Positions 1 through 64,000 of a DNA stretch of 64,000 nucleotides are shown piece after piece. Position 1 is the first letter of the stretch; each line of letters starts with the position of its first letter. The stretch spans positions 192,001-256,000 of the IMG/VR virus record IMGVR_UViG_3300038443_002533. One strand, 5' to 3'. The DNA is from a virus. Taxonomy: Duplodnaviria > Caudoviricetes. The position numbers were made by a program, and so were the translations under genes. The notes beneath the pieces were generated by a model. That model did no database searches. It was given only the letters and a program-made list of their open reading frames with translations, and had not been told where the DNA came from.

Positions 1-28
1 ACGCCACGTCTACAAAACCCTGATTGAG

Positions 29-853
29 ATGGAATGCGGCTATCTGGCCATCATCGACTTTCCTGAACGTCCTACGGCGTTTGAACAATTTCCCTCTGGC
101 CGGTTTATCGTCGGGGACATGTTCGACGGCGAGATCGTGTATTACCGTTTGAATATCCTGACGAGCTTCCGTAACCGGGGCCGTTCGGGTAGCACCGCCG
201 TCATGACGGAAGTGAAAGCCAAACTCAAAGCGTATTTCGCCAAGACCTATGGTGAATTGACTCCCGTACACGGTTGGTCGATGTTGAGCGACTATGTGCA
301 GTGGGTGCTCAATCCCGTTGGTCGAATCTTGCAGCAGACACCAGGTACGAAACTGGTCCCCTTGAGCGGTGACCGGGGCTATGAACTCTACATGGAATTC
401 CCGCAACTTATCTTCTTCAAGATGGAACCACGGGTGACGTGTGGGTTGGAAGGCCACAAACCGTTGACGGTGATGGCACATGAGTACGAAAAGTACCAAA
501 GCGTCGTGACTGCTGAGACAGTGCGGCTGAACTATCCGCGCGATGGCTTCTTCGGTCGCATGTGGTTCGATAGTCGACCGTATTTCTTCGCCATGCAAGT
601 GGCTAATCTGAACCGCTGGAATCGCTTGCAGCGCCTCGATGAATTCCGCATCGAGAATGTGGAAAGGACCTTGAGCGATGGGTTGTCGCCCGACGACTTG
701 AGCATCATCCTGCATCGGGAAATCAGTAAGAAGTTTTCCTTCATGCGGGCCGGTACGCTGGGTAAGCCAAAAGACATCCAAGTGTTGTTCAAACTCAAGT
801 CCATGGCCATCGAGAACCTGATCGGTTACGAAAACGAAAACGAAGTCGCGTGA
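29..853 (+). CDS. hypothetical protein
   Basis: 274-aa ORF in the dominant + strand gene run; no recognisable family. Confidence 0.6.
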   Translation: MECGYLAIIDFPERPTAFEQFPSGRFIVGDMFDGEIVYYRLNILTSFRNRGRSGSTAVMTEVKAKLKAYFAKTYGELTPVHGWSMLSDYVQWVLNPVGRILQQTPGTKLVPLSGDRGYELYMEFPQLIFFKMEPRVTCGLEGHKPLTVMAHEYEKYQSVVTAETVRLNYPRDGFFGRMWFDSRPYFFAMQVANLNRWNRLQRLDEFRIENVERTLSDGLSPDDLSIILHREISKKFSFMRAGTLGKPKDIQVLFKLKSMAIENLIGYENENEVA

Positions 854-863
854 AAGGAATCTC

Positions 864-1307
864 ATGAAACGAGCTTTGAAGTTAGTAGGAACCGACACTG
901 AGTTGGTTCTGTCTATCGCCACCAAACTGCATCACCCCGAACCGTTCTTCTACTTGACCGAGTTGGCGGACGGAACCTGGCGACTGGAATACAGTACCAC
1001 GTTCGTCGAAAGCTTCGCTACTGTCAGCAACATAGTCATCACCGGGCTGGACCATGGTACGGTGAAAGGTCGTCCGTTGCAACCATGTGAACTGGCGATT
1101 ATGTTCCATAACGTGATCACGGGCGAGAATCAATTAGTCGGTAAGTTCGAGATCGATTTGATTGCGGGCATTAACAGCAAACCTGGTGAGCGTCGCATTT
1201 ATCTTGAACAAGGTAAAAGCAATAAATTCAAGATGACGTATAGCCGTGACCTCATCCCCACCCTGTACGCCTTTAAAGGCTTCCAGATGGTGCGGGAAGA
1301 AGATTAA
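864..1307 (+). CDS. hypothetical protein
   Basis: AAAGGA SD upstream; 147 aa; followed by an inverted repeat (ATTCAATGACG...CGTCATTGAAT). Confidence 0.65.
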   Translation: MKRALKLVGTDTELVLSIATKLHHPEPFFYLTELADGTWRLEYSTTFVESFATVSNIVITGLDHGTVKGRPLQPCELAIMFHNVITGENQLVGKFEIDLIAGINSKPGERRIYLEQGKSNKFKMTYSRDLIPTLYAFKGFQMVREED

Positions 1308-1393
1308 GCGGCATCCCTGATAATAGAGACATATTCAATGACGGTACCCTAACCCCGTGTCGTCATTGAATCTAACATAATCCAATAACCAAT

Positions 1394-1774
1394 ATGCTCA
1401 CTTCATCCGTCCAACCTACCACCCGTCCTGTTGCTCCGGCTAAGAAAGGGTTTCCCCGTTTCGTCATGCGTACCATGGAAATGGTGCGTAGTCTGTCCAC
1501 CCGTGATGGGGTGATCCGTATCACGATCGATACCACGTCGAGTGTCGCCGTGTGTTTCCATGCCCACTGGTTGATCAGTTCTGGCAAAACCCGTTCGATC
1601 GAACGTCGGGTGTTTGTTGAAGCCAAGCTGAACGCCAATGGACTGTGCAACGCGGTCTACATGGCTCGACCGTTCGATGAGGACGCCACCGTGATCGAAT
1701 ACGAACTGAACGACCTGGATCTGCTGGCCAAAGACATCCAAGCCTACCTGAGTAGCGGCAAACTGCCGGAATAA
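1394..1774 (+). CDS. hypothetical protein
   Basis: 126-aa ORF with A/C-rich leader, ends just before a hairpin. Confidence 0.6.
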   Translation: MLTSSVQPTTRPVAPAKKGFPRFVMRTMEMVRSLSTRDGVIRITIDTTSSVAVCFHAHWLISSGKTRSIERRVFVEAKLNANGLCNAVYMARPFDEDATVIEYELNDLDLLAKDIQAYLSSGKLPE

Positions 1775-1784
1775 GTGAGCTATC

Positions 1785-1819
1785 CCCTCTCCTACCCGCA
1801 AGGGTAGGAGAGGGCTATG
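1785..1819. terminator. GC-rich hairpin (13-bp stem, GCAA loop) followed by TATG; member of dispersed hairpin family
   Basis: CCCTCTCCTACCC-GCAA-GGGTAGGAGAGGG then CTATG and a T-run; near-identical cores at 26480 and 32358. Confidence 0.75.
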
Positions 1820-1832
1820 CCGCTTATTTTTT

Positions 1833-1859
1833 TCTAGATGTTTTCACGACTATATCACT
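1833..1859 (+). promoter_or_regulatory. putative phage early promoter (virion RNAP)
   Basis: TCTAGA-tg-TTTTCACGAC-TATATCACT; same motif and spacing at 26533; resembles the phiKZ early TATATTAC core. Confidence 0.7.
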
Positions 1860-1947
1860 GATAAGAACGGCAACGTAAGAATAAAACGTTACCCGTCCCC
1901 GAAATTATACAGTCGTATCGCATAACTAACAATGAAAGGAAATCATC

Positions 1948-2205
1948 ATGAGCAACCAAAACATTCAAGTCAGTCTCGACGGCGGCATCACGTATCAGGA
2001 AGCCCCCAATGGCGTGCAGGTTATCTACCCAAACGTCGATGTTCCGGGTGAAGAAAAGAAGGGCGAGTTGCGCATCAGCCTGACTTCTGAACGCGTCGTC
2101 AAGGATCTGTGGGTTGACTTTGAAAGTCGACTCGACTGCAATCTGGCGAGTGAATCGATGATGGTGGGAGCGATCATCAAGGAATTGGTCGAGGAGAATG
2201 TGTAA
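1948..2205 (+). CDS. hypothetical protein, SLDGG-motif paralogue 1
   Basis: N-terminus IQVSLDGGITYQ similar to 2608..2883; SD AAAGGA. Confidence 0.7.
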   Translation: MSNQNIQVSLDGGITYQEAPNGVQVIYPNVDVPGEEKKGELRISLTSERVVKDLWVDFESRLDCNLASESMMVGAIIKELVEENV

Positions 2206-2591
2206 TGGCGTTCCGGTCCGATAACCGCCGCACTATTGTGGTGTATTACTTCACCGATTCCACCCGCACTTCGGTGATCGCGGGCACCACCCGCTGGTAC
2301 AAGTACGCACGCTCGGCCAAAGACAGCGCCCATGACGCGATGGTGGAAAACCTGTACGGCGCCCAGGTCGCCGTCGTGTTTGACGATGACACTGGTAAAG
2401 ACCTGTTCATCTTCACCCGCAGCGCTGACAATGAAGTCAAGACTGTATGGCGCGCAGATGAAATCAAGAAGGCCAAGTACCTCGCCACCAGCCGTGATCC
2501 GTTTGGTGAATTCACCCGCGGTTTGTCGAAACGCGCGAAATCGCGTCAAGCGCGTGAATTCGCTGGCCTGCCGCGCCGTAGCCGCCAATAG
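2205..2591 (+). CDS. hypothetical protein (basic C-terminus)
   Basis: TAATG overlap with the previous gene; 128 aa. Confidence 0.65.
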   Translation: MAFRSDNRRTIVVYYFTDSTRTSVIAGTTRWYKYARSAKDSAHDAMVENLYGAQVAVVFDDDTGKDLFIFTRSADNEVKTVWRADEIKKAKYLATSRDPFGEFTRGLSKRAKSRQAREFAGLPRRSRQ

Positions 2592-2607
2592 TCGTCTAGG
2601 AGCTATC

Positions 2608-2883
2608 ATGAACCATAACCAACTCAAGATTAGCCTCGATGGCGGTAAGACGTTTCAGGACGTTGACCCCAAACAAGGTGTTATCGTCAAATACGAAAAC
2701 ACGGCTTTGAATACCATTTTGGACGGTAGCCCGACCGAATATGGGGATGTTACTACCACCTTCACGAACTCGAGTGTTAAGCAGCAAATCCACTACCGGC
2801 AGGAAGAAAATCAGGTTGTGCGTGTGGCATACACCGTGTGGGAATACATGAAGAACATCCGATTTACTTGGGCCTCCAAATAA
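2608..2883 (+). CDS. hypothetical protein, SLDGG-motif paralogue 2
   Basis: Start reassigned to ATG 2608 (AGGAG SD); LKISLDGGKTFQ. Confidence 0.7.
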   Translation: MNHNQLKISLDGGKTFQDVDPKQGVIVKYENTALNTILDGSPTEYGDVTTTFTNSSVKQQIHYRQEENQVVRVAYTVWEYMKNIRFTWASK

Positions 2884-2938
2884 AGCACCGTTAATAACCA
2901 ACAAACGAGTACCTCAAGCACCACTAAGGAAAACCAGC

Positions 2939-3136
2939 ATGCTCAACTCCAACATATTTCATGACCGTGAGAATGATCGCTACATTAACTTCGATAACGT
3001 AGAATGTATCGAGTTCTCCACCGAAGATGGTCTAAACATGGCGACGATCCACCTCGTGAGTGGCGGCGCGTTCACATACACGGGCGGCCATGTGCATGAG
3101 ATCCGGTCGCGCTGGCGCGATTACGCCGAACGGTAA
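2939..3136 (+). CDS. small hypothetical protein
   Basis: 65 aa, AAGGA SD. Confidence 0.6.
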   Translation: MLNSNIFHDRENDRYINFDNVECIEFSTEDGLNMATIHLVSGGAFTYTGGHVHEIRSRWRDYAER

Positions 3137-3223
3137 CTGGATAACTTTCTACCACGTTGCGCTATTCAGTAGCCCTTACAACAACAAAAGAGGATGTGCC
3201 ATGACTATCTGTTATAAGGACGC

Positions 3224-3652
3224 GTGATGGTAGATTACGCGCCATTTGTTGACCTCGATAAAAACGGGGTCATTATCGTCACGCTCGTCAGCGCGATTGA
3301 AGAATTCCCCAACGCCATCATTCTGCTCAACATCAGCGCCCAGTTCAAGAACGGATGGACGGGGGATCTTCCAGATCCAGAACGCATGGTAAAGGTGTGC
3401 TTTAAAAATCCGAACAACGGGATCATGTCGACTGAAACCGTGAACGGTGTCGTCCGGCAGATTGAGTCCTTATACGCCAATGAGATCGACGCACTCTGGT
3501 TTCAAAATCTCCCCAACACGGATTACACGGTGTTGGTCGGAGGACCGATTCCGGAAGACGCCGAAATACTGCAATGGGACTGGCAGGATCTGTGTCGGTT
3601 GAAAGAACATATTCGTATGTTGTACGATCCGACTGTGTCGACGCCACATTAA
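3224..3652 (+). CDS. hypothetical protein
   Basis: 142-aa ORF; start uncertain. Confidence 0.55.
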   Translation: MMVDYAPFVDLDKNGVIIVTLVSAIEEFPNAIILLNISAQFKNGWTGDLPDPERMVKVCFKNPNNGIMSTETVNGVVRQIESLYANEIDALWFQNLPNTDYTVLVGGPIPEDAEILQWDWQDLCRLKEHIRMLYDPTVSTPH

Positions 3653-3699
3653 CCGAGGATGGGCTTACGCCCATCTGTATTTTTTGGATATGAATTCCC

Positions 3700-4134
3700 A
3701 TGTACCTTCGATTGGATTTTGCACAGCGTATGGCCGTGGCCGTACTCAGTGAACTGGCTCACCGCAGCACACCCCAACCCGGGGCACCGGAAGAGATCAT
3801 CGACGCCTCGCCCGTCATGCTGGCCAATTTCGGCGGGACGTGTTACTACAGCAAGCATTACCAACGTTTCGCCTGGATTCGCCCTTACGTGATCAAGCAA
3901 AACGGGCAAGACGTGTTACAGACGGATCGTTTGATCGTGTCGTTCGGCTACTATAAGCCGCCGCAGGATTGGCAGAACGAGGAACACCTCAACCATATGA
4001 AACACACCTACGCTGCCGAGATCGTTGACGCAGCGAATCTGATCGTCGCGTTTCTACTCGACGGTTCTCTCCCTGACAACGTGAACCCGGGTGATACGCA
4101 TACACGCGATCCTTTGGTCACCATCATCGCGTAA
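3700..4134 (+). CDS. hypothetical protein
   Basis: 144-aa ORF in the co-oriented run. Confidence 0.55.
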   Translation: MYLRLDFAQRMAVAVLSELAHRSTPQPGAPEEIIDASPVMLANFGGTCYYSKHYQRFAWIRPYVIKQNGQDVLQTDRLIVSFGYYKPPQDWQNEEHLNHMKHTYAAEIVDAANLIVAFLLDGSLPDNVNPGDTHTRDPLVTIIA

Positions 4135-4143
4135 GGACGCACC

Positions 4144-4302
4144 ATGGCAGCTCAATGGCAGTACGTCGCTCCCGATTCCAAACCGGCTCGTCCGAACGGG
4201 AACTGGATCTGCAAGTGTGGTATCGGTAATCATTCGTACGAGCGCGCCTGCTTCAAATGCGGCAAACCGTACGAGGAAATCCTCGATCCGGAAGAAAAGT
4301 AA
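4144..4302 (+). CDS. small zinc-finger protein, RanBP2/NZF-like spacing
   Basis: Not in the ORF track; 52 aa MAAQWQYV...WICKCGIGNHSYERACFKCG...; AAGGA SD. Confidence 0.65.
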   Translation: MAAQWQYVAPDSKPARPNGNWICKCGIGNHSYERACFKCGKPYEEILDPEEK

Positions 4303-4337
4303 TCGCGTCACCATAACCAACAACAACTAGGACACCT

Positions 4338-4724
4338 ATGAAGTCAATCGCTGTTGCTCTACCACCTTGGGTGGACGAGAAGAGGAAAGAACTCGTCTAT
4401 AGCCCACAGCCTTCGCTGTACTTTACGCTGGGGCCATTGTTACAGTGGCAAGACATCGATGTGATGTTCACCGAGCTGGCTAACTACGCCGCGGGTTCTG
4501 GCGTCAAACTCCAGATCACGGAACTCGTCAAAGAACTCAAGGACCTGTGTTCGCCGCAGACCTTGGTGGCCCGCCTCTCGGTTTCCAATATTCTGAGAGA
4601 ACAGTTCATCCTGCACGTCGCGGCCGCTGAACAGCTCGGTACCACGTTGTACGCTTATGTGATCCGCCTCAGCCCACAAGGCAGTATCATGGGCATACGC
4701 GCCACCCACCTTTACCCTAACTGA
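4338..4724 (+). CDS. hypothetical protein
   Basis: 128 aa; AACCAACAAC leader plus AGGA SD. Confidence 0.6.
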   Translation: MKSIAVALPPWVDEKRKELVYSPQPSLYFTLGPLLQWQDIDVMFTELANYAAGSGVKLQITELVKELKDLCSPQTLVARLSVSNILREQFILHVAAAEQLGTTLYAYVIRLSPQGSIMGIRATHLYPN

Positions 4725-4735
4725 GAGTTACACGG

Positions 4736-5188
4736 ATGCAGATTTTCGAGAAGATCAAGGGATATTCACCCAACGCCGATGCCAGTGATTTTAACTTCGT
4801 ACGTCAAGTCATCGAAGAACTTGACCTCATTCCCACCAAAGACAAAGTGGTGTTTCCTGTGGCTAACCGTAGCTCCGCGTTTGCGGACATCGAATGCCAG
4901 CTGGGTTACAGCGACGATGGTCGCCCGTATGGGGAATTCAGCTTCGTGTTGCGGCGCGAAGAACTGGGGATGGCCCACACCGCGATTGTCACCACCACGG
5001 TGGAACAAGGTGGGTTGAAACTGCATCTGCAAATCCGTCCGAACAACAAGCTGCGTAAAGCCGGCCACCGCAGCATCACCCGCATCCTGCCGACCGCCAA
5101 AGCCATGGCACAAGCGATCTGCGCGAACTACGCACCCGGTTCGGTCGGACGTAAAGTTGTCCCCATTGTCACCAAACAACCAGCATAA
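4736..5188 (+). CDS. hypothetical protein
   Basis: 150-aa ORF ending at a hairpin. Confidence 0.6.
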   Translation: MQIFEKIKGYSPNADASDFNFVRQVIEELDLIPTKDKVVFPVANRSSAFADIECQLGYSDDGRPYGEFSFVLRREELGMAHTAIVTTTVEQGGLKLHLQIRPNNKLRKAGHRSITRILPTAKAMAQAICANYAPGSVGRKVVPIVTKQPA

Positions 5189-5226
5189 GCCTACCACCCT
5201 GCCCCCGACGGGGTGGGGTAGTATGC
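5183..5226. repeat. CATA-hairpin-TATG element
   Basis: GCATAAGC-stem-loop-AGTATGCCGTCTATT; flanks nearly identical to the 13647 copy. Confidence 0.7.
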
Positions 5227-5258
5227 CGTCTATTCCACAACCAAGAAAAGGAACTACC

Positions 5259-5570
5259 ATGTCTACTTCCGTCATCAAAGTCCCCGTGAACGATCAAGCA
5301 GCACTGCATTCCACGTTCGAAGGTCGCCGCCGCCCATCCTTGGGCGCTGTCTTTCAGCGCATTCTGACCGAGAAGAATATCGACGATACGAAGCTCGCCA
5401 CTCTCATCGATCAATGGATTGAACGTACGGGTGGCGAACTCACCGACCGTAGCGCTGAACATGAAGCAAAATACTGGAATATGCATTTGAAAGATCCGAA
5501 CCTGTCATGGGTGCGGTTCTGCGTCGGTTTGACTATCGTCGGAGTCAATGAATTGACGTTGTTGGCGTAA
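5259..5570 (+). CDS. hypothetical helical protein; probable distant paralogue of 50622..50924
   Basis: Start at ATG 5259 (AAAGGA); C-terminal (L/M)SW..F...L..(V/L)G pattern shared with 50622. Confidence 0.6.
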   Translation: MSTSVIKVPVNDQAALHSTFEGRRRPSLGAVFQRILTEKNIDDTKLATLIDQWIERTGGELTDRSAEHEAKYWNMHLKDPNLSWVRFCVGLTIVGVNELTLLA

Positions 5571-5667
5571 GTTGAATTAGCTTCAAAAGTTGCTGCGGTT
5601 AAAGAATATTGGCAAAACAAACACTATAGTACCACTATCTTTAACCCGGTAATACAAGGAGCTAATC

Positions 5668-6231
5668 ATGCGTAAGTCAGCGAATGAGCAAGACACGATC
5701 GTGGTGGCAGCGACCGGTAAATCAAAGGGTAAGCCAGCCGACACTGTGATCAAGGTCATGGAGTTGGTGGAAGAAAACCTCACCCATCCGAAGATCGAGG
5801 TGATCGACAACAAGCACCCGGCCAAGCCGGTGAAAGGCACGCGCTACAAAAAGGTCGAGGCGAAAGACGCCAATCCGGTGCATCAAAGCAAACCCAAAGC
5901 CAAAGCAGCGAAACCCAAGGAGAAGACTCAATCCTTGGTGAAGGAAATCGACGCGACGGCCGATGCGACCTTGGCGGTATTGCGCCAAGAAGAAACCAAA
6001 GCGGTGTTCGATACCGCGAACCGCTGGGCCAGCCGGGAAGACCTGACGCCCCTGGAACGGTGCCATGGCACGGCCCATGAAGTCTACGTAATGGACCATC
6101 CGCCATCCAAGGCAGGGCACAAGCAACAGCAAGCCCGACACGAGTCGTACATGACGCAATTCGATCAACACTTCCTCGGGGAAATCGAACAGCGTCGTAT
6201 CCGCGCTGCGCGTGAACTCTTTACCAATTAA
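5668..6231 (+). CDS. RAAKDLF-array member 1
   Basis: Lys-rich N-terminus; C-terminal module WASREDLTPLERCHGTAHE...EQRRIRAARELFTN. Confidence 0.8.
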   Translation: MRKSANEQDTIVVAATGKSKGKPADTVIKVMELVEENLTHPKIEVIDNKHPAKPVKGTRYKKVEAKDANPVHQSKPKAKAAKPKEKTQSLVKEIDATADATLAVLRQEETKAVFDTANRWASREDLTPLERCHGTAHEVYVMDHPPSKAGHKQQQARHESYMTQFDQHFLGEIEQRRIRAARELFTN

Positions 6232-6302
6232 TTTTTGAGCGAAAACGATAATCATGGGGGTGCAAGCCTCCATGATTATTAGTTTCATTGAAAGGATCGA
6301 CC

Positions 6303-7022
6303 ATGTTTTTCGATGATGGGGACGATAGCGATGAAGAAAGACAAGAAAGAGAGAATCTCAAGAAGATTACCGGTACGGTGATTACAATTTTAGGCATTCC
6401 TAAAGATGCGAGCGCGGCGGGTATCAACACACTGGTCAATGAGGTCTCTGAAACTGCGCTGAACAACATGCGCGATGTGGAAGTCTCCCACGTATCATCG
6501 GTGCCGGTTTTCACCGCGCGTAACATTGAATTGTTGGAATCGAAAGAAAACCTAGAAGATAAAACGCTGAGTCAGCCCATTGGGCGGGCGATGGCGACGA
6601 TTATTCACGCTGTCACGGAGTTGGAAGAGCGCGAAGGAAATTTAGAACGCGAACGTCAGTGGACAAGCCTCACTGAAGAAGAACAACAGGCGCTTATCAA
6701 AAAGCATCAACGCGACGAACGCGAATGGAATAAGCAGGCAGCTATCAACGCGGAACATCGACGGCAAGAGGAACTCGACAACGCTTTTGATATCGCGCAG
6801 AAATGGGGTAATCGCGCCGGACTCACCAACCAAGAAGTGGCCCATGGTGTCGCGTACGATTTCCATCGCCTCCATGCTCACCCCCATACCGTGGATGTCG
6901 AGACAGGTGCTGTCAAAATGTACAACCCTGCTCAAGATTACGCTGACCACTATCAAACCCATTTCGCGGAACAAATTCAATCACGCACGATTCGTGCGGC
7001 GAAAGCCCTATTCGGAGAATAA
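6303..7022 (+). CDS. RAAKDLF-array member 2
   Basis: Start ATG 6303 (AAAGGA); KWGNRAGLTNQEVAHGVAYD...QIQSRTIRAAKALFGE. Confidence 0.8.
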   Translation: MFFDDGDDSDEERQERENLKKITGTVITILGIPKDASAAGINTLVNEVSETALNNMRDVEVSHVSSVPVFTARNIELLESKENLEDKTLSQPIGRAMATIIHAVTELEEREGNLERERQWTSLTEEEQQALIKKHQRDEREWNKQAAINAEHRRQEELDNAFDIAQKWGNRAGLTNQEVAHGVAYDFHRLHAHPHTVDVETGAVKMYNPAQDYADHYQTHFAEQIQSRTIRAAKALFGE

Positions 7023-7025
7023 ACC

Positions 7026-7682
7026 ATGCCTATCAAACAACAACGTGAGATGGAAGTTTCGGTGAAGGGTCGAACCTTCATGGTGAAGTATGAATGCTTG
7101 AAGAACGAGACCGTGAGCCCGGTTGAATTTCACGCGGCGCTGGAAGAAATCATCCAGATGAGCGGCGGCATCCGCGCTGGTTCACTCACGGGCATGTCGC
7201 AAAATAGCTTGCGGCAAAACTTTACTTTCCGCGAAGTCAGCAGCGATGAGCAGATCGAGCAGTATCACGCGGTCGAGACCATCAAGCAATTCATGGAAGG
7301 GATTGACGCTGTTGGTGATCGCGCTTTAATAGAGACCGTTTCGCCGCAATTCGCCAAAGTTTTCCAACAGTTGCGCGAAGGAGAACTGACTGCCGAAGAG
7401 GGGGTTAGTATCATGAATGACGCTATCGCGCTGGCGCGTCAAAACCAGCACCAGAAACATCAGCAACGTTACCTGGATATCGCCGAGCAATGGGCGAACA
7501 AACCGAATCTAACGTTGCGGGAAGCTTGTCATGGTGTCGCTTATGACACTTACTGCGTCGCTCATCCCGAACAACCCAAAGTCATGGCGCGTCAAGAATA
7601 CGGTCAACGTTACGATAGCCATTTCGTTGACCAAATCAAAAACCGCCAGATCAAGGCGGCCAAAGATTTGTTTGGAGAGTAA
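7026..7682 (+). CDS. RAAKDLF-array member 3
   Basis: QWANKPNLTLREACHGVAYD...QIKNRQIKAAKDLFGE. Confidence 0.8.
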   Translation: MPIKQQREMEVSVKGRTFMVKYECLKNETVSPVEFHAALEEIIQMSGGIRAGSLTGMSQNSLRQNFTFREVSSDEQIEQYHAVETIKQFMEGIDAVGDRALIETVSPQFAKVFQQLREGELTAEEGVSIMNDAIALARQNQHQKHQQRYLDIAEQWANKPNLTLREACHGVAYDTYCVAHPEQPKVMARQEYGQRYDSHFVDQIKNRQIKAAKDLFGE

Positions 7683-7683
7683 G

Positions 7684-8127
7684 ATGAAAGGTACTCATGC
7701 CAACATCGATCCTATCGTCGATCTATATCAACGGTTTTACGTAAAGAGCAATAAGTTAAATGGCCAAGTGGATGATGAAGTGCTCGACCGTTTAACTGCT
7801 GAGTATGCCGACGATGTGAAGCGCGGGCGAGATGTCGATAAGGTTGTCGACGAGTTAACTGCAAAAGCCCTACGCTGGCAGTCTAAACGACAACACAGTG
7901 AAGCGTGCGAATTCTTCAACATCGCTGAGATGGTCGCTACCACGCCTGATATCACGGTGAGTGAAGCCTGCCATAAACTTGGGAAATTCTACTATTTGGC
8001 CAACCACAAGGTCAAAGGCGATCCCCAGGTTCTTTCTCAAAAGTATAACCAACTCTACGACAACCACTACACGAAACAAATCGAAGCGCGCCAAGTCCAG
8101 GCAGCCAAAGACCTTTTCGGGAATTAA
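7684..8127 (+). CDS. RAAKDLF-array member 4
   Basis: Start ATG 7684; EACHKLG...QIEARQVQAAKDLFGN. Confidence 0.8.
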   Translation: MKGTHANIDPIVDLYQRFYVKSNKLNGQVDDEVLDRLTAEYADDVKRGRDVDKVVDELTAKALRWQSKRQHSEACEFFNIAEMVATTPDITVSEACHKLGKFYYLANHKVKGDPQVLSQKYNQLYDNHYTKQIEARQVQAAKDLFGN

Positions 8128-8129
8128 CC

Positions 8130-9284
8130 ATGGCCCATAACTCGCAAGACATCGTGGGGGAAATCACCCTCAAAGAAATGACACCCGTCATCCGCGCGGT
8201 GTTTAACTGTTACAACCTTTCAATGAACCCACAAAGTCCTGGGGTGTATGCGTTCTGCACTGGCGAATCGTTCAGTCATTTCGGTATCGATGGTAACGGT
8301 ACGTGGGGTGAATTCATCGAAGACCTCGTTGATCTCGCCGTCGAACTCAAGGTCAGCGATGGCGACTATGCTGCCGGAGATTATGGTTACGGTCTTATCG
8401 TTAAGCTTTTGCTGACGCACTTTGGTCAGGGTAACCACCCCGCCGCCCACGAGCTGATTCAGATTGCGCAAGGGGCGTCGGAGTACGATAACATCGAGAT
8501 GTGGTATTTGTTTGATCTCGCCAAGCTGTTGGATGATGGCCATGGCCTTCATGCGTACCAGTTGGGCAGTGCGTGGTATTGCTCGAAACCCAGGCCAGGT
8601 GAGTTCGGCGGTTACAGTGAATTTCAGAACCAAAATGTAAAGATGTACCGCACCTCGGCAATGGTTGACCAGCATGCTCCGGCCGTCTCGACCCTACTGG
8701 ACGAAAAGAGCTACGAGCAAGTCGGAGCGATGTACGCCAGGGAAGCTGATGCACTCATCGGCGGGATCATTGATCCTTACGCGCAGCACCAGGTCGCCTG
8801 TCACGTGATCAAGAACTTGAACGACCATTACAGCAGTATGTTCGTCGAGCAACCCGCCAGTAACGATCCAACCACCGCTCAGAGCTACGAGACTACCGCT
8901 GTTCGGATGACGACGGATGAAGCGCATGCTGAAATCGCGCACTCGATGTACCACATCGCGCGCAAATGGGCGGATATGCCGGCTACTATCGACAATTACA
9001 CGTTGATCACGGGTGCGCTGGGTGAATTCACGCAACTGCTCCAGGAGGGTAATGGTGCCACCATACCGCCGATGCAGCTGTACCCCATCAACCCCACCGA
9101 CCAAATTTACGACCCCACCGTTTACCGCAATAACGAAATGGAAAAAGGGCGTTGGAACTTTAATCAACCGCTGCCACTCGTCGACCCCGTCTCGAACGTC
9201 AGCCTGTCTCAATCGTTCGAAGATATTTCGCGTGGCCTGGAGATGAACCGCATTAACGCTGCGAAAAAGATGTTTGGTTCTTAA
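8130..9284 (+). CDS. RAAKDLF-array member 5; N-terminal domain resembles an ICE-borne conserved hypothetical protein
   Basis: Motifs TPVIRAVF, DDGHGL, WYCSKPRPGEFGG; ends NRINAAKKMFGS. Confidence 0.8.
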   Translation: MAHNSQDIVGEITLKEMTPVIRAVFNCYNLSMNPQSPGVYAFCTGESFSHFGIDGNGTWGEFIEDLVDLAVELKVSDGDYAAGDYGYGLIVKLLLTHFGQGNHPAAHELIQIAQGASEYDNIEMWYLFDLAKLLDDGHGLHAYQLGSAWYCSKPRPGEFGGYSEFQNQNVKMYRTSAMVDQHAPAVSTLLDEKSYEQVGAMYAREADALIGGIIDPYAQHQVACHVIKNLNDHYSSMFVEQPASNDPTTAQSYETTAVRMTTDEAHAEIAHSMYHIARKWADMPATIDNYTLITGALGEFTQLLQEGNGATIPPMQLYPINPTDQIYDPTVYRNNEMEKGRWNFNQPLPLVDPVSNVSLSQSFEDISRGLEMNRINAAKKMFGS

Positions 9285-9320
9285 CCCAACCGATTTCACT
9301 AATAACGAAAGGATATCACC

Positions 9321-9842
9321 ATGACGGTTATTCAAGGTTTTAGCCAAATTAAACAACTCGACGTGCTGTTCGACAAAGATGGTTACCCCGTTAATCCAAG
9401 CACACGGGAGGTTCTCGCCGACCTTACTTATATTCAACTTTATATCAATTCTGATTTTCCCAAACACGGGGAAGGAATCGATAGCGGTGGTGTGTATGGG
9501 TTCGAGTCCACGATCGGTTTTTCGATGGGTTACGGTTATTTGTACCGATGGCGTGAGCAATTGGGAAAGATGATTGGATATCCAGCTAAACCAACCGATC
9601 ACGGTGATTCTTACATGGAAGGCGCCTATCAAGCAGGCGCCGGTCCGTTCTATGAACTGATTTGGTTTACCGATAACAATGGCGTGATCAACACAGCATT
9701 CTGCCAAAAACTGCTCAAGGATTTTGAAGAATGGAATGAACGCGCGAAAGCTCTAGGTGACGAAAAGTTCTATTCGGGTTACGAGTGTTTCTTGGCTGTA
9801 TTTCAGAAAGCTGCTGATAACGGCGTAGTCAACTATCAATAA
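9321..9842 (+). CDS. hypothetical protein interrupting the array (no C-terminal motif)
   Basis: Own A/C leader and SD; FYELIWFTDNNGVI...AADNGVV. Confidence 0.75.
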   Translation: MTVIQGFSQIKQLDVLFDKDGYPVNPSTREVLADLTYIQLYINSDFPKHGEGIDSGGVYGFESTIGFSMGYGYLYRWREQLGKMIGYPAKPTDHGDSYMEGAYQAGAGPFYELIWFTDNNGVINTAFCQKLLKDFEEWNERAKALGDEKFYSGYECFLAVFQKAADNGVVNYQ

Positions 9843-9861
9843 CAGCAACGAAAGGATACCC

Positions 9862-10860
9862 ATGCCGCAAGACAACGAACCAAAGAGTTGGCAGAATGGT
9901 TGGGCTCAAGCAACACTGGCGTGGCAAATCTGCGCGAGTATCCACCGAACCTACGCGAAAGATAAAGATCCTTTCTTTACCACCCGTCAAAACGATTTTA
10001 TCAATAACACCGAACGTGCCCGGCAAAAGTATCTGGCACAGCAACCTAAGGATATCACCATGACCAACAAACGCGCCGCGCGCCAGTTCTTCACTGATGA
10101 AGATTATCGGAAAGCCATCCGCAAAACCGCTATTCGCGATATCGAGCAGAGTATCAAATTGGCTGACGATGAAGAACGTCGGGCGAAAAATGGTACGGTA
10201 CAGGAAGAATATTACCACCCGCCAGTCGATATGGCTGACGTCGCCGCCAACGCCATTATTAACAATCTCGATGATCGCGGTGGCGTGAACCTCGATTTCG
10301 ATCCAGAGATCAATCGCGAGATCGCTGACACGGTGGCTGAGATCGTGCGTCAGGCCACGGCGCCCGACAACAACATCTACGAACGTACACCCACGATCGA
10401 TCTCCACCCCTACACGCAACTCAACACCCCTGACTTAAAATCGCGGGACGGTGAAGTTTACCCGCAGCACATTCGTGAATTCTTGTTCGACCACATCATC
10501 GACAAAGCGATCGAACACGGCGAAGAACCCGGCGGATATACGCCGGTCGAACGGTGTCTGCGTACGGCACGCAGCATCATCAACGCCATCGATGGCGGCG
10601 CCGGCAATCAACCTATCGGGCAAGGTCTGCCTTTGTTGCAGTTGATCTTGGCACCCCACCCCCGTTATGTCGAAGCTCGGGTACGGCACGAAGAACCGAT
10701 GTTGCCCGAGAATGAGGTGATGGTCGATTACGGGTTGCTGCCACCCAACGATTATCAAACCGGCATGGCAGATGCCTTCGACCGCCGCTTCGATCAACGG
10801 TTCGACGACCAAATCAAAGCCCGCACGATCCGTGCAGCTAAAGATCTTTTCGAGGGATAA
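9862..10860 (+). CDS. RAAKDLF-array member 6
   Basis: YTPVERC...DQIKARTIRAAKDLFEG. Confidence 0.8.
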   Translation: MPQDNEPKSWQNGWAQATLAWQICASIHRTYAKDKDPFFTTRQNDFINNTERARQKYLAQQPKDITMTNKRAARQFFTDEDYRKAIRKTAIRDIEQSIKLADDEERRAKNGTVQEEYYHPPVDMADVAANAIINNLDDRGGVNLDFDPEINREIADTVAEIVRQATAPDNNIYERTPTIDLHPYTQLNTPDLKSRDGEVYPQHIREFLFDHIIDKAIEHGEEPGGYTPVERCLRTARSIINAIDGGAGNQPIGQGLPLLQLILAPHPRYVEARVRHEEPMLPENEVMVDYGLLPPNDYQTGMADAFDRRFDQRFDDQIKARTIRAAKDLFEG

Positions 10861-10862
10861 AC

Positions 10863-11510
10863 ATGGGCCTGACTTTTACACGGGATTTTTACACCAACAA
10901 AGATTATCAGGAAGATATCCGAAACGTCGCTCGGCTTCATTTGGCTGAAATTCCTGTTCATCAGCCAGTTGCGGCTATCTTTCCCGAATACGAAATCAAA
11001 GATACCGCGGAGCGCGTAGCCTTGGCCGCCCTCGCCAGCATCGCAGAGATGGAAAATGCGGAGATGCTCGGTAAAGATAACGCTTACCGTGAAGACTACG
11101 TCGATCGTGTCGCTGAAATCATTCGTCAAGGAATGGCCCCGAGTTCACACGATGCACCCGTTCTCGATGCGGCGCAGTTCGATACGCAACCAGTGGAGAT
11201 GAACAAACCACTCGATCTGTTCGAACGCGCGCATGTGAAGTGGGGATTGGAACGTTGGGATGGTGTACAGGGGGCGTTCATGACCGCCGAGAAATGGGCA
11301 TGTCGTACCGACCTTACGGAGCGTGAACGTTGTCATGGCGTCGCGCATGACGTCTATCATCAGGCTGGCACCCGCGTTACACTGGACCGGATCGGGCAAG
11401 ACATGCCCGTGAACCCAGGTCAGGACTATGCGAACTTTTACGAAGGCCAGTTCGGTAGCCAAATCAGGAGCCGCACCATGAGAGCAGCGCTCGATTTGTT
11501 CAAGGATTAA
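10863..11510 (+). CDS. RAAKDLF-array member 7
   Basis: KWACRTDLTERERCHGVAHD...QIRSRTMRAALDLFKD. Confidence 0.8.
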   Translation: MGLTFTRDFYTNKDYQEDIRNVARLHLAEIPVHQPVAAIFPEYEIKDTAERVALAALASIAEMENAEMLGKDNAYREDYVDRVAEIIRQGMAPSSHDAPVLDAAQFDTQPVEMNKPLDLFERAHVKWGLERWDGVQGAFMTAEKWACRTDLTERERCHGVAHDVYHQAGTRVTLDRIGQDMPVNPGQDYANFYEGQFGSQIRSRTMRAALDLFKD

Positions 11511-11515
11511 TCGCC

Positions 11516-12295
11516 ATGAAACGTGAAGAATACTTACCCCCTACCGACCCGAACGATCCCTCCTATAGATCCGCAAAAGGTATCATCAGCGCAGTGCACG
11601 ATTTCGCTGACCGTGGCGTCGTTTACGACATGTGGCCAATCGATGACCCGATTCGGGAAGCGGCGTTGTGTGTAGTCAGTGCCGTGCAACTGAAAGGGGG
11701 TAGTACGGTCGATAAGGCGCTGATGAAACTGCCAATGGACCAGAGACGCACCCTCGTCGACACGATTCGTAGCGTCATCGAAATCAGCGTCGATAAAATC
11801 AACCACGCCGGAGACCACGTTCACCAAATCGGCTCACCATTTCCCGATAACCCCAACGTGCTCCCGAAGATGACGCAGGCAGAACAACTCTGGGTAATCG
11901 CCAAAGAAGCGCACATCATCGCCAACCATTGGGACATGTTGCCTGATGAACTCGGTCAACGTGAGCGCATCATGGGGGCGGTGCACGATGTGCTCAGTCT
12001 GTTCCAGAATGGTAATCCCTCAGTGCCGGCCATGGTGTTGACACCGATCGATCCGGAAACCGATGAAGGGTGCGCTGCTATCATCCAACGCGATGGTGAA
12101 TTGATGGGGTTGGATTGGCAATACGGTCAACCCATGTACCCCGCACATCCCGCCCCTTCCCCCAACGCACAACTCTTTCACATTAACAACGCCCCTGGCT
12201 CGTTGACGCACACGTTCCAGGGTGTTTATGAAACCCTGCGCGAGCGTTATCGCACTTCGGCCCGCGACCTCTTTGGAGACCCTAGCAATGACTAA
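11516..12295 (+). CDS. RAAKDLF-array member 8
   Basis: HWDMLPDELGQRERIMGAVHD...RERYRTSARDLFGD. Confidence 0.78.
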   Translation: MKREEYLPPTDPNDPSYRSAKGIISAVHDFADRGVVYDMWPIDDPIREAALCVVSAVQLKGGSTVDKALMKLPMDQRRTLVDTIRSVIEISVDKINHAGDHVHQIGSPFPDNPNVLPKMTQAEQLWVIAKEAHIIANHWDMLPDELGQRERIMGAVHDVLSLFQNGNPSVPAMVLTPIDPETDEGCAAIIQRDGELMGLDWQYGQPMYPAHPAPSPNAQLFHINNAPGSLTHTFQGVYETLRERYRTSARDLFGDPSND

Positions 12296-12749
12296 CAAAG
12301 CCTTGAGCATCGACGACATCGGGAAAAATAACCCGTACGAAAACACCCCAATCCTTACCCGAGAAGAAGCACTTGACGCTATCGCTCGCGCCGCGCTTAA
12401 CAAAGCAGAGCTGATGTGGGGCGAATCTCGAATGAGTTCGCGACTCACTATCGATGATCGAGTCTATGGTGCCGTTTATTCAACACTGAAATTACTGCAA
12501 GAAGGAGTGGAGGGGCGTATCCCGCCGTTTGATTTGGTGCCGCAATTGCCGTTGGACGAAGCCACGACAGAACCCACGATACCCGTCCGGCGTGAAGAAA
12601 AGATTGTCCTAGGCGGCTGGCCGCAAGATCCGATCTCGCTTGCCGCCACCCCGACCGACCCGGTTAGCTTGACGTCGACGTACGCCGACATTTACGACAG
12701 TTTCCGCGAACGCCTGGCGGCCAGTGCCCGTGACTTATTCCGCGATTAG
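12288..12749 (+). CDS. RAAKDLF-array member 9
   Basis: Start ATG 12288; DDRVYGAVYSTLKLLQEG...RERLAASARDLFRD. Confidence 0.78.
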   Translation: MTNKALSIDDIGKNNPYENTPILTREEALDAIARAALNKAELMWGESRMSSRLTIDDRVYGAVYSTLKLLQEGVEGRIPPFDLVPQLPLDEATTEPTIPVRREEKIVLGGWPQDPISLAATPTDPVSLTSTYADIYDSFRERLAASARDLFRD

Positions 12750-12757
12750 GGGGGAAT

Positions 12758-13642
12758 ATGCCACGTGACGATAATCCTAAACCCAAGAAGCCGGAAGACT
12801 TGGGGATCCCTTTCAGTCCGGAAGCGCAACGTGAGCTGATCCGGGAACAAGTTAACGAATTAATAGATAAAGCCGCAAAGGAGGCGGTGGACAAGGTCTT
12901 CAAGGAACGTTTTCCCGATAACCCTTACGAACAACCTGCCATCGATCCTGATGCGCCCCGTGCCTATACCAGTGAAGAGGTTGTTGACCAATTCATGGAA
13001 TCCGTAGCACATCGGATTCGCTACTGGCAAACACATCCGAACTGCGGCACGATGGAAGACCGGGTGTCAGGGGTGGTGCATTCGCTATTTGCAATTCTCG
13101 ATGGCCGCACTTTGCCTTTCCCTGCTTTTGACCTTGTGCCGGCGCCATGCGATGGGGATAAAGAGTATCATCTCGAAAAAGGTGAGAACTACTACGATCC
13201 TGAAGCAGTGATTTCAACGAATCTAACCCATCTTCTCTTTCCAAAACTGCATGAACTTTATCCGGATGCAAAACCGGAATCGATGGAGAAACAACTTACA
13301 CCGGAAAAAATGCGTGAAACGTTTGTTGGGCAAGCGATTGATATTGCTGATATTGTATCGCTCACTATACCTGATAAACATGAGGCATGTCAAAAGGTCG
13401 TGCGAGATATGATCAGGTTGATCGATGGTGAATATAGCCCAGGCATCCCACCGTTCATGCTGTTTCCTGCTCCCTCGCGCGAATTTAATCGCAATATGGA
13501 AGAGTACCGTCAACCGACTTGGGGTAATGATATCCCCCTTAACCGTAAAGCGCCGACGTACGGTGCGGAAGATTCGTTGGTGCAAACCTACGATGAAATC
13601 CGTGACCGCCAACACCGAGCAGCACGTGACATGTTCAAGTGA
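12758..13642 (+). CDS. RAAKDLF-array member 10 (internally duplicated domain)
   Basis: Two copies of a (I/L)(L/I)DG...P(A/P)F.L.PAP unit; ends RDRQHRAARDMFK. Confidence 0.78.
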   Translation: MPRDDNPKPKKPEDLGIPFSPEAQRELIREQVNELIDKAAKEAVDKVFKERFPDNPYEQPAIDPDAPRAYTSEEVVDQFMESVAHRIRYWQTHPNCGTMEDRVSGVVHSLFAILDGRTLPFPAFDLVPAPCDGDKEYHLEKGENYYDPEAVISTNLTHLLFPKLHELYPDAKPESMEKQLTPEKMRETFVGQAIDIADIVSLTIPDKHEACQKVVRDMIRLIDGEYSPGIPPFMLFPAPSREFNRNMEEYRQPTWGNDIPLNRKAPTYGAEDSLVQTYDEIRDRQHRAARDMFK

Positions 13643-13646
13643 CCGA

Positions 13647-13683
13647 GCATAAGCTCCAGCCCCGGTCAGGGGCTGGAGTATGC
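13647..13683. repeat. CATA-hairpin-TATG element closing the array
   Basis: GCATAAG-CTCCAGCCCC-GGTCA-GGGGCTGGAG-TATGCCGTCTATT. Confidence 0.75.
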
Positions 13684-14312
13684 CGTCTATTCTTTTTTCA
13701 CCCGTGGAGACTATTCTACGACACCACTTACCCACCCTTATCATGCCAATCGCCATCTATCGCCACTTCAAACTGACCGTGGCTGTTTCGCGTCGAATGA
13801 CGCCCGTCGTTCTGAGCTTACACCGCCGTCGTTTCAAGTCGCTATACATGGAACAAAACAAAGAGGGTGTGTGGGTCACGCGTGTGGACTTTCACCACCT
13901 GTCGCGCTACCGGGATCAACCGATCACCAAACGTGAAGCGTGGGAATTCCAAAACGGCACGTTCTCCTTCATTCAAGAACACTACCGTCGGGAACATTGC
14001 ATTCACACTTGCTCGACGATCGTACCGCCGGCCAGTACCGTGGTGTGGACAGAGAACGGTCAAATCCGACCCATCCATGATCAGTTTGAAACTGAGATCT
14101 CGGCAATGGTTGCGGCACAGCGGTATTTGCATCACCACAAACCCAACCCGTACGACTTCATGATCGCGCAACTCGATCTGAATCCCAACACTTCACCCCG
14201 TCAACCCACGGTCACCTCGACGTTGTTGCCACCACTAGAAATGGTGGAAATCAATGCCCAGGTCGACCGCAGTGAGAACTCGGAAAAATGGGCTCAACTC
14301 TTTCTCGACTGA
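13680..14312 (+). CDS. hypothetical protein (true start probably downstream)
   Basis: 210-aa ORF whose ATG lies inside the hairpin's TATG flank. Confidence 0.5.
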   Translation: MPSILFSPVETILRHHLPTLIMPIAIYRHFKLTVAVSRRMTPVVLSLHRRRFKSLYMEQNKEGVWVTRVDFHHLSRYRDQPITKREAWEFQNGTFSFIQEHYRREHCIHTCSTIVPPASTVVWTENGQIRPIHDQFETEISAMVAAQRYLHHHKPNPYDFMIAQLDLNPNTSPRQPTVTSTLLPPLEMVEINAQVDRSENSEKWAQLFLD

Positions 14313-14737
14313 ACGACGATTTCGTGGAACTGTCCGATGCCGATTATCGCCGCTCGGTAGATCATCTTATCCTGATGGATGTGAGTGACATTTTGGAACA
14401 GATGCACGCCACCATCTTAGCTTACGGGGAGAAACCCGCGTATGAGAACCTCCAGTATGGTAGTATCGGCGCCTTCTTGTTTGACCTCTACCATGAGGTG
14501 GGGTATCTCCCCAATGGGAACCGGGGCGTCACCCAAAACATTCGTGACGTGTTGGACACAGCGCCCCAGTACTTCGACTGCCCCGAACTTACACCACTCC
14601 AGCGTCAGTGTTGGTATGTGGTGATGCAACAAATGGTGGATCGCTTTGTGGAGTTTCGGATGTATGACGCCAGCCACGTTCATGCCTTCGATTTTCACGA
14701 TTACCGAAATGGTACGCTGTATTTAAAACTACCTTAA
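14288..14737 (+). CDS. hypothetical protein, possible member of a tandem triplet
   Basis: Similar length and layout to the next two ORFs. Confidence 0.6.
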   Translation: MGSTLSRLNDDFVELSDADYRRSVDHLILMDVSDILEQMHATILAYGEKPAYENLQYGSIGAFLFDLYHEVGYLPNGNRGVTQNIRDVLDTAPQYFDCPELTPLQRQCWYVVMQQMVDRFVEFRMYDASHVHAFDFHDYRNGTLYLKLP

Positions 14738-14739
14738 AC

Positions 14740-15189
14740 ATGACCCAACAACACATTTACGTGATCGACATTCATCGCGAGATCGAGCGGTTTCGGACCT
14801 ACCACGCTGGGTATGCCAATCCGCAAGTCCCGGTGTCGCTCCAAACCGAATACATCCACATGGTGGTGGAACAGATGATCGCCCACTTCGAGGTTGAAGC
14901 TGTAGCGGTGGAATCGTTCATCAACCATTACACCCTACTCATCACCGACTCCACCGTCTCGCCCCTCTTCAAATACCATCCCTTGAAGTTCCTGCGTCAG
15001 ATGGACAACGCGGGGTATCAACACTACCTGTACTGCCTGTATGGATTTGCGGAAGAGATCTTCCGTCTCTTGCAATCCCACGGGATGTTCAATGAGCGTG
15101 GCATCATTCGGGCTAGTTATCAACACGTCACGCAAGACTCGCTCTATCTCATCATTCGGCCGGAGGTCTCTCATGTCTTTCTCAGCTGA
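14740..15189 (+). CDS. hypothetical protein, tandem paralogue
   Basis: YVID...LQSHGMFNERG...ASY shared with 15173. Confidence 0.7.
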   Translation: MTQQHIYVIDIHREIERFRTYHAGYANPQVPVSLQTEYIHMVVEQMIAHFEVEAVAVESFINHYTLLITDSTVSPLFKYHPLKFLRQMDNAGYQHYLYCLYGFAEEIFRLLQSHGMFNERGIIRASYQHVTQDSLYLIIRPEVSHVFLS

Positions 15190-15679
15190 TCCCATCTTTA
15201 AGAGTGTCACTGGCGTACCGAGTTATCCGCTACTGGATGGCCACTACTACTTGGTGGACGCTACGTACGCCCTCAACGAGTATTACCGCACGCCGTTCCA
15301 TGTCCGGATGCATTTGCTGGGTGAAGGGGCGGAGTTGACCGAGTACGACATGGCGGATGTGGAACTCACCGAACTCGTCCCCTGCATCAATGACATCAGA
15401 AGTTGTGAAGATGAGCTGTCCAAGCACGTCGAACACTTGCTCGATGAAGGCGTCGAGATCGTAATCTCCGATATGGAGAACTGCGGGGTGCCAGTTCAAG
15501 ACGGACAACTCATCCCAAATACCCAAGAACAGATCCAGCACGCGCAAGCCACTTACGAACTCGGGCACCGTTTACGCGAACTGTTCATGAGCCACGGGCT
15601 GTATGACAAGTACGGCGAATTGGTGGCAGAATACACCGGCCTCTTAGAGAATGGTTTGATTGCACTGCGGCGTAGGTAA
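15173..15679 (+). CDS. hypothetical protein, tandem paralogue
   Basis: Start ATG 15173 (GGAGG SD); YLVD...FMSHGLYDKYG...AEY. Confidence 0.7.
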   Translation: MSFSADPIFKSVTGVPSYPLLDGHYYLVDATYALNEYYRTPFHVRMHLLGEGAELTEYDMADVELTELVPCINDIRSCEDELSKHVEHLLDEGVEIVISDMENCGVPVQDGQLIPNTQEQIQHAQATYELGHRLRELFMSHGLYDKYGELVAEYTGLLENGLIALRRR

Positions 15680-15687
15680 GATACTAT

Positions 15688-16010
15688 GTACAATACACTG
15701 CCCTAGTGCAACTTACCGTGTCACACTAAGGGGGAAAGGTGTGCGAAAATTAACCGTGCTGAGGTAACTTCGGGAGAACTCGCTTAACCCGCTGGGATAT
15801 GGGGCGGAAGAAAACGCACGAACGGTACGGGTGATAAGACATCACCAAGTTGTTAGGAGGGGTTTTCGGTCGAGTGCATGCACGCGTCAATCCGAATAGC
15901 AGCCGTGAGCTGGATTGCTTGAACAGTCAAGCTCACGGGTGTAAATGACCCACAGTCAGGTACACTTGACGTTGGTATCGAGATCGGTTGGTTCAGAACT
16001 CGGGTATTGA
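15688..16010 (+). ncRNA. candidate structured non-coding RNA with RNase P-like motifs
   Basis: No credible ORF; TATG at 15685; ends pair (15691-15700 with 16001-16009, one bulge); several internal hairpins; terminator at 16056. Confidence 0.45.
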
Positions 16011-16055
16011 TGGCAGAGGTTCTTTTGCGTTGTTTCCTTATGTGATATGCTTTCG

Positions 16056-16087
16056 CCCATGGATCCTGCGGGGTCCATGGGTCTTTT
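16056..16087 (+). terminator. intrinsic terminator
   Basis: CCCATGGATCC-TGCG-GGGTCCATGGG followed by T-rich tract. Confidence 0.7.
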
Positions 16088-16154
16088 TATGCCGTTTTTT
16101 CTTTTGGCTATTGTTATGAAGCACTCTATACCCCTCGACTGAAAAGAGACCCAC

Positions 16155-17684
16155 ATGAGAAAGTTTTCCTACAAAGCCCCCGAGCCCCAGGCGCCGGTGG
16201 TACCCGCGCAACCGCAGTTGTCGCTGGAAGAGCAGGCCATCTTGCAAGACGAACAAAATGAGGTGGTCGCTAAGCTGGATGAACAAAACGATGACATCGA
16301 CCGCCTGGTGGACACCGACGCCAGCATCCAAGACACCGTCCTGATCGTCGACCAAACGCCCGAACTCGGCGTGGTGGAACAAGCCCTGGTGGGCGCGGTA
16401 GCGGATGCAGCCGTGGCCGGCACCGACGCGGAACCTGAACAAGTCATCAGCGCCACGCCGGAAGGCTTGGCCAGTGAAAGCTTTGTTTCGGAAACTCTGG
16501 AACGCCTGAAGAAGATCTGGGAAAAGATCAAGGAATACTTGATCAACGCCTGGAAGTCGCTGGTGGAATATCTGGCAGGCGAAAAGCGTCAAATCGAAGC
16601 CGTGCAGAAAGAAGCCGAGAAGGTCGAAGCCTTCCTCGAAGAAAACAAGGCGATCCTGCAACTCGAATACGTGCCCAATCACCCGATCTTGCTGGGCCAT
16701 GATCCGGCGGTGAAAGAACGTGCTGACGCCAAGAAAGCGCAAGATCAAGCGGACTACGATAAGCGGGTGGCTGACGAAGCCCAGGCCAAGGCGGACTCCG
16801 AACAACGTGGTGAAGAAGAGCGCAAGGCCAAGATCGAACACGCCCTGGCCGAGCTGCGCAACAAAATCGCCAGCCATCATTTCCAGTTCAAGGGCAACGT
16901 CAGCCTGATCTCGACCACGAGTGGCGTGCCGAAAGACTTCGAGAAGGAAGTGGTGAATCTGTCCAGCTACGCCCAGCAAGTCCACAAGGCCATCGGCCAG
17001 ACCCTGCGCGAACTGTGCCACGCCTTTGACGATGTGCTGGGTAAGTTCGACAGCGCATCCCCGCAAGCGGCGATTCCGGGCTTTGTGGATCGTTTCCACA
17101 AAGACTTCGAGGTGCTGGGTCGCGCCATCGGCGAGATGAAGAACCATGACGGTCTGCTGCGCGCGCACACCCGGGTCCCCCTTCTGGGTCAGTTCGATGT
17201 GGAAATCACGGACGAGAAGAAAGAAGGCGACGTTAAGCTGGCAGCCACCCTCGGCGCAGTCGGCCGTGCCGCCATGAAAGTCTCGTATGGCACTGGCAAG
17301 AAAGAAGGTGACGTACCGCTGCTGCCGGAACTGCTGCAACCGGTTACAACGGCCACCATCAAGAAGTGGGCCGAGTTCCAACTGGGCCATGACGCCGTGG
17401 GTCTGGAAAACACGCTGAAAGAGTACGGTGAGAAGTTCGTGCCGAAACTGGACCGTCTGGTGCAAGTCCAGCAATCGGTCAAAGGCGTGGCCGACGAGAA
17501 CGAATCGTATCACGTCATCCAAGGTTTGATCAACGTCTGCCGTGGCCTGGACAAGATGATCATCGAGTTCACCCTCAAGTATGGCTCGTCCGTCCGCAAC
17601 ATCATGCAAAGCGCGCTGCGTTACCAACACGAAGCCGCCCAAGAACGCATTCGCCTCTACAAAGAAGCGGTCGCCAGCATCTAA
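16155..17684 (+). CDS. phiKZ-like internal head (ejection) protein, gp93/gp162-type family
   Basis: Acidic propeptide with protease sites LSLEE and LASES; shared ALVGAVADAAVAGTDA and L.K.WE.IK helix; strong late-gene codon bias. Confidence 0.8.
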   Translation: MRKFSYKAPEPQAPVVPAQPQLSLEEQAILQDEQNEVVAKLDEQNDDIDRLVDTDASIQDTVLIVDQTPELGVVEQALVGAVADAAVAGTDAEPEQVISATPEGLASESFVSETLERLKKIWEKIKEYLINAWKSLVEYLAGEKRQIEAVQKEAEKVEAFLEENKAILQLEYVPNHPILLGHDPAVKERADAKKAQDQADYDKRVADEAQAKADSEQRGEEERKAKIEHALAELRNKIASHHFQFKGNVSLISTTSGVPKDFEKEVVNLSSYAQQVHKAIGQTLRELCHAFDDVLGKFDSASPQAAIPGFVDRFHKDFEVLGRAIGEMKNHDGLLRAHTRVPLLGQFDVEITDEKKEGDVKLAATLGAVGRAAMKVSYGTGKKEGDVPLLPELLQPVTTATIKKWAEFQLGHDAVGLENTLKEYGEKFVPKLDRLVQVQQSVKGVADENESYHVIQGLINVCRGLDKMIIEFTLKYGSSVRNIMQSALRYQHEAAQERIRLYKEAVASI

Positions 17685-17692
17685 TCCTTGTG

Positions 17693-17727
17693 CCCCTTGG
17701 CTACGGCCAAGGGGTCTTTCTTTTTTT
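17693..17727 (+). terminator. intrinsic terminator
   Basis: CCCCTTGGC-TACG-GCCAAGGGG plus T-run. Confidence 0.8.
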
Positions 17728-17738
17728 GAAAGTGTATT

Positions 17739-19115
17739 ATGCAACGTCATTTCAAACCGCTGCCCGTACCAGTACCTACGCTGGAGTTGTCACTGGAAGA
17801 AGAAGCCATTCTGACCGATGAAGTTCGCCAGAACGAAAACGAACTGGAACAACAGGCAAACGACGTCGATCAACTGGGTGACATCATCGTTACCATGGGG
17901 GACGTACAGACCGTCGTGTCCAACACCCCCGAAATAAAAGCCATCGACCAAGCGCTGGTTGGCGCGACTGCCGATGCCGCTGTAGCGGGTACGGATGCCG
18001 ATCCGGAAGATCTCGTCGGTAGCATGCTGCCCGACGAAGGCGTCAGCGCCGAGAGCTTCGTGCAGTCCATCAAAGACACGCTGGTCAAGATGTGGGAATC
18101 GATCAAGTCGGTCATCAGCAAAATGTGGGACCACATCAAGACGTTCTTCCAGAACATCGCTAACTTCTTTAACGGCACCAAGCGCCGGATCAAGAAGCTG
18201 CAAGGTATCTTGCATGACAACTCTTTGTCGGGCGCGGCTGTACTCGAAGATGACAAATTCAAAGGCAACCCAGCCTATCTGCTCATCCCCAACCGAAACG
18301 GACGCCAAAACGGCGGGGTGGCGTTCAGTGCGCCTCACTCGGTCAAAGAGGAGTACGAGGCGTTTGCCGAAGTCGCCATGAACACCTGCGTCTGGCTGAC
18401 CGCTGGCGGCCGTGATCTGATGCAAGTCACGGGTAAGATGGGTGAGAAGTTCAAGAACGTCTCTGACATGGAAGCGGACTATTCGGGCCTCGTGAAAGAG
18501 GTTCAGGATGGTTTGGCGGAGCTGGACAAAGCACTGCGGGTGGGTTACAAGAACACCGGCGGCAACAGCGAACGCTCTGGCCACGCGCTGATGGGTGGTC
18601 TGCATTTCAGTGGTCTGGGGATTGAAAATAGTGGCAGCACCCTGACCAAGACGCTGGAATTCCTGAACCAGATGAAATACAAGGTCGAGTCGGAAGTCGC
18701 CGAGAACCCGAAGACGTATGTCGTGCGGCTTACCGGCAAAGTCGACGACGTCAAGGCCATGCTCAAAACGGCCGAAGAATGGGTGCAGATGGGCGAAGCC
18801 AAGAAGATCATGTTCGAGACCTTGGTAAAGCAAGCCGAGACGGCGCGCAGCCAGATCGACAACGGGCTGAAAGGGTTGAAAGAGCAAGACCAGCTTACGC
18901 CGGAACGCAATCGTGAACTGAAACTCATGATCTCGCTCAACGGCAAAATCAACTCGATCGTTACCAAGACCATCTCGGGCATCGTGACTCATGGCACCCA
19001 CGTCACCAACGCGGTGCTGGACTACTCGATCGAGTCGGTGGAATCGATGATGGGGGTTACGAAGACGGGCGGTATCCATAAGGGGCCGGCAAATCCTTTC
19101 CCGAAAACAGCTTGA
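17739..19115 (+). CDS. phiKZ-like internal head protein paralogue
   Basis: N-terminal ~150 aa homologous to 16155 (LSLEE, VSAES, ALVGATADAAVAGTDA); divergent C-terminus. Confidence 0.8.
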   Translation: MQRHFKPLPVPVPTLELSLEEEAILTDEVRQNENELEQQANDVDQLGDIIVTMGDVQTVVSNTPEIKAIDQALVGATADAAVAGTDADPEDLVGSMLPDEGVSAESFVQSIKDTLVKMWESIKSVISKMWDHIKTFFQNIANFFNGTKRRIKKLQGILHDNSLSGAAVLEDDKFKGNPAYLLIPNRNGRQNGGVAFSAPHSVKEEYEAFAEVAMNTCVWLTAGGRDLMQVTGKMGEKFKNVSDMEADYSGLVKEVQDGLAELDKALRVGYKNTGGNSERSGHALMGGLHFSGLGIENSGSTLTKTLEFLNQMKYKVESEVAENPKTYVVRLTGKVDDVKAMLKTAEEWVQMGEAKKIMFETLVKQAETARSQIDNGLKGLKEQDQLTPERNRELKLMISLNGKINSIVTKTISGIVTHGTHVTNAVLDYSIESVESMMGVTKTGGIHKGPANPFPKTA

Positions 19116-19117
19116 CC

Positions 19118-19155
19118 GCATAGCTCCCGCTCCCCTTCGGGGTAGCGGGAGTATG
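19118..19155. terminator. bidirectional CATA-hairpin-TATG terminator
   Basis: Between convergent genes; TTCG loop; T-run downstream. Confidence 0.7.
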
Positions 19156-19160
19156 TTCGT

Positions 19161-19517
19161 CTATTTCTTTTTTGGCCACACGGGCAGGGGTACCGATTTG
19201 CCAGCGAGATGGTGCGGGCTATCGGTACAGTATTCAATGCGGCCTTCGACAATAAAGTAGTGGCACGTCGTGTACGACACGCGTCGTTCGCGTTCTTCTA
19301 AGTTACGGGGTGCGTTGGAGCTGATCCGCATCGAGGGGTAGAACGAGGGTTGTTGGTAATCGTGGTTGAATGTCCAACCGATATTTTCATGGAACAGGGT
19401 GTATTGGTGTACCTCATCGCACGCTGGGCATAGGTGGCAGTAATACCAGCGCTTATTAAAATCGTTAAAAAAGCGCCGTAGATACGGGCCCACTTGTTCC
19501 ATCTCATCATATCCCAT
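19161..19517 (-). CDS. DUF6527-like Cys/His metal-binding protein
   Basis: CPACDEVH...WTFN.D...PSF.PS...CHYFI.EG.I.YC.DS.H.LAG.SV.LP pattern. Confidence 0.7.
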   Translation of the reverse strand: MGYDEMEQVGPYLRRFFNDFNKRWYYCHLCPACDEVHQYTLFHENIGWTFNHDYQQPSFYPSMRISSNAPRNLEERERRVSYTTCHYFIVEGRIEYCTDSPHHLAGKSVPLPVWPKKK

Positions 19518-19568
19518 CGTTTTCCCCTTTGCGGTTTTTTAGGCAAAGCCCCTCATAGTTTTTGAACA

Positions 19569-19613
19569 GCATAGTCGCCTCTCTAGGACCAACCGGTCCT
19601 AGAGAGGGCTATG
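19569..19613. terminator. CATA-hairpin-TATG element
   Basis: GCATAG..CCTCTCTAGGACC-AACC-GGTCCTAGAGAGG-GCTATG, directly after the helicase stop. Confidence 0.7.
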
Positions 19614-19616
19614 GGC

Positions 19617-21668
19617 TTACCACCGCAGTGATGCAGGCTGGGTAATACTGGGTTCCACCAGCTCAGTAAATCCTTCTTGACTGAGCAAATACGTCAAGAC
19701 TTCGATCCCTTCGGTGGCCAGTTGATTCTCATCCACCGCAATCCCGAGAATCGTTTCGACTTGTTTCCGGCTCCAGTCGAGAATGTCATCCGAGCGGGTC
19801 GACAGATTCGGCTCGTTACCGGTGTCGAGCGTGACGGTGACGAACTTGATCGAACCATCTTGTCCTACTCGGTCGATCCGCGCCTCGGTTTGATCCAATT
19901 CTCCCGAACGGAACGGTCGGTTCATCATCATCGCGGTCGATGCCATGATAAGCGGGACTGCCGTCGAGAGCGATTGGAAGGTCGCGATCAAGGGATTGGC
20001 GTCTTCCATCTTGTCGAACGTATTGATGATGTTCGGCAGATCATGGTTGGTGAGACCATACACCCGCAATGGATTGTAACCTTTCTCCTTGAGGATGTCA
20101 TGGATCCGATCCACCACTTCGATGTAACTCGTAAAGATCACGGTCTTCTTGCGGGCACTGTCGATCACGGTTTCGTAATCCACATGACTGGCCAGATCCA
20201 GGTTACATTGCATCCGCCGTTTGCCCAGAATCCGCCCGAGCGCTTCGCCTTGGACTTTGAGCTTGTAATACTTGACCACCGACTTGGCGTTACGGAATTG
20301 ATCCTTGAGCGGCTGGACGAGATGGGCGATGATTTCCTTCTCGTAAGCGTTACAGAACTTCGATTCTTCTTTCATGGTCTCCGGGTCGTAGTTCTGGCGA
20401 ATCATCGTCACGTACCGCTTATACGTGCCGTAGCGGGCTTCTTGATGGGGATCATGGCGAATGATGTTTTCCCACACCCCAAGACCGGCGAAATAGTCTT
20501 GTTCGTACTTCTTGAAGTTGGTGCGGTAGTATTCCATCCGCTCCGCCACGAACTCACGCATCTCCAGCGACACCGCTTGCAGTGTGTATTGCTTCCCGTT
20601 GGGGATCTTGATCGGCAAGTCTTCGCGGGTGATCTCATTCTGGATGACCTTGGCCTTGGTCACGCGGTGCACCAGATAACCCAGACGGTTGGCCAGGATA
20701 TCCAAACCTTTCGAACTGGACTTACCAAAGATCGCGATGAAGCGTTCTTCTGCGTTGCGGTCAAAGAACGGGTCGATGGTCTTCAACAGCGGCACCACTT
20801 CTTTACCGATGGCCTTAATCGGGGTCCCTGACATCCATAGTACATGCTGGGCCTTGAGCGACTCGCGACAGAGTTCGATGAACAAGCGCGTGCGCAACGA
20901 ATCGATCTCGTTCATGTTGTGCGATTCATCCAGGATCACCGTGGGTTTGCGTCCTTGGTACGTCTTGAAGAATTCCACCGCCCGATCGAGTTGCTCGTAA
21001 TGGAACACGTAAAAGCGTTTGCCCATCACCAGCGGTTCGTTCGACGAGGATACCCAGAATGGCACCGGGGTCTTGTAAATCGTAGCCAACGTCGCAGCCC
21101 ACACCCGGTCCAATGCATTCTTCGGGGAGATCACCACCGTGCAATCCGAGTCGAGGCATTCCGACCACGCAATCGAGTTGATGGTCTTACCTGTGCCGGG
21201 ATCGGCAGCCAGCATATAGCCTTGCAGATTGAACTGCGGCACCTTCTCGTTGTAGGTGTGCAGGAACCCCATCTGGGTGTCAAACAGCGTCGCGGTCAGC
21301 CGGTTGAGGTTATGGAAGTTCAAGATGTCCGGGAAACGCTCTGTGGTGCGTTTAAACCAGGTTTCCCGACGCAATTCTTCCGCGGCCTTACGGATGGCCC
21401 GGTAATTGTAATTCCCGCCCCTGGGCGTTTCTAAAATACTTTCCAGTGTGTAGATGACTTCCGGCAGAAAGAACTTGTGGAAGACCACGTACGAACTGGT
21501 GATTTTGCTGAACATGTTCAGCCCGATCTTGGAGGTGCGCCAGATGCGCGCCAAGTCGTTGGTGTATTGGTAAGTGGGCAAGCCTTCGATCCGGATGAAG
21601 TTCCCTTCTTCCGAGACATGAATCGTGCCAATCATTTTGCGCAAGTTGCTCAGCAACATCCTTGCCAC
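19617..21668 (-). CDS. SF2 (SNF2/DEAD-like) helicase
   Basis: Walker A ADPGTGKT, DESH box, SGTP motif III, QTEARIDRVGQ motif VI. Confidence 0.9.
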   Translation of the reverse strand: MARMLLSNLRKMIGTIHVSEEGNFIRIEGLPTYQYTNDLARIWRTSKIGLNMFSKITSSYVVFHKFFLPEVIYTLESILETPRGGNYNYRAIRKAAEELRRETWFKRTTERFPDILNFHNLNRLTATLFDTQMGFLHTYNEKVPQFNLQGYMLAADPGTGKTINSIAWSECLDSDCTVVISPKNALDRVWAATLATIYKTPVPFWVSSSNEPLVMGKRFYVFHYEQLDRAVEFFKTYQGRKPTVILDESHNMNEIDSLRTRLFIELCRESLKAQHVLWMSGTPIKAIGKEVVPLLKTIDPFFDRNAEERFIAIFGKSSSKGLDILANRLGYLVHRVTKAKVIQNEITREDLPIKIPNGKQYTLQAVSLEMREFVAERMEYYRTNFKKYEQDYFAGLGVWENIIRHDPHQEARYGTYKRYVTMIRQNYDPETMKEESKFCNAYEKEIIAHLVQPLKDQFRNAKSVVKYYKLKVQGEALGRILGKRRMQCNLDLASHVDYETVIDSARKKTVIFTSYIEVVDRIHDILKEKGYNPLRVYGLTNHDLPNIINTFDKMEDANPLIATFQSLSTAVPLIMASTAMMMNRPFRSGELDQTEARIDRVGQDGSIKFVTVTLDTGNEPNLSTRSDDILDWSRKQVETILGIAVDENQLATEGIEVLTYLLSQEGFTELVEPSITQPASLRW

Positions 21669-21766
21669 CCTTGGAAGTATTTTTTAGTTAAAAACAGAGT
21701 GACATATAACACCCACTCTCTAGCCACACAATAGGCTAGAGAGTGGGGTGGGTGCTGCGTAGGAAC

Positions 21767-23338
21767 TTAGATCATCATGTCGGAACCGTTGAAGTCCCAC
21801 ACCGGGTTTTCACGGGCACTGCCAATCGGACCCGCCCCAGGCTTACGCAGCGTGGTATCCGGTCCGTCTACATCGTCGAGCAGGTTCCCGACTTCCTGCA
21901 TCGCCCAAGCGGCGTAGCGATCGATCATTGGGGTCTGTCGGGTCTTACGGTGTTTGCCCCGTTGTCGGGTCAAATACGCCTTACCGTTCACATACTCGAT
22001 GTGTTGGAACACTTCGAGATCGACTTCCTGGTCCAGACGCTGGGAGCCGTCATACATGCCTTTGCCGGGCAGCGTGCGGACCAAGTTCGCCGTCCCTTCC
22101 CGCACGAGCTTCTTGGCGTCGGACGAGAGCTGGTGCGGTGTGACGAACAGAATGTGCCGTGGGGCGCAGAAGTTACGAATGCGGCGGAACATGTCACGGA
22201 TGTCGGAACCGGCCGTGGTCATGATGCAACCGGTGGTCGGCAGCATCGCCAGGTAATCGACGAACAACGCCACCACTTCGTAACCATCGGCTTCCAAGGC
22301 CAGGACTTTGTTTTGCACGTCCAGGTAAGTCCAGCCCGACGGGTTGACCCGCATCATGCGAATATAGAAGCCCGTGGCTTGCATCCGCGGCATGATGTAG
22401 TCAGCCAGATCTTCTTCGCTCAAGCCCGTCAAATCCGGCAGGGTCTTGACCGCGTCTTCTTTATGCTCGTTGCAATGGAACTGTTCGTAGAGGAACTGGA
22501 AGTTTTCCTTCAAGCTGTCTTCGAACGAAATGCGCAGCAGCAACGGCTTCTTGGCTGGGTTACGCAGTACCGGGGTGTTGTACACCGCGATATGACGGAA
22601 CTCGGTCAGATTCCCGCCGGTCTTGAAGTTGTGCGCCAGCGCCGCTGGACTGATCACGGCTTCGCCGCGGCGATAGCCACCGTCGAGCATGCGGTTCATG
22701 CCTTGCAGACCTAGGCGCAGGATCGTGCTGCCTTCTTCGCCTTCCTTGACCGCTTGGAACACGTTGGCGACCTGCTCGCGTTTGCTGAAGTCGACTTCAT
22801 CGACCACTGCCGGATCTTTCTCGATGTGGCTGGTGGTGTACGGCTCCAGCATCTCGCGCAGTTCCATCGCGAAGGTGTTCATCGAGTGGATCTTGGCTTT
22901 GTTGAACTTCACCTTGCTGAACGCGTCGGTGATGATCTTCTCGACTTCCTTGTTGCGGAAGTAATTGCGGATCTGGTTGCGCAGGTTGATGCAGGTCCGT
23001 TTCAGCGCCCCTTCGGACAGTTCGGGCATAATGCCGCCCTGGAGGGCTTCGTAGGTGATGTCATCATCGCCGCAATTCATTTTGAGGCGTTGCAGCAATT
23101 CATTCGGCTCGTACTGATGGTCGTAGGGGTTACAGGCCATCATGTAAGCGGTTTCTTTCAACCCCATCAAGACTTCGGTGCCGCGGTCTTTGATATCGCG
23201 CCCCAGGCTCACGTCAGGGGTTTTGACTTCTTCCACGACCTTCAATACATCTTCCGCAGAGTTATTGGTATGACCCACTTGCTGGCTCTCGCGGTAGAGT
23301 AAACTGATCGCGCTGACAAGCAAAAGTTGAATGTTCAT
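21767..23338 (-). CDS. dnaB: DnaB-like replicative helicase (phiKZ gp118 type)
   Basis: GGYRRGE, divergent Walker A ALAHNFKT, FVDYL, TPHQLS, RGKHR; divergent to the capsid gene as in phiKZ. Confidence 0.85.
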   Translation of the reverse strand: MNIQLLLVSAISLLYRESQQVGHTNNSAEDVLKVVEEVKTPDVSLGRDIKDRGTEVLMGLKETAYMMACNPYDHQYEPNELLQRLKMNCGDDDITYEALQGGIMPELSEGALKRTCINLRNQIRNYFRNKEVEKIITDAFSKVKFNKAKIHSMNTFAMELREMLEPYTTSHIEKDPAVVDEVDFSKREQVANVFQAVKEGEEGSTILRLGLQGMNRMLDGGYRRGEAVISPAALAHNFKTGGNLTEFRHIAVYNTPVLRNPAKKPLLLRISFEDSLKENFQFLYEQFHCNEHKEDAVKTLPDLTGLSEEDLADYIMPRMQATGFYIRMMRVNPSGWTYLDVQNKVLALEADGYEVVALFVDYLAMLPTTGCIMTTAGSDIRDMFRRIRNFCAPRHILFVTPHQLSSDAKKLVREGTANLVRTLPGKGMYDGSQRLDQEVDLEVFQHIEYVNGKAYLTRQRGKHRKTRQTPMIDRYAAWAMQEVGNLLDDVDGPDTTLRKPGAGPIGSARENPVWDFNGSDMMI

Positions 23339-23456
23339 GATGTTGGTTCGGTTAAGGTTTATGCGATTGCCGTTATTCTTCTATGAGTAGCTCTTAAGTC
23401 CACATACTAAAGACTTGTCTCATCTTTTTAAATCTGGTTTCACAAGGAGTTCACCC

Positions 23457-24083
23457 ATGGTGGAACAAAAGAAACATGTCGTTTACGTGCCGTACTGGAT
23501 TGCCGGTGCGCTGCAACGTAATAACTTGCCGTTGTCCACCCTGCTGGACTACCGCAAAGTCGCCAAGTTCTTCAGCCCGCAAGAGCAGGCGAACATGCTG
23601 CTGTTCGAGGAAATCAACCCGTTCAAGGCCGAACTGAAAGACGGTCGTCTTCAGCCGGTGTATGGCGTGACCGAAGTGGGCTCGACCACCAGTATCACCG
23701 AGTCGTGCTTCGACGCCCCACTCTATGACGCGTGGCGTCAGTGTGTCTCAAATTCTACCGATGCAAATGATAATGCACTGGTGAACAATCTTTCGACGAT
23801 GAACTCGCTGTCCTGGAATGAAACGACGAAAGCTGAAGTGTCTGCGCGGTTTGATCCGGCCAACGCTGGCCGCTTGAACTACACCGGACCCTTTATTACA
23901 TATGACGTGGAACGTAATTACCTCCTCGTCGTGATTTACCCAGCGTTCTTTGAAAGTGCGGTACATGAAGCGAATGTGGTAGCTCTGTGCAAGCAGGTGC
24001 TGGAAACATTCTATGTGTACAACACGCCCGCATCGGGGTGCAAGACACCATACTTCCGGAAGTATCTCGAATCGTTAGGGTAA
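23457..24083 (+). CDS. conserved phiKZ-like protein between DnaB and the major capsid gene
   Basis: Start reassigned to ATG 23457 (AAGGAG SD); synteny. Confidence 0.65.
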   Translation: MVEQKKHVVYVPYWIAGALQRNNLPLSTLLDYRKVAKFFSPQEQANMLLFEEINPFKAELKDGRLQPVYGVTEVGSTTSITESCFDAPLYDAWRQCVSNSTDANDNALVNNLSTMNSLSWNETTKAEVSARFDPANAGRLNYTGPFITYDVERNYLLVVIYPAFFESAVHEANVVALCKQVLETFYVYNTPASGCKTPYFRKYLESLG

Positions 24084-24187
24084 TTATGTTCTGACTTCGT
24101 CAGTAGATAATTATCTAATTATTTGAGCTGAATAAGCCCCAAAGCAAATTCCTTTCCCAATTTCTCCTGTAAGGGTTGGTTATAACC

Positions 24188-26380
24188 ATGAAAAGCATCA
24201 TCTTCAATAGCGACCGTGAAACCAAAGGCCTGGGCGGCTTCCTGGCACGCACCCATGACCTCGCGAATAACTTCGTTCACGCTGGCAGCGCAGCCAAAGT
24301 CGGTCAGAACCTCCTGGCCGTCGAATCGATCTCCAGCAACCCCGCGGCCGTCAACGAACTGCAAACCACGGCGCAGGAACTGCTGGCCAAGTTCAACCAA
24401 TTCGCCGCCGAATCGTTCCCGGTCACGGACAAGGCCGGCCGCGTCGGTCACGCCTACAACGACAACCAGATGAAGGCCGCGACCATCGCCGCCATGCTGG
24501 GTCACGACCTGAAGGGTGCGATCAACGCCCCAACCAAACCGGCCATGAGCCTGGAAGGCATCGCCGTCGCCGGCGTGCTGGACCAAACCCCGTACGAGCG
24601 CCGTGCTTCGAACGAAGCCTACGACGAACAATCGACGGCAACGTCGGTGGCCTTCTCGGTCGCCTACAACCTGGAATGCGCCCGCCAATCCGAGCTGGCC
24701 GAAACGCTGTTCCCGACCGTCGTGATTCCGCCGAACGAAGCCGGCCTGTTCATGTCGATCGACCTGGCCCTGCTGCAAGACGACGCCAACCGCCAGATCA
24801 GCGGCGCCGTGACGGACTTCCACCGTTACAACGTCATCCGTGCGCAGACCTACCCGGAACTGCTGCAAAACGACGCGTCCGACCTGGTGCCGGTGCTGCG
24901 TGACGAATCCAAGCAGAACTTCGTCGCCGACACGATCATCGCCCCGATCGTCCGCAAGATGGACAACGGCGAAGAAATCACCACCAGCTACCTGAAGACC
25001 GGTGCCAAGTTCGACCTGCTGTCGATCTCGCACACCGACACGATGGTCGCAAAGGGCCTGCCGAACCAGACCGACTCGATCGATCCGGGCGTCTTCCTGG
25101 AAGAGATCCTGATCCAACTCCAGTCGGCCGACGGCAACACCAAGGAAGTCATCAGCTTCAACGTCAAGGAACTGCCGGGCGCTGCCTACTACCAGGCACA
25201 ACAAGGCGACTACCGCGATCAACAACTGTCGTTCCAGAACGGCAGCCTGCTGATCAACGGCTCGACCACGACCGCTTCGGGCGCTGCTTCGACCCTGCTG
25301 GCTCCGATCGGCACCGGCGGCTACGAAGTCCGCCTGGCAGTCGACGTCTCCGGCCGCCTGAACCTGCAATTCGGCGCAGGCTCGGTCTACGGTCCGGCAC
25401 CGGAAGTCACTGCGGTTGCCAAGAACGGCACGCAAGTCTCGACGGCTTCGGGCGCTGGCGCCACGATCGCTGCCATCTTCGCCAACGCGTCGATCATCGG
25501 CTACAAACTGTACGCAAAGCGTTCGAACCTGAACCGCCGTCTGCGCGGCCAAACGATGGACACGAACACGAAGAAGCAGTTCTACCCGCTGAACCTGCTG
25601 GCTCCGGTCACCATCGTGCGTCCGCACTCGGCTGGCGACGTCAACGACGCGCGCGACCTGTCGTTCCTGATCTTCACGACCAAGACCCGCTCGTCGATCG
25701 ACGCGGTCGAAGTGCTGCAAGCGCACGCCGCAACGATGAAGTCGATGCAAGGCCAATACCACGTCCCGGGCGAATCGGTCGAGACGTTCGGTCTGGCTCG
25801 CTGGCTGCTGGATCCGTACTACGCGCACGACACCTACGTCGCACCGGACGTGGTCGATTCGATCAAGTCGTCCGAGCGCGCTGCCGACATCCAGGCATCG
25901 CTGGTCAACCTGATCCGTGACCACGTGTACAAAATGTGGCAACTGTCGTCCTACGGTCCGGCTTCGGCATCGCAGAACGGCGGCGTCGCAACGATCCCGA
26001 CGGTCATCATCGCCTGCGATCCGCGTATCGAACAGTACCTGAACATCACCGGCGACCTGCGTCTGCTGGGCGACAAGTTCCCGGTCAAGGTCGTGTCCGA
26101 TACGAACAAGAACCTCCGCGGCAAGCTGTACGTCACGTTCGGCAACATGGAAACCGCAGCGCAAGGCGTCCCGAACGTCCTGCACTTCGGCACCACCATG
26201 TATCGTCCGGAAATGACGATCATCCTGCCGGTCTCGCGCGATGGCCAGACCTCGAAAGAGATCACCGTCTCGCCGGCGTTCCGCCACTTCGTCAACCTGC
26301 CGCTCCTGGTCGAGATGGACGTGTCGGGCATCGAAGACGTGGTCGACGCCAAGCTGCCGATCGTAATGCACACCGTCTAA
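24188..26380 (+). CDS. major capsid protein (phiKZ gp120 type)
   Basis: ~730 aa; SLE/SNE maturation sites; AYNL...Q.E.AE.LFPT motif; extreme codon bias; synteny. Confidence 0.9.
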   Translation: MKSIIFNSDRETKGLGGFLARTHDLANNFVHAGSAAKVGQNLLAVESISSNPAAVNELQTTAQELLAKFNQFAAESFPVTDKAGRVGHAYNDNQMKAATIAAMLGHDLKGAINAPTKPAMSLEGIAVAGVLDQTPYERRASNEAYDEQSTATSVAFSVAYNLECARQSELAETLFPTVVIPPNEAGLFMSIDLALLQDDANRQISGAVTDFHRYNVIRAQTYPELLQNDASDLVPVLRDESKQNFVADTIIAPIVRKMDNGEEITTSYLKTGAKFDLLSISHTDTMVAKGLPNQTDSIDPGVFLEEILIQLQSADGNTKEVISFNVKELPGAAYYQAQQGDYRDQQLSFQNGSLLINGSTTTASGAASTLLAPIGTGGYEVRLAVDVSGRLNLQFGAGSVYGPAPEVTAVAKNGTQVSTASGAGATIAAIFANASIIGYKLYAKRSNLNRRLRGQTMDTNTKKQFYPLNLLAPVTIVRPHSAGDVNDARDLSFLIFTTKTRSSIDAVEVLQAHAATMKSMQGQYHVPGESVETFGLARWLLDPYYAHDTYVAPDVVDSIKSSERAADIQASLVNLIRDHVYKMWQLSSYGPASASQNGGVATIPTVIIACDPRIEQYLNITGDLRLLGDKFPVKVVSDTNKNLRGKLYVTFGNMETAAQGVPNVLHFGTTMYRPEMTIILPVSRDGQTSKEITVSPAFRHFVNLPLLVEMDVSGIEDVVDAKLPIVMHTV

Positions 26381-26479
26381 TCCAAGACGGAACTGATGAA
26401 CCGCTGTGTCAGGATAACCTCTTGCCATGGTGGTTCGTCCATGGCTATAAGCAACCCTTACAGCTAAGCATTGGGGCTA

Positions 26480-26517
26480 CCCTCCTACCCGCAAGGGTAG
26501 GAGGGCCAGCTGCTATG
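26480..26517. terminator. hairpin-family element after the capsid gene
   Basis: CCCTCCTACCC-GCAA-GGGTAGGAGGG identical to the 32358 core; TATG downstream. Confidence 0.75.
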
Positions 26518-26532
26518 CCGTCAAAAACTTTC

Positions 26533-26559
26533 TCTAGATTATTTCACGTCTATATCACT
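26533..26559 (+). promoter_or_regulatory. putative phage early promoter
   Basis: TCTAGA-tt-ATTTCACGTC-TATATCACT; drives the operon containing the nvRNAP subunit, consistent with early expression. Confidence 0.75.
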
Positions 26560-26590
26560 AAATTGATCTGCATAGAAAGCGTGGCTGCCT

Positions 26591-27799
26591 ATGCCTAACC
26601 AATTTAACAGAAATAGAGTGTCGACCATGGAACAAGACGACGTCGTAACGTTTTACGGGAAGGTCCGCATCGCCACGATTAAACCTGGCGATACCGAACA
26701 AGGGGGCTTGACCCACTTTCAAGTCAATACCCGCTATGTGAACAATACCCGGCAAATCGTGCGGGTCAAACATCGTTCGAATTTGGAAACCAGCTTTCCG
26801 GCGGTGCCGGTGCGGAGCCCTTATGCGCACGATGAAATGTTTATCGTTAGAAAAGAATTGGTGGTATCTATCACTTGTATCGAAGCGATGCGCAGCTATT
26901 TCGTCAACCTGCCAGAAGGCGGCGAAGTCACGAGTGAACTCGAATGCTTTCGCAGAGCGTTTCTGCAAGTGTATGAAAATGTGTTTCGGGTCCATCAACC
27001 GCGGGAACTGCGGGCGGTGGTCGAACACACCTTCACCGAGAAAGATCTGGAAAGCCATGGCGGGATCTTCTACCATGATGAACTCGATCTGCTGATCAAG
27101 ACCGGTGACGCACCGTTTGAGATCGCCCATCCGAACAGTCCGCTGGGTCGGCAACACACCCTCGAAGAGCGTGCCGTGCAACTACGCGATGAGCACGGTT
27201 TCATCTTCTGGATAGAAATTATTGATAACCTAGAAAGGTATGATGAACGTTTCGTACCGATCTGTAACCAGGTGTACAAGATCGTACCCAAGAAAGATAA
27301 AAATAGACCGGATGGGTTGTATATTGTATCGAGCAAACCGTCAGCAGGTCGGATTACGTCCACCGAAATCTCGACCCGGCATTACCCGATGGAAGATATC
27401 GAAAAGGAACTCGGTATCTACAGCAGCTACGAGTCCGCCAAAGCCAACGGCGATGTGGCTGGGGCACGACGGCGTGAGATGCAAGAACGGGAGCACGAGT
27501 TTGCTCGACAAAAGCAAGAGTGGAACGAAACCGAACTGCGCTATAAACGTGAAGCGATCGAACGCGACCGCGCGTTAAAGGACGCTGAAGCAGAACGTCA
27601 ACGCCAGAACCAGACGATGGACGATCTGCGGGAACGGCAAACCCACCTGATGAAAATGCAAGAAATGCAAAACAAAGAGCGTTTCGACCAACGCCAAGCG
27701 GAACGAAAAGATGCGTCTGAGATGATCAAGTTCTTACCTGTGATCCTCTCTGGCATCGGCACGATTCTGATGGCCTGGTCAACGTTCCGCGGTAAGTAG
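26591..27799 (+). CDS. conserved phiKZ-like protein with C-terminal coiled coil and hydrophobic tail
   Basis: 402 aa; charged helical region then ILSGIGTILMAW; synteny between capsid and RNAP genes. Confidence 0.7.
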   Translation: MPNQFNRNRVSTMEQDDVVTFYGKVRIATIKPGDTEQGGLTHFQVNTRYVNNTRQIVRVKHRSNLETSFPAVPVRSPYAHDEMFIVRKELVVSITCIEAMRSYFVNLPEGGEVTSELECFRRAFLQVYENVFRVHQPRELRAVVEHTFTEKDLESHGGIFYHDELDLLIKTGDAPFEIAHPNSPLGRQHTLEERAVQLRDEHGFIFWIEIIDNLERYDERFVPICNQVYKIVPKKDKNRPDGLYIVSSKPSAGRITSTEISTRHYPMEDIEKELGIYSSYESAKANGDVAGARRREMQEREHEFARQKQEWNETELRYKREAIERDRALKDAEAERQRQNQTMDDLRERQTHLMKMQEMQNKERFDQRQAERKDASEMIKFLPVILSGIGTILMAWSTFRGK

Positions 27800-27833
27800 A
27801 ATAATCCCAACCCGTAACAAAGGAGCTGCGTAC

Positions 27834-29528
27834 ATGGATCCCTCCCTTCGATCTTTTGTGATCGACGATTTCCCACCTCTGAATATGAAAGTGGCCGAAG
27901 GGTTCGCGGTATCGGAAATCCCCAAGTCCGAACGCTTTATCAAGATGTTGTTCGAATCGATCGTCGATACCTTCCCGCCGGGATTGCGGTTTGTCGACGC
28001 GCAGCGCTGTACGCCGATGGAAGAATACCGGGAAGCCACCAAACGACATAACCAAAAGTCGTCGAAGAATTCCCAGCGTTCGCAATTCGACATCGCCAAG
28101 TCGAACGTGTACATGATGAAATACCTGTTCGAGTACACGCCACCCGGCAGCCAAGTCACGATCCAACTCAAGCCGCGCTATCTGTATTTGCCCTGGGTCG
28201 ACGATGGCGGCTTCATCAAGATCAGCGATTCGCTGTACACGATTTCGCCGGTGGCGGCAGACCGGGTGATCTCGGTGATGCGCAAAACTATCTTCGTGCG
28301 CCTGATCAAATCGCGCTTCAACATCAACCGCATCAGCCAGCATTTCAAAGTGGACAACGTCGATACGTTCGCTCACGTGGTGTGGTCGAAGATTCACCAA
28401 AAGAAAGTGGTGCGCGACAAGAACGATCCGGACAGCGTGGTGGCAGAATCGACCCTCGGCCATTACCTGTTCTGCAAGTACGGTGTGCTGGAAGCGTTCC
28501 GGCAATTCGCGGGTACCAACGTCGTGGTGGGCGATGCCGAACACATCACCGAAGAGAAATACCCGCCGGACCAATGGCACATCGCGCGGACCTCGCGCAA
28601 TGAACTCAACGGTCACCCGAATGGGCGGCGCGCCGAGACCTATCGACCGACCCGACTGCGGATCGCGATCCCGCGTGGTCAAGACACTCCGATGGTGCAC
28701 AACCTGATCGGGGCGTTCTTCTATCTGGCCGATCGCTTCCCGGATCGCCTGGCGTATTTGCAAGAATACGTGGTGCGCCAAGATGAGCAGAAGCTGGCCC
28801 ACGAACGGCGGATGTGGACGCTGATCCTGGGGCATCTGGTGGCACCGGGTTCGCCTGAAGGTAAAGTGCTGAAGGAAATGGACAGCCACATGCGGTCGCT
28901 CGATGAATACATCGACCCGATCGTGAAAGAGCAGTTGAAGAACATCGGCTATCAAGTGGACAACGTGTACCAGTTGTTTGCCCGCTTGATCCAGGACTTC
29001 GACCCGCTGTTGCTGGCCAACCGCAGTAAGCTCTCGTCGATGTATGACAAAGAGCTGAACGTGCTCCAGTTCGTGTTGTTCGAAATCAGCAAGAACATCA
29101 TGGAACTCGGGTTCCACATGCTCAAGCTGTGCGAAGAATCGAACCTGTCGCCCGAGAAGCTCAACAGCGCATTCGGCAACAAGATCCGTACCGGCGCGAT
29201 CTTCCACATCTACAAGTCGTCTGGTGCGGTTTCCGCCAACTCGTACCCGGGCGATAACAAGGTGTTCAAGATTACCACCCTGTTGGTGCCGCAACAACAC
29301 ACCAACAAAGGCGGTCGTAAGAAGGGTGGTTTGCAGCTGTCCGATCCGATCAACCAACTGCACATCTCGGTGGTTGAAGTCGGCGGGTATGCCAACCTGC
29401 CCAAATCGCAGCCGTCGGGTCACTTCCGCATCAATCCCTTCGTGGGCTTGACACTGGACAACGTGATCAGGCGTCATGCGGAACTGGTCGACGTCTACGA
29501 CGACGCCCAGCGCAAGATCGAAATGTAA
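27834..29528 (+). CDS. non-virion RNA polymerase beta-like subunit (phiKZ gp123 type)
   Basis: FPPGL.F...RCTP.EEY N-terminus, YLYLP....GG, LGHYLFCKYG, VEVGGYANLPKSQPSG...INPF; synteny. Confidence 0.8.
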   Translation: MDPSLRSFVIDDFPPLNMKVAEGFAVSEIPKSERFIKMLFESIVDTFPPGLRFVDAQRCTPMEEYREATKRHNQKSSKNSQRSQFDIAKSNVYMMKYLFEYTPPGSQVTIQLKPRYLYLPWVDDGGFIKISDSLYTISPVAADRVISVMRKTIFVRLIKSRFNINRISQHFKVDNVDTFAHVVWSKIHQKKVVRDKNDPDSVVAESTLGHYLFCKYGVLEAFRQFAGTNVVVGDAEHITEEKYPPDQWHIARTSRNELNGHPNGRRAETYRPTRLRIAIPRGQDTPMVHNLIGAFFYLADRFPDRLAYLQEYVVRQDEQKLAHERRMWTLILGHLVAPGSPEGKVLKEMDSHMRSLDEYIDPIVKEQLKNIGYQVDNVYQLFARLIQDFDPLLLANRSKLSSMYDKELNVLQFVLFEISKNIMELGFHMLKLCEESNLSPEKLNSAFGNKIRTGAIFHIYKSSGAVSANSYPGDNKVFKITTLLVPQQHTNKGGRKKGGLQLSDPINQLHISVVEVGGYANLPKSQPSGHFRINPFVGLTLDNVIRRHAELVDVYDDAQRKIEM

Positions 29529-29564
29529 GTCGTATCCAGAACTAACAACAGCGAGGATATCACC

Positions 29565-29723
29565 ATGGAGCAAGAACCGAAACCGCCTGACACACCGCCA
29601 CCGATCTCACTCACCGACCGGTGGCGCCGCATTCGGCGCCAGCAGGATATCCAGCGCGATCTGGAAGCCTGTGCTGAAGTCATCACCAAACACTTGATCG
29701 ACAAGATCAAGCGCAAACGCTAA
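29565..29723 (+). CDS. small basic hypothetical protein
   Basis: 52 aa, not in the ORF track; GAGG SD and A/C leader. Confidence 0.55.
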   Translation: MEQEPKPPDTPPPISLTDRWRRIRRQQDIQRDLEACAEVITKHLIDKIKRKR

Positions 29724-29747
29724 TCACAACAAAAAAGGAACATCGCC

Positions 29748-31670
29748 ATGTACAATCCGAATCAACTGCAATTCCCGCCCGATCAGTTCCTGGTGGCGCC
29801 GATGCCGATCGACCCGCAACGTCCACCGATCATGTTCGACATCCGCTGCGCGCCGTGGCTGCAAAACTACGTGCCGTGGATCACCGGCATCATGATGGAC
29901 ATGATCACGCGCGAAGCTCAGGGTCCGGTGTCGATCCACTTCTACAACCGCATGTCCCAGGGCAACTGGAACAACCCGGAATTCGCCGGCGAGGTGGCGA
30001 ACTGCGCGGACTTCATCTACATCCAAGCGGGCGCTAACCAAGCCCCGCAGGAAATCCCGCGTTACATCCAGATGTATCTGGCGCTGCGCTCCAAGTTCGA
30101 AGTGCAGCTCACACCAGCACTGCGGGGTTTCATCGCCCAGCCGGATCAACCGCTGTTCGATCAAGCGATCAACCAGTTCCGACAGATCATCGACCAGATC
30201 CTGCAAATCCGTGGCGGCGGTGCCCCGGCGGCACAGCAGATGCGTCCAGCGCCGCAAGTCGGTGGTTATCCGGCACCGGTCGGTGCAGCGCCGTATGGGT
30301 CGATGGCGCCGGCCGTGGGTGGCTACCAAGCCCAACCGCAAGCAGGCGCCTACGTGCCGCCGGGTTCGCGGCAAAGTGGTGGCGGCCGCGATTACGGTTC
30401 GCCAGCACCGGCTTTCCAACCGCCGCCGCAAGCTCCGCAAGCGCAGCCGCAGCGTGCTCCAGTGGCGCAAGCGCCGGTGACGGCACCGACGGCGGCCGCA
30501 CCAGCACCCACCGGCCCGCGTCTGGAAGACCTGGTCGATCCGGATAAAGTCAAGTGGAATCCGGTCCCGACCATGTCGCCGATGCTGTACAACCCCGTCA
30601 AGGTCAAGATGATGTATACGCTGGACCCCGAAGGCCATACCAACACTCAACTCGTCATTACCAACATGGATCCCATCAATTACGATCGCCACAACATCGA
30701 CACGCTCTTCGGCCGGGTGCCTGCCAACATGCCCGTGCAGAAAGACAACGCGCCGATCGTGGTCGAACTCAAGGAAGCGGTGAACCAGGCGTTGGAAGAA
30801 AGCCAGGAAGTCGACGACGAGAAAGAGCGCGTGTATGAAACCCTGGGGCTGCGCAACGTCATCGCCACCTTCAGCCTGGAAGAAGCGATCCTCGACGCCC
30901 GCACCGAGATGGAAGCCAAGGTCGACCGCGACAACCGGCCGATGGTGTTCCAAGCGTACGCGCAGATCTATACCCCGATCATGGGGGACAAGACCGAGTA
31001 CGAGCTGATCCGCAAGCTGGGTGAATCGAACAGCTACCTGGAACTGCGTGAAAAGCTGGTGGCTGCCGGCGGTACGGCGTCGCCCGCGCTGCTGACCGAC
31101 ATCAGCCTGAAGCTGACCAACCTGATGAACGAGATCCTGCGCACGCGTCTGTCGATCCCTGCCGAGAACCTCGAAGTCGAAGATTTCGCCACCGATCTGG
31201 ACGCCCTCTTCGATGCACTGAAGAAAACGTTCGGCGAAAACGGCGACCGCATCTACCGTGCTTTCATCAAGGACCAGCAGAAACGCATCCAGGCGATGTT
31301 CAACGCGCCGAATCTGGACGAGGAATCGGGCCGGGATCTGCACGCGAGCCTGCTCGAAGGTCGCCTGACCGGCAGCTGGGATGATCGTAAAGATACCCCA
31401 GCGTTCACGTTCTTCGGCCCGAACGTGCGCATCACCTTCATCAACGTGCTGTCGCACGATCTGCTGATCCAGGGCATGCGTGGTCTCGGCAACGTGATCA
31501 CCAAGCAACACAGCGGGGTGTTGTACGATCTGGCGGTGTCGCTGTTCCAAATCGATACCGGTGATCTGGTGATCGATCGCCAGTACGTGGTCTCGCTTGA
31601 CGGTCGGGTGATGGAAATCACGCAAGGTTTGTTCGTCGAACCGTCCTACCTGCTGTCGTTGGTGAAATAA
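29748..31670 (+). CDS. conserved phiKZ-like hypothetical protein with Pro/Gln/Ala-rich linker
   Basis: 640 aa; AAAGGA SD; highly biased codons. Confidence 0.75.
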   Translation: MYNPNQLQFPPDQFLVAPMPIDPQRPPIMFDIRCAPWLQNYVPWITGIMMDMITREAQGPVSIHFYNRMSQGNWNNPEFAGEVANCADFIYIQAGANQAPQEIPRYIQMYLALRSKFEVQLTPALRGFIAQPDQPLFDQAINQFRQIIDQILQIRGGGAPAAQQMRPAPQVGGYPAPVGAAPYGSMAPAVGGYQAQPQAGAYVPPGSRQSGGGRDYGSPAPAFQPPPQAPQAQPQRAPVAQAPVTAPTAAAPAPTGPRLEDLVDPDKVKWNPVPTMSPMLYNPVKVKMMYTLDPEGHTNTQLVITNMDPINYDRHNIDTLFGRVPANMPVQKDNAPIVVELKEAVNQALEESQEVDDEKERVYETLGLRNVIATFSLEEAILDARTEMEAKVDRDNRPMVFQAYAQIYTPIMGDKTEYELIRKLGESNSYLELREKLVAAGGTASPALLTDISLKLTNLMNEILRTRLSIPAENLEVEDFATDLDALFDALKKTFGENGDRIYRAFIKDQQKRIQAMFNAPNLDEESGRDLHASLLEGRLTGSWDDRKDTPAFTFFGPNVRITFINVLSHDLLIQGMRGLGNVITKQHSGVLYDLAVSLFQIDTGDLVIDRQYVVSLDGRVMEITQGLFVEPSYLLSLVK

Positions 31671-31690
31671 GTTTAACGTGGTGAGCTTTG

Positions 31691-31724
31691 TCAGGGGTTC
31701 GGTTCGCCGACCCCTGATTTTTTT
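31691..31724 (+). terminator. intrinsic terminator
   Basis: TCAGGGGTTCGG-TTCG-CCGACCCCTGA plus T7. Confidence 0.8.
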
Positions 31725-31739
31725 ACCCTCTTTTTAGGA

Positions 31740-32066
31740 ATGACCATGGGCGTACAAATCAATATTCAGTTACATGCGGAGGACGGACAAGACCATCCGG
31801 AATTGCATGAACGCGTATCGAACGTGGTCATGGCTGGGGTGATTCGGGGGATGGAACAAGTCTATCGGAATACCGCAGCCTTCGATCCGGTCACTGGTGA
31901 GTTGTTGTATAACACCCCGTACCCGGATGAGGAAGCCGCGCATCTCCTGTCCCATGTCCAAGTCGCTTCACCTCAAGCGGTCTTGAATATCTTGGCGCAG
32001 ATCGATCAAGACGATGAAGTCGGTAGCATGGACGGGGCCATCATTCGCCCGGTGTGGGAGGATTGA
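31740..32066 (+). CDS. hypothetical protein
   Basis: 108-aa acidic ORF. Confidence 0.55.
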   Translation: MTMGVQINIQLHAEDGQDHPELHERVSNVVMAGVIRGMEQVYRNTAAFDPVTGELLYNTPYPDEEAAHLLSHVQVASPQAVLNILAQIDQDDEVGSMDGAIIRPVWED

Positions 32067-32338
32067 TGGCTGAGATTCCCAAATTCCAAGTGCGGGTCAC
32101 CATCTCGTGCGATGATCCCCAGGAAGCTACCGAGAAAGAATCCCAACTGGTAAAAGCCATCGCATCGGCGTTTTTGCGCATGGGTGTGACCAGTGTCACG
32201 GCAATCGCGGACAATGAACACGTGAATTACGTGGACAATGAAGTGCATAACGTGACCACAGGGGATTTGTTCCGTACCGATCCGCTGGCGCCATTGGACG
32301 TGTATCTGGTCGGTCAAGGTCCCGCCTCGATCAATTGA
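32066..32338 (+). CDS. hypothetical protein
   Basis: TGATG overlap; GGAGG SD. Confidence 0.6.
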   Translation: MAEIPKFQVRVTISCDDPQEATEKESQLVKAIASAFLRMGVTSVTAIADNEHVNYVDNEVHNVTTGDLFRTDPLAPLDVYLVGQGPASIN

Positions 32339-32357
32339 TCTCCTCGTTGTACTGACG

Positions 32358-32397
32358 GCATACCCCCTCCTACCCGCAAGGGTAGGAGGGGACTATG
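32358..32397. terminator. bidirectional CATA-hairpin-TATG terminator
   Basis: Between convergent genes; GCAA loop; T-run. Confidence 0.75.
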
Positions 32398-32421
32398 TCC
32401 GTCTCTTTCTTTTTTGGTTAC

Positions 32422-35400
32422 TTACGTCGCACGGTCTGCATCTTTGTTCTCGTCTTCTTCCGACTTGGCCTCATTCTGGCTGTTGTCGGCTGGAGTCGAT
32501 TCCTCTTCTGCATTGCCGCCGTCGTCCGGCACTGGCGTAGCTGCCGGTTCTTCTTCCTCCGGTTCCTGAGTCGGTTCCGAAGCCGAGGCGCTGTCTACGC
32601 TGGCGTCAGCGTTGGCATCCACATCGGTGGGTGTTTCAGCGTTGTCCAGCGATGCGTCACCGCTACCGCCATCCAACTCCGCATCACCGCCGCCCTCACC
32701 ACCACCCGTGTCGAAGTTGAAGCTGGTATCACCCATCCCAAAATCGTCACCGCCGCCACTACCCGTATCGCCGAAGCCACCGCTGTCACCGAAACCACCA
32801 CTGCTGCCAAAGCCACCGCCCGAGTCACTGCCGAAGCTCGACGTCGAGCCGGTTTCGATACCAGCTTTCTTCAGTGCTTCTGCGGTTTTCTCTTTGGCCT
32901 TCTTATTGGCCACGAGCAGGGTTTCGACGATGTCCATGATCGACGCGTTGTGCGCGGCTTGGATTTCAGCGATATCCACATCGGTTTCGCCTTCTTCGTT
33001 CTTGGCAGTCAATGCAGCCAGCTCAGGGAGCAGACCATTCTTGATTTGCCAATCCCGCAGCAGGTATGCTTTCATCTGTGCTGCCACGATGCCGATATGG
33101 CTGGCCACCTCATCACCCACCACGGCCGGGTCCATCATGTCCGGCGAGATCCAGGCTTTGATCGCTTCTTCCACCAGCTGGCTTTGCTTGGTGTACAAGT
33201 CACCCAGGTTTTCCAGTTTGGTGGTATCCGGTTCTGGCAGCGTCATTTGGAAACCACCGACGAAGTCTTCGATCAGTTCCCGAATGAAACGCGCCTTGGC
33301 CAGCGGATTGTCTTCCAGTTCTTTCTTGGTCACCCGTTCGCCGTTGGCCATTTCCAGGTGGTCATCGTCTTGAATGTCTTTGATGATGTCCTTGTAGTTG
33401 CTGGTCAAGATATCGATCAGTTCATCCACCAGATCACCACTGTTGATGATGTGCTTACGGATATGGGCCGAGACTTGCGGGGTGAACTTCTGTTGAAGCA
33501 TCATGGCCCGCTTCGACAACAACGTCGAGTTGTTGACCACCGAACGTGCAAAGTCCGCACCGGTCGCCGCATCCACCATTTCCGGGGTCAGCCAGAATGA
33601 CATCAGCCGGCGCTTGCGCAAGTCTTCCATGACCTTGCCATCAGGCGGTTGGTAGTTCGAATTCTTTTCCGAAAAGTCCACCGACATATCGGGCAGACGG
33701 GGACTGCCGGAGAAACTGAATTCAAACGCGCTGCGCTGCAACCCTTCCTTGATGTCGAGCGGATCGATCGTGCCGAGCGGGAAACCATTGCTGTTGACCC
33801 GCATCATTTCGCCGATGCCTTGTTCGATGGCTTTCCACGGATCGGGCGTATGTTCATCCAGCTTGATGTCGACGTGGGTGCGACCGATGGCATTGCGCAG
33901 CGTGCCCATGATGGTGCCAACCATCAAGTTCGCTTGCATCGAGTCGATGATCTTGGTGTTTTCCAAGAGACTCCGACCGGTGCCATTCGGGTTGTACTCG
34001 AACGCCATGTAGGTCATGTACTCGACCGGGATGAACAGCAACTGCGTGTACTGGTTGGCCATCGAGCGCGCCAGCATCAGGTTGTAGACTTCTTCGTGGC
34101 CGGCAATTTCGACATTGCCCACCACAAAACCATTCTTCATCCGCTGCTTGAGTTCCCGATCCAGCATGCTGCCATACATCTGGGCCGCAGTCGCATACGC
34201 ATTGCCTTGACCGTAGAGCGTCGAGTTATCGCCCATCGCCAGACCAGCACGCTGAATCATCGACGAGGAGAAGCTATTGGTTTGCAGACTCGCCCCGAGC
34301 TGCCGGTAATGGTTGGTACCCATGCCGCGGTTGATCGGATTGCCTTCGCCATCGAGGATCAGCCAGAAACCGATTTGCTTACTCGGTTGATTCGGCACGT
34401 GGACTGGGATCACCGCTTCCGAGGGGAAGTGGATTTCGAGCGGCATGCCAACCGAACGCCGCTTGAGCTTTTCTTGGCTCTTGACTTCCTTCACCACGGT
34501 GTGCTGGGTGTTGGGGCGGTGGAAGGTTCGGTTCATCACCGCATCATTCGACATCCGACTCGGGTCGATAGTCGGTGCCATCCGCCGGGTGATCGATTCG
34601 GCCGACAGGGCCGAGGTCCGTCCCACGATTTCATGGATCTTTTGTTGCCGGATCTTTTCACTGACCAGCGGCATTTTCAAAAGACCAATATTGTCTGTCA
34701 CCGTCACAAACGTGTCCAGTTCCATCGCCGGGTCTTTGTCAGTGGCGGGCAACTCGAAGCGGATCTGGTTGTCCCAGGTCTTGTTGGGTTTGTGGGTCAG
34801 CAGATGTTCCAGTGCCAGCCCGATACCGCTCTTGTAACCGGCTTCCCGATCCAGTTGCGCTTTCTGACGGTCGGACGGACCCAGCACGCCGAGCGATTGG
34901 ATCTGACCATCCGGACGCAGCACGCTTTGCAGACTCTCCAGCGAGACGCTGCCGTTGCCGTGGATCAAATCGTCGACCGCGTTCTCAGGCAGCACCGCCA
35001 CCGGATAGCTACCCCGCCGGAATAGGATATCTTCCAGCATCTCCGGCAGCCGCGGCTTTATTTTATAGACTTCGTCCAGGTACTTGCGCACGGCGTTAAC
35101 CATTGTGGCGTTCACTTCATGCGGCAGGTCCCAGTGGGACAGGTCCGCTTTGTAGTTCACTTCCACTCCGACCATGTCTTTCGGCGACAAAATCACCGAT
35201 ACCAGAATCGCGGCTGCCAGGTCCGTATCGGACAGCAGTTGCCGGATGGTTTCATGGTCGTTGACGTTTTGCATCCCTTCGTGAGCGATACCGCGCAACG
35301 CGGCCAAATTCACGCCGGTCCCTTGGGCAGCCATGGCATCAGTGGTCCGCTGGACCCGCTGATCGACCACCAGCTTACTCATCAACGCAGCCGCTTTGGG

Positions 35401-35490
35401 GTTTTGTTTGACCAGTCGAATGGCTGGTACCCGAACGCCTGAATTTTGCATTTCAAGAGGATTCAATTGGTCCCCAGTTTGCATCGGCAT
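32422..35490 (-). CDS. portal protein (phiKZ gp129 type)
   Basis: ~1000 aa; SLE/ALE/SAE sites; LVSVILSPKDM, FPSEAVIPVH.P, MAFEYN.NGTG.SLL; acidic Gly/Ser-rich tail; divergent from virion genes as in phiKZ. Confidence 0.8.
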   Translation of the reverse strand: MPMQTGDQLNPLEMQNSGVRVPAIRLVKQNPKAAALMSKLVVDQRVQRTTDAMAAQGTGVNLAALRGIAHEGMQNVNDHETIRQLLSDTDLAAAILVSVILSPKDMVGVEVNYKADLSHWDLPHEVNATMVNAVRKYLDEVYKIKPRLPEMLEDILFRRGSYPVAVLPENAVDDLIHGNGSVSLESLQSVLRPDGQIQSLGVLGPSDRQKAQLDREAGYKSGIGLALEHLLTHKPNKTWDNQIRFELPATDKDPAMELDTFVTVTDNIGLLKMPLVSEKIRQQKIHEIVGRTSALSAESITRRMAPTIDPSRMSNDAVMNRTFHRPNTQHTVVKEVKSQEKLKRRSVGMPLEIHFPSEAVIPVHVPNQPSKQIGFWLILDGEGNPINRGMGTNHYRQLGASLQTNSFSSSMIQRAGLAMGDNSTLYGQGNAYATAAQMYGSMLDRELKQRMKNGFVVGNVEIAGHEEVYNLMLARSMANQYTQLLFIPVEYMTYMAFEYNPNGTGRSLLENTKIIDSMQANLMVGTIMGTLRNAIGRTHVDIKLDEHTPDPWKAIEQGIGEMMRVNSNGFPLGTIDPLDIKEGLQRSAFEFSFSGSPRLPDMSVDFSEKNSNYQPPDGKVMEDLRKRRLMSFWLTPEMVDAATGADFARSVVNNSTLLSKRAMMLQQKFTPQVSAHIRKHIINSGDLVDELIDILTSNYKDIIKDIQDDDHLEMANGERVTKKELEDNPLAKARFIRELIEDFVGGFQMTLPEPDTTKLENLGDLYTKQSQLVEEAIKAWISPDMMDPAVVGDEVASHIGIVAAQMKAYLLRDWQIKNGLLPELAALTAKNEEGETDVDIAEIQAAHNASIMDIVETLLVANKKAKEKTAEALKKAGIETGSTSSFGSDSGGGFGSSGGFGDSGGFGDTGSGGGDDFGMGDTSFNFDTGGGEGGGDAELDGGSGDASLDNAETPTDVDANADASVDSASASEPTQEPEEEEPAATPVPDDGGNAEEESTPADNSQNEAKSEEDENKDADRAT

Positions 35491-35526
35491 AACTAACCTC
35501 TTCTCAGTTTCTCATTAGGGATAGTC

Positions 35527-37866
35527 GTGAGTTCAAATAACTATCAGATTTATATCAATCAAACCCTGCAATTGGCGGAGACGATCGTCATCAAATCGTC
35601 TTACACCGCGCAAGCGCTCAATGCATGGGTGGAAGCGACTGGTCACACGACCGATCCCGATCCCACCACGTGGAAGTATTATCTCAATCTTGCAGGGGAA
35701 TACCATAGCATCGACCAAGTGATGACGGTCGTCTCGCTGGATACCTTACAAGAGATCGTCTTTAACAAGGCGAACTTGGCGATCCATTCGGCCACGGCAC
35801 GGGCGTACCAATACGGTAGCGATCAATACTCGCGCTTGATCCAACGCTATCCGAACCAAGAACAACTCATCCTGGGGATCTTGTATCCGACGGATATTAA
35901 CCTCGCGGTCAGTGCCAAGGATGGGCAGATTCTGTCTTATCCGCCAGGCCTGGTCGAGAGCAATGAATACAGTTTGGTGCCGCGCTTACAGCGCTGGATT
36001 TACCATTTTAAACAGCGTTGGCATGTGCCGGGGTTCGACTATGTGGACGAACTCTACCACGCCACGATGTTGGGGTACATGTATGCCTTGTTGGTGCAAG
36101 CGATCCTCACCTACCGGGTGATGGCGTGTAACACCAATGAAGCGCACAGCTACCATGTGCGGGAATATCTGGCCAGTCACGGTTATCTCGATACGTACGC
36201 GAACAGCTTAACGCTGGAGCAATCGCTCTATTTCTACCGGAATATCGCTTACATCGAACACCATGCGGGGCGCAACGACACCTTCGACTCGTTAACCGAG
36301 CATATCATGACAAAACGGACTTTGCCGCTGGCAGAGTACACGATGAAGCATGACGTGACCGACCAAACGACGACCTTGTATCCGGAAGTGATCTTCCGTA
36401 AACGTCAACTGAATCTCGGGATCGTATTGCCTAAGAACAATAAGATCAGCGTGAGTCAGATGCTGGAGAAAGAAGCGCCGCTGGCCAAAGGCAATACCTT
36501 GGATGTCAGTGACGTCACCGGCCAGATCACTGACGTGATGCAAAACTCGCCCTCCAACGTGGTAGCGACCAAGGTGCTCGAATCCTCGGTGGTGGATGAA
36601 ACCAACAGCTCGCCCTGGATCCTCAGCGAGATTCTGTTTAACCACTGGTTGTACCTGAGCTGCGCGGGTTTGTATACCGCTTACGTGACGGTGACCAATC
36701 CCAAGACCAATGAAAAGATTCCCCTGACGGCCAAGGAAGCATTTACCTTGGCGTGGTATGTCTTTTCGAAAACCCTGAACGAGACCTTGGTCACGGTGCC
36801 TCGGGCGTACGCCAGCCGGGTGCAGATCATGCCGACTCCGAGCGTGGATGATATCTACGCGATCGTCGACCACAAACTGATTGAGCGTGATGTGGCGGTG
36901 ACGGCGTTGTCCCAGCAGCCGGTGATCAAGCCTTTGATTTCGATCGACGCGTTTTATGATCTCGGTTTTGCGATCAATGAAGCGGTGCAATTCCAACGCC
37001 GTTTGATTGCTCGACAACAACACTATGAACGACGTGCGCAAGTGCTCGGGATGGTGAGCCGGATCTACGAAGACACCTGGGTCGATCTGGAGCCTGCCGG
37101 TACCACGTACAGCAGCTGGCTATCGAGTCGGAATATCGATTTGTCCACGCTGTCGCGGGCGGACTTCCAAGTGATGTTTGACGACATCGTCGCGCAAGCC
37201 ACCGGGGCGAGTTTGCATCCGGAGACGTCACTCAAGAGTCTGCAAAGTGCGATGGTGAATATGTTCACTCAGTTGTCATCGTACGGTATTCAAATCATTG
37301 CGGAAATCAATGACGCGAACATCCGGAAAACCGACTGGCCGGCCGTGCGGGTGGGGGATGTCATCAGTCAACTGGAGTCCCATCCCCAGAACCCCGATGC
37401 GGCAATCGAGATTCAAGAGGTACGTGGCTCGACCTCGGTAGTGGTGGACATCCCCCTGAACCATCCTGCCATTGGTCCGGATGTGGTGCAACATCCTCAC
37501 CATCGGGTGGAGATCGATGTCGGTATGGACGGGGATTTGCTGGCACACCCGACTACGTATTACTTTGAGCGACCGATTGCCAACATCGGCATCACCAGTC
37601 CGGATCCGGCGAATATACCGATCCCGCGTGGTTGGATTCCGTTTGTGGGGATTGAGTACTTCTTGGGCTTGACGGCCGATCAGATCGGACAAATTACCGA
37701 TCCGTACAATCCGACCAATCCGTATACCCCACCGACGAAGATCCCGCTGTCGCAAGTGGTGGTGATTCAAGAATTGCCGGGCTTGTGGTTGACCGATGCC
37801 GATCGCACCGAACCCCTCTCGCGCAGTGTTGAAAATATTTTGCTGGGTAAAACGTACCCGCAGTAA
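35527..37866 (+). CDS. phiKZ-like virion structural (baseplate-region) protein
   Basis: WKYYLNLAGEYH...VVSLDT motif; YLASHG; synteny with the portal. Confidence 0.75.
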   Translation: MSSNNYQIYINQTLQLAETIVIKSSYTAQALNAWVEATGHTTDPDPTTWKYYLNLAGEYHSIDQVMTVVSLDTLQEIVFNKANLAIHSATARAYQYGSDQYSRLIQRYPNQEQLILGILYPTDINLAVSAKDGQILSYPPGLVESNEYSLVPRLQRWIYHFKQRWHVPGFDYVDELYHATMLGYMYALLVQAILTYRVMACNTNEAHSYHVREYLASHGYLDTYANSLTLEQSLYFYRNIAYIEHHAGRNDTFDSLTEHIMTKRTLPLAEYTMKHDVTDQTTTLYPEVIFRKRQLNLGIVLPKNNKISVSQMLEKEAPLAKGNTLDVSDVTGQITDVMQNSPSNVVATKVLESSVVDETNSSPWILSEILFNHWLYLSCAGLYTAYVTVTNPKTNEKIPLTAKEAFTLAWYVFSKTLNETLVTVPRAYASRVQIMPTPSVDDIYAIVDHKLIERDVAVTALSQQPVIKPLISIDAFYDLGFAINEAVQFQRRLIARQQHYERRAQVLGMVSRIYEDTWVDLEPAGTTYSSWLSSRNIDLSTLSRADFQVMFDDIVAQATGASLHPETSLKSLQSAMVNMFTQLSSYGIQIIAEINDANIRKTDWPAVRVGDVISQLESHPQNPDAAIEIQEVRGSTSVVVDIPLNHPAIGPDVVQHPHHRVEIDVGMDGDLLAHPTTYYFERPIANIGITSPDPANIPIPRGWIPFVGIEYFLGLTADQIGQITDPYNPTNPYTPPTKIPLSQVVVIQELPGLWLTDADRTEPLSRSVENILLGKTYPQ

Positions 37867-37891
37867 CCTGATCTGAAACTAGGAGAATGAA

Positions 37892-38734
37892 ATGGCAGAG
37901 AAAAGCACGCGCACCGTCTACGGTCTGTATCGACAAGTGTGTGCAAATCTGGGGATCCCGTTCACGCTGGCCCCGAACACCACGCTCAACGAGTTGCTGT
38001 CGGTGCAAGCCGATCGGGTGCCGGATGCCGGGGTGTATCCGACCGTGGGCTACCTGAGCCTGGGTAACGGTGGTCTGGCTGCGAGTCTGCTGGCGGATGG
38101 CAATCTGGCGATGATCCCGAAAGTGTTCCAAGCCACCAACGCCGCGCCCTACAGCCCGATCCCGCTGGTGCTGCGCGCGGTCGGCAATGACCTGACGCCG
38201 GATCAACGGGCGAACTACGCGCTGCGTCGTCTGGAAAACCGCAACGGTACGCCGTATATCGCCTACTACCTGAAGCGCCTGGACAAGACCAACCTGAACG
38301 CCGGTATGTTTTTAACCACCGTCGTAGATGGTGTGAAATCCACCGTGCCGTATGTGCCGGATTCGTCGGTATTGCACCCAACCCCGCCGAACGTTTCGGC
38401 CGCTGGTGTGGTCACGGCCGACGGCAGTTACGTCAGCGCGTCGGCGCCGCTCAACGTGGTGCTCGATGCGAATGACACCACGGAACTGCTGAGCGTGTTC
38501 AGCATCATTTACCAAGACACCAACGCTGCGGTGATCTCGGAACTGGCGTTGTGCTCGGGCGTGGACCTGATGGTCAGCGTCACCGACCCGGGTCAACCCT
38601 CGTTCAACATGAAAGAAGCGATCGCCGTCCAAGTCAGCGACCTGGTCAACATCGGCGCACCGCTGCAATTCAATGCCGACGGGGTGCAGTTCTCGCTGGA
38701 CATGGGCGCGAGCGAGCCCCTTTACATCAGCTAA
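37892..38734 (+). CDS. phiKZ-like virion structural protein
   Basis: NTTLNE, PLVLR...NDLT...R..YALR, YYLKRLD, SELALCSGVD, GASEPL motifs. Confidence 0.75.
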   Translation: MAEKSTRTVYGLYRQVCANLGIPFTLAPNTTLNELLSVQADRVPDAGVYPTVGYLSLGNGGLAASLLADGNLAMIPKVFQATNAAPYSPIPLVLRAVGNDLTPDQRANYALRRLENRNGTPYIAYYLKRLDKTNLNAGMFLTTVVDGVKSTVPYVPDSSVLHPTPPNVSAAGVVTADGSYVSASAPLNVVLDANDTTELLSVFSIIYQDTNAAVISELALCSGVDLMVSVTDPGQPSFNMKEAIAVQVSDLVNIGAPLQFNADGVQFSLDMGASEPLYIS

Positions 38735-38765
38735 CCCACGCTGTCGATTCTTTAAGGTATTCATC

Positions 38766-39350
38766 ATGATCCATGTCCCCGCGAACAGTGGGGATACATT
38801 CGCCATCTGCGGCACCGATCCCGGGACTCACACCCTCGGGCTCGGGGTGCTGCATGTGGACATGTACTCCTTGCAAATTCGTTCGTACGAAGCGTACACG
38901 CTGGTGGCCACCAAACTCATGGATGACGAGGATTTACTGGTGGCCAACCACGGACACACGTACGCCCGCACCGATGCGCACAAAGACGCCTTGGTGAAAT
39001 ACTTCCGCCGGATCCGTCCCAGCGTGATCGCCTCGGAAGACGCGTTCTTCAACCGTCGTACTCCGGGTGCGTATGCACCGCTTTTGAAATCGATCAACAG
39101 CATCCGCGCCGCGGTGTTGGAATACGATCCTTTTATGCCGTTCACCCTGATTGAACCGTCGGTCATCAAGACGGGAGTGGGGGCAGTGAACTGGTCGAAG
39201 AAGAACGGGACCAACAAGTCCTCGGTATTAGAAGCACTGAAAAACAATCGCGAATTCATGGTGCCTGGGAATGCACCGCTAGATGCCTTGACCGAACACG
39301 CGGTCGATGGCTTAGCGATTGCCTATACCCGATTAAAACAAATACGTTAA
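38766..39350 (+). CDS. ruvC: RuvC-like Holliday junction resolvase
   Basis: GTDPGT (first Asp), ASEDAF (Glu), EHAVDGLAIAY (C-terminal acidic residues). Confidence 0.85.
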   Translation: MIHVPANSGDTFAICGTDPGTHTLGLGVLHVDMYSLQIRSYEAYTLVATKLMDDEDLLVANHGHTYARTDAHKDALVKYFRRIRPSVIASEDAFFNRRTPGAYAPLLKSINSIRAAVLEYDPFMPFTLIEPSVIKTGVGAVNWSKKNGTNKSSVLEALKNNREFMVPGNAPLDALTEHAVDGLAIAYTRLKQIR

Positions 39351-39360
39351 GGAAACGATC

Positions 39361-39822
39361 ATGGAACTCTTTGCCAGCTGGGGTTTGAAGCACTGGGTAG
39401 GGTTGTTGGCGATGATTGCTGTCTTCTGTTTTGCCGGACGGTATGAATATCTGCGCCACCAAGTCACCAAGGACCAAACCACCATCGCCAACCAGAAAGT
39501 CACCATCGCAGCTCAAGACATCGCCATCACCAACGTGAAGGCAGCCGCCAAGCTCGATGAGCAAGTGCAGGTAGCGACGCAACAGGAAGTCAAGAAGGTC
39601 ACGCAACGACATGAGACCATCCAGCGTAAGGTGGAAGCGCGGGTGCGGCAGATCGAACAGCATTACGTGGAGAGTCCCGCCAGTCCCGATAACGTGATTG
39701 CTGAATCCCAGCAACTCTCGAATGCTCGCATCGACGGGTTATGGGAAGCGTACTGCGCCACCAAACCCGATGACACGTCCTGCCAACCGACTTACACCAA
39801 TCCTGGAGAACCCCATGCGTAA
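39361..39822 (+). CDS. putative inner-membrane spanin (Rz-like)
   Basis: Single N-terminal TM followed by a coiled coil; overlaps a lipoprotein gene. Confidence 0.6.
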   Translation: MELFASWGLKHWVGLLAMIAVFCFAGRYEYLRHQVTKDQTTIANQKVTIAAQDIAITNVKAAAKLDEQVQVATQQEVKKVTQRHETIQRKVEARVRQIEQHYVESPASPDNVIAESQQLSNARIDGLWEAYCATKPDDTSCQPTYTNPGEPHA

Positions 39823-40267
39823 ACTACAAGCCCTGGTCAGCTACATCTTCCACCTGTTCAATGCGTTCGGCTTCGTGCTCGTGGCCGGCACCGCGACCGC
39901 CATGACCCTGTCGGGCTGCGTCACCACCCCCAAGCCCGTGGTGGTTACCCAAAACATCGTCGTTGCTCCCGCCGACAATCTGCTGGTGGATTGCGATGTA
40001 GCGGCCCCGCCACCCAAAGCCAGCTATCTGGCCACGACGGCGACGATCCCGGGCATCAACCCGAATACCAGCCTCCAGAAAGACGATGCCTTCTATCTGG
40101 TCCAATACGCCAAGACCATCAAAGCGCTGGAAGAGCGGGAACGCCAACTCACCGAACACGCTTTGAAGCAATTCCAAAACCTCGATGCCTGCAACAAACG
40201 CTGGCAACAACTCCGAGCGTGGAAGGTCAACAGCGAAAAGCAATTTAACGCCCCGCAAAAGGAGTAA
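39815..40267 (+). CDS. putative outer-membrane spanin lipoprotein (Rz1-like)
   Basis: Start ATG 39815; hydrophobic leader with lipobox LSG-C; LLVDC...PPP. Confidence 0.65.
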   Translation: MRKLQALVSYIFHLFNAFGFVLVAGTATAMTLSGCVTTPKPVVVTQNIVVAPADNLLVDCDVAAPPPKASYLATTATIPGINPNTSLQKDDAFYLVQYAKTIKALEERERQLTEHALKQFQNLDACNKRWQQLRAWKVNSEKQFNAPQKE

Positions 40268-40272
40268 GCATA

Positions 40273-40818
40273 ATGCGCGTCATCGGACATGTCCTGCGTA
40301 AGATCGACAACGATAAACAACTCATGCAGCAAATTGCCCAGTCGCCTGCTGTGGCGGAATTGGTCAGCAATTACAATGCATTGGCCGTGGTGGCCCAGGC
40401 TGCCGAAGACGAGCATCTCCAAATGGTGACCGGTGAAACGTATGGGCAGGAGTTTAAATACTACCTGACCCATATCCCCTCGATCGATCTGCACCGGTTA
40501 CTCGATCGATATTTATCCCACTTCGCCCAATCCGACAAAGGCAACGCCACCCGTGAGCGCAACCAAGTCGAGAGTGAAGAAGGGGAAGGCTGTGGCGATG
40601 GTCACGACCATTACGAAACCGATACCGAAAAAGAAAACCGTCGCCAAAACAATTTCCTATTCAAGTGCCTGATGGCCAGTATCATGGTGACGTTCTTTGT
40701 GATCCTGGGTGCGGTGGTGGCAATCCTCACCCACAACCACACGGCCGATAACGCGGTGTTCAAAGCGATCATGGGCACGGCTACCGAAGTCATCAAAATC
40801 ATCTTTTCAACCAAATAA
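40273..40818 (+). CDS. membrane protein, possible holin
   Basis: Soluble N-terminus and two C-terminal hydrophobic segments; adjacent to the spanin pair. Confidence 0.5.
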   Translation: MRVIGHVLRKIDNDKQLMQQIAQSPAVAELVSNYNALAVVAQAAEDEHLQMVTGETYGQEFKYYLTHIPSIDLHRLLDRYLSHFAQSDKGNATRERNQVESEEGEGCGDGHDHYETDTEKENRRQNNFLFKCLMASIMVTFFVILGAVVAILTHNHTADNAVFKAIMGTATEVIKIIFSTK

Positions 40819-40823
40819 CTATC

Positions 40824-41516
40824 ATGCGACGTTTTCGTTCCCAAGCATTTAGCCAACTGTCCACTGAAGCGGAAGATGTCAGTGGTGTCATGAAGGCTGA
40901 GATCGAGCACATGTTCTACGCCCGCGTGGAATCCCCTGAAACGCTTTTAAACGCGATGTGCTGCGAAATCCAACAACAGTGGGGGTTGTGGCAAGACAAG
41001 ACGGAAAAGAACGTTGGGTGCGGTTCTAATCGCGTCCGGAAGGTGATTAACAAACCGATCCATAACGGCCACTTCGATACGATCAATGTCACCGAGCAAA
41101 TCGTCTTGACCACCAAGCTTAAGCGTTCGGACGGCACGTCACTCGAAGTCTCGGTAGAAAGCACCGAACACCAACTGCGGGCCTTCCAAGTCATGGCTGA
41201 ATCGGGCATGATCAAGCACCGCTATCGGTTCCCGATTCCCGGCACGGCATTGAACTGGGAAGTCGACATGTTTGTCGAACCCGGACAATCGATGTACTCC
41301 ACCAAGTACATCCAGTGGGCCAAGATCGATATCGAAGTCCCGTCGATGGATTACCCGATCCCCGATCTCCCGAGTGGCTTTCTGGACGCGTTCAATTCCA
41401 AGGTAGAGAACCCCACGCCAGAGCAACAGTCCATCATCGATCAGATGAAGGATTTCTTGAGTCTGCCGAATCCCTACCTGGTCGAGACTTATCCCGACGT
41501 CATCAAGAAAGATTAA
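40824..41516 (+). CDS. CYTH-domain (triphosphate tunnel) protein
   Basis: EIEHMFY, RVR, LTTK, KHRY.F, WEVD.F, IDIE motifs. Confidence 0.7.
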   Translation: MRRFRSQAFSQLSTEAEDVSGVMKAEIEHMFYARVESPETLLNAMCCEIQQQWGLWQDKTEKNVGCGSNRVRKVINKPIHNGHFDTINVTEQIVLTTKLKRSDGTSLEVSVESTEHQLRAFQVMAESGMIKHRYRFPIPGTALNWEVDMFVEPGQSMYSTKYIQWAKIDIEVPSMDYPIPDLPSGFLDAFNSKVENPTPEQQSIIDQMKDFLSLPNPYLVETYPDVIKKD

Positions 41517-41522
41517 TACGAT

Positions 41523-41555
41523 CCCTCCTAGCCTCACGGGCTAGGAGGGCGTATG
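41523..41555. terminator. hairpin-TATG element
   Basis: CCCTCCTAGCC-TCACG-GGCTAGGAGGG-CGTATG. Confidence 0.7.
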
Positions 41556-41865
41556 TTGTCGAGTGTTTATGCTTCTATTAGTTTTTTACGGTTGAGTTAG
41601 CATACTGTGCAAACTTGGCGTTTGCAGGTTCGACGGTAGCGATCTCACTTATTTGATCGCTTGCGTTGTGGGGACATATCAGAGCCCCACCTAACCCTAT
41701 CCCCCTATGCCCTCCGGTGCATGTGTGCAGATGTCTCTACCTATCTTTAGATCTAAGCTTTGGGGGTTTGGGGGCGACCGGACAGGGAGCCCCTTATAAA
41801 AGAGAATTGATAGAACACTAAGCCAGCCTAACAGGGCTGGCGTTATGACGACAAAACCATGTGGA

Positions 41866-41892
41866 GCTAGAAATTTTCAAAACCATATAACT
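41866..41892 (+). promoter_or_regulatory. putative early promoter variant
   Basis: GCTAGA-aa-TTTTCAAAAC-CATATAACT, with the same 18-nt spacing as 1833 and 26533; heads the second accessory block. Confidence 0.55.
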
Positions 41893-41943
41893 AGCGTGAA
41901 CTGGAATTGGAATGTTCCTATAACCAACAATAAAGGAAAGACC

Positions 41944-42117
41944 ATGTGCAACGAACAACAAGTTAACCAGGCTGTAACGGTCGAATCTACTCCGGCGATG
42001 ACGTACCAGTATCGCTGCGGTTACTGTGGCTCGACCGAGCTTCCGATTCCGTACGAGCAAATGTTTGGACCCGGTGCTATTGGCTGGGACTGCTGCCCGG
42101 ATTGTGGTGGCGTTTAA
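41944..42117 (+). CDS. small zinc-ribbon protein
   Basis: CGYCGS...CPDCGG; A/C leader plus AAAGGA. Confidence 0.65.
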   Translation: MCNEQQVNQAVTVESTPAMTYQYRCGYCGSTELPIPYEQMFGPGAIGWDCCPDCGGV

Positions 42118-42139
42118 TAATTAACAACAAGGGATTATC

Positions 42140-42364
42140 ATGTCGACCGCCGTTAGCAAAATTATTCATCTGTTTAACCATCTGACCGAACAACAGCAGG
42201 AAGAACTGAAAACGGATCTGCATTTGATCCAGCAAGTCAGTGCCGCCAGTGATGGTGAGACGCTTTACCAAGGGGCACCGAAGGCTCACCTTAATGATCG
42301 TAGGCGGGCGGCGCTGGCTCTGTCGCGGGTAACTGAACAACTGCTGCATAATCTTTCTCACTAA
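42140..42364 (+). CDS. hypothetical protein
   Basis: 74 aa; A/C leader. Confidence 0.6.
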   Translation: MSTAVSKIIHLFNHLTEQQQEELKTDLHLIQQVSAASDGETLYQGAPKAHLNDRRRAALALSRVTEQLLHNLSH

Positions 42365-42379
42365 TAACAAGGGGATATC

Positions 42380-42679
42380 ATGACTTATGCACAATGCACG
42401 GTATTGCAAACGCTCAATTACGACGTTGAACGGTTGGATGTAAGCGCTTCGATGTATCGGGCGTTTACCCTGTACGCGAAAGAAGAAGCGGCGAAAGCCA
42501 TTCAGCGCTTCCTGGATGCGGAGTCCCGTTATGGTGCTCACTCGCCGGTCGCTACAAAGCTGTTGGGTGAAGCGATGGAATACCAGACCGCATACATGCG
42601 GCTCAATCTTCAGTTCCAAGATAATCTGGACGAATACGAACAAGCGCTCGAAGCACGGATCGCTTACCTTTACCGCTAA
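42380..42679 (+). CDS. hypothetical protein
   Basis: 99 aa helical; A/C leader. Confidence 0.6.
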   Translation: MTYAQCTVLQTLNYDVERLDVSASMYRAFTLYAKEEAAKAIQRFLDAESRYGAHSPVATKLLGEAMEYQTAYMRLNLQFQDNLDEYEQALEARIAYLYR

Positions 42680-42692
42680 CCGAGGAGAAACC

Positions 42693-43079
42693 ATGTATCC
42701 GCGCCGTAATGAGAAGTACTCGTACGAAGCCATCAGCCAGATGGATCTGCCGGATTCCCCGCACCTGTGCTTCTGGCACGATGGGATGTGGGTGCCGATT
42801 CAGGATAGCTGTGCGACCACGGCCGATACGCTCGGCATCCCGGGCTTTGCTCAAACCGAATGGCGTTATGGTCATACCACGGATGAGCTGATTCCGATCT
42901 TTTACTACGCCAGCGAAACGCCGATCACCGAGTTCGTCACCATCGAACCGATGCTGCATCCGCTCGATGATCAGGACAAGTGGTGGGCGACCTTCATTCG
43001 CTATCCGCAACCGCAGTTCGGCAGTGAAGCCACCCAGAGTCAAGCGGGCACCATCCACGTCTATCTCGGCGGGGAATAA
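42693..43079 (+). CDS. hypothetical protein
   Basis: Start ATG 42693 (GAGGAG SD). Confidence 0.6.
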   Translation: MYPRRNEKYSYEAISQMDLPDSPHLCFWHDGMWVPIQDSCATTADTLGIPGFAQTEWRYGHTTDELIPIFYYASETPITEFVTIEPMLHPLDDQDKWWATFIRYPQPQFGSEATQSQAGTIHVYLGGE

Positions 43080-43087
43080 AACCCAGA

Positions 43088-43131
43088 GAGTAATCTCGTA
43101 ACCTGTTTGATAAGAGCAGGTTATGGGGATG
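43088..43131. repeat. hairpin repeat copy A
   Basis: GAGTAATCTCGTAACCTGTT...CAGGTTATGGGGATG; related to 43278. Confidence 0.6.
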
Positions 43132-43160
43132 CACTCTCGCATCTTACCTAAGGAGTAATC

Positions 43161-43283
43161 ATGAAACTGTATCAACGAATCGCTGCGATCATCTGTTGTT
43201 TGGTGCTGTTCGTGTATGGCGTCAGTGAGCTGTACCACACTTTCGCTGACGACGAACCGCAACAATGCGCATCGTGCGAGTAA
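43161..43283 (+). CDS. 40-aa membrane peptide
   Basis: AAGGAG SD; one TM; C-terminal CASC. Confidence 0.55.
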   Translation: MKLYQRIAAIICCLVLFVYGVSELYHTFADDEPQQCASCE

Positions 43284-43320
43284 TCTCCTAGCCTGTTCCC
43301 CGCGAACAGGTTAGAGGATG
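43278..43320. repeat. hairpin repeat copy B
   Basis: GAGTAATCTCCTAGCCTGTT...CAGGTTAGAGGATG. Confidence 0.6.
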
Positions 43321-43362
43321 GGCTTGCCATCTCTAATAACTAACAACATGAAAGGATTTACC

Positions 43363-43719
43363 ATGAATTCCGTTTTGAATGCTTTTAATACGCGTTTCGC
43401 TGACATTAACAACGTGCAGCATCGCGCACAACCCGCTACGCGGATCTTCGATATCGTGCATCACGCCGACGTCTCGGCGTTGAAGCGTGACCAAGTGCTG
43501 GCAGGTAACAGTCTGGAGCGTTATCCGTTCCTGGCGATCAATACCCTGGATGGCGCGTTTGTGATGTACAACAACGCCAATGGCGAAATCGTGTACTTCT
43601 GCCCGCCGTCGTTCGCGAATCTCGCGACAGTCAAACAGGCAGGCTTCCGTACGTTCGGTACGATCGATACGCTGGATATGTTCAACCATATCTTCGCTAT
43701 CCCGGATTCGTATCTGTGA
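43363..43719 (+). CDS. hypothetical protein
   Basis: Start ATG 43363 (AAAGGA SD). Confidence 0.6.
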   Translation: MNSVLNAFNTRFADINNVQHRAQPATRIFDIVHHADVSALKRDQVLAGNSLERYPFLAINTLDGAFVMYNNANGEIVYFCPPSFANLATVKQAGFRTFGTIDTLDMFNHIFAIPDSYL

Positions 43720-43730
43720 AAGGATCGACC

Positions 43731-43988
43731 ATGCAATCGCAAGAAATGAAATGGAACGCTGACGATTCCCTCACGTTGGCGTACTTCCTGTTCGGCGTCG
43801 CCCTGCGCGAAGTGGTGATGCTGCTGGCGTTGGGGTTCATGCTGCTGATGGTGCTGTACCATATGTTCCCGGAAGGTTGGTTCCAAGCCGTGTGCTGGGA
43901 CCTGCGGGAAGGTCGACGGGCTTACAACGACGTGTTCGGTAAGAAGCTCGCAGACAAAATCAAGATTCACATCGTTCAACTCGACTAG
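43731..43988 (+). CDS. small membrane protein
   Basis: Hydrophobic segment; AAAGGA SD. Confidence 0.55.
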   Translation: MQSQEMKWNADDSLTLAYFLFGVALREVVMLLALGFMLLMVLYHMFPEGWFQAVCWDLREGRRAYNDVFGKKLADKIKIHIVQLD

Positions 43989-43997
43989 GAGAAAGTA

Positions 43998-44354
43998 ATG
44001 AAAAAGGTTATGTTGGCCCTCCAAGACGGCATCTTCATGACGCTGGGTGTCATGTGGCGCAATCTGTGGTATGGGGTCAGTCCGCTGTGGGTGTATGCGT
44101 TTATCCCGACGTGGCTGAGTCTCGGTGGCTTGTTCCTGATGGGGCAAGTCCAGCCGCAATACCAGGACATGGTTCATCTGGCGTTGCTGAGTACCGGCCT
44201 GAGTTGGGCGGGGTGGCTCATGGCCAACGTCTTATGCGCCTCCGTCTCGCGTTACCACTACTTTCTGTGGGTGATCCACGAGTGCAAAAAATACAACGAT
44301 CGAGCGGCCCAACCTCCTGCCCCGTTGTGGCTGGAATTGCAACGCATCACGTAA
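43998..44354 (+). CDS. membrane protein
   Basis: 2-3 hydrophobic segments; AGGAG SD. Confidence 0.6.
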   Translation: MKKVMLALQDGIFMTLGVMWRNLWYGVSPLWVYAFIPTWLSLGGLFLMGQVQPQYQDMVHLALLSTGLSWAGWLMANVLCASVSRYHYFLWVIHECKKYNDRAAQPPAPLWLELQRIT

Positions 44355-44358
44355 AGGA

Positions 44359-44688
44359 GTGATCATGCGTATCTTCATGTTGTTCCTGCTGTTGCTGTTG
44401 GGTCAAGGGAGTTTCGCCGCCCAAGACCAAGCCTTCATGCTGCGCGATTATAAACATCGTGCTTACTACCCTGCCTACCAAGCCAACAACATGACGCGCC
44501 ATGCCCTCGGGGGCATGGCGTATGCCATGCGGCATTGTAAAATGGTGGACCGGTTAAGCTTCATCAAGAACGAAAAGCTCGCCTACGATTCTAACATCGC
44601 TGGCGCGTTTTATTGCGTTCAACCGCGTGGCTTACGGACTTATGCAGTGGTCAAACGTTTTAAGCGACCACACCGTAAAACACGATAA
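44359..44688 (+). CDS. putative exported protein
   Basis: Signal-peptide-like N-terminus ending SFA-A. Confidence 0.55.
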   Translation: MIMRIFMLFLLLLLGQGSFAAQDQAFMLRDYKHRAYYPAYQANNMTRHALGGMAYAMRHCKMVDRLSFIKNEKLAYDSNIAGAFYCVQPRGLRTYAVVKRFKRPHRKTR

Positions 44689-44764
44689 GTAAGAAAAATA
44701 CTGACGTATCACATTGACTGGGTAGACATACCTGGTTGGATAACTAACAACAAAGGATATTTCC

Positions 44765-46069
44765 ATGACTGCAACTCAAACCCCTTTCACCTTGCAGAAC
44801 GATTTCTCCAAACTCAAGATGACGGGTGAAGCAGCGACGTTGCCGCTTTACATCGATCTGGCAATCTTCGACCTCATGGCCGACGGCCGCAAACGTTCGA
44901 TCAATGAAGTCGTGAGCGCGCTCGCTGTGCTGGGCTACATGCGTAAGGATGTCAACCGTCGCATGGTGGTCATGCTCCACAAGAGCAAAACCTTCGTGGA
45001 AGCCGCGGGCGGTAAAGGTAAGGTGTTGTACGAAATCAAGAAGGGCGCCACTCGCCCTGACTCATTCGCCACTACCAAACCCCAACACGTCGTCAAGGAA
45101 AGCGACATCGTGCTGGAACCGCAAGCCCGTCTCATCCCCGTCACGCATCGCAAGCGTCGACACATCGATCTCCAGGAGTTCACCATGCAACCTCACACCA
45201 CCCCCTCGCAAACCCCGGCACCGCTGTTCACCACCACCGAACCGGAACCGACGCCGGTCGAATTGGCCCGCCAAGACGTGGCTGCCGAAATCGCGCGGGT
45301 TGAACTGGAAGCGACCCACGTCAACCCGAACGACCCGGTCCGTGTCGGCCTGTGGAAAGTCATGGCCGATCACGCCTGGTACAAGTCGACCGACCTCGTG
45401 ACCCTGTTGGCGGATTTCTACCCGTCCGACATCGTGCGCTATCACCTGCGTCAGATGGTCAAGACCAATATGGTGGAGGTCGATGAATCGAGCGCCCAGA
45501 CGCACAAGTACCGCCTGAACGAAGGTGTGGCGATGCCGGAAGGTTTGGAACCGTACAAACCGAAAGCCTCGACCACCCCCGCCCCGCAACCGCAACTCCC
45601 GCTCAACCAGGAACCCGAGATGAAAACCAATATCGAAATGCCGGCGAAAGCTTACCTGAAGTCCCCGCCAGCGCCGCTGGCCAGCCCGCTCGAAGAAAAG
45701 CCGATGATCGACACCAGCAGCAACCAAGCAGCGGAACCGTTCAACCAGTTCAAGAACCCGGACGAGCCGCAACAACCGGCAACCACTCTGCTGGATCTGG
45801 TTCAAGCGTCGACCAAAGACAAACCGAAGGACGTGCCGCTGGTCGAGGTCGGCGGCATCAACGTTCTGGGTCAACGCTTCTCCTACCGTGAGGCCCGCGA
45901 ACTGCTGGCTGAACTGAAGACCGAGGGTTACGGTACTGTCCATGGCGTCGTCGGCCATCGTGCCGGTAAGCACATCACGGTGCGTTGGTCGGTGACGATC
46001 GGTACGGTGCAAGTCACGCCGCACCAAGCCAACGATATCGCACTGTCGTTGATCGACGAACTGGAATAA
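44765..46069 (+). CDS. multi-domain protein with two winged-HTH-like units
   Basis: AIFDLMADGRKRSINEV and GLWKVMADHAWYKSTDL units separated by Pro/Thr-rich linkers. Confidence 0.65.
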   Translation: MTATQTPFTLQNDFSKLKMTGEAATLPLYIDLAIFDLMADGRKRSINEVVSALAVLGYMRKDVNRRMVVMLHKSKTFVEAAGGKGKVLYEIKKGATRPDSFATTKPQHVVKESDIVLEPQARLIPVTHRKRRHIDLQEFTMQPHTTPSQTPAPLFTTTEPEPTPVELARQDVAAEIARVELEATHVNPNDPVRVGLWKVMADHAWYKSTDLVTLLADFYPSDIVRYHLRQMVKTNMVEVDESSAQTHKYRLNEGVAMPEGLEPYKPKASTTPAPQPQLPLNQEPEMKTNIEMPAKAYLKSPPAPLASPLEEKPMIDTSSNQAAEPFNQFKNPDEPQQPATTLLDLVQASTKDKPKDVPLVEVGGINVLGQRFSYREARELLAELKTEGYGTVHGVVGHRAGKHITVRWSVTIGTVQVTPHQANDIALSLIDELE

Positions 46070-46183
46070 TCCCATCTATCCCTAGGCTCCCTTACGGGGG
46101 CTTAGGGTGAGAATGGTTTTGAGAGACTGCGGTTTCTCACAAACATTTTCTTGCCTATAACCAACAACACAAGGAGCTTTACC

Positions 46184-46336
46184 ATGTACCAAATCAATGA
46201 ATTCAAAAACAGCACCATCGGCCAAGCCATCGCTACCGAAGCCCGCGATCGTTCGGATCGTAAGATCACCCTCACCGTCACCGCGATCATCGCCGCACTC
46301 GTGATCGTCGCTTTCAAACACGCCATCGGCGGTTAA
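46184..46336 (+). CDS. small membrane peptide
   Basis: A/C leader, AAGGAG; one C-terminal TM. Confidence 0.6.
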   Translation: MYQINEFKNSTIGQAIATEARDRSDRKITLTVTAIIAALVIVAFKHAIGG

Positions 46337-46349
46337 TCAAGGAGACGAC

Positions 46350-46568
46350 ATGGCTACCATGGATAACGCAGAAGTCCTGCTGGCAAAAGCCCAGTTCGCG
46401 CAACGTAACATCGCTCTCGTGGCGAATAAATGGGGCGAGGATTCGGAACTGGTCGAGATGGCGAAGGAGCAGTTCGAGCATTACTTTAATCTCGCATCGG
46501 AAGCGTACAACCAAGTCTTGGGTGAAACCATGACCCGGGTGGAACAAATCCTGCAACAACTTCATTAA
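46350..46568 (+). CDS. hypothetical helical protein
   Basis: 72 aa; AAGGAG SD. Confidence 0.6.
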   Translation: MATMDNAEVLLAKAQFAQRNIALVANKWGEDSELVEMAKEQFEHYFNLASEAYNQVLGETMTRVEQILQQLH

Positions 46569-46572
46569 GAGA

Positions 46573-46604
46573 GCATAGAGACAGGGGTTCGTCCCCTGTC
46601 TCTG
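46573..46604 (+). terminator. hairpin terminator with CATA flank
   Basis: AGAGACAGGGG-TTCG-TCCCCTGTCTCT, then T-run. Confidence 0.7.
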
Positions 46605-46614
46605 GGCTTTTTTA

Positions 46615-46632
46615 TTTCACGTCTATATCACT
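46615..46632 (+). promoter_or_regulatory. putative phage early promoter
   Basis: TTTCACGTCTATATCACT identical to 26542-26559. Confidence 0.75.
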
Positions 46633-46646
46633 TAGAGGAAGGCTTT

Positions 46647-46967
46647 ATGAAGAACTCTCCAGCTAACAAAGAAGGGACGTCGTTTATCGAAACCTTCGTG
46701 ATCGATCTGGCGCGTGGGATGGTGGGTACCATGGAACTGCTCGTACAAGAATCCCGGGAACGGGAACGTGCGATTCGTGAACGCAGCCGTCGTCATGCGG
46801 TGCGTCTTATCGAACGAGCGATCCGTACCCATCGGCGTATCAGCCGTGACCGGTTGGCCAAGTATGTTCGTAACGCGCACCTGTCGATCCCAGACTTTGC
46901 CGACGAACTCCGGATTCCTCCGACCCAGCTCAAGAAAGCCTTGAAACGCTGGTACCATTTCTTTTAA
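46647..46967 (+). CDS. putative HTH protein
   Basis: C-terminal LSIPDFADELRIPPTQLKKAL HTH-like segment. Confidence 0.55.
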   Translation: MKNSPANKEGTSFIETFVIDLARGMVGTMELLVQESRERERAIRERSRRHAVRLIERAIRTHRRISRDRLAKYVRNAHLSIPDFADELRIPPTQLKKALKRWYHFF

Positions 46968-46979
46968 CAGGAGCGCATC

Positions 46980-47258
46980 ATGAATAACCAACAAAAAGCT
47001 CAAGCGCACAAACGTCAATACAAAAAGAAAGCTCGGGATAACCGAGCGATGAGTCGCGCTTTGCGGCTGTTTCCCAGTATGGGTGGCGTGTGTATCGATT
47101 TGCCGGTGACCAGTAATACCAATTGGGCTTTGACGGATTTTGGTACAACAGCCACAGACACTGGCGCCGCAGACCGCATCGTCAAGTCGATGGATGACGT
47201 GACGAACGGGCTTTTTAGTCAGCATTTTAACAAACAAAAAGAAGGTCAACATGGCTGA
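46980..47258 (+). CDS. basic hypothetical protein
   Basis: 92 aa; AGGAG SD. Confidence 0.55.
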   Translation: MNNQQKAQAHKRQYKKKARDNRAMSRALRLFPSMGGVCIDLPVTSNTNWALTDFGTTATDTGAADRIVKSMDDVTNGLFSQHFNKQKEGQHG

Positions 47259-47472
47259 ACTTTCCGCATTCGATAAGATGCGAATCAAAGTCGTCGAAGA
47301 ACGGCTCGGCGTACCGATTACGACATACACTGCCGAAGAATGGTTGAACAAAGCCATCGAATCGGAAGAGATTGCCAAAAGCGGCGATCCGCAGATCATT
47401 CCGGAATGGTGGTTCCAAGCCAGTCTGGATCAGCAGAAAGCCGCCGAGTTGGCAGAAAAGCTCGCCCAATAA
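47251..47472 (+). CDS. hypothetical protein
   Basis: 73 aa; overlaps the previous stop. Confidence 0.55.
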   Translation: MAELSAFDKMRIKVVEERLGVPITTYTAEEWLNKAIESEEIAKSGDPQIIPEWWFQASLDQQKAAELAEKLAQ

Positions 47473-47492
47473 CCAACAACAAGGATATCAAC

Positions 47493-47942
47493 ATGGCCAC
47501 TAAATCTGGCAAAGTGCAATTGAAGGACATCAAGGTCGGCAAAACGTTTTATCTGGTACATGCCGACTTTCCGATCGTGGGACCCCACATGGTCGGCACC
47601 GGGGAAGTGCAGCGGATCAAACAAATCCGTGTGACCAGTCGCCCGTTCTTCCGCCGTCTGTCCGCGACCATGGCCTTCAAGTTCGTGGACGCTACGGGTC
47701 GGGAAGACTGGCTCAATCTCGACGAGATGGTGCTGAACCATACGGCTGCGGAAATTACCCGGGAAGATGTCCCGTATTTCACGGTATGGGTCAACCATCG
47801 CGCGATGCGTCGCTTCTGGATCGAGTTCGAGCGTCGTCAGCCGACTCCTGCGGAAACGCGACGGGTCCAGCTGCGTGAGGCGGGACTGCACGCCAATCAA
47901 CGCAGCGTCGCCCAGACACCGCAATTCCAACCCAACCGATAA
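47493..47942 (+). CDS. hypothetical protein
   Basis: Start ATG 47493; A/C leader. Confidence 0.6.
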   Translation: MATKSGKVQLKDIKVGKTFYLVHADFPIVGPHMVGTGEVQRIKQIRVTSRPFFRRLSATMAFKFVDATGREDWLNLDEMVLNHTAAEITREDVPYFTVWVNHRAMRRFWIEFERRQPTPAETRRVQLREAGLHANQRSVAQTPQFQPNR

Positions 47943-47963
47943 CCAATAACAAGGGATATCACA

Positions 47964-48374
47964 ATGCGAGTTCAAATTCAACGTCAACCCAGTGGTGCGA
48001 CCCAGGTTGTAATTGGTCGCATCGCACTCGACGCTAATACGGCCAAGGTGATCCGACCAGCCCTGCTGCGCCACATCACTGAACTGTCGGCCGCGATCGA
48101 AGCTGCGGCTACCAACTCGGTAGCAGAAGGCCAGCGCGGTCGCACCATCAGGGAACGACGTCGGACGTTCCGTTTATTGGAACACTTCGATATGGTGGTC
48201 GAAGAAGTCAATTCGGTGCAAGCGTGGCTGGGTGTCCAGAGTACCCATCTCACTGACCACGACATCGAACTCTTCACAGAAGCCATGCGCTGGTTCCGTA
48301 ACCAGTGGGCGGAAAAAGACACAGACGAATACGCGGCCGCAGACCGCATCCTCCACCTCCTCGACGCGCTCTAA
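47964..48374 (+). CDS. hypothetical protein
   Basis: 136 aa; A/C leader. Confidence 0.6.
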   Translation: MRVQIQRQPSGATQVVIGRIALDANTAKVIRPALLRHITELSAAIEAAATNSVAEGQRGRTIRERRRTFRLLEHFDMVVEEVNSVQAWLGVQSTHLTDHDIELFTEAMRWFRNQWAEKDTDEYAAADRILHLLDAL

Positions 48375-48396
48375 CATAACTAACCGGGACATCACC

Positions 48397-49215
48397 ATGA
48401 AAAACTTTAATATCCGTGACATCGGCAGCTTCTCGCTCCTCTTCATCAACCTGCTGACGCAGGGTATGCGGATTCGCGATCTTCGACTCGATCAACTGGA
48501 AGACAAGTTGGTCGAGTATTACGAACCTCTGGTCAGCAACAAAGGGCACGCCAAGCATCTCGCGTATATCGCCTACAACCGTTTCTTGAACGGCAACCTC
48601 GACGTCCATCACGCTGGTGTGATCATGGAAGCCCTCAATATCCGCATCGACATCGCTATCTCGCGCCTGGAAGATGCCGCCCCGAACATCGAGGTCGGGG
48701 CACCTTACCCATCTATCTGGGATCAAAAGATCGACGCCCTGGGTCTGCAACCGCGTACGGAGAATGTTCTGCTCACGGAATCGATCCATGGTCAGCCAGC
48801 GAACGGGCTCGACTATGTGGGTCAACTCGTCAGCAAGTCCACCCTAGAGTTGCGGGAATACCCAGGACTGGGTTCCGCGGGGATACAAGACATCATCTCG
48901 CGTCTCGCGGCGGTCGGGCAGAAGCTCAACACCGATACAGGTGGCTGGAAACCCCCTGCCGCTGAATCGACGATTGATTATGAACGGTTCTCGTTACCAA
49001 TCTCGGCGCTGTCCGAACTGGTCGGGTATATCGGCGGTACGCTGAAAAACAACAGCATCGAGTTCATCGGCGATCTGGTGAGAATGAAACCCGAAGACCT
49101 GGACGCCATCCCTGGGATCGGGAAAGTCTCCCAGGAGAAAATCCTCGCCGCACTGAAGAAGCGTGGTCTGGAACTCGGGATGGATGTCGGTTATTGGAGA
49201 CCGAACAAAAAATAA
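48397..49215 (+). CDS. protein with two RNA polymerase alpha-CTD-like domains
   Basis: IDALGLQPRTENVL...YVGQLV...LREYPGLGSAGIQDI and LPISAL...NNSIEFIGDLVRMKPEDLDAIPGIGKVSQEKILAALKKRGLELGM match the alpha-CTD pattern. Confidence 0.75.
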   Translation: MKNFNIRDIGSFSLLFINLLTQGMRIRDLRLDQLEDKLVEYYEPLVSNKGHAKHLAYIAYNRFLNGNLDVHHAGVIMEALNIRIDIAISRLEDAAPNIEVGAPYPSIWDQKIDALGLQPRTENVLLTESIHGQPANGLDYVGQLVSKSTLELREYPGLGSAGIQDIISRLAAVGQKLNTDTGGWKPPAAESTIDYERFSLPISALSELVGYIGGTLKNNSIEFIGDLVRMKPEDLDAIPGIGKVSQEKILAALKKRGLELGMDVGYWRPNKK

Positions 49216-49234
49216 CTTTACTTAAGGAGTGTTT

Positions 49235-49435
49235 ATGTCGCACCTGCAACCGAACTTCATCGCTAAGAACAAAGCGCGTATCCGGAATGCCCATGCGCCG
49301 CGTTCGATGCCGCGTAGCATGATCAAGAAGGAAGCCGCTCGTTACCCCATGGCTGACTGGGGCGGTATTCCGGACAACATGTATTACAGCTGGTGCGACG
49401 TCATCAACCACCGAATCTTCACACTCCGTAAGTAA
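49235..49435 (+). CDS. small basic hypothetical protein
   Basis: AAGGAG SD. Confidence 0.5.
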   Translation: MSHLQPNFIAKNKARIRNAHAPRSMPRSMIKKEAARYPMADWGGIPDNMYYSWCDVINHRIFTLRK

Positions 49436-49501
49436 AAGTGTTCTACTATCCGCTTAGCAATAGGCGGTTAGTGGAAGTGCTTTTCTTTTACAGGAATAAA
49501 A

Positions 49502-49759
49502 ATGACTTTACCTGAACGTATACGCAAAGATCGACCCATGAACCGCGCTCTGGCGGAACGCTTGCGCATGGTGGATTTTCTTCTGGATCATTTTGGGTTT
49601 TTCCAACGTAAACATCTCATGGATTACTTTGGGATCTCGCCCGTACAGGCATCCAATGATCTCAACGAATACCAGCATTTTGCGCCGACGAATATGAGAT
49701 ACGACGTCAGCGCTCGTATGTACCGCAAAACTGAAAATTTCAAACGTTTATTTCCTTAA
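49502..49759 (+). CDS. stand-alone CapW/BrxR-type winged HTH (no WYL domain)
   Basis: ERLRMVDFLL...G...R..LMDYFGIS..QAS.DL..Y...AP.N..YD.S...Y...F pattern of WYL-repressor N-termini. Confidence 0.7.
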   Translation: MTLPERIRKDRPMNRALAERLRMVDFLLDHFGFFQRKHLMDYFGISPVQASNDLNEYQHFAPTNMRYDVSARMYRKTENFKRLFP

Positions 49760-49764
49760 CAAAA

Positions 49765-50172
49765 ATGACCACTGAGACCCAACTCGAACTGCAATTCCTT
49801 CCGGAAGATGGCCCGGAGACCTGCCTGTGGAAAGCTATGCATGGACAAGACTGGCTCAGCAGCCCGCAAATCATGGCGCGCTTGGAAGAAGCGGGATGCC
49901 GCTTTGCCAGGGTGACCATGCGTAACAAACTGGGCAGCTTCTCGCGCGACATCATGGAAACCCGGCCGATGCCCAATACTCCCAGCATCTACCGGAGCGC
50001 CAAGCAATACCGCTTGATTGCGGGTAAACCCATGCCCGATAATCTCGACCCGAAAGGGCGGGGTCCGCGCAACACTTCGGAAGACGACAAACGCATCGAA
50101 CGTCAGAAAGAAAGCATGACGGCGGCGGTGGATCAAATGTCGGCCATGATGATGATGTTCGCTAAACGCTAA
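49765..50172 (+). CDS. wHTH-like protein, paralogue A
   Basis: LPEDGPETCLWKAMHGQDWLS. Confidence 0.65.
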   Translation: MTTETQLELQFLPEDGPETCLWKAMHGQDWLSSPQIMARLEEAGCRFARVTMRNKLGSFSRDIMETRPMPNTPSIYRSAKQYRLIAGKPMPDNLDPKGRGPRNTSEDDKRIERQKESMTAAVDQMSAMMMMFAKR

Positions 50173-50188
50173 CAATAATAGGGGTGCC

Positions 50189-50590
50189 ATGAACACTTTA
50201 ATCAGCTTAACCGTGTTGCCGACGGACGGCCCCATCACGTGCTTGTGGAAGTGCATGTATGGGAAAGGCTGGATGACGGGTGCCGAAGTCGTAGAAGCGG
50301 CGCAGAAGACCCATTACGCCCCCATGACGCTATATCGCATCTTGGGCAAGGTCTCACCCGAGCTGATGGAGCGACGTAAGTCGAAACGCGCCGAGAGCCG
50401 TGGTGGGGCTTGTGAGTACCGGGTGGTGGAAACTTCGACCCCACCCACCGAACGCATCCGCGCCACCAAGCAACAGATAGAAAGCTGCACAGATCGCCGT
50501 GCGGTGGCCGAACACGGTGTGCGTCGGCGTGCCAAGCGAGGAGCAGGTGAAGTACAACGTGTCGTGTGGGCTTCCAAGTACGCGACGTAA
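50189..50590 (+). CDS. wHTH-like protein, paralogue B
   Basis: LPTDGPITCLWKCMYGKGWMT. Confidence 0.65.
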   Translation: MNTLISLTVLPTDGPITCLWKCMYGKGWMTGAEVVEAAQKTHYAPMTLYRILGKVSPELMERRKSKRAESRGGACEYRVVETSTPPTERIRATKQQIESCTDRRAVAEHGVRRRAKRGAGEVQRVVWASKYAT

Positions 50591-50621
50591 TTCATTTATC
50601 ATAACTAACAAGGAAATCAAA

Positions 50622-50924
50622 ATGATCAAAGCAGTCGAATTCAATGTCAACATGTCCCAGAACAACTTCGCTGGCCTGATGATGGGTTCCACGGAGTTGC
50701 GCGACTTCTTCCTGGCCGCTCTGCACGAGAACAGCACCACGTGGATGGAATTCACCAAACGTCTGGATGAAATGGTCAAGAGCGAAGAGATCACCACCTT
50801 CGACCATGACCAGATCATGGATCACCTCAAGGACAACATGACGAGCCAGTTCATGTCGTGGCAGCACTTCCAGTACGCCCTGAAAGCCCTCGGCGCCAAA
50901 TCCATCAAGATCGTCGTCGAGTAA
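50622..50924 (+). CDS. hypothetical helical protein
   Basis: Start ATG 50622; MSWQHFQYALKALGA similar to the 5259 protein. Confidence 0.65.
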   Translation: MIKAVEFNVNMSQNNFAGLMMGSTELRDFFLAALHENSTTWMEFTKRLDEMVKSEEITTFDHDQIMDHLKDNMTSQFMSWQHFQYALKALGAKSIKIVVE

Positions 50925-50934
50925 GGAGAATACC

Positions 50935-51471
50935 ATGGCAGGTAAAAACCGTTACGGAATCACTTTGATCAGTTTCCTCTTACAAGTCGCTCCACCCCGC
51001 ACTCCTCTGGATGAGAAAGCGCCGCGGCCGGATTTCTACGGCACGGTGGTGCACAAGGAAACCGGAGAGCCACGGCGGGTTGGTGTTCATCTCACTCGCG
51101 TCAAGCGTGTCGACGTAAGCCATGACGGTTATCATGACCGCAGCCGCCCACTGGAACAAATTCGGTTGGCTGTAGCCCAGTTGGCTGGCTGGCATCCAGA
51201 CGAATTGATCTTCGTTCAACATCACGCCGCTTGGGTGGAAGACTCCCTTTGGGCGGTGTTACACCAGTGGGCGGATGAACACATCTACCTCTTGACGTCG
51301 CTCACCGAACAGCGCTATTGGTCGGCGGAGAAAGGGTGGGTTAATGTCGACGAAGCGACCTGGTTTACCCAACAGGAAATGATGGATCTGGATTTAAAGC
51401 AATTCGGTAAAGAGTTGAACGTCACCTGGCGTGAGATGCCTGAACCGGGCTTTCCCAATCCTTACTACTAA
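50935..51471 (+). CDS. hypothetical protein
   Basis: 178 aa; AAGGAG SD. Confidence 0.6.
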   Translation: MAGKNRYGITLISFLLQVAPPRTPLDEKAPRPDFYGTVVHKETGEPRRVGVHLTRVKRVDVSHDGYHDRSRPLEQIRLAVAQLAGWHPDELIFVQHHAAWVEDSLWAVLHQWADEHIYLLTSLTEQRYWSAEKGWVNVDEATWFTQQEMMDLDLKQFGKELNVTWREMPEPGFPNPYY

Positions 51472-51477
51472 ACCACC

Positions 51478-51822
51478 ATGAAAACCACCCGTTACAACAT
51501 GGACAAGGTCCAGCAACTGCCGGAGTACAATCCGGCTGACTACCTGAATGACAAGCAAAGCGCGGCGAATGTGTTGAACGAGTTATTCATGACGGAAGAC
51601 TCGGCGCCGACAATCGCGTACATCCTCGGCGAGCTGAGCCGGAAACACGGCATGTCGGAAGTCTCGATCCATAGCGGCATCAAGCGTGAATCGCTGTATC
51701 ACGCCCTGCGCAAAGACCCCAACTCAAAGCCGCGGTTCGATACCATTTTCAAGGTGATCAACGCCTTGGGTTTCGAACTGATGGTCGTGCCCGTCAACAC
51801 CACCCCGGTCTCGGGCAAATGA
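51478..51822 (+). CDS. orphan addiction-module antidote (HI1420-like XRE-HTH antitoxin)
   Basis: Y.PADYL......YILGELSRKHGMSEV....GIKRESLY.AL.....PRFDTI.KVINALG. Confidence 0.8.
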   Translation: MKTTRYNMDKVQQLPEYNPADYLNDKQSAANVLNELFMTEDSAPTIAYILGELSRKHGMSEVSIHSGIKRESLYHALRKDPNSKPRFDTIFKVINALGFELMVVPVNTTPVSGK

Positions 51823-51829
51823 AGGAGAA

Positions 51830-52201
51830 ATGATGTTTGCAATTGTACTGCGCCTGATCGCTGACGGCGCCAAGGCCGATCCTGTTCGTAACCTGGATGT
51901 TCTGCCCGATGTCAACAAGGCCATGCCGTTGGTGCTGGAAGAAGACAAATGGTACGTCATGAACGTCGGCGACGCTCCGACAGTGTTCGGTCGCCTCAAC
52001 CGGGCACAAAACGAACACCGTAATCTGGTCGATGACGTCACCTTCAAGCGTGCCGCTGCGGTCAAACATGTCCTCGGCGTGATCGCTGACTTCAAGAGCA
52101 AATACGGTGGCCGTAATTGCGCCCATCAAGCCTTCATCGAACTGCAAGTCCTGAGTCCGACCAAGGTGGATGACTGCGAAATCAATCTGTCTCAGTTCTA
52201 A
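51830..52201 (+). CDS. hypothetical protein
   Basis: 123 aa; AAGGAG SD. Confidence 0.6.
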   Translation: MMFAIVLRLIADGAKADPVRNLDVLPDVNKAMPLVLEEDKWYVMNVGDAPTVFGRLNRAQNEHRNLVDDVTFKRAAAVKHVLGVIADFKSKYGGRNCAHQAFIELQVLSPTKVDDCEINLSQF

Positions 52202-52267
52202 TCTGTCGGCAGCATAGCACCCCACCCTTCGGGGTAGGTTTATAACCAACAACAAAGGATATCAAAA

Positions 52268-52480
52268 ATGTTTACACTGAACGAAGAAATCAAAAAACGT
52301 ATTGATGAGAAGGCAGGTCCGAATTCTCCGGATTTCTGGTCACAATTTCTCCGCGCTCGCGCCTACTTCATCGCCTCGTGCCGAGAAGCTGGGCAGACCG
52401 ATGCGGAGATCTTCGCCTCCCTTTACATGGACGGACCACAACACGTGACGCGCATCCGTCAAGGTCTCAGTATCGAATAA
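52268..52480 (+). CDS. hypothetical protein
   Basis: 70 aa; A/C leader. Confidence 0.6.
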   Translation: MFTLNEEIKKRIDEKAGPNSPDFWSQFLRARAYFIASCREAGQTDAEIFASLYMDGPQHVTRIRQGLSIE

Positions 52481-52485
52481 GACAA

Positions 52486-52525
52486 CATAGCACCCTCCCT
52501 GCCTTGCGGCGGGGAGGGTGCTATG
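52486..52525. terminator. bidirectional CATA-hairpin-TATG terminator
   Basis: CATAGCACCCTCCC...GGGAGGGTGCTATG between convergent genes. Confidence 0.75.
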
Positions 52526-52530
52526 ATCAC

Positions 52531-53250
52531 TTATTTTTTTGCTTCTTTGGAGAGCAACTCGTCTTTGGGCCAGTACACGAGGAACTTGGCTTGACGTGCT
52601 TCCACCCGACCCGGGTACTTACTGTTGATCATGCAGAACGATTCACCGTAGCCCGCGACCTTGACATTGGCTTGCGGGCATTGCTGATCGAGATGACCGA
52701 ACCATTGATCGGCTTGACACCCTGGCGTTGTCCGGCACGAACGGATGCGTTTGGTCACACTTCCGAACCCGCCGTTATACGTGGCCCCATCGCACGCCTT
52801 GATGTTACGGTTCCCCGACAGTACCGCCCGACAGTTGCGCTCGTTGACTTTCATCTTGAGCACCAACCCGCGGAGCTGGTATTGTGCGTTGTAGCAATCG
52901 GCCCAGGTCCAACCCTTCAGTGTTGGGTCGAGCCGTTTGGTTTCTTCCAACGCATCAAAGCGCACATTGCCTTGGGCATCGTACGCTTTAGTGAACTGAC
53001 CCAGACCACAACCAAACTCGCGTGAGGTCTTCAAGGTAGCTTTGATCTTCCAGTTCGACTCTTGGTCGGGAATCGCCGCCATCCAACTGCGCGGGGTCAG
53101 ATCCGGCCAGTAAGTCTCGATCTCGTGATTGAGAATCGGCAGACCACTGGCGGCATCCCCGGGTAGCTTCTGCGCGAAGGCGCCGGTAACGGCGAGCACG
53201 TAGAACAGAAAGAACATCGCCACCCCGACGATGATGTTAGCGACCCGCAT
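52531..53250 (-). CDS. lytic transglycosylase (SLT-like) with N-terminal signal/anchor
   Basis: QESNW catalytic Glu motif, GLGQFT, ATYNGG; hydrophobic N-terminus. Confidence 0.75.
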   Translation of the reverse strand: MRVANIIVGVAMFFLFYVLAVTGAFAQKLPGDAASGLPILNHEIETYWPDLTPRSWMAAIPDQESNWKIKATLKTSREFGCGLGQFTKAYDAQGNVRFDALEETKRLDPTLKGWTWADCYNAQYQLRGLVLKMKVNERNCRAVLSGNRNIKACDGATYNGGFGSVTKRIRSCRTTPGCQADQWFGHLDQQCPQANVKVAGYGESFCMINSKYPGRVEARQAKFLVYWPKDELLSKEAKK

Positions 53251-53252
53251 GG

Positions 53253-53654
53253 TTATTGCGCCAGGTAGATCAACACCACCACACGGAACGCCCATTGCAC
53301 GGTATTGACCGCATGCAGGGCCACCGCCGCACCCGGATGGAAGCGGGCTTCACCCAGCGCATCATTCAAACCATGACGGGTATCGACCGTACTGGGTTGC
53401 GTCGCGAAACGAATCCAGAACACGCTCATTTCGATGAACGTGAGTTTGGCCGATGCCAGCATCATCGGAATGAATTCCGGGAAGCGGTGCACCAGGGCGA
53501 AGCGATCGCTCATGCCCGAGTCGACCAAATGGTCCACCAGCGCGAAGCCGAACGATGTCAGCAGAGCCAGCGCTACGCTGCGCGCGAACATGCGTTGGAA
53601 CAGATCCCAGCTTTGCTGGGTGAATTCAAACAACTTACGGTGTAGTCGGGACAT
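53253..53654 (-). CDS. putative holin-like membrane protein
   Basis: About three hydrophobic segments; directly upstream of the transglycosylase. Confidence 0.55.
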   Translation of the reverse strand: MSRLHRKLFEFTQQSWDLFQRMFARSVALALLTSFGFALVDHLVDSGMSDRFALVHRFPEFIPMMLASAKLTFIEMSVFWIRFATQPSTVDTRHGLNDALGEARFHPGAAVALHAVNTVQWAFRVVVLIYLAQ

Positions 53655-53865
53655 GAAGTCCTCCTTTGGCTTTGCGGGCTGCGCTTTGCTCTGGCGTGAG
53701 CCACGCACCGCTTAAGGTTTGGAAATAGCCGACGTTGACATCGTCCGGGATTTCTAGATAGTTATCCGCCTGATCGACACCCACGTGTTCTTCGATGCTG
53801 TGGCCTACGGGCAACTCAATGACCGCTACCACCACATTCTTGTACAATCGCCCGTAGCGTACCAT
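53635..53865 (-). CDS. small tail-fibre-associated protein
   Basis: Y......VV.VIE...EIPDDV.VG pattern typical of small fibre-module genes. Confidence 0.45.
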   Translation of the reverse strand: MVRYGRLYKNVVVAVIELPVGHSIEEHVGVDQADNYLEIPDDVNVGYFQTLSGAWLTPEQSAARKAKGGLHVPTTP

Positions 53866-53958
53866 GTTAATACCTTTGAAGAATGAAGTTGCGAAGGCGT
53901 CAACGCCTCCATAACAATGGATGATGTTTTCTTCGCAGCAACATTCTGCTACAAAGGT

Positions 53959-55023
53959 TTAACCCACATCCGAGGAAACGAGTTTACCGATCCACGTGAC
54001 ACCACCGTCATAGGTAGTGAATTCGTATTCGCTGATCGAGTTAGCCGCAGCCACTCGGGTCGGTACGGTTTTGTTCGGCCACAGGATCGGCGAGGCGAAC
54101 GCGATACTACGGTTACCCACTGCATCATTACGAATCAGCACCCCGAACTTGAGGTAATCGTTTCCAGCCAGACCCGTGATCCCAGTCAGATCGAACTGGA
54201 ACGTGGTGTTGCTGTTGAGCGCTACCACGAAGCGATTGGCCTGGCTCAAGTTGAACTTGGTGACGGCGCTGGCCGCGGTCAGCTGTTTAACGATTTCACG
54301 GTGGCCGGCTTTGAAGTAGCCATACCCATCCACGGTCAGGCGACCAAACAACTCACCACCGGCTGCATTGAATGGGGTGTAGCCGAGCGTGTTGACGATG
54401 GATTGCGCAGTCGAGCGCGATTGCACCATGGCGTCGATCACCGATTGCATATTCGCCAACTGGCCGTTCAGGTAATCGTACACACCCTTTTGACCAGCCG
54501 CCGAACCGAGCAGCACGCCGTCACGCAGACGATCGATCGCCGCCGACAGGTATTCGAAGCCGTACAGATCACCCGCATCGTGCAGGTGCGGGGCCGGTGG
54601 GTAACCATCGGGTTTACCGATGATGTTGTCGAATTGGATCGTGCGGCTATCCAGCCCCAGGTCTTTCACCAGTTGCACAATCGCGTCATAGCTGAAGCTG
54701 TATTCGCCGCCCAGCATCTGCGCATCGAGCATGACATTCGCGCCACAGGTCGCGTCGGTGATGACGAGGATCTGGTGGATCTCACGGCCAGTCCGTGCAG
54801 TCGGATCGGTGTAGAGGATACTCGGGTAGTAATCCACCCCTTTGGTCAAGGTGCGGTTGGTCGCCACATCACGCAGGGCGATCGAGTCGGTGAAGAACGC
54901 GCCGTAGTTGGGCACGAGGATGCGGATATTCGTACCAGGCAACACATGCAATTCATTCGTCACACGGTTACTGACAGCCGCACCCGTCAAATCAAGCGGG
55001 TATTTGACTGGAACTAAAGACAT
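53959..55023 (-). CDS. phiKZ-like tail fibre / virion structural protein
   Basis: Y.LD.TG...SNRV..E.H N-terminus, PP..HLHD, C-terminal beta domain; paralogue of 60137. Confidence 0.75.
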   Translation of the reverse strand: MSLVPVKYPLDLTGAAVSNRVTNELHVLPGTNIRILVPNYGAFFTDSIALRDVATNRTLTKGVDYYPSILYTDPTARTGREIHQILVITDATCGANVMLDAQMLGGEYSFSYDAIVQLVKDLGLDSRTIQFDNIIGKPDGYPPAPHLHDAGDLYGFEYLSAAIDRLRDGVLLGSAAGQKGVYDYLNGQLANMQSVIDAMVQSRSTAQSIVNTLGYTPFNAAGGELFGRLTVDGYGYFKAGHREIVKQLTAASAVTKFNLSQANRFVVALNSNTTFQFDLTGITGLAGNDYLKFGVLIRNDAVGNRSIAFASPILWPNKTVPTRVAAANSISEYEFTTYDGGVTWIGKLVSSDVG

Positions 55024-55104
55024 AAAGGGCTCCGAGATCAGAAATAATAATGCCAGCTAGGCCCTTGACAGGACCTAAGCTGGCACGGGAATAAAGCGAG
55101 TTAC

Positions 55105-55575
55105 TTAACCGCCAGGAAGAGGCGGCACCGTAGGCCATACGATGTTGTAGGGGTCCGGATTGGTGGTGGGCAAATCACGGATCGCTTGCATGTATTGCAG
55201 CACGGGATTGATGTTCTCAGTGTGCGGCAGATCCAGCGCAGTTTCGTCGTTGTAGCGATCCACACGCCAACGCTGTGCATCGATCAACTCACTGCGGGTA
55301 GCATCCAAGCTATTCCACTTGAGTTCCCAGGCGCCCGCACGGGCGATGCCGATAGCAGCCGAACTGACACCGGCGGCCAACGCGTCCGCTTCCATGACGA
55401 AGCCGAGGTCCAGGTACTTGGTATCGGCCCAGGTCGCATGCAGGTCTTGCAGCACCGCATAGTCGACATCCGACAACCCGGTGATGGTGCCATACACCGC
55501 CGGCACGTCGCCCGCGTACAGTATCGCTTTGGTGGTTTTGTTAATCAGGTAAACCAACCCTGTGACACGACTCAT
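55105..55575 (-). CDS. tail fibre assembly chaperone-like protein
   Basis: C-terminal R..LI....W...Y.Q.IRDLP......IVWP..P motif. Confidence 0.7.
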   Translation of the reverse strand: MSRVTGLVYLINKTTKAILYAGDVPAVYGTITGLSDVDYAVLQDLHATWADTKYLDLGFVMEADALAAGVSSAAIGIARAGAWELKWNSLDATRSELIDAQRWRVDRYNDETALDLPHTENINPVLQYMQAIRDLPTTNPDPYNIVWPTVPPLPGG

Positions 55576-56348
55576 TCTTGCACCTCGCTGGTGGTAACTT
55601 TCTTAAAGTGGAACATGCGTCGATAGGCGCCCATGCGTCGCGATGGGAAGCCATAACGCTGTTGATCGATTTCGGTCGGGGTGCCTTTACCACACACGCC
55701 ATGATAGCTGGTGCGTTTAAACGGCAGTGCTTGCAAAATCACTTCCCCTGCCGGGATCACGATTTCACACGGGCGGATCACCGTTAAGATGATGTTGGCC
55801 GTATGAAAGTTTTCATAGTCCACCGTGCCGGGATAGATGAAGATCTTGTCCAGATGGGGGAAATGCATCAGCGCCGGTACCAAATGCACCGAATGTCCCG
55901 GTTCCGTGAAGATACTCCACGGCAGCGGTACCTTAAACACCTTGCACTTCACCCCATCGATGGGCGGCAAGCCTTGAATGACTTCGACATCCATCTCGGT
56001 CGGGTGCAATTGCTGGTCGACGATATGCGGTGTACTGACCACCACCCCAGCGCTGTTGGCTTTGATGTGGATGTCGGTATGCGCACGAATCAAGAAGCCT
56101 TCTTGCATGTAGTCGTGCATGCCAGGACAGCGCACGAACTTCACCGGTTTCTTTTCCAGCTTGGCACGGCTGATCTGTTGACGCAACCATTCCGGGATTA
56201 CGCCTTTGGCCGCCACCACTGGATTGATGTGGTGATACGCCCCGGTGGTGCTTTTAAAGCGTACCACCGAGTTCGCACTCCAGCGTTGCACCCGGCGACT
56301 GAGCGTGCTTAAACCATGCACCAAACCATCGAGCAGGCGGGCAATCAT
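55572..56348 (-). CDS. DUF6065-like protein, paralogue 2
   Basis: RCPGM.D....GF.I..HTD, PW.I.T.PG.S, PG.VD, Q.LPFKR. Confidence 0.65.
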   Translation of the reverse strand: MIARLLDGLVHGLSTLSRRVQRWSANSVVRFKSTTGAYHHINPVVAAKGVIPEWLRQQISRAKLEKKPVKFVRCPGMHDYMQEGFLIRAHTDIHIKANSAGVVVSTPHIVDQQLHPTEMDVEVIQGLPPIDGVKCKVFKVPLPWSIFTEPGHSVHLVPALMHFPHLDKIFIYPGTVDYENFHTANIILTVIRPCEIVIPAGEVILQALPFKRTSYHGVCGKGTPTEIDQQRYGFPSRRMGAYRRMFHFKKVTTSEVQE

Positions 56349-57151
56349 TTACGTGGCTCCCGCAATTCTTTGGTGTAGTAATTGCTGCGCGCATTCTGGA
56401 CCCGTGCCGTGGTGTCGAGCGCATGCCGTTCCGCGTGGGTCATGACCCGGGTGATGATATCCCGCGGTACGTCGGCCCGTTTGAACGGAATCGCAGTCAC
56501 CAGCGGCGTACCAGCACGCACCAAGCCATCGTGTTCCTTAGCGAACCACAGGCCCGGGAAGTTGACTTGGCGATGGTAGGTATCGGTGTCCACCACCGCA
56601 CCCAGACAACGGAACCGGTCTTCCGCCGTATGGTTCAGCGGCGGGATGAAGAGCGTCGAGTAACCAGGGCGCGTGCGAATCAGCCAGGGGTTGTGAAACT
56701 TCACCGCCGGCATCGGGTACGTCGGGTAGTGGTCACCCAGTTGGTCTTTCGAGTGCGTCGAAATCGCATTGAACGTCGACCCCGAACGCACTTCGATGTT
56801 CTTGCCATCGCCATTGGTGCGGACAAACGCATCCGCAGCCAGGACCATGGTGTAACCCAGCCCCATGCCATCCAGGAGCGGGATGCAGCTCTTGGCGGTC
56901 ATGGCCTTGGCACCGAACTGATCACGCGCGGCTTGACCGCCCCCCGGGATTTCCATCGGGATCTTCTTCCACCACTCCGCCACGTGTTTGAATGCCGGGA
57001 CCGGTGGCAGCAGAATACCGTTCCATTGCGGTTCGATGGAGAACTCGATGATGGGGATCTGTTGATCCAGGTCTTCTTGCGTGGTGGGACGCAGACCCAG
57101 GTCGAGCAGACGCTCTTCAGTCAATAAAAAACGAATTAAACGGTTCAGCAT
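56345..57151 (-). CDS. DUF6065-like protein, paralogue 1
   Basis: KSCIPLLDGM.LGY, KFHNPW.I.T.PGYSTLFIPP.N, VDTD.Y, GTPL..AIPFKR. Confidence 0.7.
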   Translation of the reverse strand: MLNRLIRFLLTEERLLDLGLRPTTQEDLDQQIPIIEFSIEPQWNGILLPPVPAFKHVAEWWKKIPMEIPGGGQAARDQFGAKAMTAKSCIPLLDGMGLGYTMVLAADAFVRTNGDGKNIEVRSGSTFNAISTHSKDQLGDHYPTYPMPAVKFHNPWLIRTRPGYSTLFIPPLNHTAEDRFRCLGAVVDTDTYHRQVNFPGLWFAKEHDGLVRAGTPLVTAIPFKRADVPRDIITRVMTHAERHALDTTARVQNARSNYYTKELREPRK

Positions 57152-57165
57152 AACGTACTTTCCGA

Positions 57166-57834
57166 TTAGCAGATCTTGGGACCCAGCGCCCACACCACGA
57201 TCGATGCCCGTTTACCCGAGGTCACGGGACGAACGCGGTGCGGAATGTGCGAGTAAAAGAACACCATCGTGCCGGCAGCGGGTTTCAGCAACACGGTACG
57301 GTCGGGGTTGCCACCGATGTTCAGTTCGAGTTCACCACCCTCGTACTCTTCCGGACCGGTCAGCATCAGGACCGCTGACAACTTCCGGTGTTCGTTACTC
57401 TCCAGGTCTTCATGGGCATCGACGTGCCAGTCGTAATGCTGATTGAGGCCGTACTTGGTGAATTGCATTGGGTGGAACGAATCGAGCAGCATCTGGAACT
57501 TATCGCGGTTCACCATGCCAACGATATCCGCCATCTTGCCAATCAGTTCACGCCGCTGCTGGAGTTCCGGCAGGGCCGGGTCGTCATTGATCCAGGCGAT
57601 TTCGGAATCACGCACCTTGCTATCTTTGACATTGCTGCCCACCAGGCCGGCTTGGAAGATCATCAGATCGCCCAAGTCGAGGATGCGTTTGCATTCATCG
57701 CGCTCGACTTTGTATACCGGCGCTTCGCCCGGCTTTTCGGCAACCCAACCATTGCCGAATGCATTGAACAGTTCCACATACGACTTGTACGCGAAGGTGC
57801 GTTGGGGGATCGAGTAACGGATCGGCTGATTCAT
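57166..57834 (-). CDS. 2OG-Fe(II) oxygenase (prolyl-hydroxylase/PKHD-like)
   Basis: HYDWHVD (HxD), RKLS, YEGG, PHRVRPVTSGKR.S.V.W. Confidence 0.9.
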   Translation of the reverse strand: MNQPIRYSIPQRTFAYKSYVELFNAFGNGWVAEKPGEAPVYKVERDECKRILDLGDLMIFQAGLVGSNVKDSKVRDSEIAWINDDPALPELQQRRELIGKMADIVGMVNRDKFQMLLDSFHPMQFTKYGLNQHYDWHVDAHEDLESNEHRKLSAVLMLTGPEEYEGGELELNIGGNPDRTVLLKPAAGTMVFFYSHIPHRVRPVTSGKRASIVVWALGPKIC

Positions 57835-57852
57835 GGTAGTTTCCTTAGTTTT

Positions 57853-60117
57853 TTAGAACTGTTGTTTAATGACCACTTGGGCACCGGGTCCCACAGTTAC
57901 CGGTGTGCCATTGGCGGAATAGGCTACAGTGACAACTTGTTCTGCCACATAATTGCCAGCGGTGGCCGCAGGGGCCCCTGGGAAGGTCACCCCCAGCGCT
58001 TGGAACGGTGCCGAAGCAACCCCTGGGGTGGACGGATTGTAGATCGCCGTCCCCGGTGCAGTGGGGTTGTAGTTGGCATTCCCCGGCATGACCGGATTGT
58101 AATTCGCCGTTCCTGGACTGGTCGGGTTGTAATACGCCGTGCCCGGGGTGGTCGGATTATAATTGGCCGTACCAGGTGTCGCTGGGTTGTAATACGCATT
58201 GCCAGGTGTCGACGGGTTGTAACTGGCATTTCCGCCCGTGGGGGAGTTATAGTTCGCCGTCCCATCCGCGGTTGGGTTGTACCCGGTGTAACCCGGATTG
58301 GTGTACGCGGGCGCGTAACTTCCCGGGTTGGTGTTACCCGGTACATACGACGGTGGGTTCGACACGTTGTAGCTCGTGTAGCCCGGGGTATACGTACCCG
58401 GGTTGGTCGTACCCGCATCCAGAATACATTCGATGGTCTGGACGTAGTTCTGGTTACCTTCGTAGTTCGGCGGGTTGGTCCACGCATAGGCCCAGCCAGT
58501 CGGACAGGTCTCCTGCATCTGTATTTCGGTGTACTGCGCATCCGTGTTCACGTTACCCGGGGTGTACGTCGGCGAATACGTGACCGGGTTACCGGGTGCG
58601 TACGAACCTGGGTTGGTATTGCCCGGGGTGTACGAAGCTGGCACGTAGTTACCTGGCACGGTGTAGCTGTTGCCTGGGGTCGGTGGGTTGTACCCACTGA
58701 TGTTGCCCGGTACCACGGGGTTGGTACCCGCATAGTTGCCTGGCGTGGCAGGGTTATAGCCGGAGACATTCCCCGGTTGATCCGGGTTGTAGCCCGATAC
58801 GTTCCCTGGCGTCGCAGGATTGGTCCCGGCATAATTGCCCGGGCTCGGCGGATTGTAGCTGGCCAAATTACCACCCGTCGGCGAGTTGTAATTGGCGATG
58901 TTCCCCGGGGTTGGCGGGTTGTACGCGATGTTACCCGGCGTCGGTGGGTTGTAATACGCGTTGCCCCCCGTCGGTGGATTGTAGTTCGCGGTACCACCCG
59001 TGGTCGGGTTATACGTCGGATTACCACCCGATGGCGGTGTCCCAGGGTTGGTCACTACGTTGCCCGGTACGACCGGGTTATAACCAGCGATGTTACCCGG
59101 CGTCGGGCTGTTGTAGTTGGCGTTACCGCTGATGGGCGGATTATAGTTGGCCGTACCGCCGGTGGTGGGGTTATAGCTGGTATTACCCGGAGTGTAGCTC
59201 GGCGAGTTGCTGTAGCCGGGGCTATACGTACCGGGGTTGGTGTAGTTGGTCGAGGCCGTGTACGTACCCGGATTGTAGTACGCTGGCGTGTAGCTGCCAG
59301 GATTGGTGGCTGGGTTGCCGGGGGTGGTATACGCCGTGTTGTAGCTCGTGTTGCCGGGCGTATAAGTCCCAGGGTTGGTGTTACCCGGCACGTAGATATC
59401 GCAAACTTTGTGTGGTTTACCCAAGTCGTCGTAGGTGTAACCCGCGAAGGTCCAGCCCGATGGACACGGAATGAATCCACCAGGACCATACCCCGTCGTG
59501 ATTTCGTCATCGTAGCCTGCGTTGGTGTTACCCGGGGTGTACGTGGCCGGATTGGTGTAGGCCGTACTCGGCACATACGTCGGTGGATTGGTATATGCCG
59601 TCCCTGGGGTATAACTCGCAGGTACCAAGTTCCCGGGCGTGTAACTGGCCGGATTCGAGGCCGGGTTCCCAGGCGAATAGCTCGGCGGTACGTAGTTGCC
59701 CGGGGTGTACGTGCCAGGGTTGCTGTACGAATTCCCCGGTACCACGGGATTGTAGCTGGCCACATTTCCAGGTGAACCAGGATTGTAGTTAGCGACTGTC
59801 CCGGGGATGGTGGGGTTGTAATACGCGGTACCCGGGGTGGTGGGGTTGTACACCACATTGCCGGGCACCACGGGATTATACCCTACGACGTTGCCAGGCG
59901 AAACCGGGTTGTAGCCGGCGATGTTACCGGGGGTGGGAGGATTATACTGCGCGTTACCGCCCACCGGCGCATTGCCTGGCGAACCGGTCCCGGATACGAT
60001 GACGTGAAATTTACCATATGGCAAGGACACCATCCCCGGGGCATTGAACACCGAGGTATTGGGTACGATCCTAGCATTGGTCTTTTCACGCCTGAGTTTA
60101 GTAGTAAGCCGACTCAT
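57853..60117 (-). CDS. Pro/Asn/Tyr/Gly/Thr repeat protein, probable virion fibre or appendage
   Basis: Dozens of YNPxxPG 10/11-mers and YTPG/TNPG 5-mers; two CPxGW...C inserts; short non-repetitive termini. Confidence 0.8.
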   Translation of the reverse strand: MSRLTTKLRREKTNARIVPNTSVFNAPGMVSLPYGKFHVIVSGTGSPGNAPVGGNAQYNPPTPGNIAGYNPVSPGNVVGYNPVVPGNVVYNPTTPGTAYYNPTIPGTVANYNPGSPGNVASYNPVVPGNSYSNPGTYTPGNYVPPSYSPGNPASNPASYTPGNLVPASYTPGTAYTNPPTYVPSTAYTNPATYTPGNTNAGYDDEITTGYGPGGFIPCPSGWTFAGYTYDDLGKPHKVCDIYVPGNTNPGTYTPGNTSYNTAYTTPGNPATNPGSYTPAYYNPGTYTASTNYTNPGTYSPGYSNSPSYTPGNTSYNPTTGGTANYNPPISGNANYNSPTPGNIAGYNPVVPGNVVTNPGTPPSGGNPTYNPTTGGTANYNPPTGGNAYYNPPTPGNIAYNPPTPGNIANYNSPTGGNLASYNPPSPGNYAGTNPATPGNVSGYNPDQPGNVSGYNPATPGNYAGTNPVVPGNISGYNPPTPGNSYTVPGNYVPASYTPGNTNPGSYAPGNPVTYSPTYTPGNVNTDAQYTEIQMQETCPTGWAYAWTNPPNYEGNQNYVQTIECILDAGTTNPGTYTPGYTSYNVSNPPSYVPGNTNPGSYAPAYTNPGYTGYNPTADGTANYNSPTGGNASYNPSTPGNAYYNPATPGTANYNPTTPGTAYYNPTSPGTANYNPVMPGNANYNPTAPGTAIYNPSTPGVASAPFQALGVTFPGAPAATAGNYVAEQVVTVAYSANGTPVTVGPGAQVVIKQQF

Positions 60118-60136
60118 GCTGTGGTACCTTTAGTAG

Positions 60137-61369
60137 TTAGCGCGGATTGGCGTTCGACATCGAGCCCGTCCAAGTGACCATGTTATCGTCCGAGACGAAA
60201 TACCACAGGTCTTTGGCACCGGCCGAGGTGGTGCGTGGGGGCGGCGCACCGTCAACCCACTTGACGTTGTTGGGCCAAGCGATGGCGTAAGCGTTGCCGC
60301 TGTTGTCGTTGACCGTGGTGACGGCGAATTCCACCACCTTACCGGTCATGTCCCCGACACGGCTGGTGTCAAACCCGATCGAACCATTGCCAGCGATCGT
60401 GATGGTGAAGGCTTCCGCTTGGGAAATATCCACCGCCATGGTACTGGTCATATTCAACGCCACCAGATTTTGTGAACCGAGGCCACTGAATTGCGGCCGC
60501 AGGCTGTTGGCTTTCTTGCTCAGCGCGGTATTGATGGCATTGATCGAGCCTTGCAGCTTTTCAAACGCCATCAACACCGTATCGCCTTCCGCCAGACTGT
60601 CCGCCACCAGATTGGCCAGATTGGTCAGGTGCGTGCTCAGCACCCGGTCTTCAGTGAAGTACTTGTTGGTATTGCCTTCGCGGACTTGGTCGGTGTTGGC
60701 GGCAAAGCCGTCCAGAGCCAATTGAATCGCGAGGGACATCTCCGCCTTGGTCGGTACATTGAGTTGACTCGCCGACACCCCGTGTGGGTTTTCGTGGTCA
60801 GCGATGTGCAGCACCATGGCATTGCTGGCTTGGGTCAGGATCGCATCGACGATGCGGTTGATCGCATCCACCACATCCTTCATACCGACCATGTCTTGCA
60901 GATTCCAAGCATGCGGCACCGGTGGGAATACGTTCGGGTAACCGGCGACCATGTCCCAGCTGGTGGTGCGCGGGTTATGCACTTGGTCTGCCAGCAGCGC
61001 CGTGATGGTGGCTGCGTCCAGCGTCCATTCACCACCGATGGTTTGGTATTGATTGAAGATCAGCGTGCCGACCAGTTCCGTATTCAGGATCGTGATCGAC
61101 CCGTAGATCGGGTGCATACAGGCGCGCGAGGCGCCGATGAATTCGTGGGAAAAGTAGTAATCCACCCCCTGCACCAGCGGCCGAATATCGCCTTGCAACG
61201 TCTTGAAGCTGAGCGACATGCTCTCGCCAAAGAACGGCGCGAGTTTCGGGATCACGAAGGTATAAGCGGCACCGGCACCCGTGAGTGCCTGCAATTCGCC
61301 CTGGATGCGGTTAGCGGGAAGCTGACCCGTCGGATCAAAGGCATAAGTCGGATTGGCTAAGGTGGTCAT
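60137..61369 (-). CDS. phiKZ-like tail fibre / virion structural protein
   Basis: Y.FDPTG...NRI..E N-terminus, PP..H.W, ADHENPH; C-terminal beta domain like 53959. Confidence 0.75.
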   Translation of the reverse strand: MTTLANPTYAFDPTGQLPANRIQGELQALTGAGAAYTFVIPKLAPFFGESMSLSFKTLQGDIRPLVQGVDYYFSHEFIGASRACMHPIYGSITILNTELVGTLIFNQYQTIGGEWTLDAATITALLADQVHNPRTTSWDMVAGYPNVFPPVPHAWNLQDMVGMKDVVDAINRIVDAILTQASNAMVLHIADHENPHGVSASQLNVPTKAEMSLAIQLALDGFAANTDQVREGNTNKYFTEDRVLSTHLTNLANLVADSLAEGDTVLMAFEKLQGSINAINTALSKKANSLRPQFSGLGSQNLVALNMTSTMAVDISQAEAFTITIAGNGSIGFDTSRVGDMTGKVVEFAVTTVNDNSGNAYAIAWPNNVKWVDGAPPPRTTSAGAKDLWYFVSDDNMVTWTGSMSNANPR

Positions 61370-61463
61370 GTAAGGCCTTCAAAGAGGTCAAGGGTGATGC
61401 CGGATCATCCTATGCTAAGGTCCCGGCGACTATATAATTTCTCAAAAGAAGGATAAGTTCATC

Positions 61464-62708
61464 ATGTACCAACTCGTTTCCGCCCTGGTTAAACCGCTTG
61501 GCACGAACAGTCGGTGGCGCGCCATGGGTATTGATAACATGCCCTTGTCGGCCCTGTTTAACGATTTCAGCCGGGTGATTGCGATCTTGAGTAATCCGGT
61601 CCTCACCCACCAAGTCAGTCTGGACATGGAATCCTTCCGCGCTGACCTCGGCAGCTCGTCCCTGACCTTCAATGGTTGGCTGGCCAGTCAAGCCGATTTG
61701 GCTTTGCCCACTTCGGATTCCATCCCCACCATCAATACCCGTTACGCCCATTTCTCGGATGCGGTGCGCTCGGGCTTTAAGATCACCCCAACCCATCCCA
61801 CTATCGCACCCGATTCTCCCTTGCCGGTAGGTGACAAGACCCACGTCCTGCTGACCCGGGACGGGGAAGATTACGAACTCATGTATAAGCATTGCTTGGT
61901 CAATGTGAATGGGTTCTATCATCAAACCGATTACAGCACCGAAGGTTTGTATGTCACCGATGGCATGAAGACGTGCCTGAAGTCAGGTCGCAATGAACTG
62001 GGGTTGTTGTCGTTCTTGAGTCTCGGTGAACTGAGCTTCATGGCGATCACCGACGACATGATTTATACCCATCGACCGGAACAGCAACTGCGCTTTAACT
62101 GTTACGTGAAGACCGGGCAAGATCTGTCGAACAAAACCGTGATGCTGGTGTTGGGCGGGTATCTGCATCTGCTGGATGATCGGACGTTTTACCGCACCGG
62201 CCCCGGTTCATTCGGGATTGACTTCGATCAGATTCCGTTGATCGAACGTTACTACGAGTCGCACAAAGTCATCGACTTCGACAGTCTGAATGTGGAAACC
62301 GCTCCCACCAATCCGGACCAGGTGAGTGTGAACAGTCTGTACAGTGATGCGGTGCTCCGTAAGTACCTGCAACTGTCGCAGAGCTTCCTGGTGGTGCTCG
62401 ATAACACTGACATCTTCACGGATCGGGTCGAACTGCGCCAATCCCCGCTGATCGGGGTGTACACCTCGATGACTTCGCCGATCTACCCCCTGTTGCTGGG
62501 TCGTGGCCGGCATGAAGTGTTCTGGCCGCGCAAGGAAGCCGATCGGTATTCGATCAATACCACGGCGGCTTGGGAAGGGCATCGCAACTTCGATACCACA
62601 GTCACCAAGGACTTGGTGTCGGTAAGTGATGCCAATATCGTCTCGCTCGGGTTTCGCAACTCGCAAGCGTGTCTGCAATTGATCGGCAGCGACATCTATA
62701 CGGCTTAG
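61464..62708 (+). CDS. phiKZ-like virion structural protein
   Basis: MYQLVSA, HCLVNVNG.YH, LVLGGYLH motifs. Confidence 0.7.
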   Translation: MYQLVSALVKPLGTNSRWRAMGIDNMPLSALFNDFSRVIAILSNPVLTHQVSLDMESFRADLGSSSLTFNGWLASQADLALPTSDSIPTINTRYAHFSDAVRSGFKITPTHPTIAPDSPLPVGDKTHVLLTRDGEDYELMYKHCLVNVNGFYHQTDYSTEGLYVTDGMKTCLKSGRNELGLLSFLSLGELSFMAITDDMIYTHRPEQQLRFNCYVKTGQDLSNKTVMLVLGGYLHLLDDRTFYRTGPGSFGIDFDQIPLIERYYESHKVIDFDSLNVETAPTNPDQVSVNSLYSDAVLRKYLQLSQSFLVVLDNTDIFTDRVELRQSPLIGVYTSMTSPIYPLLLGRGRHEVFWPRKEADRYSINTTAAWEGHRNFDTTVTKDLVSVSDANIVSLGFRNSQACLQLIGSDIYTA

Positions 62709-62711
62709 ACG

Positions 62712-62751
62712 GCATAGTCTCCAGCTACCCTACGGGGTAGCTGGAGTATGC
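62712..62751. terminator. bidirectional CATA-hairpin-TATG terminator
   Basis: GCATAGT-CTCCAGCTACCC-TACG-GGGTAGCTGGAG-TATGC between convergent genes. Confidence 0.75.
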
Positions 62752-63009
62752 TCACGTTGAGGTGGTGGAACCGGTGCCGATAATGGTCGCCCCGCAGCCG
62801 GCTTTATCGCCACTGCGGATAATCCCTTTGCCATTGGCCGACGAACTGCCGGTTGCGGTGATCGGGGTGGTGCCATGCCCATGAATCGGGCATTGGTGCA
62901 AATCCCCATCGATCACGCCCGCGATCCCATCTACGGTGAATCCACCCGAGGCTTGGATGATAGTGCCGCCATGGTCGCTCTGGTCACCCAGCTTTGCGAT
63001 ATTGCTCAT
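62752..63009 (-). CDS. PAAR-domain spike tip protein
   Basis: A.LGD..DHGG.I, HQCP.HG, GD...CGA.I. Confidence 0.9.
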   Translation of the reverse strand: MSNIAKLGDQSDHGGTIIQASGGFTVDGIAGVIDGDLHQCPIHGHGTTPITATGSSSANGKGIIRSGDKAGCGATIIGTGSTTST

Positions 63010-63021
63010 GCTGATCCTCCG

Positions 63022-63948
63022 TTATGCCAACGCCACACCGTGACTGATCTTCACGCCATTACCATCGATGTCGATGTGCCCGCCGGCTTTCTCACTGATG
63101 GTGCCGCTGGCGTTGAGGTTATACGTTCCGGTGCTTTCCTTCAGACTGTCGCTGGCGTTGACTTCATACGCTTTGGTGGATTCGGTGATACTGTCGCCCG
63201 AGGTGATCTTCACCGTCTCGCCGATTTCTTCCACCTTGTTCTTGGCACGCAGCGTATACGTTTCCGGCACTTGGATGGTGAGGTTCTTTTTGTTGAGATC
63301 CATGTAGCAATCATCGGCGTTCTTGGCTGCGATCTGGCGTTCTTGCGAATCGAACAAAATGAAATTGCCCACGTCGTCGGTGATTTGAATCCGACCGTCT
63401 TTGGCATTGATCTCAATGTCATACATGCAGAATTCGCCATTGGCTTTGCTGGTATGAAACCGTACCGCCCCACGGTGAGTCGAGATCTCAAAGAAGTAGT
63501 AACTCTCGCCATCGACTTCCGCACCTTCTTTCTGGGTGGCACTCCAGGCGTAGATCACGGTTTCCAGTTTGCGCAGCTTCATGTCATCCAACAGCGTGGT
63601 CCAGAAGAACTCGTTGCGGTCGGCGAAGCGGTACAGCACCACTTGGGCGCCACGACGGACATCCGGCGCCGTAAAGCGGTTGTCATTGCCAAGCGGAATC
63701 CACGTGGCTGGGACGCTGTTGGCCGTGGTGGTTTGGACACTGGTGACTCCACCCGTACTGTCAGTCAGACTGGCGGTATCGGTCACGATGCCCGATTTGA
63801 CTTCACCGTCCAATAACGTCAGGTCTTCAACCGGCGTGATTTCCACCACCCGATTGGGTTTCCCATCAGGACCGGTCAGCTTCTTATTCTCCGCGACGAT
63901 CCCGTAGGAGTAAAACTTCAATTCGGATGCTTGGCCTGCCAGTGGCAT
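63022..63948 (-). CDS. baseplate central spike protein (gp5/VgrG-like)
   Basis: OB-like N-terminus (APDVRRG..V), beta-repeat C-terminus; adjacent to PAAR. Confidence 0.75.
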   Translation of the reverse strand: MPLAGQASELKFYSYGIVAENKKLTGPDGKPNRVVEITPVEDLTLLDGEVKSGIVTDTASLTDSTGGVTSVQTTTANSVPATWIPLGNDNRFTAPDVRRGAQVVLYRFADRNEFFWTTLLDDMKLRKLETVIYAWSATQKEGAEVDGESYYFFEISTHRGAVRFHTSKANGEFCMYDIEINAKDGRIQITDDVGNFILFDSQERQIAAKNADDCYMDLNKKNLTIQVPETYTLRAKNKVEEIGETVKITSGDSITESTKAYEVNASDSLKESTGTYNLNASGTISEKAGGHIDIDGNGVKISHGVALA

Positions 63949-64000
63949 AGCGCCTCCTTAAAATGAAAAATGATTACGGCTGTGTATGTTCTGTAAAAGA

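Follow-up and report, generated by a model that had tools for sequence, protein, structure and literature searches.

When considered from an architectural point of view, several described systems place one constant terminal element on differing proteins. The capsid targeting sequence of T4 internal proteins and the cargo-loading peptides of encapsulins are short (10-20 residues) and are found on unrelated cargo, and in encapsulin shells the loading peptides sit at the C-terminus of proteins that otherwise have nothing in common. Another relevant group is formed by the phiKZ-type internal head (inner body) proteins, which make up paralogous multi-gene sets in phiKZ-like phages and carry N-terminal propeptides. 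The gene array described here shares with the T4 and encapsulin peptides the combination of a constant end and differing proteins; however, its constant part is a homologous domain of 80-140 aa inherited by duplication. As in the internal head proteins, its members are paralogues encoded in a set, but their constant part is C-terminal and predicted to be a dimerising domain, and they show no sequence similarity to the internal head protein family (phiKZ_IP, PF12699).

The array belongs to an uncultured phiKZ-like giant phage of 272,470 bp that encodes ChmA and Imp1 homologues. The window, that is, the whole stretch analysed, comprises 64,000 nucleotides (positions 192,001 to 256,000 of IMG/VR record IMGVR_UViG_3300038443_002533), and all coordinates refer to it. 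Eleven consecutive genes occupy positions 5668-13642 of the + strand, and the products of ten of them end in a sequence resembling R-x-I-R-A-A-K-D-L-F; all ten endings quoted in the original prediction, such as RIRAARELF, TIRAAKALF, QIKAAKDLF and HRAARDMF, were found as stated. Members were assigned by BLAST and HMM searches and, for g02, g04, g05 and g07 to g10, by orthologue comparison; the starts of g02 (6303), g04 (7684) and g10 (12288) were reset to ATG codons with a Shine-Dalgarno sequence upstream. Two subtypes can be distinguished. Subtype A includes g01 (5668..6231, 187 aa), which has a Lys-rich N-terminal part and an L012 orthologue with 70% identity, g02 (6303..7022, 239 aa), with an acidic N-terminus, g03 (7026..7682, 218 aa), g04 (7684..8127, 147 aa), the minimal member, and g08 (10863..11510, 215 aa). 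Subtype B includes g05 (8130..9284, 384 aa), whose N-terminal domain of about 250 aa resembles Pseudomonadota proteins of about 230 aa (Atlas TM 0.66-0.74), g09 (11516..12295, 259 aa), the minimal member g10 (12288..12749, 153 aa), which overlaps g09 by 8 nt, and g11 (12758..13642, 294 aa), while g07 (9862..10860, 332 aa) bridges both subtypes. The remaining gene, g06x (9321..9842, 173 aa), is an unrelated insert that lacks the motif and any match to the family HMM; according to the Atlas it belongs to a family that is widespread in phages and bacteria and has no known function, and no orthologue was found in the sister arrays. The proposed architecture of unrelated N-termini on a single C-terminal module holds in its outline, except that g07 and g08 have an N-terminal segment in common (E 8e-5) and that g11 contains the module twice, with a stand-alone-like N-terminal copy and the AARDMF ending on the C-terminal copy only. 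An N-terminus described as ICE-like did not survive the domain searches, which found nothing of the kind.

The conserved unit, which had been taken for a single helix, is actually a helical C-terminal domain of 80-140 aa with two subtypes, and the paralogues are significantly homologous to one another, with BLAST E values as low as 6e-18 and HMM E values of 1e-20 to 1e-30. The first half of the unit consists of three helices (T..E, A..W and ERC.G), the helix pair noted upstream of the motif (A..W....T..ER..G) is borne out by two alignments, and the terminal stretch follows the pattern Y.D..F..I..R.IRAAKDLF(G). The domain has no match in Pfam or NCBIfam and none among solved folds, PHROGs yields matches only for distant kin, all of unknown function, and the papers searched make no relevant mention of the motif. 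The family is therefore undescribed, as had been supposed.

These distant kin are stand-alone phage proteins of about 100 aa (PHROGs 27353, 29367 and 11061), exemplified by gp38 of Acinetobacter phage AB1, gp74 of Salmonella phage seszw, gp257/gp258 of phiKZ and ORF183 of RP12. They have the T..E, A..W and ERC.G helices in common with the array and a DG..P.F.L.P segment in common with subtype B. Profile comparison with hhalign relates them to subtype B with 99% probability (E 9e-18, 71 columns) and to subtype A with 96.8% (33 columns), tblastn reaches E 1e-11, and the g11 model matches AB1 gp38 in Foldseek with a TM of 0.88 and an rmsd of 1.5, as well as a 105-aa AFDB entry with a TM of 0.84. 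In contrast to the array genes, the stand-alone genes are single and small, form no arrays and encode no variable N-terminal domains, and their products end in ..GENYY...LHE[LFY], whereas the array proteins end in R.IRAAKDLF. Judging from these alignments, which end before the terminal stretch, the shared domain appears to have inherited its first half from such a stand-alone protein, and the Y.D..F..I..R.IRAAKDLF(G) ending would have been added only in the jumbo-phage subfamily to which the array belongs.

Structure prediction was confident for g03, whose AF2 monomer (pLDDT 93, pTM 0.77) is helical downstream of an N-domain of beta-beta-alpha-beta-beta topology that spans residues 1-70, with the last 18 residues at pLDDT 91-97, which suggests that the modelled tail is packed. 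A homodimer of g03 scored 0.69, compared with 0.01 for the best of three controls; in a calibration, 20 of 30 solved same-chain pairs and 1 of 23 solved single chains reached that mark, counts that apply to g03 only roughly because a custom alignment was used. Three runs agreed in at least 96% of contacts, with a partner pLDDT of at least 83. The modelled interface comprises residues 142-199, including the near-invariant A153, W156, H169, G170 and Y192, and coincides with the conserved helix pair, which is therefore the predicted site of homodimerisation; the terminal motif is not part of it. For g11, the model gives the last helix, which comes after a disordered linker, no more than moderate confidence (pLDDT 52-70), and this helix may thus fail to pack against the domain to which it belongs.

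Within the genome, the motif is almost confined to the array. A scan of all six-frame ORFs of at least 100 aa over the whole 272,470 bp found [AS]A.[DEKA][LM]F no more than seven residues from the end in 11 of 890 ORFs, 10 of which are array genes; no other ORF family ends this way, and neither the HMM nor the motif scan revealed a further family copy. Synonymous codons vary freely within the motif across the array genes, which points to selection on the protein rather than to a DNA repeat. A profile search of 1.84 billion representatives returned 277 clusters at E<=1e-3, and 102 of the 153 family proteins examined have the motif; 78 of these 102 place the F at a distance of 1-3 residues from their end. 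No cultured phage in the searched collection has the AAKDLF subtype. The most conserved positions (I-12, R-9, A-5, A-4, L-1 and F0) define one helical face with small residues at its centre; the charged positions R-9, R-6, K-3 and D/E-2 are also conserved, more so than a purely structural helix would seem to need.

Two known terminal elements resemble this ending. The membrane-targeting tail of MinD, which ends in ..R-L-F-G-G, likewise places a C-terminal ..LFG(G) on an amphipathic stretch and needs a dimer for avidity. The array endings of the type ..K-D-L-F-G-G, their one-sided hydrophobic face and the two tails that a predicted dimer would offer could thus be read as an amphipathic end helix that, once the proteins have dimerised, tethers them to the inner membrane or to an early lipid vesicle. 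This is very improbable, though, since the face is poorer than that of MinD, with only three bulky hydrophobics (I, L and F) and two alanines, 85 of 102 members keep an acidic residue, D or E, beside LF, no ParA/MinD ATPase domain was found in the array proteins, and the g03 model orders the tail confidently against the domain. The second resemblance is to the sliding-clamp-binding pentapeptide, with the consensus QL[SD]LF, to whose last three positions the terminal D-L-F fits, at a tightly kept distance from the end. As a variant pentapeptide, x-D-L-F would recruit the array proteins to the host beta clamp. Yet the position of the consensus glutamine is Ala in 96 of 102 members, the conserved helix extends 20 residues upstream of the motif, unlike a free peptide, and the confident g03 tail again disagrees, leaving clamp recruitment as the least credible of the alternatives. 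A single clamp-related fold match (Z 5.1) was regarded as noise.

The reading offered originally was a sorting tag, in which the C-terminal module or its last 12 or so residues would dock all ten proteins at one place, such as the chimallin shell or Imp1/PicA, an early vesicle or the procapsid, with the ten N-terminal domains as cargo. Its description of a variable N-terminal part on an undescribed constant C-terminal module stands, and it could draw on the near-terminal F, the conserved flanking charges, the position of the terminal stretch outside the modelled dimer interface and its less confident placement in g11, together with the ChmA and Imp1 homologues, the phiKZ_IP internal head genes 4 kb from the array and the encapsulin precedent. 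However, the module is a folded domain with a probably packed tail in g03, and the motif is absent from every other protein of the genome, among them those of replication, the RNAP and the capsid as well as the true phiKZ_IP internal head protein, so that it is not a general address label. In phiKZ and PhiPA3, moreover, nuclear import has been reported to proceed via a recognition surface patch and not a terminal signal (10.1101/2024.03.21.585822). The first half of the module also exists on its own in phages, including Skatevirus, AB1 and N4-like phages, that are too small to be nucleus-forming jumbo phages, and in the phiKZ record the distant relatives gp257 and gp258 bear no structural flag, whereas gp244 does. 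Taken together, common docking at one site is unlikely.

Upstream of the array, a GC-rich hairpin followed by TATGCCGTCTATTC (5190..5235, + strand) occupies the corresponding site in five related phages and probably delimits the transcription unit on its upstream side; a second hairpin with a TATGCCGTCTATTC copy (13654..13692, + strand) marks the unit end. Both exist, as previously noted, and have identical flanks (AGCATAAG..TATGCCGTCTATTC), but they are two of about 40 strong, punctuation-like copies across the genome rather than brackets specific to this block. The interval between the first hairpin and the array contains a small non-family gene of 103 aa (5259..5570, + strand; present in L011 and L013, absent from L005 and L008) without a match in Pfam or NCBIfam, and a block, AAAAGTTGC...GGTTAAAGAATAT (5585..5610, + strand), that is invariant in six phages, unique in the genome and a candidate array promoter or operator. 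Its GGTTAA forms an inverted repeat with TTAACC at 5641-5646, for which no covariation was found. A further hairpin, with a 15-bp stem, lies between g01 and g02 (6247..6280, + strand). Intergenic gaps range from -8 to +8 nt, except before g02 (71 nt), g06x (36 nt) and g07 (19 nt), and at all but these three junctions the Shine-Dalgarno sequence of the next gene lies within the last codons of the preceding one, so that the residues after LF are doubly used. Given this tight packing and the shared use of codons, the array genes would form a single expression unit.

Syntenic arrays of 7-9 members occur in five related uncultured phiKZ-like phages, and in a complete 271-kb relative every family copy lies within a single array. 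The first and last members hold the same positions in all six phages, and full-length orthologues are 29-70% identical between arrays, compared with 77-85% for the major capsid protein; the N-terminal parts, with a Lys-rich tail at one extreme and a 250-aa domain at the other, are conserved among orthologues. Such arrays indicate an old modular paralogue family and not a recent burst. Fixed outer positions, tightly coupled and apparently co-transcribed genes and interface residues common to the paralogues might also be expected if the proteins, instead of working as separate dimers, bound each other in one hetero-oligomer, possibly a late virion-internal or scaffold-like body. The nearby internal head protein genes, with a true phiKZ_IP member at 17739-19115 (Pfam match, 4 kb downstream), would suit such a body, as would the hairpin and TATG element preceding the unit, TATG being the core of phiKZ late promoters (PMC4666361). 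Even so, close relatives have anywhere from 7 to 10 copies, having lost or gained members, which poorly fits a structure of fixed stoichiometry; many hairpins have TATG on their opposite strand too, so that it may belong to the stem and not to a promoter; similarity to PF12699 is lacking; and the stand-alone relatives map to early or accessory regions, one of them after N4 Gp1/Gp2 and others adjoining a prophage integrase or NinX. Co-assembly is therefore rather doubtful, a little more so than docking at a common site.

On balance, we lean towards reading the array as a tandem family of long standing, specific to its clade, whose ten members are modular accessory proteins. We also consider it somewhat probable that these are co-transcribed proteins, each displaying an N-terminal domain of its own on a dimerising domain that all of them share. 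According to the g03 dimer model, this domain would homodimerise through its conserved helix pair, and mixed dimers may form as well, since the interface residues are common to the paralogues; the terminal stretch, given its pattern of conservation, most likely packs as a helix against this scaffold. A head-related role may be compatible with the position of the array upstream of the phiKZ-type internal head genes. Dimerisation of the common domain would present each N-terminal domain in two copies on the same scaffold, and the array proteins would probably serve the phage as non-virion host-takeover or accessory factors.

The original prediction that ten of eleven consecutive genes on the + strand (5668–13642) end in variants of an R..R.AAKDLF-like string is confirmed by gene calls. 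These genes are referred to here as g01–g05 and g07–g11, with the non-family gene g06x (9321–9842) inserted among them, and the starts of g02, g04 and g10 were reassigned to ATGs with an upstream Shine-Dalgarno sequence (6303, 7684 and 12288, respectively). Among the 890 ORFs that a six-frame translation of the whole genome yields at a minimum length of 100 aa, 11 show a loose form of the C-terminal pattern, ten of them being array genes, and an HMM search of the same genome with the last 110 residues returns zero copies outside the array. The Ala, Leu and Phe codons of the motif vary freely among the paralogues, which places its conservation at the protein level and rules out a DNA-level repeat or gene conversion as its origin. 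The residues that follow are of a different nature: where genes abut, GGAGA-, GAGG- or AAGGA-type codons for the two residues past LF stand 5–9 nt upstream of the next ATG, and g01, g05 and g11, which are followed by a gap or a terminator, lack such codons. Thus, the G-E or G-x ending is explained by post-LF codons that double as Shine-Dalgarno sequences.

The constant C-terminal module that had been proposed is real, but it is not a single helix. In all-against-all BLAST, g01, g02, g03, g04 and g08 (subtype A) have 80–110 C-terminal residues in common, and g05, g09, g10 and g11 (subtype B) have 130–150, with g07 bridging the subtypes; a shared stretch of this length makes the constant part a domain. 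The longer similarity within subtype B is due to an inserted DG..P.F.L.P segment plus a variable loop. The N-termini, on the other hand, are not all unrelated as had been thought, since g07 and g08 have a common segment (E 8e-5) and g11 carries a second copy of the module, and no ICE-like family is detected by Pfam or NCBIfam in any member, contrary to the ICE-like N-terminus that had been suggested. In L008, one of the related contigs, a 128-aa gene (12541–12927) corresponds to an N-terminal fragment of a g07-type protein devoid of the C-terminal module, indicating that N-terminal parts are duplicated independently of it. Residues 1–214 of g05 (8130–8890) resemble, at the level of predicted structure, hypothetical Pseudomonadota proteins of ~230 aa (TM 0.66–0.74), one cluster of which bears the automatic name “YecA family”. 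As for g06x, orthologues are missing from the sister arrays of related phages, and the slot behind the g05 orthologue is occupied differently in each relative, so that the gene is regarded as an insertion; its family is widespread among phages and bacteria (~160–190 aa, Atlas model pLDDT 0.93) and shows a weak likeness to DUF1877.

The virus is a phiKZ-like jumbo phage whose IMG/VR record, 272,470 bp long, carries direct terminal repeats; the window covers bases 192001–256000 of it. Its major head protein matches phrog_3231, one virion protein has its closest match in Burkholderia phage FLC9 (38% identity), and tblastn identifies homologues of phiKZ chimallin gp54 (22% identity over 419 aa, E 3e-12) and, with phiKZ queries, of the import factor gp69 (E 6.5e-14) and the non-virion RNAP subunits (E 1e-19 to 1e-85). 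The ChmA-like protein is encoded at genome 60473–62401, the Imp1 homologue at about 72.2–73.7 kb of the genome and the major capsid protein at window 24176–26380. Judged from these homologies, the encoding of a shell and an import factor is a chimallivirus trait of the phage and says nothing about the array proteins. No DNA-level relatives occur among INPHARED phage records, and neither megablast with the block nor tblastn with g02 gave a match in 50,697 phage records. Five related phage contigs hold a syntenic array at the same location and between the same flanking genes, with 7, 9 (plus an N-terminal fragment), 8, 9 and 9 members, of which the first is always Lys-rich and the last always of the MPRD..AARDMFK type. 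Most window genes have full-length orthologues in these relatives, N-terminal parts included, at 29–70% identity; the capsid protein is 77–85% identical, and flanking accessory genes are roughly as divergent as the array. In a complete 271-kb relative, one array holds every copy.

On a wider scale, a profile search covering 1.84 billion cluster representatives retrieved 277 module proteins at E ≤ 1e-3 (62 at E ≤ 1e-10), each representing a cluster defined at 50% identity. The motif, with the consensus Y-D-x-x-F-x-[DE]-x-I-[KR]-x-R-x-[IM]-R-[AS]-A-[KR]-[DE]-[LM]-F-G, is present in 102 of 153 family proteins examined, and in 78 of these the F lies 1–3 residues from the C-terminus. Among cultured relatives, FLC9, Xoo-sp14 and phiKZ gave no match to the profile at E ≤ 0.01 and RP12 gave a single weak one; distant kin there are of a stand-alone type only (RP12 ORF183, phiKZ gp257/gp258), and the collections searched contain no cultured phage with the AAKDLF subtype. 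The “gp257” of the nuclear import papers was rejected as the phiKZ kin, being a PhiPA3 DNA ligase.

About one third of the family proteins examined are such stand-alone proteins of ~100 aa, ending in ..GENYY...LHE[LFY] (PHROG 27353/29367, AB1gp38-like), which have in common with the module a trio of helices, T..E, A..(Y)W and (E/D)RC.G. Profile-profile comparison by hhalign relates the stand-alone alignment (A5) to that of subtype B (A6) with 99% probability (E 9e-18, 71 columns) and to that of subtype A (A4) with 96.8% (E 2e-10, 33 columns). Past the second helix, the stand-alone family has a DG....P.F.L.P segment that recurs in subtype B and g07 (A6 and A1, the latter an alignment including array modules) but is absent from g01–g04 and g08, so that only half of the array has this trait. 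The N-terminal module copy of g11 matches phrog_27353 (E 2.8e-6), and within the g11 model (pLDDT 83), residues 66–164, i.e., the N-terminal copy only, superimpose on AB1gp38 with TM 0.88 and rmsd 1.5, and this copy on the 105-aa AFDB entry A0A3G6MZU5 with TM 0.84. The ..LHE[LFY] helix and the AAKDLF stretch fall in the same MAFFT columns; both profile-profile alignments end before this region. Stand-alone copies are located in early or accessory regions and, in prophages, adjoin integrase or NinX. In L022, a 72.5-kb N4-like contig, a stand-alone homologue (4001–4309) directly follows N4 Gp1-/Gp2-like genes, that is, it sits in the early region.

Structure prediction for g03 (pLDDT 93, pTM 0.77) yields a beta-beta-alpha-beta-beta domain (residues 1–70) followed by helices. 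Modelled in two copies, g03 scores 0.69, whereas the best of three controls reaches 0.01. In the calibration of the tool, 20 of 30 proteins solved as one-chain pairs attained this mark, compared with 1 of 23 solved as single chains; these counts are only rough here because the model was built on a custom alignment. At least 96% of contacts agree between runs, with a partner pLDDT of at least 83, and the symmetric interface spans residues 142–199, i.e., the conserved helix pair and the next helix, including the near-invariant A153, W156, H169, G170 and Y192. The models therefore support, short of proof, a module predicted to dimerise via its conserved helix pair. Co-assembly of the paralogues into a hetero-oligomer is regarded as quite unlikely.

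Residues 200–218, outside this interface, contain the terminal stretch. Its top-conserved positions (I-12, R-9, A-5, A-4, L-1 and F0) share a single helical face, the centre of which holds two small residues, as in tight helix packing, and its charged positions are conserved too. The tail is modelled with a pLDDT of 91–97 over the last 18 residues of g03, but as an only moderately confident helix (52–70) in g11. On balance, a packed structural helix appears somewhat likelier than an exposed docking surface. A clamp-binding tail of the QL[SD]LF type can be considered extremely improbable: Ala replaces the Gln of the first consensus position in 96 of 102 members, although D/E-L/M-F is present where this motif has [SD]-L-F. 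A MinD-like membrane anchor is hardly more credible, given that no MinD/ParA ATPase was matched in the members scanned with Pfam and NCBIfam. The MinD sequence is a basic amphipathic helix with a bulky hydrophobic face; the face of the module comprises I-12, A-5, A-4, L-1 and F0, with an acidic residue (D or E) at position -2 in 85 of 102 members.

In one version of the sorting tag originally put forward, the dimer would present its two exposed R..R.AAKDLF ends as a dedicated docking signal, to be read by one receptor of the clade, be it the nuclear shell, the import machinery, an early vesicle or the procapsid, and ten N-terminal domains would thereby be delivered to one compartment. The almost exact placement of F at the C-terminus, the conserved charges around it, the position of the stretch outside the dimer interface and the proximity of head-internal genes speak for such a tag, which is nevertheless judged unlikely, as the motif is restricted to a single paralogue family and as small, non-nucleus-forming phages encode the first half of the module as a protein on its own. 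Moreover, nuclear import in phiKZ and PhiPA3 has been reported to rely on a recognition surface and not on a terminal signal (10.1101/2024.03.21.585822). Finally, the true internal head protein of the phage, encoded 4 kb downstream of the array (17739–19115) and matching PF12699 (phiKZ_IP; 53.5 bits, E 2.9e-14), does not carry the motif, and in contrast to this neighbour, the nine array proteins scanned (all except g10) do not list PF12699 at E ≤ 1. The gene belongs to a separate unit starting after the hairpin and TATG at 16088, and 16155–17684 perhaps encodes another protein of this kind.

With regard to expression, the two hairpins described as bracketing the block are real and their flanks identical, but genome-wide recurrence rules them out as an array-specific bracket. 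They belong to a punctuation element with ~40 strong copies in the genome, consisting of a GC-rich stem of 9–14 bp between (G)CATA and TATG(C), and found in the window at 1816, 5222, 13679, 16088, 19122/19152, 19573/19610, 32362/32394, 52489/52522 and 62716/62747, with more elsewhere. Its flanks are mutually complementary, many copies being palindromic and readable on both strands, and the 3' flank often continues as TATGCCGTCT and a T-run; the copy before the array is kept in all five relatives. In phiKZ, late promoters have TATG as their core, and transcription starts at the G (PMC4666361). The element may on this basis act as a terminator, as an nvRNAP-type TATG promoter or as both; a processing site is a further option. 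At 5223 and 13680, the ATG within TATGCCGTCTATT shares the reading frame of the ORF that follows (M-P-S-I..), which is probably a coincidence because a start with a Shine-Dalgarno sequence follows at 5259.

A candidate for an array-specific control site is a 26-nt block at 5585–5610, 58–83 nt upstream of the first array gene, which six phages share unchanged and which, occurring only once in the genome, is rejected as a genome-wide promoter class. Its GGTTAA forms an inverted repeat with TTAACC (5641–5646) ~40 nt away, without covariation. A candidate early promoter of the phage is the motif CTATATCACT, which occurs 15 times at ≤1 mismatch, all but one copy being on the + strand (window 1850, 26550 and 46623, genome 60379 and 11 more), with one copy 94 nt upstream of the ChmA-like gene; it is absent upstream of the array. 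Within the array, the 71-nt gap between g01 and g02 contains a hairpin with a 15-bp stem and no T-run (6247–6280), which may attenuate or stabilise the transcript past the first gene.

Searches for function or fold gave no characterised relative. Pfam, PHROGs and NCBIfam return nothing past cut-off for array proteins, the sole PHROGs matches being unknown-function entries for the g11 N-terminal copy; the 120 stand-alone relatives listed are “hypothetical” or “uncharacterized” throughout, as is every structural relative. For both models (g03 and g11), Foldseek finds no PDB entry at E ≤ 0.001, and the best hits of a wide VIA-align search are generic helical proteins (Z 7.4 and 6.1), with TM ≤ 0.33 in the ESM Atlas, a weak result that is no proof of a new fold. 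Literature searches on phiKZ gp257/gp258 and on the motif gave unrelated matches only. The domain family is thus an undescribed one.

The architecture of the original prediction is in part supported and its mechanism is not; the best reading is that of an old and modular family of accessory proteins that are expressed together and have an undescribed dimerising domain as their common base, a solid descriptive finding in which no new mechanism is demonstrated. Giant phages commonly carry tandem sets of paralogues, of which, to our knowledge, almost none is understood. The present array is well defined: a dimer interface is predicted for the domain, whose extreme C-terminus provides another conserved surface. 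We know of no linear targeting signal in nucleus-forming phages, and if the ending were a docking signal, it would be the first, offering a simple handle to send proteins into a compartment of these phages. If it is merely part of the fold, the array would still clearly exemplify how domains accrete on a scaffold that dimerises, and a family devoid of assigned function would still gain a testable property.

Follow-up and report, generated by a model that had tools for sequence, protein, structure and literature searches.

A probable new family of structured RNA encoded beside the internal head protein genes of uncultivated phiKZ-like jumbo phages

Jumbo phages that form a nucleus keep transcription apart from translation and use RNA polymerases of their own, and to our knowledge almost nothing has been learned about the non-coding RNAs of these phages except from transcript maps. 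Complex RNAs that combine multiple helices with invariant junctions are rare, and those that are understood (RNase P, tmRNA, riboswitches, ribozymes and pRNA) have each revealed new biochemistry. Transcript mapping in the phages phiKZ and 201phi2-1 has uncovered many short RNAs that run from a promoter to a terminator 5' of genes (PMC10914365, PMC11512511), and in phiKZ the non-virion RNA polymerase uses the motif TATG as its late promoter and starts transcription at the G (PMC4666361). On a broader scale, a survey of IMG/VR has reported about 8,500 candidate structured RNAs with sizes of 29-151 nt (PMC10690425).

The RNA described here is found in the genome of a phiKZ-like jumbo phage, IMG/VR record IMGVR_UViG_3300038443_002533, which is 272,470 bp long, carries direct terminal repeats and is rated complete. 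The stretch that was analysed, called the window, comprises 64,000 nucleotides (bases 192,001-256,000 of the record), and positions are given in window coordinates unless a genome or contig is named. Genes of phiKZ type in the window include those of the major head protein, a DnaB-like helicase, a DEAD-like helicase and a polymerase subunit. Judged by the helicase, the closest cultured relatives are Burkholderia phage FLC9 and Ralstonia phages RP12 and RP31, at 46-48% amino-acid identity only. A gap of 475 bp without genes (15680-16154) is flanked by two ORFs of the + strand, and its layout, with the evidence for each element in brackets, is as follows.

15173-15679, + strand: upstream neighbour, gene of an orphan protein of about 168 aa (synteny; 31-48% amino-acid identity in homologues)
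15685-15688, + strand: TATG, a late-promoter-like motif (invariant in all nine aligned rows; present in 8/8 members)
15688-16088, + strand: the RNA, about 400 nt from putative start to terminator U-tract (homology by nhmmer; covariation; G-U versus A-C counts)
16055-16088, + strand: predicted intrinsic terminator with 12-bp stem, tetraloop and U-tract (hairpin in 8/8 homologues)
16088-16125, + strand: conserved block 3' of the terminator with two TATG, at 16088-91 and 16115-18 (conserved in alignments; second TATG in all sequences aligned there)
16155-19115, + strand: downstream neighbours, two paralogous internal head protein genes of 509 aa and 458 aa (PF12699; paralogy)

The listed ORF of the upstream orphan begins at 15041 and overlaps the preceding gene, and its homologues favour 15173 as the probable start, giving 168 aa. 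The orphan adjoins the RNA in 7/8 loci, with its stop codon 6-13 nt before the TATG. It has no match in Pfam or PHROG and carries an invariant GxYYLVD motif; its AlphaFold2 model (pLDDT 85) resembles in fold only uncharacterised proteins of Ralstonia jumbo phages. The orphan was considered as an RNA-binding partner and set aside, as the protein is acidic and its predicted fold gives no sign of RNA binding. Downstream, the 458-aa protein belongs to PF12699, phiKZ_IP (Pfam, E = 2.9e-14, above the cut-off), and shares 41% identity over 147 aa with its paralogue, the 509-aa protein (E = 2e-29). The number of tandem PF12699 paralogues 3' of the RNA varies from one to three among relatives (noted in L019, L022 and L006). 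A DUF6527 protein of 118 aa (E = 4.9e-10; 19161-19517, - strand) lies between the internal head protein genes and the helicase and is kept in relatives.

Two features outside the window were also recorded. At 162,440-164,029 of genome G000 the Rfam tRNA model gives six clustered matches, four of them above the cut-off, of which ARAGORN calls only two (Gln, Asn), so that some may be unusual or degenerate tRNAs. At 64,040-65,373 of the same genome lies its largest stretch without a long ORF (1,334 bp, by crude ORF calling). A role of the RNA locus as origin or primer RNA was rejected, as the GC skew is flat and has no inflection there.

Direct searches for close relatives with the flanking proteins gave no matches; the helicase 3.5 kb downstream was therefore used as an anchor, and eleven related loci were fetched. 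With the gap sequence as query, nhmmer detected homologues in six of these eleven (E from 5e-61 to 6e-4), all syntenic. A pattern search with the invariant blocks recovered the same contigs in IMG/VR and added two metagenome contigs, near-identical to each other. The family thus consists of eight distinct sequences, all from uncultivated relatives that form one small clade. In all eight loci the RNA is situated directly 5' of the PF12699 paralogues and in the same orientation, and its invariant blocks have been retained among members in which the flanking proteins share only 31-48% identity. It is a single-copy gene by the covariance model, and neither blastn nor the covariance model finds a paralogue in the same genome; a weak second match of the model (G007, 12403-12487) is inside a protein-coding gene and was dismissed as a chance match. 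Beyond the clade, the covariance model gave no match in four relatives at greater distance (helicase identity below about 50%), nor in Burkholderia phage FLC9 and Ralstonia phage RP12, each searched as a whole record. The analogous gap in L009, considered as a possible locus of the RNA, is occupied by small ORFs. Searches anchored on the flanking proteins yielded no additional loci, no DNA match to the RNA exists in 50,697 phage records, and an exact-pattern scan, which found no match in 185,579 prokaryote genomes, brought up no members outside the clade in IMG/VR and JGI metagenomes. A literature search found no description of this RNA.

The preliminary description of this locus, made from its sequence alone, proposed a structured non-coding RNA in the gap. 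This has held up: the gap is conserved in eight distinct sequences, shows compensatory changes, and on the + strand folds with a minimum free energy of -143.8 kcal/mol and z = -3.25, compared with z = -2.22 on the - strand. We consider it very probable that the gap contains a real structured RNA gene of a previously undescribed family. The elements of its fold, all on the + strand, are the following.

15701-15732, + strand: H1, 11-bp hairpin with an A bulge (93.9% of cells paired; 4/11 pairs change on both sides; checked sequence by sequence)
15741-15819, + strand: H2, GUGCG (15741-45) with CGCAC (15815-19) (3/5 pairs change on both sides; checked sequence by sequence)
15820-15830, + strand: linker RAACGGURCGG (nearly invariant)
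15830-15846, + strand: H3, hairpin GGUGAU/AUCACC (91-93% paired; 2/4 pairs double-changed in A4, 3/4 in A3)
15855-15862, + strand: 5' strand of the candidate long-range helix LR, AGGAGGGG, GAGGGA in most homologues (pairs with a CU-rich strand 5' of the terminator)
15865-15896, + strand: H4 (UUCGG/CCGAA) around H5 (CG-GUG/CAC-CG, 15871-15886) (H4 94.9% and H5 87.5% paired; double changes in each)
15899-15942, + strand: H6, long hairpin CCGUGAGCU/AGCUCACGG with base GCA/UGU and an R-G mismatch (95.8% paired; 4/9 pairs double-changed)
15943-16032, + strand: variable 3' domain (differs among sub-lineages; nearly absent in L007)
16033-16040, + strand: 3' strand of LR, UUUCCUUA (YUCCUWR motif 5' of the final hairpin in 7/8)

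In the aligned sequences, at least six helices (H1-H6) are maintained by compensatory substitutions and are joined by nearly invariant single-stranded linkers. The core structure (H3, H4, H5 and H6) was fixed by hand and then scored by pair counting: 93.3% of its cells are paired, a share that drops to 28-43% on sliding the 3' partners by 1-3 columns, 19 cells are changed on both sides, and none of 500 shuffles reaches the observed covariation score. In the 5' part (H1, H2, H3 and a pseudoknot candidate) 93.6% of cells are paired, compared with 27-38% after sliding, and 28 are double-change cells; all these covariation counts come from only eight distinct, mutually related sequences and include shared ancestry. 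RNAalifold, applied to five members, independently found H1, H3, H4/H5 and the terminator; in its prediction 23 pairs are changed on both sides. The core helices contain 18 G-U cells against 3 A-C cells, from which it follows that the + strand is the RNA strand.

The clearest case of covariation is H2, whose sequence is different in 8/8 members with the pairing retained (GUGCG/CGCAC, GUGUGU/ACACAC, GUCGCU/AGCGAC, GUGACCA/UGGUCAC etc.). It closes a variable domain of 23-70 nt, and in every case only 1-2 nt separate the end of its 3' strand from the invariant AACGGUACGG. Within this variable domain, at 15762-15784, the sequence GRGGUARCUUCGGGAKAAC(Y)C is kept in 5/8 members, with one compensatory change at the closing pairs. 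The loop region of H1, AACUYAYCGUGU (15710-15721), is nearly invariant, H4 and H5 lie within the invariant block UCGGUCNAGYG, and the tip of H6 varies in length. Two of these helices were already present in the preliminary description, GGTGAT/ATCACC at 15830-35/15841-46 as the present H3 and CCGTGAGCT/AGCTCACGG at 15903-11/15930-38 as a part of H6; both covary, and the comparison across related phages that it had proposed revealed compensatory changes in all of H1-H6. The TATG at 15685-15688, the hairpin at 16055-16082, the helices and the short words that it listed are likewise all where it had placed them. Its other pairings are present in this genome and fare differently in the family. The pairing of the two ends, CAATACACTG (15691-15700) with CGGGTATTG (16001-16009), is present here and not in the homologues; in every homologue a shuffled leader pairs about equally well, and the positions of the best partners are inconsistent. 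The GTCA/TGAC and GGGT/ACCC pairs are also present, and lie in the variable 3' domain that differs among sub-lineages, so they are not family features.

Several possible contacts would connect these helices over longer distances. The linker ACGGU (15822-26) may pair with ACCGU of the H1 loop (15715-19) as a candidate pseudoknot, with 100% of cells paired, one wobble change and zero double changes, or alternatively with GYUGU (15849-53) as a local helix, with 97.8% paired and one C-A mismatch. A candidate second pseudoknot, UGGCAGAGGU (16011-20) with 15753-61, draws its support only from the comparison of the window and L002 with L008. The LR helix (GAGGGA near 15856 with UUCCUUA near 16034) changes on both sides in L003, L005 and L007; the support that it gains is only moderate, because its strands are purine/pyrimidine-rich and it is the best-scoring site in only 3/8 members. 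Taken together, both pseudoknot candidates and LR are weakly supported. In the most distant member (L007, 15075-15395, - strand), the 3' domain is nearly absent and the 5' strand of LR pairs over 10 perfect bp with UCCUUAUGAC, which is located 3' of the CUUCGG hairpin and followed by a run of ten U. This pairing and the run of ten U suggest that in L007 the closing helix itself may serve as the terminator stem.

Conservation and covariation also support the proposal of the preliminary description that the RNA forms a discrete unit from promoter to terminator. Its transcription would start at G15688 if the use of TATG as a promoter can be carried over to this phage from its distant relative phiKZ; the genome-wide context of TATG gave no usable promoter logo, as crude gene calls mix in start codons. 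At the other end, the hairpin at 16055-16082 has a 12-bp stem with 7 G-C pairs and is followed by the U-tract CTTTTTAT. A final hairpin of 11-13 bp with a CUUCGG-type loop and -19 to -24 kcal/mol is found in 8/8 members with freely different stem sequences, and the U-tract after it in 7/8, L007 being the exception. The region after the hairpin (16083-16125) is conserved among relatives (CTTTTTATGCCGTC ... TTTTGG(T)TAATTGTTATGAAGC) and looks like a junction of terminator and promoter: the first TATG overlaps the U-tract of the terminator and the second is about 35 nt before the next start codon. This block is likely to be a separate promoter of the next gene.

How such an RNA might work can be outlined from these features. 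On balance we favour a stand-alone late transcript that adopts a compact fold and acts in trans by binding a partner. Its transcription, by the late RNA polymerase of the phage itself, would begin at the invariant TATG and end at the terminator hairpin, so that the RNA would accumulate late in infection as a discrete molecule, and the internal head protein genes would be served by their own downstream TATG. The invariant linkers and the H1 loop would pack the helices into a compact tertiary fold capable of binding the partner in trans, for which a small ligand and a protein of phage or host origin are candidates.

The main rival of the stand-alone transcript is a cis-acting 5' leader of the internal head protein operon, which would sense a protein, a ligand or the polymerase and so set the degree of read-through past the hairpin; we hold this to be unlikely, yet it is the alternative that deserves most attention. 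HK022 put RNA is an example of a leader that acts on the polymerase itself, and a put-like action on the phage polymerase is possible for the present RNA. A leader would account for the constant position directly upstream of, and co-oriented with, the PF12699 paralogues in 8/8 loci and for the terminator at the end of the RNA. For phiKZ, 17 candidate 5'-UTR RNAs from conditional or premature termination have been reported (PMC10914365), and the 10-bp pairing of the LR 5' strand with sequence past the hairpin in L007 hints that read-through RNA can refold. An antiterminator, however, was not found: the best upstream partners of the 5' strand of the terminator reach -11 to -18 kcal/mol, compared with -19 to -24 kcal/mol for the hairpin, are no better than shuffled controls and are placed inconsistently among the members. 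The terminator stems differ freely and the conserved blocks upstream do not change along with them, no riboswitch, aptamer or leader model of Rfam matches, and the conserved TATG block between terminator and start codon suggests a separate promoter. The lack of an antiterminator, together with the invariant TATG, the terminator hairpin and the TATG block after it, favours two separate units, an RNA gene and, after it, a protein gene with a promoter of its own, and is not proof of this. Riboswitch and attenuator leaders and the RNAs of processive antitermination (HK022 put, EAR) are similar to the phage RNA in being structured RNAs between a promoter, putative in the phage, and a terminator, upstream of controllable genes. 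They differ from it in that the phage RNA has no competing antiterminator and no match to a known class, and has a promoter-like motif after the terminator.

A more far-reaching possibility, which we regard as improbable, is that the RNA represents a new functional class, a ribozyme or the subunit of an RNP, needed late by the nucleus-forming jumbo phages of this clade. If this were true, the RNA might, for example, help to assemble or load the "inner body" of internal head proteins, whose genes always follow it, and a structural or catalytic role for RNA in head morphogenesis would exist outside the paradigm of phi29 pRNA.

Antisense action, in which the exposed H1 loop would pair with a phage mRNA or with the helix 69-71 region of host 23S rRNA, appears very improbable. 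The loop sequence AACUUACC is indeed the complement of GGUAAGUU in 23S rRNA over eight bases. However, the loop varies (U/C, C/U) in half of the members, which would break this pairing, and the longest perfect complements to the E. coli rRNA operon, 9-11 nt, are at chance level and fall in non-homologous places in each member. The phage genome, moreover, contains no complement to any conserved single-stranded block except the opposite strand of the gene itself.

Equally slight is the chance that the gap is not an RNA gene at all and holds a small-protein gene, a DNA-level site (origin or packaging) or a decaying spacer. ORFs of 25-66 codons can be found in every homologue, but they differ in strand, frame and position. 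This lack of a position-conserved ORF, along with indels that are mostly not multiples of three, indicates that the gap is not a protein gene. The compensatory and strand-specific G-U changes point to selection on RNA, and the invariant blocks are retained at a divergence that leaves the flanking proteins only 31-48% identical.

The preliminary description had further suggested that the RNA might be RNase P-like in diverged or truncated form, might be a decoy that binds tRNA, or might belong to a new class, and of these three only the last is supported by the evidence. A search with all 4,227 Rfam models returned no family at gathering score in the 64-kb window and none at E<=10, with permissive filters, in 15600-16200; six homologous loci likewise gave no family match at E<=10, and the sole listing, CRISPR-DR11 on the minus strand at E = 5.2, is noise. 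Other catalogued RNAs considered and rejected, with no Rfam match at gathering score or at E<=10, are tmRNA, group I and II introns, riboswitches, 6S and GOLLD/ROOL, for the last of which Rfam presumably includes models. ARAGORN reports no tRNA or tmRNA in the window.

The case for RNase P was built on colinear short words which, in the window sequence alone, resemble those of E. coli M1 RNA, and to these may be added the loose similarity of a long-range purine/pyrimidine helix after a hairpin to P3-P4 and the tRNA genes that the phage carries. These words are present, but each either lacks conservation or belongs to a strand of one of the helices described above, UAAGGG for instance being the 3' strand of H1. 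The word CAGAACTCGG (15994), claimed as an RNase P motif, is peculiar to this genome and not conserved among homologues, and the same holds for the 5'/3' end pairing expected of P1. The Rfam search that had been suggested as a check gave no score for any RNase P model at E<=10, in the window or in the six homologous loci. With GNAANNUCNGNG and ACNNAANNNGNNUA assumed as the patterns of the universally conserved regions CR-I and CR-V, the pair that forms P4 is found in 0/8 members; CR-V is absent from 8/8 and a single CR-I-like match occurs, in L007 only. GAGGAAAGUCC is also absent from the members. The 5' region consists of three independent hairpins and not of P1/P2 strands, with no equivalent of P1 or P4. 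A decoy finds no support either, since tRNA genes are found just as well in relatives that lack the RNA as in those that carry it, and show no co-occurrence with it. Bacterial RNase P RNA (RF00010/RF00011) is thus similar in size, in having a hairpin and then a long-range helix, and in some M1-like words in one sequence, while all of its testable defining features are missing from the phage RNA. Membership of the RNase P RNA family (bacterial A/B, archaeal or type T) is rejected and nothing suggests an RNase P-like working, so that a diverged or truncated relative or a tRNA-binding decoy is hardly to be credited.

Among described RNAs, the nearest in kind are the non-coding candidates of phiKZ-like phages known from ONT-cappable-seq and Grad-seq (PMC10914365, PMC11512511), which come from the same viral group and have the layout of promoter, short transcript and intrinsic terminator upstream of a gene that is predicted for the present RNA. 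As with the present RNA, their sequences are conserved among close relatives, and an intrinsic terminator before the next gene, by which such RNAs are delimited, is found here too (hairpin in 8/8, U-tract in 7/8). They are defined by transcript ends and mostly measure about 90-200 nt, whereas the present RNA is known from its fold and has no sequence relation to them; in the parts of those reports that we consulted, a multi-helix fold supported by covariation was not found (PMC10914365, PMC11512511). GOLLD, ROOL and other large "ornate" RNAs from phages and prophages (PMC12286853) resemble it in being phage-borne multi-helix RNAs with invariant junctions and pseudoknot candidates, and no obvious protein partner. 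Unlike them, the present RNA is smaller (about 400 nt, of which the conserved core makes up roughly 200 nt), is very narrowly distributed and matches no Rfam model. The phi29 pRNA, a packaging RNA that forms a part of the particle-assembly machine, is comparable as a phage-encoded structured RNA that adjoins head genes. This is an analogy only, to illustrate what an RNA associated with the head might do, as the two have no relation in sequence or structure (no Rfam match) and nothing connects the present RNA with packaging. Compared with all these systems, what is new is an RNA family of eight members, confined to one small clade and to metagenomes only, in which a covariation-supported RNA with defined helices keeps a fixed place beside the internal head protein genes and lends itself to synthesis, probing, imaging and use as bait.
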